From Orbicella franksi (lineage: Eukaryota): a DNA stretch of 64,000 bases. Made by a program: the position numbers and the translations under genes. The notes under the pieces are model-generated. The model saw only the letters and a list, made by a program, of their open reading frames with translations, was not told the origin of the DNA and ran no database searches. Below, one piece after another: positions 1 to 64,000 of this stretch. The DNA lies in assembly GCA_964199315.1 (NCBI GenBank), contig OZ116699.1:24428001-24492000 (forward strand), given 5' to 3'. How positions within the stretch are numbered: the stretch's first letter is position 1; the number at the start of each line of letters is the position of its first letter.

Positions 1-83
1 TCAAATCCAGAACACTGTAAATTCGCATATTTACTTGTTTCTGTGGGGAAAGGCTGGGAAAGTAGTTCGAAAAATTGTTAGCC

Positions 84-310
84 AGGTGCGTTGTAGTGGG
101 ATGTAGCAACACAGCAAACGTACAGGAGGTACTGCGCTTCATGCCATACCGTTTTATGGGGAGATGATCGTCCTGAAAAGAAGAAACGTACAAAGCGATG
201 GATCGATTTCGTGAAAGCGAAACGTGCAAAGTAAGAGGCGTCTGAGTTTGGTGATCTGTTCTAAGCGTTTCAAACAAGATGATTTCGCTCGACGCCTGGA
301 TTTTCAGCGA
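84..310 (+). pseudogene. Degenerate THAP (C2CH zinc finger) domain, probably the N-terminus of a dead transposase
   Basis: Frameshifted reading gives RCVVVGCSNTA...ALHAIPFYG...KRWIDFVKAKRAK*...VICSKRFKQDDF. This matches the THAP signature CxxxxC...P...W...CxxHF, with stops and frameshifts. Confidence 0.7.
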
Positions 311-1055
311 GAGGAAGGGATTTTGCTGATTCCATGGCTTAAGTGAGACGAATTTGGAATAACCGCTTTTCCGTCGATTCATGCAGCCGGTGTTGCATCG
401 ATCTGATCTGATAAACAGCAGCAGGTCAGTCAGCACAGCCGATAGATACAGAAAAATGGTGAAATATTTTTTTCCGAGCAAATGTTACCTGCCTTTGTAT
501 GTTAGTTTCCTTCCTTGTTCAATTCTTTGAAAAAGAAATCTGTAAGGGTATTTTGGGCAAGAAAGTCATGCAAACAAGCACATTAGTTTGGAAGACCCAC
601 CGTTCAACAAATGTGGCCATGGAGACATTCAAGCAAGGAATGGCTTAGAATTAGTTTATATGTTCAGAACCCTTTTTACATGTGGGTATTATCAATATAC
701 AGAGAACATACTTCGGCCAGGACCACAACAATTTCAAGCTGTCTGTGTATGTGTCTGTTTCTGCATGAGGCTTGTGGACTTTAATTGTATTTATAGGACG
801 TTTTAATTATTGATACCATGGTAACACGTGCTAATGAGATTGCATCTCTGCTGGCCAAATGCTCTTGCAAATGAGGACACGTTGTTCCAGAAACATTGTT
901 GAAGACACAAATATTTCCCTCTTTGCCCAGCATGGGAAACATTGTTGTGACAAAAAATGTTTCTGATAAATATTATTTTTTACAGGGACATGGTTGTGTC
1001 CATAACAATACATCTGCAACTTGCTGCACTGTAGAAAAGCCATCATTGAACTGAT

Positions 1056-1071
1056 GTTGTTGTTGTTGTTC

Positions 1072-1111
<40 letters not shown>

Positions 1112-1157
1112 TATTGTTATTATTATTATTATTATCATCATTATCATTATCATTATT
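1056..1157. repeat. (GTT)n/(TTA)n microsatellite
   Basis: Direct reading of the sequence. Confidence 0.95.
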
Positions 1158-1185
1158 TAGCTCATATTAGCTGAGCAGTAGGTGT

Positions 1186-1262
1186 GTATGGGAGAATCTT
1201 GATTGAGAACCAAACGCACTGAGGTCTGTAAACACGACCGAGGTTAAGATTCTCCCATACAG
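1186..1262. repeat. Short palindromic MITE-like repeat
   Basis: gtatgggagaatctt at one end pairs with aagattctcccatac at the other. Confidence 0.6.
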
Positions 1263-1640
1263 ACTGACTAAGCTTGGTTAATAAGATGTTTACTATAATT
1301 TGCAAAGAAGAATAATTTAATTCTTTTAATGTAACTGGTTTGTACTAACTGACATTTTGCTTTGCTTTTTTTTTTTTTCTCATCAGGCTTTTTGGCACTT
1401 CCATAAATAAGTATTGTTAGAAGAAAACAATGATTTTGCATTTTAGTTTACAACTTTTTCACTGCAAAGCATTATCAGTCTAGATGCCAGTCTAGATGGG
1501 AAGATCTAGTCTGCTTTCAATATCAGTTTCAGCCAGTCAGATTTGTGAATTTGGTAGTTTCCAGTCCTTGTGAAACAGAGTCATATTATTATTAGCTTGT
1601 CATAGTTTGCCAGGAAATAGATTAAAGAATACAGAATCAA

Positions 1641-1671
1641 AAATAAATAAATAAATAAATAAATAAATAAA
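1641..1671. repeat. (AAAT)n microsatellite
   Basis: Direct reading of the sequence. Confidence 0.95.
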
Positions 1672-3144
1672 CAACATAATTTTATTGTTGTCCAGGTTGA
1701 TTGCGACATGTAAATGGTCAGTGAAGGGACACAAACATTAAATTTTCCACTTGACAATAACAGAAAGAAAGGCAGCTGCTTCCAGTTTGTAACACAGGAT
1801 TATAATAATTCACATTTCTAAGCACAAGCGAAGAAAAAGGGGTCCTTTTGATGTTTCATGGGCCTTTTTTTTTATTAGTGTGTTGTGTGAGTAAAACAAA
1901 CTGTCCAGGTGAATAAGACTGATATGTTTTCGAACAAATGCCATATTTTTGCAGAATTGTACAGTTGTAGAACAGTTTGTGTTGCAGTTTGTCAAAATAA
2001 GTACAGTAAATATCAAGCCCACTTTAGTTTTGTTCGAATTCCTCATGAAGGTCAAATCATTCAGAGCTTTCATCCTTTTCAACTGAAAATTCCTGTCTAA
2101 TAATATTATTGCTACATAAAGGAATCCTCTTGTTCCCCAACATCCCATACACCAGCCTAGAGAACTCTTAGTATGAAACACCTCGTAACTAAAAAAAGAT
2201 TAATGGAAAAAAGTTTTCTAGCAGTGGGCATCTTATGGTGAGGGAAGGGGGGGGGGGATAGGGCAGGATACCTAAAAACAAAGCTCAATGAAGAAATCAC
2301 AAAAAGTAACAGTATTGTTCGAGAATCACTAAAGCATGTTTGTTACAGTGATACAGGACTAAACGGGTGTACACTAATCGTAATTCACACTTGACCAAAC
2401 AAAGATTGCAATAACATAACCAACCCCCTAGCTACCCCCCTTTTACTCAGGAACTTTACAATGACTTGTTTATACATGTAACTGATCGTTTCACAACTAT
2501 ATACTTGTAGATTGGAAGAATCACTGTTAAGTGTGCATGCCTGGATTACCTCTCTTTGCTGCCAATTTGATGATAGGTTTGCTTCCCTTTAGTTTTGTAT
2601 TTGTCCGCTGCTAATCTTAAACTCCATTTCTGAAGGCATACAGGTTTAATTCCTTGATATTCAGTAACACACTTTAAGATAACATCAGCGCCAATATTTT
2701 CAAGAGCAAGATCACTCTTCTTTGAGTCTTGACAACCATAACATTCGTTGATGTTTTGAAGGGAAGCGACGCTACAATTTCTACACTTGCACGTAAAGAA
2801 CACAAACACTGTCATGGGATAATCATTTTGATCTACATTAAACGCATGAAGTTAAAATAATTTGAGAAAGTGAACGGACTTGACTGTTATTACGAAAGTA
2901 CATTAGTGCGAGATCGAAGGCGCGAAGATATAGTAAAGACGCGCCACGCGCTACAGTCTTACTAGTATCACTCTTCGACTTCTACATACTACCGAAACAG
3001 GTAGACCGCGAATTGAAAGATACGCGTGACAGTTGATTTTGGCGCTAAACGTCAACGACTTAGGTCACGTGGCTTTGTTTTTCAAACCAAAAACACGAAC
3101 TCGCGTGGTCACATTCCTAAGAGCGCGATAGAGCGAGTCAAAGA

Positions 3145-4212
3145 ATTGCGTTCTCCGTAAACAGCAAAGGGCGAAGTTACTACCGAGGAAAATCAATCGA
3201 TGAAAGTTTGAGAGGAAGTGTTATCGACTCCATTATGGCGGAAGGCGGAGATCCAGCCTCAGGGTTCTTTCCAGGAAAGTTTGCCGATGTTGCTAACCGC
3301 TTCAGAGTGTCAACTCAATTTGTTTCAAAGTTATGGCAAAATTTGTGCGCTACGGGTGACCATTTGCCTTCGAAGAAACTATCAGGTAATCCGTCACACC
3401 TCAAGCCTGAGGACATAGAACTGATGGAATTTCTCAAACAGGAGAAGCCTTCCCTTCCCTATAAATCGGTTGAAGATGTTCTTGAAAACTACAGTACTTT
3501 AGACGGCGGAACGCCCTTGACAGCGATCGGAAATGTTATCAGGAATAAGCTGCCAGAAGGACCTTACACTAGAAAACGACTGACGAAGGCATCTGCGGAA
3601 AAATTTACCCCTGTGAACACAGTTTACTGTCAACAGTTTCTAAATACTTTGAGTGCTTTGACACCAGAAAAACTTAAATTTTTCGATGAGGCTGGCGTTC
3701 ATAGTGGGACAGGAAACCCCGCTTATGGAAATTCTCTCAAAGGGGGAATAGCGGTTGAAATAATTTCTGGAAATAAAAAAGGAGCAAATGTAACGCTTAG
3801 CTTATTGTGTGGACTGGAAGGAGTACTGTATGCAAATACTGTGGAGGGCGCGTCGGATTCTACAAATTTTCTCAATTTCTTCGCTGAAGCTGGCCAAGCC
3901 ACAACCGCACTCGGTAATCCAGCAATTGAATTTGGTGATTATATCATTCTTGACAATTGCGCCACACATCGTTTCGAGACTGGGGACATTTTGCAAAGAT
4001 GGCTATTGCACATGGGAGCACAAATCGTTTACACTCCATCCCTTTCACCAGAATTCAACGTCGCAGAATTCGTTTTCAATCAATTGAAAACTGTTTTAAA
4101 GAAGGAGGAATTTCGATGCCTATTGCGTGAAAACGTTCATGTTGCAATCTTTGAGGCGTTGGAACTCATAACTACTGAGGACATGTTTGGTTTTTATAGC
4201 TTTATCTTGTAG
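3145..4212 (+). CDS. DD37E transposase (DDE_3/IS630-like); start codon possibly decayed (ATT at 3145)
   Basis: Motifs FFDEAG, IILDNCATH and YTPSLSPEFNVAEFVF, with 37 residues counted between the second D and E. The frame stays open upstream of the TTG at 3208 (IAFSVNSKGRSYYRGKSIDESLR). Confidence 0.88.
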   Translation: MAFSVNSKGRSYYRGKSIDESLRGSVIDSIMAEGGDPASGFFPGKFADVANRFRVSTQFVSKLWQNLCATGDHLPSKKLSGNPSHLKPEDIELMEFLKQEKPSLPYKSVEDVLENYSTLDGGTPLTAIGNVIRNKLPEGPYTRKRLTKASAEKFTPVNTVYCQQFLNTLSALTPEKLKFFDEAGVHSGTGNPAYGNSLKGGIAVEIISGNKKGANVTLSLLCGLEGVLYANTVEGASDSTNFLNFFAEAGQATTALGNPAIEFGDYIILDNCATHRFETGDILQRWLLHMGAQIVYTPSLSPEFNVAEFVFNQLKTVLKKEEFRCLLRENVHVAIFEALELITTEDMFGFYSFIL

Positions 4213-4770
4213 CTACGTCAGTTAAATTTTATTCGCTGTGTACTGAATCGAATTACTTTGTTAACTAAAGAACCTGTTGATCTGATATAAAAACAACACG
4301 AGTTTTTATTCATTTGTCTGATGAAAGTTTCAGTTTACATTTACTATTATTGCAGCAAGCATGTCGCGTAAAGTAACATTTGTACAAAACTGTAGAACTT
4401 CAACAATGGTTAATGTAAGTTACAATTTACGTTTCTTGAACAATATTAAAACTTTCAATGTTTTGTTCTAGTCCATTTGTAACTGAGAATCGCTGAAGTG
4501 GCAGCGCGTGCATGTTTGTTTATTTTCAGTATTTCGTTGTCTTTGTCGGCTGTAGACCTTATAAACAGAAAAATACAACATGAAATTACTCTTTTCCAAG
4601 GAAAAAATGTTTATCTTTCTTAGTATCGGAATTTTAAACGCATTAACTTAAAAATTTCAAGAGCAGTAAAATATGTACTCTTTAAAAGCACAACATGGTT
4701 CAAGCAGGTAATTGACAGCCAGACAGTTTGTCTCCTGCTGAATCGCACCGTATTTTGAAACGAAGACTAT

Positions 4771-6282
4771 TTAATTTGAGCTTAGTTCGGACAAATTTAG
4801 TAGAGCATTTGCAGCATCGTTAAGTTCCGTTCGCTCATTGTCATCATTTCCTTCACTCGTGGAAAGTGTCGCTCGGGTGATAGTCGCGCTGGGTTTAGTT
4901 TGCGTACCAAGCAAGTACAAGTTGCTTTCCTTCAGTGCAGCGGCCAGTTGTTGCTCTTCGTCTTCGACTGTTAATGGTTGGAGTTCTGTGCCAGTTGAAT
5001 AAGATTCGCTAAAAGTAAAGCTAAGCGGCGAGTCTACGGGTTTATATTGCAGAGGTTCAGGGGTTTCTGAAGGCCATTTAATGCCTTTTAATTCCCATAA
5101 AGTTCGCACGGGATTTCCTTGGTGTGGCACTTAGTAGCTTTCTAGCACTATCTTCTTGTCATATTCCGTCAGTGCCTCAAGTAAGCTGAGCCCAACTGGG
5201 GCAATTTTTCCTTTAAAATGCGATTCAAGTTTCTTTAAATCCATGTTAACCTGACGCCAGTTTTCAAACCCTTGAGTATTTAGGTAGCGTGGCTTGCACT
5301 CGTTAATCAATCGCGATCGCATAAGACTTGAGAATGAGTTTGATGTTTGATTCTTTAGTGCTATCTTCATTGACAAAGTGTTTTTCAGTTTCTCAAGACC
5401 TTTCTTTGCATTGTTCAGTTCGTTAACTGCGCGAGAAACAACATCTTTTTCATCTTTGTGTTTGCTTAAGTCACAACAAAATTCTGCTGATTGGCAAGGG
5501 TGAGCTTTGTACGGGCAGTTGACGCGATTGTGCCTTTCACGCCGATGACAGTTGGTACAAGGTTTCGAATAATCGATCCCCGCATGTTTGCCGTATCTAG
5601 CCATCAATCGCTGTACTTCCTCTTCTTTTTCCGCCACCTTTTTCCTCTCTTTTTTTACTTCTTCTTGTTTATCTGATATGAGGAGATCCAAGGGGGACAT
5701 ATAATGATTTGATCGTGGCCCACGATTTAGCGCGCTGTTTTCAGGCAAATCGCCTGTACTAACTCGGCGCTGTTGTTTTCGAGGTGGAGATAGATAGGTT
5801 TTGCTCGTTCCAACGTCAGGAATCAGATCATCTTCGGAAGAGGTGTTGGGTAGAGATTTCGGAGTAGACGAAAGAAGCAGATATTTTGAGCAGTTCTCGC
5901 CAAATTTGAGTTTTTTCTTCGAATCTCTGTCTGTTTCGCTTCCCTCTCTCATCTGCTGACGCTTCGCGGAAATTAACTCAGGTGTTGATTTAGGTTGCCA
6001 CGTGATTTTTATCTTTAAACGGCGAAATGTCGTTCCTTGCACTTTGGAAGCACAACGCTAAGCATCGTGGAAGGAGTCGTTCGGGCGTATGGTTACCAAC
6101 GTGTTCTCATCATCCGTGTACAGTACTCGTAGTTCCGTGTCAGGTATAAACTGTAAACTCTCAATTTTACCTCTAATTACTTGCATGAGATCTTCAAAAT
6201 TCTGTATTATACTTTCGGTGAAGATGACTTCACACCTGTCGACTCCTTCTGGGATGCTATAAAAAACTTTTAGCTGCAACAT
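4771..6282 (-). pseudogene. Transposon ORF2, ~503 codons: PB1-like N-terminus, CxxCx4-5Hx4C knuckle, coiled coil; two in-frame stops
   Basis: Track ORFs 6282-6058, 6042-5131 and 5130-4771 are one frame broken only by TAG 6058-6060 and TAA 5131-5133. Motifs YTDDENTLVTI and CTNCHRRERHNRVNC...CQSAEFCCDLSKH. Confidence 0.8.
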
Positions 6283-7316
6283 ACTTGTGACCAGAGAAGG
6301 AAGAAAAGCAAAAAGGGCAACTATTGCGAATAATCGTAGAGTTCTGGAATGTGGTCACGTGAGTTCATGTTTTTGGTTTGAAAAACAAAGCCACGTGACC
6401 TAAGTCGTTGACGTTTAGCGCCAAAATCAACTGTCACGCGTATCTTTTAATTCGCGGTCTACCTGTTTCGGTAGTATCATTGCCTTCGAGTCTGTCCATC
6501 AGAGCTCGTTCGAGTTCTTTGTCAGCATCCACCACCTGGTATTTGGCTGTCCATTCTCCATTGGCCAGAGAGTAGTCAGCATACAAATCAGCTCGGTCGT
6601 CACCGTTTGACTATTCAGTTTGCGATGTTGATAAGCGTGAGCGGTCATTCTCTTCAGCGATATAATAAATTTCAGAGTTTTCCGAGCCAAAGCTCATTTC
6701 AGAATCAGACGAACTAGAAGACATTGTTAGTAAAAACAGAAATCGGTCGACTGCGGAGTCCCAGCGAAAGAACTTGTGCTGCAAAAAGGCTTCTACACTC
6801 GGACAAAATAAAAGATCTGACTGGGACAGCCGAAGCATTCGTTCTGGATTTGACGTCACAGCTTTAACTCTCCCCAGATTCTCTACTGATTTCCCAGAAC
6901 CTAACTTGATAAGTGATGCCTCAATTGCTTTTTAAAAAATGACCGGGAAACTGCTACCATGCCTACTTGATTTAGTCGCGAAGTGTTGTTAAAATGGTCT
7001 TTAAACTAAATCGATGGAGAAATTGACACAGTTTTAACTACCTTTTGCAAGGTTCAAGCTCTCCTCTTTGTACTTAAATAATTCTCGTAGTTTTAAAATA
7101 GATTTATTCGCGAAATTTTATCAGTTGGAAACGTTTTGTCACGACTCTATAATTACTATTGATACTTTGACACCTGGGAGTGGCTTCCTACATGTAACAA
7201 TGGAAAGATGCTGAATTTGTTGCCCTTGAGAAGGTCTTTTTAGCTTGAGCGCTTTGTTGCTCCATTTCAGACCATGTGATGATACTCTTGCGAATTCTCG
7301 CTTTCAAATTTTTAAA

Positions 7317-9663
7317 TAGTCGTGTGTGTATGAATGAATAATTTTTAGATGAGCAATTCTCTAGAGAATATCACGTGGTCGGTAATGGAAAACAAACCGC
7401 CCAGGTTAAAGAGCCCTGTATCTTTAGCACGATTCTTCGATAAGAGGCGTGATCCACTAGAGTTTTTCCGCACAACAACCTCACAGATCAGCTTTACCCA
7501 TTATGACACTAGACATGTAAATTCCCCGCCCGTTCGATTGTAAGGGCCTGTTACTTCATGTCAAAATCTTTAAAGAGCTGACCTAGAAATGTACGCATTT
7601 GTTACTGAACGCCATGTTTCTTTATTCAAAGGTGACCTGTAGCGATGAAGAAACAACCTCGACAAAGCTATCATGTAGATAAAGAGCGTTGGATCGAGTC
7701 GTTAGTCTATAATTACAACGATTTTGTAAAGATCTTCTATATCTGAGAAGCAATCATATGCTTTTAAAATTTATGTGGTTTTATAAGGTATTTGCGAAAC
7801 TAGCGAGCTGAATAAAATAAACAGCAAAGTCACTCCAATTCACATCTGGACGTGCGACTCTTTCTTGAAAGCCGAACGTGCCATCTCATTTACATGCCTG
7901 AGGTCGTGAGATGCATATTTGCATTTGTAAGGTTCTTAGTGGAGAAAAGCACTACTTAGGACAAAGCGTGACGCAACACTACAACAAACAAACAGTAAAA
8001 TCTGCTAAAACTCTTTGCTCAAAGGTCATCGCTCAAGTTCTAAAGTATAACTTCTAGTGTTGCGATCGGCAATAGAAATTTTTTAAGGTTTGTACATTTT
8101 ATTTTTTTGTTTCATTTTTTAAAACGTTTCGTGCAGCAAGGGCGGCGAAGAGCGTTCAAGGGTTGAACATGAATAGCGGGCCTAAAATATATTCCGCCCA
8201 TTATTTGCCACGTTTCACAGGGCTCTATAGTCGTGTGTGTATGAACGAATAATTTTTAGACGAGTAGAGCGTTTTTACATGACGTCATTAAATTCTTAAA
8301 TCCAAAACTAAAGAGCCCCCAAAGTTTTTATCCTCATTAGGCATAAGAGGTACTAATTTTATACCTGTTTACAACTTTCCAGCACAATAGCGTCCTTCAT
8401 TTGGAAACCAGAGCAATGTGAATTACATAGTTATGGCGGTGCGTGACATAAAGCTACGATCGCATTTGTCGAAAAACTGTATTTATCTCGTGATTTTTAG
8501 CCATTTAAGAAGTTAAACTACTTGGAAAAGTGCTTATTTAAATGTTTGTTTGTTCATTGCAGTTAATCAGTGTCCTAGATAGCCAAAGTAAGTTCCAGAT
8601 GTTAACACTATTTTCCGGCCGCAGTATTGATGCACCACCAATGGCGGCTTCAAACTAGGCTCTGTAAATTTTCGCGGAACACTTCGACAAATATCTCAAC
8701 CTTGGGACAACGCACACACCTTAAACTTGGAGAACTGTCTTCTTTATGTAACTTCTATAACATCACAGTTTCTTGACTTAACCCACTGAATGGTTTTTGA
8801 TTTTATTTTATATTGCGTGACAGTGAAAACGCTCTGGAAGGAACAATTCTCTAGATAATATCACGTGGTCAGTAGTGGAAAACAAAGCCCCCAGGTTAAA
8901 AAGGTCTGTATCTTTTATAACACGATTCTTCGATAAGTGGCGTGATCCACTAGAGTTTTTCCGCACAACAACTTCACAGATGCAGATTTACCCATTATGA
9001 CACTAGACATGTAAATTCCCCGCCCGTTCGATTATAAGGGCCTGTTACTTCATGTCAAAATCTTTAAAGAGCTGACCTGGTTACCTGTTAAGGTTACCTT
9101 GAGCGAAGAGCAAACAGCCTCGACAAAGCTATCATGTAGATAAAGAGCGCTGGATCGAGTCGTTAGTCTATAATTACAACGATTTTGTAAAGATCTTCTA
9201 TATCTGAGAAGCAACCATATGCTTTTAAAATTTATGTGGTTTTATAAGGTATTTGCGAAACTAGCGAGCTGAATAAAATAAACAGCAAAGTCACTCAGTT
9301 CACAACTTGACGTGCGTGAGACGTGCCATCTCATTTACATGCCTAAGGTTGTGAAATAAATATTTGCATTTGTAAGGTTCTTAGTGCAGGAAAGCACTAC
9401 TTAGGACAAAGCGTGACGCAGTACAACAACAAACAAACAGTAAAATTTGCTAAAACTCTTTGCTCAAAGGTCATCATCGTTCAAGTTCTAAAGTATAACT
9501 TCCAGTGTTGGTCAGTGTTGCGATCGGCAATAGAAATTTTTTAAGGTTTGTACAAGGGCGGTGAAGGGCGGTGAAGGGCGTTCAAGGGTTGATCATGAAT
9601 AGCGGGTTAAGACGGGCGTAAAATATATGCCGCCGATTATTTGCCACGTTTCACAGGGCTCTA
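7317..9663. repeat. Tandem duplication of a ~911-bp unit ending 65 bp upstream of the HSP70-like ATG
   Basis: Copy 1 is 7317-8227. Copy 2 is 8228-9663 and is interrupted by an insertion. Both start tagtcgtgtgtgtatgaa and end gccacgtttcacagggctcta. Confidence 0.9.
8265..8836. mobile_element. MITE-like insertion in duplicate copy 2
   Basis: Absent from copy 1; its ends agagcgttttta... and ...gtgaaaacgctct are inverted repeats. Confidence 0.65.
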
Positions 9664-9727
9664 TTTAATCTGCAGAATCTCGTTGTGTGAAAGACAGGTT
9701 TGGTGAGTGGTGCTAAGTTTAAAAACC

Positions 9728-35334: not shown

Positions 35335-36133
35335 CTGTAATAATAGAAGTTGGAAAAGACCAAGAAAGAAAGAAAAAAGACAAAGGAATAATAAAACAAA
35401 CTTGGAAAGAAACACCTCACCTACGATGCGAATTAAAATGAATCACTTTTAGAGCCATATTTTTATTCATTGATATTCATAACTTTTTTATATTCAAGTG
35501 CGTCGTTTTAATCTTCATTACGTGCTATTTAATTTCACCATGATGAGTATTTAAAAGTGCGTTTAATTACCTGCTTTTAAAATAGTCATTCCACTTTTTA
35601 ATTTATCGTTTTTGCAATATACGGAACTACCTTTTAATGCTTTGTACTCTCGAGCAAATACTTGAGCAAATAACGGCAATTGACACGACAAAAGTATGCC
35701 CCATAAAACTTTATTTTTATTGGAAATTGTAATTTATTCTAAATTATTTTAAATGTCTTATCTTAAATCTACAATTTTAACAATCTACGTAGTCCAATAG
35801 TTCTCTTATTTGTTTTCTTTATTGTTATTAAATTCCACATCAGCATGTTGTCGCAGTGTTTTCAAGGGCATCCTGCAAGGAAGTATACAAAGAACGTTAA
35901 TATACTGATATGAAGTTATTTCATTATCAACGCGCCCTTTCAAAAGCTCTTATTACTATTTTATCTAATGTTCTACTTAGATTTGTTGGTACTATGCCAC
36001 GTTCTTTCCCGTGATAGTACAAAATAAGTTGATCCAAAACAGAGCTCTGATATCCACATCCATATCACGATGCTCAGGTGAAAGATTTACAGCGCTTATT
36101 CGTGGGAGAGCTAGACAATGCCACTCACCGTCT

Positions 36134-36926
36134 TCAGAAGTAATAATAAGGGGAGTATGTGTCCAATGGGACCCCATAGTATACTGGTACAAGAGGATTG
36201 AAGACATAAGGGAACGGCTGAATACTCGTGATGGCTTGCGGAACAAAGCATCGCTTGCTGCAATCACCTGGCGAGAGAAAATTTTGTTTTCGCTTAATGT
36301 AAAGGTGGTTTATTGATTTTTTAATCCTTTTTTCTTGCGTATCCAAATATCAACTTTACTGAAATTCTCAAGGATTGCATAAAATGAGCTATCTACTGAT
36401 CGATTGGGAAAATATAACTTGGCTCGAGGTCTCGACGTACACTGAGAGCGAGCGCCATGATGAGGGTTATAATATTCCAAGAGAATTAATTCAAGTAGTA
36501 GAAAGGTAAGAACTCTTTCAGACCAGGGTTGTTTGTTATTTGCTAATACTTTACCTCCACGTTTTCTGCAACAGTGACAGCAGTGGCAGCAACCGTGGCA
36601 GCAACCGTGGCAACAGCCATGACAACATTCTTGGCATTCCTTGGGGACTGCTTTGGGCTTCAAGGGCTTCAATTTAAACTCAGGAACTTTGCATTCACAG
36701 CAGCATGGCCACATACATGGCCACTGGCAAAAACCTTTTTTAGGTGGCTTCTTGCAGCATTGGCAACATGGATTGTCGACGCATGCTCCAAATGTGACTG
36801 GGAATGTCATTGAATCGCCACAACCACAGCAGCCGCATCCACAGCCTCCACAACAGTGATGGCAAATATGCGGGCATCCAAAGCCACAGCAACAATTGTG
36901 GCATCCACAAAATCCTGAACGCCGAG
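36134..36926 (-). CDS. Gene E: Cys/His-rich protein with WPCMWP module and Tyr/Pro tail (5' exons unresolved)
   Basis: Exon 36926-36555 (372 nt, phase 1-1; ARRSGFCGC...WPCMWPCCC...CCHGCCHGCCHGCCHCCHCCRKR). Terminal exon 36267-36134 (GDCSKRCFVPQ...PYYYF*). Confidence 0.8.
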
Positions 36927-39527
36927 CTATTGCAGGAAGATTAGGTAGCAAATTAGTGATAAATCTTTATATGCTACGAGCAAAAGTTCGAAAGGAAAGA
37001 AGTGCATAACCAGGTCAGCTTCGTACAAAGAATTACCATCTGCTATCAGATGTATAGCAGACTTATCCACAATACGAATAAAGAAGGGGATATTTCTTGT
37101 TGACGAAGCTGCCCTGTCTATGGTTTTGCCAAAGTAGAAGAAAGCAACCGAAAATGTGAATGGGCAGATCGCAACAAAATACTCACCAGCGTTAAAGAAG
37201 AGAAGCTGGCGAGTAGCAACCAGAGTCAGCGGTCTTCGATACAAGCGAGTTTTCTGAGTTGAGGTATTTCTCTTCCTACCTCCAGCAATGAATGATGAGG
37301 ACACATGTAAGCGACTGAAATATTTGCGCTCTAAGCACTGCTCACTCTTTGTGGTGTTACTAATCCGCATCGCAAAAGTGCTAAAAAACGCTTAAATATA
37401 GAAAATCCGGTTCAATTCCTAAATGCTTTGACTAAACGTAGGCAGGGCAGCTTTCGACAGCTTGTATTCGATTTAAAGCTCATTTGCTGTAATGTGATAA
37501 AATATTATGAGGTAGCCCTCTTGAGAAGATATCGAACGAGCATAATTTATTTTTACCTCCAGTTTAGTAATATTCGTCAATTTGTGCAATGACTGCGCCG
37601 AAAACTTTTATTTAAAACAACATAACCTAGGCACAGGACCAATACACTGTGAAATGATTATTTCGAGTTACTGGACATGACCAAGAACGTACATTTTTAA
37701 GTCATATGCCAGAGATTGCATCCAAATTTTAGCACATCTAATTCTATATCGCATTTCTCGAAATGATACGCGAAGATTATCTTTAAGCGAAAGAAGAATA
37801 AAAAGACCGTTGGCCTATCTAAAATGGTAGAAATCGGTCAGTACTCGCACTTTTTTTATAAGCGGATCTTGGCGCCTCTGCCCATATCATTTAATAACAT
37901 TTTCCACGAAAGAAAGAGCACGAAACTCGTTTTTAAACTTTCTGACGATCGAGAGAGGAAACCTTGTTTCATTTTCACGCTGACTGAGAAAGTAATTTAT
38001 TATGAACGAGAAGCGCTCGTGATCGACGAAACCACGTTTTTTACGTTTTTAACTTTGTAGACCCTTCTTACCCCCCTTCTGTCCTTCTTTTTTACATGAG
38101 GTAATTTCATTTAAACTTCAAAACGTAACAAAGTATAAAACGTGCAATAAAAAAGGCGTCCGGTGCGTTCGTCTGTGGCTGAATCTCAAATATTTCACTT
38201 CTTTTTGCTGACCAGGAGGAGTTTAGCTTTCTTTCCGCGAATTGAACAGTTTGAATTGACGTTCAAGCGTCTGAACTCGTAGCGGGAAACAATAATGGTA
38301 CTATAGAAATCAATGATCTTTCATATATTCTCTTGCAATTATGGTACTGTAGCGGTTTTTCTTAGTTTGCAGGATTACAAGCTAATAATTAAATTGAATT
38401 CTGTCAGAAACCATTATTATTTTCTATCCAATAAAAGGAGAGCTTAGTTAGATGAGACGTGCTTGAAATATATAAATGCTTAAGTCCATTTATTTAGGCA
38501 TTTAAGGGAAACAGCATCAGTTTAATTAATTATTAAGATGAAGTAAAGGGGTAAGAACAGTAGACACCACAAAGTTGATTTCTTTTATTTTCTAACATGC
38601 TGTCATGCAATATACTTGGTGTTCGACTGATAATGGCGTGGTGCAAAAATGTGTTCCAAAAGCAGTTTCTTTATTGGTACGTTTCTTTTGAGAATCCATG
38701 AAAACGCCGTCCTTTTGTCATTGATTGGTATCATTTTCTCATTTTGGCAATTTTTGTATTGTTACATTTTGTATCTTTTTACAAGGAAAATTACTTTGAG
38801 ACATATTGTCTCATGCTAGGAAGCGACGAAACAGGGCGTGCCTCTTGAAACAGCCCTCCGCAAGGAGATGACATTTTGCGTATAGTCATAGGACCTGAAA
38901 AAGTTAGAAAAAATTGTCAATTCAAATGATATCGGTTTAATGTTAAACAATCTTTTAAAATAAATAACGGAAATAAGATGTCCTCCATCTCTAAGGAAAA
39001 AATGTCCTCACTCGGACACGACAAGCCATTTCCAAAAATTCACAGCACTACGTTTGTCTAATTTGACAAAAAGTAAGTGTTGTTTATGGAAATGGAAGAA
39101 AGGATATATGTTTGTTAGCTCGAGCTCGCTTTGCAAATTTGATACTTTCCCTTAAAAAAATCCAAAATTCTAGACCCTACTGAATTCATTAGCTGCGTGG
39201 TTACAGTCTTTTTTTCAGAGGACGTTTTCTCTCGCTATGACAAGGTCAACCCAAAATGCATTCCTTCCTTCCTCATCGTTAAGTCAGACGGTCGACCTTA
39301 TAAAAACCTGAGATGCCTCAATTTTTTTTTTTTTTTTTTTTTGCTTTCGTCTCCGTAAGGTTTTTTGTTGTGTTTTCGTTGATTAAGACTTAAACTAACG
39401 CTGGCTCAAAACCATGACTCCGTTCAACCAAGGCTTAATTCACCTGGTCCATAAAAATTGTTCAGTTACTATCATTATCACTTTGCCTAACTAGTCCAGT
39501 GACGTAAAACAGAAAAACTGTACTCAC

Positions 39528-42281
39528 CTAGTAGAATGGTAAAGGGCCAAAGCCATGTCCATATCCTCCATATCCTCCATATCCTCCATATCCACCGAAA
39601 GGTCCGTATCCAAATGGTCCGTATCCACCGAAAGGTCCATAACCACCGAAACCATACGGACCAAAACCGCCGTAACCGTATCCAAAGCCATCACCGAATC
39701 CACCGCACCCGCAACGCTTTTCCACATCACCTCTCTTTAATGGACCTGCAAAGTGTAATAGATTGAATTGTGATTATCTGTAGTAAGTATATGCACTTCT
39801 CATTTTCACTTGCATTCATTTAAGGACACTTCTAGTTCCACGATAAATGTATTAAGATAAGCAAATATTTGCACCAGAAACATTTGCCTCACAGCTGTTT
39901 TTTGCGGCGAGTATGTGAACTGTTTGATCTGGATTTTTGACAAGATTGTTTCATTAGAAAGGTTTTAAAGTATGTATGTATCAATGGTAAGAATGAGTCA
40001 TGTGATTATGTCAAGAGAAACCCTAAGACTTAAAGGTAATTAAATGTCAAGTAAAACTGAACAACAGCTCGTCACAAAAATCCGAGTGACTAAACTTACG
40101 TATTGACTGAGGCTAATGACTAAGGACCTTCCCCCCTCAATAAATGGTTTCATCTTTAATAAAGCATAATAAAATGAGGAAAGGTAAATTGAAATCCGAG
40201 TGACTAAAATCAGTTATCTTAAACAGAAGTTTTCTTCCAGAACTTCGAATTCAAAGGAAGGACTTTACAAACTAACAGCAAAGATGTCAACTAACCTGCG
40301 CTCTTCTTTCCGCCGCAGCATCCATGGCAGTGTGGACAGTGGCACATCGGTTTGGGCTTGATTGGTGTGAATTTAAACTTAGGCGGGTCACATTCGCAGC
40401 AGCAGGGCCACATGCAAGGCCACTGACATTTGCCTTTCGGTGGCTTTTTCTGACAGCATTCGCAGCACGGATTGTTAACACATGCACCGAACGTGACGGG
40501 GAAGTTCAGATGCGGACAGCAACCGCATCCGCAGCCTCCGCAGCAATGGGGGCATTCAAAGCCGCCACAGCAGTTACCACAGCCGCAGCCTTCACCTGGT
40601 TCACCCCAGCAACCACAACAGCTACGTTTATCTTGGACTGTTCATGCAAGTAGTATCATGCAGCATGCAAAAATATAACATGCAAATTTATAAAGTTAGT
40701 CCATGCAAAATTTGCTGTTTTAAATATAATTTTCTATCCAGCTGCGACGCTGAAATTTAGCACAAAACTTTCATTTTTGATATGAGGGCTCTTTCTTCGG
40801 ACGTGTTTGCTGGGCGTATCAATTACACAGGGGGAGAAAATAATGACGACTTGGATTATCAATACAATTAGCTAGTTCCGTATGCGACGAACTACATGTA
40901 GGCATACGTTTCGATCCAGACATAAACATTTTAGAAACTTCAGTTAATCTTTCAAATGAGGTTACCCCTTTTTTAAAGCCACGATAAACGTGCCTTCTTA
41001 AGAACTTTGCAGTGTTAAAAGATTTCAGCTCGTGAATTATTCTTTTGTTCAAAACTCTAACCATTCAATTTCACTTTCAAATAAGAAACAAGGATCTTTT
41101 GATATTTCATAGTGAAGAAGTTTTGATCAGGAAATACAATATTTAGCCTTAACGTAAATAAAACACGTTTAAAAAATAAGTTCATCTCTTCTATATTGAT
41201 TAGTGCAGGTGGTTATCGACCTGTAATCTTTGAACGCTTCATTAAACAACAAGAAATTCCTTTTAACCCTTAAACTCCTAAACATCTGGTTACCTTTCAG
41301 CGCTCTGGTAATTTTAAGTCTTTGCTAAAGAAAGTCAAGACTTGATTTGTTTTGCCTCCTAAAATTCGAAGACACAACCGAATTGCAAAGCGCCAAAGTC
41401 CGATAAAATATTAATGATTTGGTCTTTGCGATTACGATTTTCCCTGAAACATTGTATTTAGAAGTCGAATATCCCGTTTAAAATGCTACGACCTCTAGAT
41501 ATTTATTAATTTTACGCTAAGAGAAATTTTCCGAGGATATTCATTAAGCGGGTCATTTATTACATACCTCGTAAAGAGCTAAACTGGCAATTCTTGTTTG
41601 GCCAGTTTCTCAACTTACCCCCTTAAGACTCAACATATATTTAATACATGGCTGTAAACAATGTTAAGATAGAAACAAATCATTATTTAAGACGAAAATG
41701 AATCTACCTTGTGCACTCTTGGAAGGCTTTTTGCTATCATCAACGGATCGCTTCTCGGGTTTGTCCTTTTCTTTGTCTGAATCGTCTATCACCACTCCTT
41801 TGATTTTTCCATTGCCGCTTCCCTGAAGCACGAGATGATCGGAGTCAAGATCTACACTTTCTTCCCCAGATGACTCTTGATCATTCTGTTGGTCGTTGAG
41901 ATCAGGTTCCTCCTCTTTGTCTTCCTCCTCATCTTCTTCCTTGTCTTCCTTCTTCTCATCGTCATCCTTCTTTTCCTCATCCTCCTTCTTTTCTTCGTCT
42001 TCCTTTTTCTCTTCACCTTCCTTCTCGTCTTCGTCGTCGTTTTTCACATCATCTTCTTTTTTCTCTTCATCAGATTTTTCTTCCTCCTTATCCGCCTCTT
42101 CTTCCTCATCATCTTTGGCCTTTTCATCGTCACTGGCCTCTTCACTTTTCTCCTTGGCCTCCATTACGTCCATAACATTTTCATTTTCTATCTTGTAAGA
42201 GGAGGCCACAGGAACGGCTGATGTTTGATAGACGACAACAAATAATGTGAAAACTACCAATAACAAGGTAGTTTTCATCAT
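39528..42281 (-). CDS. Gene G: 377-aa secreted precursor with acidic D/E/K block, Cys module and GGYG/GPF block
   Basis: Exons 42281-41708 (574 nt), 40637-40296 (342 nt) and 39745-39528 (218 nt) join in frame (1134 nt). Signal peptide MMKTTLLLVVFTLFVVVYQTSA; KR sites lie at the block borders. Confidence 0.82.
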
Positions 42282-44828
42282 CTTTCGCTGCTGTGTTTTT
42301 CTAAACCTTAGGCGCAACAAATAGAGGTATCGTAAACAACAACAATGTAACTAACTATCTTCGCCTCGATATATTGTCTCATAAACTGCAATTCCCGTAA
42401 AATGACTTGAAATTAGGTAAGATTTGAAATATTTACTACATGAATTTTGGTTGGCTAGGGTGTTCTATTGTGTGATTACTTCTTCTTTAATTCTATTGGA
42501 TGACAGGTCATTTACAAATTAGGTGACACCTCATTGTTTCCAAATTCGGAAACAAGGTCAAATTTCCGGTTGGTCACTTCTGTTAAACTTTGTCCAGTCT
42601 TTGCAGGCAAAGAGAGCCTAGAGTTTGAACTTACTTTTCTTTATTGTGCGCGGTTGAGAAAAAAAAAACATCAAATCTCAGCGTCCAGTACAATTTTGTT
42701 TACAAGTCACCCTTTTCCAATCGATACTTCTCATTAATTTTGCAAAACTCTCTTTTCTTGTCAATTCAAGCTTATAACAAGACGCGTGAATGCACCACCA
42801 ACTGCCAGCGTTTAGTTAGAAGAGGCTTTGATTTATCGCTTTGTGTCGAAAATTAATGAACTGTAGCAATTTTACTACAAAGATGGTTCAGAAAATTAAC
42901 AAACAGTGCTCGGTTAAAAATGGAGGCAGACTGCTGAATTACGAAAACCTTTTTTGAAATTACGGGAATAGTAATAATTTTATTCTTCTCGACGAAGAAG
43001 GCAAAATGTCGACGCAGGAAAAGATAAAACAACTGACAGGTTAAATGCATACCAGAGGTCGAAAGGGCATTTCTGCAAGAAATTGAAATACACCAATAGT
43101 TGAAAATACATGTAACATCGAGACACAGTTTTCCTTGAAAGGGAAGGTCAAAGGAATGTTTGTTGTGTGAATTAGTGGCTATATTTTATCCACACGTTTT
43201 AAGATAAACACATAAACAAACAAATCAACAGGAGTGTTTAAATTTAGTTGGAAGACAAGCAAAGCAATCAAAATCCATATTGCGTTCAAAATCAGTGCTG
43301 AGTCGTAAGAAAGAAAACTCATGAAAAAACTGAGACCCAACAGAGAATTTTATTTTGCATATGCATCGCAGTCGGGTAGGCGGATTTCACCGAGCCCAGA
43401 TACCAAATAATATACTGATCGGGCTGACCATTTGATAACAGATAATCCTCCCTTTGTCTGTTTAGTTCACATCTCAATTTAGGTGTTCATCAAGAAAACA
43501 TCACCCCGCTGAAAATCTTTGTAAAATAGGTTTCGCCGCAAGTGAAACTTTGCTAAGGCGAACGAGTAATCAGTCCCTGGTATCCTGTTGACAAACATTT
43601 CTGTCATAGTACCCAGGCTGTGAGGGAAATTGGAAAAATAAGGTTTTCCAGTTGATGAAATTAACCAAATTTTGTTCTTTTGCAGTGTAAAGGCCATTGT
43701 TAATCATAGAAGTATAAACTTCCTCTATCATATTGAAGCGTAGAAAGACAGAATGACCCTTGTTCTCGCCTGGGTAATGCTGGTACCGGTAGGAACAATT
43801 ACCGTAGCAACACCTGTTATGAACAGGCCTCATTAACTGTTTTTAGATACTGTTAATTAGAACGTTTCTCTCTTTTCACTTCTACTACAAAGCATTTGGC
43901 ACTGAAAATGCGCAGCAATAGTTTCCCAGTCTGTATAGCGAAAATAATTTTGCAATGTCTTTATAATGACTATTGAAGAAAAATACTTGGAAAGTATGAG
44001 CAATTGTATTACTCACACTTCTAAATTAGTTTAACAGTAATCATTTGTTGTTTGATTTTTGTGGAGCTGACGTAGAATCGTGGAATACGTTGCAAAGAAA
44101 AATGCAAATGAGCTGCATTTTGAAAACCGAAAACTACAGAATTGTAAATCACGACACCTACACCACAAGAGTCCAAAGGGTATTTCCCTCATATTTCTGA
44201 GCATGCGCTTTAATGTCTATTGTCAATTTCTGTAGTTGTTGACAGCCCTAAATGATGTTTTGACCCAAACAGGTCAGCGCTTATCGCGCCCATGTGCTAA
44301 TATTCGTCTGGTTTGAACCTCTCTTCTCCCAGCATTTGTGCAAATTCTCAAATTTGCTGAGTATCACGTAAGGGTTGCAAAACTTTAACTTCTAAGTTAC
44401 GTCTGATGGAAAGAAGTTAACTTTGGGCTCAACAATTTTACTTTTGTTTCTTTTGAAAGGAAATTATTTACAGACGTGAAGCTTTGTAAGAGCAGTTGTC
44501 AGTGTTTTTCCGAGTCTAGGATCGAAGTTGGGTTATCTTTGTCGTGAAGGTGGTATATACTCGTGGTTCATTACCAAGTTAGTAACAAAGCTCACATTGC
44601 CTTTTATCTAAAACGGTAGCTTACGAACATTTCTTTAGCAACTTCAGTAAGAGAAAGACGTTATTATGACAACAATTCAAATATTTATTTTGAACTGACA
44701 CTTCCACTACACATGGTCAATGTTACTTTCATCATAATATTGTGGCAATGACAGGGTTTTCTCGAGAGTCATTTTATTAATAAGTGAATTAGGCCGGTAA
44801 CGACATCGTTTCACTGGAATTTTCGTTT

Positions 44829-46114
44829 TTAATGATGCTGTGGCTTCACGTGCGCACCAGCGATAAGTGGGTCCACCGCATTTGGTGCTTGTGCCGAGGA
44901 CTCCGACTTCTTACAGCAGCAGTGGCAGCAGCAGGGGCAGCAATGGCAACAGTGGCAGCAGCATGGGCAACAACACTCGTGACAGCAACAGCAGCACGGC
45001 TCACAGCAGTGACAGCAGCAACAGCATGGCTCGCAACAGTGGCAGCAGCAGTCATGGCAGCAGTCACAACAGCAACATTTCTTGGATCCCTTTCCCCTTC
45101 TCCCCCCTTGCGGCTGACTGCCGTCTGCTTGCTGCATTATGGGTGCAACTGCCAAGATACCTGGGTTATCTGTCTCTTGGGATACAGCTGCGCGTCCTGA
45201 CTTGGAGCGTGGACTGCAATTGCAGTCGCATCGCTTAGTGCTGTTTCTGTGACTATCATTCTTTTCTGTGTCATCAGCATTCTTGCACTGACATTGCTCA
45301 GACTTGACACCTTTCTCCGTTTTACTCGCTGACGGACAATCGCAGCTCTTTTTGTCGTCGCTCTGACATTTTTTCATATCCTGCTTGGAACAATCGCAGT
45401 TTTCTTGTTGTATCCTCTGTTGTTCGTCTGCTGGTATTTCACAGGTGCATTTATTTGCATCTGCCTCCTTCTGTTCGTCTACAGCAAAAAATTATTCAAA
45501 TTAAGCGCACTTACTGACGAACTGTTTACAGATTAGGTCGTTTGATTATTACCAGTAAGTCTTTGTCGGACATGTTGGTCTTCTTTGTCATTAACACATG
45601 CCAGTTCTTGACCCAATATATCATATATTAATTACTTAAAAACAATGGGTTTTTTTGTGACCAAATTTTGTAAGAGATCAAGAAAACTTGAAAAGGCGTG
45701 AAACGGACGTTAGCTTAAAAATAAACATTTCCTTTTTCCATTATAATAGCGCTTTTAAGTTTATCTCAGTGGATTGCCCACCTCTTCTAGTTTGAAGTTG
45801 TTTGTTTGCTTGATATTGGTATACAATTTTTCTGCACTGTCTACACTGTCTGTCTTATTTTTGTTTTTAAATTAGCGCAATTAGAAAAAATAACACCTTT
45901 AAAACAACATCAAAACATTAATCATTGCGAGTAATCAGTTGATGAAGCCGAAGTTTTTTCAACAAAGACAAACTCGAATAATTCGTAAACAAATTCGTTT
46001 CACTCCCGCTGTGACGAAAGAAATCTTACCATGCTTCGATTTGATTGATTTTGCTCCCACCAGTAAAGAAACACAGCTTAGCAAAGCAAGCCAAACAAGC
46101 AATGTCGCCTTCAT
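44829..46114 (-). CDS. Gene H: 262-aa secreted protein with CxC spacers and a very dense Cys/His tail
   Basis: Exons 46114-46030, 45606-45553 and 45478-44829 (789 nt in frame). Signal MKATLLVWLALLSCVSLLVGA; the tail has 39 Cys in 55 aa. Confidence 0.82.
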
Positions 46115-47127
46115 AGTGACAACCAACACAACACTGAGTAAAACTGAGTCGGCCAATTGAGGTATTGCCTATATGATGTAATTTGCTCTTAAATGATCAA
46201 TTGAACTGGTGACCTGTTGTTCATATGTGACTGAAATTTGCCCGTCAACACATTGTTTTACCAAGGTAATAACCTTACATGTCTTTAAACTGGATCTCTG
46301 TTTAATATGGAGTAAATACAGCTTATTATTAAGGTTCTCAGAAAATAATTTTGAGTTATGAGTAGTATATTTTCGCTGCTTCTACAACCAGTTAGGGTGT
46401 TTCAATTTACGAAATACCTGATGGCTTGTCAACCGCCTCATGATCACCTCTGTCACCTCCGGGGAATCCACTTAAACTCAAGGATTACCTCTTACCGGCA
46501 CTGGCCATTCAATTATATGAGGTTTGGTAATTGAAGAAAGACACAGACTGCGTTGAAAGCCGGTCGTCATTTAACCTTACTAACCAATTAAATATTTGTT
46601 TCTATGTGAGCTCTTGTGCGGGTGGTATTAAATGTCTACGAATTGACGTGGCAGATATATCATGTTATTTTTTTCAATACACCTGGGGTAATTACGTTTG
46701 TTTTTAGCAGCCTCCTAAAACCTTCAAAGTTTCGTTATTTTCGAGGGGTCACTACTCTCCGATAACCACAACTCATGACAAATCGAGCAATGCATAAAGT
46801 CCTCTGCAAACATGTTGACTAAACGAGGCATTTCATCAGTTTTCGTGCAATGGAAATTTTATCTGAATATTTCTTCGCGTCGCAAATTATACTTGTCTAT
46901 CTGCTGTGAATAGAAGTTTCTTTTTCCATCTTTTTTGTTGGATTAGAGGAAAAGAAAACAAAATTAGAGGTTTTATGCTGCCTGCTGTAAACGTCTTTCT
47001 CAAACTCTATTAAAGGCACTGGGCGTGTCAGTCCGGTGGCCAATGCACGCCCTTTCTACGCCTGCCTTGTGTGCCACCGAAAACGACAAGCAATTAAGAG
47101 CGAATTTTTCTAATTAGCAAACATAGC

Positions 47128-61706: not shown

Positions 61707-63698
61707 TCAGTGCACCCTTAAAGGTCCACCTCGTACCAGTGAGAATGCGCGGCCGTTGTAAGGCCCACTAAAATAAGGGCACGGAGTAAACATGTAGAGA
61801 TAGACTGGTCTGCTGAAGAAGGACGGTGACAAGGGGCCTTGAGATCGCTTACAGTGACAGCAATGGCAACAGCATGGGCAACAGTGGCAGCAGTGGCAGC
61901 AGTGGCAACAGTGGCAGCAAGGACAGCAGTGATGATGATGATGATGTATATGATGACAACACTGATGACAACATGGGGTAGGACAGCAAGGGCAACAGCA
62001 CGGAGAGCAGCATGGCTCCTCCGGTTTCTTCTTTGGTTCTTCTTCCGCTGCACCAGGAATAGGACACCAGCAACCTAAGAAAACAGGATTTAATGGATAA
62101 ACAAATACGCTGCATAAATGTGCAACTTATTGCGATTTCTGTGCAGGGCCTTCTTATAATATCTAACTTTCCATCGCAAAGACCTATGATGTCAATGTGG
62201 ATTGACATTCGGTTTAAGCCTTAGGGGAACAATTCTCCTTTAGAATTCATGGTCCTTTCAAAAGCTGAAAACAAACATTTCTGGAAAAGGTTCCTCAGCC
62301 GATGCATTTATGCAGTACACGTTCATCTTGCAGTAATTTGAAAGATGGACAATGTTATTCCACCACAATTTTTTAATCAGTAATTATTATTTATGAGCCC
62401 TTTTTCCACCTTTATGAAGAAGACTGTTTTTTTTTTTCTTCACATTCGGTGCAACGCAATTTTTGTCTATTTCCAAGATTACTTCTTAGCTTATGAGCAG
62501 CCTGGACTTTTTTGCTGCGCTCTAGTGTCTAAAAATGCCTTTCTGTTGTAATGTACTTTAGCGTGGTCTGTACTCTTATCGACAACGATACGTGTCATCA
62601 CAGTCCACAACAAAATTTTGACCACTGTGATGACGCGTATCCGGCTGTCGATAAGAGTACAGACCACCCTAAACCACATTTTGATTTGTTTTTTACCACC
62701 ATATAAACGTCAAAGAAAATGGGTTTTTTTTTTCAGAGCGAGAGCTGAAAAAGGCATTGCGTGACACATCGACGTGAGCAGCGTTATCTGGACTCTTATC
62801 AACAACGGCAAATTAGCCAATCAGATCGCGAGATTCGTAGCAATTGTGGAAAAATATATTTTTAACTTTTTTTAGTCAGGAATTTTAACAATTGAACAGA
62901 AAACAACGCATGAACAGCATGAACAGCTTTAGAAAACGCTTTGTTTACTAAAATATCACACAATTCGAAAAGGCTATTTCATTTTTACAGCTTTACGCAA
63001 CCTAACGTTATCTAAAGGTTCAATATCACGCTGGTATAACCTCTTCCCTTGTCACGTCAAGGACCATCGACTCTATTCGGTTAGCTATCCTATCTAAGAT
63101 TTTATCAATTTCATGCCGCATGCATTCAGTTCGTCGTTAAAGCTTGGTTTACACGTATGACGTACTCCGGAATAAGCATAAGCAAACGTGCAAGCACAAG
63201 CGCAAGTGTGTTCACACTTGCAATAAGCATAAGCACAAGGTGACGGTGTCTAAATTTTGAATAGCATTGTGCTTATGCTTGTGTCGTACGCGCAAACCAG
63301 CTAATAACGGCTAGCGAGAGGCATGATAAAGGCACGATAAAGTGGTTGCGTTATCCCGGTTCACACAGGCGCCACGGCAACCGTAAGCACAAGAAGAAAA
63401 AGAGACTTTCTTCTCTTGTGATTAAGTTGATGCTTGCACTTGTGCTTTTGTCGCCCGCTTTACAAGTGACATTTTTTTTGCTTATGCTTGAGCTTATGCT
63501 TATGCTTTTGGTAATACGTACAAACTAAGCTTAACAGTTGAACTGAGTTTCTAAGTCGTCATGCACAGTGTGCACAATCAGTGGTCATGCGGGTAGAAAT
63601 TGACAAACCTCCATCGCATTCATGGTGACAACAGTCACATCCACATTGTGGCATACAGCCACCAACACATGGCTGACAACCATGGCAAATGTGGCATC
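61707..63698 (-). CDS. Gene J (5'-incomplete): Cys/His-rich protein with a His run and GPLRVH C-terminus
   Basis: Exon 63698-63609 (90 nt, phase 1-1; GCHICHGCQPCVGGCMPQCGCDCCHHEC). Terminal exon 62074-61707 (GCWCPIP...CCHQCCHHIHHHHHHCCPCCHCCHCCHCCHCC...KR...GGPLRVH*). The frame is not listed in the ORF track. Confidence 0.75.
62563..62667. repeat. ~105-bp hairpin repeat in the gene J intron
   Basis: gtggtctgtactcttatcgaca pairs with tgtcgataagagtacagaccac. Confidence 0.8.
63160..63530. repeat. Palindromic MITE-like repeat rich in gcataagcacaagc / gcttatgcttgtg
   Basis: Inverted arms built from short ataagc/gcttat repeats. Confidence 0.55.
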
Positions 63699-64000
63699 CT
63701 GAAAAAAATAAATTTATACTTAAACAAGGATTAAGGAACCTGGCAACGAACAAATGCCAAAAATTATGTTATTTCAGTACGCCATACCATATCTTTTCCC
63801 CTTAGTTTTCCCTATATCATTGCTTTGTGCTGCGTTAGGGATGGACTCAGGTCTGCAAATATGAAGAATGACCATCTTTAGTATTTTGATAATGTTTGAC
63901 TCCTATACCAGCACTTTTATTAAAATAAAACTATATAAGGTGGTTGGCAACAGTCTCCAGAACTTATTCTTTGAAAGATCAATAATTAATGATGATAATT

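Follow-up and report, generated by a model that had tools for sequence, protein, structure and literature searches.

A stretch of 64,000 nucleotides of the calcifying coral Orbicella franksi (GCA_964199315.1, contig OZ116699.1, positions 24,428,001 to 24,492,000; hereafter the window) carries on its minus strand, from 42281 to ~34400, one complex gene in which a single leader exon is spliced to at least three alternative terminal cassettes, termed A, B, and C. Each cassette comprises three exons. The first encodes a cysteine-rich module and is bounded by phase 1 junctions on either side, the second encodes an aromatic tail and terminates at the stop codon or shortly past it, and the third is 3'UTR and supplies a separate poly(A) signal (Table 1); reads of O. 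franksi cover the tail splice of A, while those of B and C are supported by sequence, reading frame, and relatives in other species. The products are best regarded as secreted proteins, rich in Cys and in aromatic residues and probably processed by a convertase, that constitute a new hexacoral family, for which RefSeq already models isoforms. With moderate confidence, the locus can be read as one alternatively spliced gene encoding a convertase-processed, cross-linkable precursor of a structural matrix, possibly that of the cnidocyst.

Gene Structure and Expression of Isoform A

The three coding exons of isoform A join into one frame of 1134 nt, corresponding to 377 codons and a stop, and are separated by two introns that are both of the GT..AG type and both in phase 1. 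Raw polyA RNA reads cross the junction from 41708 to 40637 (155 and 114 reads in runs X23 and X24, respectively) as well as that from 40296 to 39745 (99 and 76 reads), and read depth is ~0-2 in the introns vs. ~100-650 on the exons, with ~300-650 on the leader. A further junction from 39528 to 38894, crossed by 147 and 78 reads in the same two runs, adds a fourth exon that consists of 3'UTR. The TAG stop is the final codon of exon 3 and abuts the splice donor (TAG/gtgagt), and the 3'UTR exon contains an AATAAA hexamer at 38589-38584, with transcript ends observed near 38571-38600. Within the sequence encoding the tail, a 9-nt insertion polymorphism (GYG) follows position 39557 in 129 of 192 reads. 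Expression amounts to ~240 reads per million in X23, whereas a third RNA run under the same species label is silent, with 1 read in ~10 million, and expression is therefore sample-dependent.

The original prediction, made from the DNA letters, had joined three open reading frame pieces through phase 1 splices into a 377-aa frame, and had described the product as a signal peptide followed by an acidic block, a Cys module, and a Gly-Tyr tail, the last of these a putative substrate for dityrosine or DOPA crosslinking. The splices are borne out by the sequence and by the RNA reads over both junctions, and the order and composition of the blocks by the translated sequence, while the contrary outcome that it had named, with the three exons in separate transcripts, is contradicted by the same reads. 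The three-block protein is thus real and expressed, though what had been taken for the whole product is only isoform A of a gene with one leader and multiple cassettes.

One Leader Exon Serves Several Cassettes

In the raw RNA reads, the donor at 41708 joins three acceptors, located at 40637 (A), 36926 (B), and 35334 (C). The junction to B is crossed by 16 reads in X23 and 3 in X24 and is also present in one Logan contig of run X2. For C, continuation from the leader into sequence mapping uniquely to 35305-35334 is seen in 150 X23 reads and in one contig of X2, the read count being one of loose read ends at 41708, with the C acceptor outside the read-alignment stretch. Judged by these counts, C is used about as much as A, and B ~10 times less. 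Leader plus B yields an open isoform of 359 aa and leader plus C one of 403 aa, each with its own stop. Depth on the leader (~660) exceeds that on cassette A (~180) by ~3.5 times, and a leader depth above that of A is expected for an exon common to several products; the counted junctions predict only ~2 times, and other splice partners or the mapping of low-complexity reads may contribute to the excess.

When all 497 Mb of the assembly were searched in six frames, the leader exon turned up exactly once and Cys modules exactly four times, in every case within the window. No signal-peptide exon was found in the window sequence between the cassettes, and separate first exons for B and C are rejected on both counts. 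An AATAAA hexamer lies downstream of A and of B, and an ATTAAA/AATAAA-type hexamer downstream of C, with the transcript end observed for A only. The tail exons of B and C each carry a splice donor shortly past the stop codon in the sequence. That of B is located 5 nt past the stop, and the spliced form of its orthologue is present in P0012, while the join between module and tail of C is also present in RefSeq proteins of Acropora and Montipora.

The remaining module match belongs to cassette D, which sits beyond a gag-pol retroelement at 28642-32236. Its reading frame is disrupted in the assembly, with two frameshifts and one in-frame stop, and it appears in tblastn as three pieces in three frames and has lost conserved Cys residues, including through Cys-to-Arg changes (WPCMWPRCC). 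Intact D-type orthologues are found in Oculina (P0005) and Pocillopora (P0028), and cassette D in O. franksi is probably a decaying cassette.

Table 1. Exons of the leader and of cassettes A to D; positions are numbered from the first letter of the window, and (-) denotes the minus strand.
Feature	Position	Content	Phase or frame	Evidence
Leader exon, 5'UTR	reaches upstream to below 42400			
Shared leader exon, coding part	41708..42281 (-)	signal peptide aa 1-22, acidic Glu/Asp/Lys pro-region, KPEKR, short basic spacer	ends in phase 1	
Cassette A exon 2	40296..40637 (-)	VQDKR site, then Cys-rich WPCMWPCCC module	phase 1 at both ends	junction reads
Cassette A exon 3	39528..39745 (-)	GPLKRGDVEKR, then 61-aa Gly/Tyr/Phe/Pro tail		junction reads
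Cassette A exon 4	38571..38894 (-)	3'UTR		junction reads and coverage end
Cassette B module exon	36555..36926 (-)	ARR, Cys module with CCHGCCHGCC extension, RKRG	phase 1 at both ends	junction reads
Cassette B tail exon, coding part	36134..36267 (-)	GDCSKR, 38-aa Tyr/Pro/Phe tail ending YSPYYYF		predicted from sequence and frame
Cassette C module exon	34840..35334 (-)	EKR, CGCG-rich repeats, Cys module, LRRT	phase 1 at both ends	loose-end reads
Cassette C tail exon, coding part	34416..34558 (-)	AKRGPVKR, 39-aa Tyr/Pro/Phe tail ending PFPRQF		predicted from sequence and frame
Cassette D module exon	27476..27855 (-)	GKRHWGCGG...	phase 1 acceptor	the only module match in the genome besides those of A, B, and C
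Cassette D tail exon	~26897-27070			

Composition of the Protein Blocks and Candidate Cleavage Sites

The shared leader specifies a signal peptide followed by ~170 aa of acidic pro-region. The signal peptide, MMKTTLLLVVFTLFVVVYQTSA/VP in isoform A, is of the classical type, and the pro-region of this isoform is a mixed polyampholyte in which 156 aa include 43 Glu, 30 Asp, and 27 Lys, for a net charge of ~-45. The modules of A, B, and C are 112-159 aa in length and consist of 23-32% Cys (30-38 residues, with 30 in the 112 aa of A), and their charge ranges from +3.6 to -0.1. The tails (38-61 aa) carry no or almost no charge; that of A contains 30 Gly, 11 Tyr, 9 Phe, and 6 Pro among its 61 residues and zero Lys or Arg.

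Each border between blocks is marked by a pair of basic residues, KR or RR, both in isoforms A, B, and C and in the proteins of Porites, Acropora, Montipora, Nematostella, and Actinia. One such site, KPEKR, is situated inside the leader, a second (QDKR in A, otherwise QARR or QEKR) precedes the module, and two pairs flank a short spacer ahead of the tail. Despite differences in the flanking residues, their positions are kept across the paralogous cassettes and from corals to Actinia and Nematostella. All four Arg residues of isoform A lie in KR pairs at block borders, vs. 44 Lys residues in the protein, which supports processing by a convertase, and 5 of 6 Arg residues in isoform B and 6 of 7 in isoform C likewise fall in basic pairs. 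The convertase sites proposed in the original prediction are thus favored by their conservation and by the placement of Arg.

Conservation and Range of the Family

The gene plan is shared with three other coral genomes (L006, from the Tara coral metagenomes, L011, and L012), in each of which a hyper-Cys gene, a single leader, A module, A tail, B module, and C module follow one another in this order on one strand. Measured pairwise against these corals, the leader has a dN/dS of 0.08-0.15, the modules of 0.02-0.14 (~0.05 for that of A), and the A tail of 0.08-0.16, with dS at ~0.9-1.8 and with the leader and tail values rough owing to low-complexity alignment. Ratios in the range of 0.02-0.16 mean that all blocks are constrained as coding sequence, and they indicate purifying selection on leader, modules, and A tail.

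An exhaustive HMMER search with the A module against 1.84 billion representative proteins returned only 20 relatives, and all of those that are named come from stony corals or sea anemones. The full-length A-type orthologue with three blocks is a 350-aa protein of Porites lobata (P0053), and leader plus C-type proteins are modeled in RefSeq as "isoform X2-X4" in Acropora muricata, A. palmata, A. millepora, and Montipora foliosa, with P0036, P0041, and P0052 joining the leader to a C-type module. The same three-block plan is found in a protein of Nematostella vectensis (LOC116617360, "isoform X5"), in which the signal peptide and the beginning of the pro-region show recognizable homology to their coral counterparts. 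From the NCBI isoform naming, together with the leader plus C protein sequences, the isoforms of Acropora and Nematostella would appear to differ by cassette. Between coral and anemone the module core, …NCCGGF…FPxxFGAxVNNPxCxCC…CxWPCMWPCCCxCxPPKFxFKPLKPxP…CHCP, is ~66% identical.

No Pfam family matched any of the three exons of isoform A at E<=1, and a PDB profile search with the module returned nothing. A feature search of the ESM Atlas with the module gave no relative, its top score of 0.76 being uninformative, and AlphaFold2 produced no confident fold from a 17-sequence module alignment (pLDDT 43.6, pTM 0.20). No published description of the family was found in literature searched by gene IDs, motif, annotation names, and spirocyte or nematocyst composition, and the module sequence is absent from the Nematostella matrisome supplements. 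The Acropora digitifera orthologue, LOC107332322, has however been reported as the hub of a 109-gene WGCNA co-expression module in A. palmata in which extracellular region, collagen, and hemidesmosome terms are overrepresented and which rose in disease-exposed corals, also in inoculated corals that stayed visually healthy (PMC10212133). This context fits a matrix role, without pointing to one cell type.

Proposed Mechanism and Comparison With Known Matrix Proteins

The proposed mechanism begins in the secretory pathway, where a Kex2/furin-type convertase would cut the precursor at the conserved KR and RR pairs. Cutting would remove the shared acidic pro-region, which may act as a solubilizing or sorting pro-domain, and would release a mildly basic module of ~110-160 aa with 30-38 Cys along with an uncharged Gly/Tyr/Phe/Pro tail of 38-61 aa. 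More tentatively, the module could cross-link via disulfides and the tail self-associate via its aromatic residues, and modules and tails might then build an insoluble matrix, either extracellular or within an organelle. As to the compartment, it may be speculated, by analogy with Hydra Cnidoin, that the leading candidate is the cnidocyst, and the phyletic range would suit a structure confined to hexacorals, such as the spirocyst.

In Hydra Cnidoin, a signal peptide is followed by a 90-aa propeptide with KR at its end, and the protein also contains Cys-rich domains that cross-link as well as a Gly-rich stretch that is disordered; it is incorporated into a disulfide-linked polymer (PMC4321713). 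The proteins described here resemble it in the succession of signal peptide, long propeptide up to a Lys-Arg, Cys-rich part, and low-complexity Gly-rich region. They also follow the propeptide-KR rule of nematocyst proteins, in that KPEKR and the QDKR, QARR, or QEKR site directly before the Cys module are present in all isoforms and orthologues. Unlike Hydra Cnidoin, whose low-complexity region is rich in Gly, Gln, and Met, the family has tails of Gly, Tyr, Phe, and Pro, and in the exhaustive HMMER search its named relatives were confined to stony corals and sea anemones. It further differs from minicollagens, NOWA, and Cnidoin in that it is without collagen triplets and has a module, typified by WPCMWPCCC, of different sequence; a pattern search for the minicollagen Cys-rich domain (CX3CX3CX3CX3CC) found none in isoforms A, B, or C.

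A second likeness is to the mammalian keratin-associated proteins of the ultra-high-sulfur and high-Gly-Tyr kinds, with which the family shares segments packed with CC and CxC as well as GGY and GYG repeats. These represent the two matrix chemistries found in hardened keratin materials, and the Actinia homologue is named "keratin-associated protein 5-5-like" by NCBI. The coral and anemone proteins differ in having a signal peptide and a pro-region and in combining both chemistries on one precursor, and none of the Pfam keratin-associated families matched any of the three exons at E<=1. On sequence grounds, this likeness is one of convergent composition, not homology.

A bolder version of the proposal, offered as a tentative possibility that is rather unlikely to hold in full, is that of a hexacoral material system in which a single promoter and a single acidic pro-domain would bring exchangeable pairs of high-sulfur module and aromatic tail into a structure peculiar to hexacorals, for example the spirocyst or another type of cnidocyst, the choice among A, B, and C tuning mechanical or adhesive properties.

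Alternative Interpretations

The strongly acidic pro-region, in a species that calcifies, invites comparison with the coral acid-rich proteins (CARPs), as the original prediction had suggested. On that view, the acidic block would serve the skeletal organic matrix as a Ca-binding, CARP-like polyelectrolyte, with the matrix framework formed by the Cys and Gly-Tyr parts, and one Acropora orthologue is indeed named "histidine-rich calcium-binding protein-like" by NCBI, a name that derives from composition only. Galaxin-like proteins, too, have an acidic N-terminus. Like the present family, CARPs and galaxin are secreted by corals, and they resemble it in their strongly acidic stretches (CARPs) or numerous di-Cys motifs (galaxin). 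The likeness nevertheless fails on closer comparison. CARPs and the related SAARPs have acidic runs dominated by Asp, whereas the block described here has more Glu than Asp and is interrupted by its 27 Lys, and no sequence relationship to CARPs or galaxins was detected. No homology to CARP or SAARP was found, with Pfam blank for the acidic exon and the word-based and HMMER searches giving only unnamed or "uncharacterized" orthologues; none of the relatives in the exhaustive search bears a skeletal-matrix name. The block is common to all isoforms and thus to several cargos, from which it is parted by a conserved KR, as would be expected of a pro-domain. Since the family, including its homologous signal peptide and acidic leader, also occurs in the non-calcifying Nematostella and Actinia, it predates calcification, and a link to the acid-rich proteins of the skeleton is not supported. 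A biomineralization function is accordingly considered improbable.

Equally improbable is a precursor of antimicrobial or defense peptides, in which an anionic pro-piece would neutralize a cationic Cys-rich peptide, as in damicornin, defensins, and arminin, with the Gly/Tyr peptide resembling those of the nematode NLP/CNC group. Such precursors have the same layout of signal peptide, anionic pro-region, dibasic site, and Cys-rich part, and the disease response of the co-expression module in A. palmata could be taken in the same sense. That module, however, was also elevated in the visually healthy inoculated corals and is marked by collagen and adhesion terms instead of immune ones. The Cys modules of the family are large, extremely rich in Cys, and at most weakly basic, the tails are without positive charge, and the identity of the module between anemone and coral is unusual for fast-evolving immune effectors.

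The gene plan itself recalls that of a prohormone. In CALCA, which encodes calcitonin and CGRP, common 5' exons are joined to alternative terminal exon sets. The leader described here is similarly one signal and pro-region exon, served by one promoter, that is joined to mutually exclusive 3' sets, each with its own stop and poly(A) signal and each giving a different secreted product, and the paired dibasic sites on either side of short spacers are likewise compatible with alternative cassettes that encode different signaling peptides. The parallel has limits, as there are at least three cassettes, these originated by tandem duplication as paralogous units of three exons each, and the products are large Cys-rich proteins, not short hormones. 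The released parts would be long and either packed with cysteine or of low-complexity aromatic composition, the Gly-Lys-Arg amidation signal was not found at product ends in the isoform sequences, and expression is very high, all of which make a neuropeptide or hormone precursor highly improbable.

Scarcely credible is the reading in which the three exons of isoform A, or else cassettes B and C, are separate genes and the joined frame a coincidence: RNA contigs of a relative (L001-L005), which share the 3'UTR splice, do show exon 2 preceded by unspliced intron 1 and in no case by exon 1, and some NCBI cassette models are leaderless (P0005, P0027, P0028), but hundreds of raw reads cross each junction in O. 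franksi, a second leader is absent from the genome, and the intron 1 contig of run X2 is so much shallower than the contigs of spliced junctions (depth 46.6 vs. 1632-5062) that it represents pre-mRNA and not a separate transcript, and an exon 1 that is unjoined to exon 2 is rejected.

Significance

The preferred reading remains that of a single alternatively spliced gene for a processed, cross-linkable matrix precursor. For coral biology, the analysis removes a tempting but unsupported candidate for biomineralization and puts in its place a conserved, highly expressed, secreted hexacoral family for which no Pfam domain, solved relative, or literature was found, and which databases partly mis-model as separate leaderless genes. 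The design of one leader with many cassettes illustrates how tandem duplication combined with loss of 5' exons can make a gene cluster into one alternatively spliced gene. The family also offers a testable system for the sorting and processing of structural cargo in cnidarians and for the making of disulfide- and aromatic-rich materials. If the proposed material system is correct, it would signify that hexacorals carry a two-component chemistry like that of the hair matrix on a single alternatively spliced precursor.

Transcript structure and expression of the gene

In all three of the cassettes A, B and C, the paralogous units of a Cys-module exon and an aromatic-tail exon that lie downstream of the common leader exon, the stop codon is found at, or no more than about 20 nt from, a splice donor (39528 in A, ~36129 in B and ~34398 in C), thus placing an intron at the start of the 3′ untranslated region (3′UTR) of each mRNA. 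For cassette A, RNA reads show this intron at the very start of the 3′UTR, and it is also present in RNA contigs of a relative, while introns in the same position are predicted from sequence for cassettes B and C. Expression of the gene is strongly stage-, tissue- or condition-specific, since one polyA RNA run (X21) is virtually without reads on the gene (window 36401-42400), whereas two others under the same species label (X23 and X24) reach ~100-240 reads per million.

The Gly-Tyr tail of cassette A (window 39557-39600) differs among individuals. A 9-nt insertion after 39557, adding one GYG, is carried by 129 of 192 reads in X23 and 53 of 96 in X24. Reads also have loose ends within the tail at positions 39558 and 39590, which suggests that the assembly lacks a second, more divergent tail allele.

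Cassette D and neighboring genes

The features surrounding the gene are listed below. Cassette D, broken here, has intact orthologues in Oculina (P0005) and Pocillopora (P0028). The position of the retroelement suggests that it may have contributed to severing cassette D from the gene.

Features flanking the leader and cassettes A to C (window positions)
Feature	Position	Strand	Remarks
Hyper-Cys exons of CCHDCC/CCEPCC units	44832-45491, 54245-54949, 61710-62126	-	Upstream of leader
Retroelement	28642-32236	+	Separates cassette C from cassette D; ORFs in several frames resembling gag, reverse transcriptase and integrase
Cassette D	26897-27855		Fourth module exon and tail exon; two frameshifts and an in-frame stop
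198-aa ORF	22442-23038	-	Own hydrophobic N-terminus, from sequence
Silk-like Gly/Ala repeat protein	18857-21745	-	Cys patch …CMMPPCCPCCC… precedes repeats

In three other coral genomes (L006, L011 and L012), a hyper-Cys gene of like kind immediately precedes the leader. The CCHGCC extension in cassette B is similar to the hyper-Cys exons. The 198-aa ORF, whose C-terminus reads CCCPCGCGGCC…YTPPKFKMRPLKSKTKCGCPH…GRKRR and retains only the second half of the module motif, is a distant paralogue with a leader of its own; it scores under the profile threshold. Because the silk-like protein also has a Cys patch before its repeats, the entire window is a cluster of secreted proteins that mix Cys-rich with low-complexity parts.
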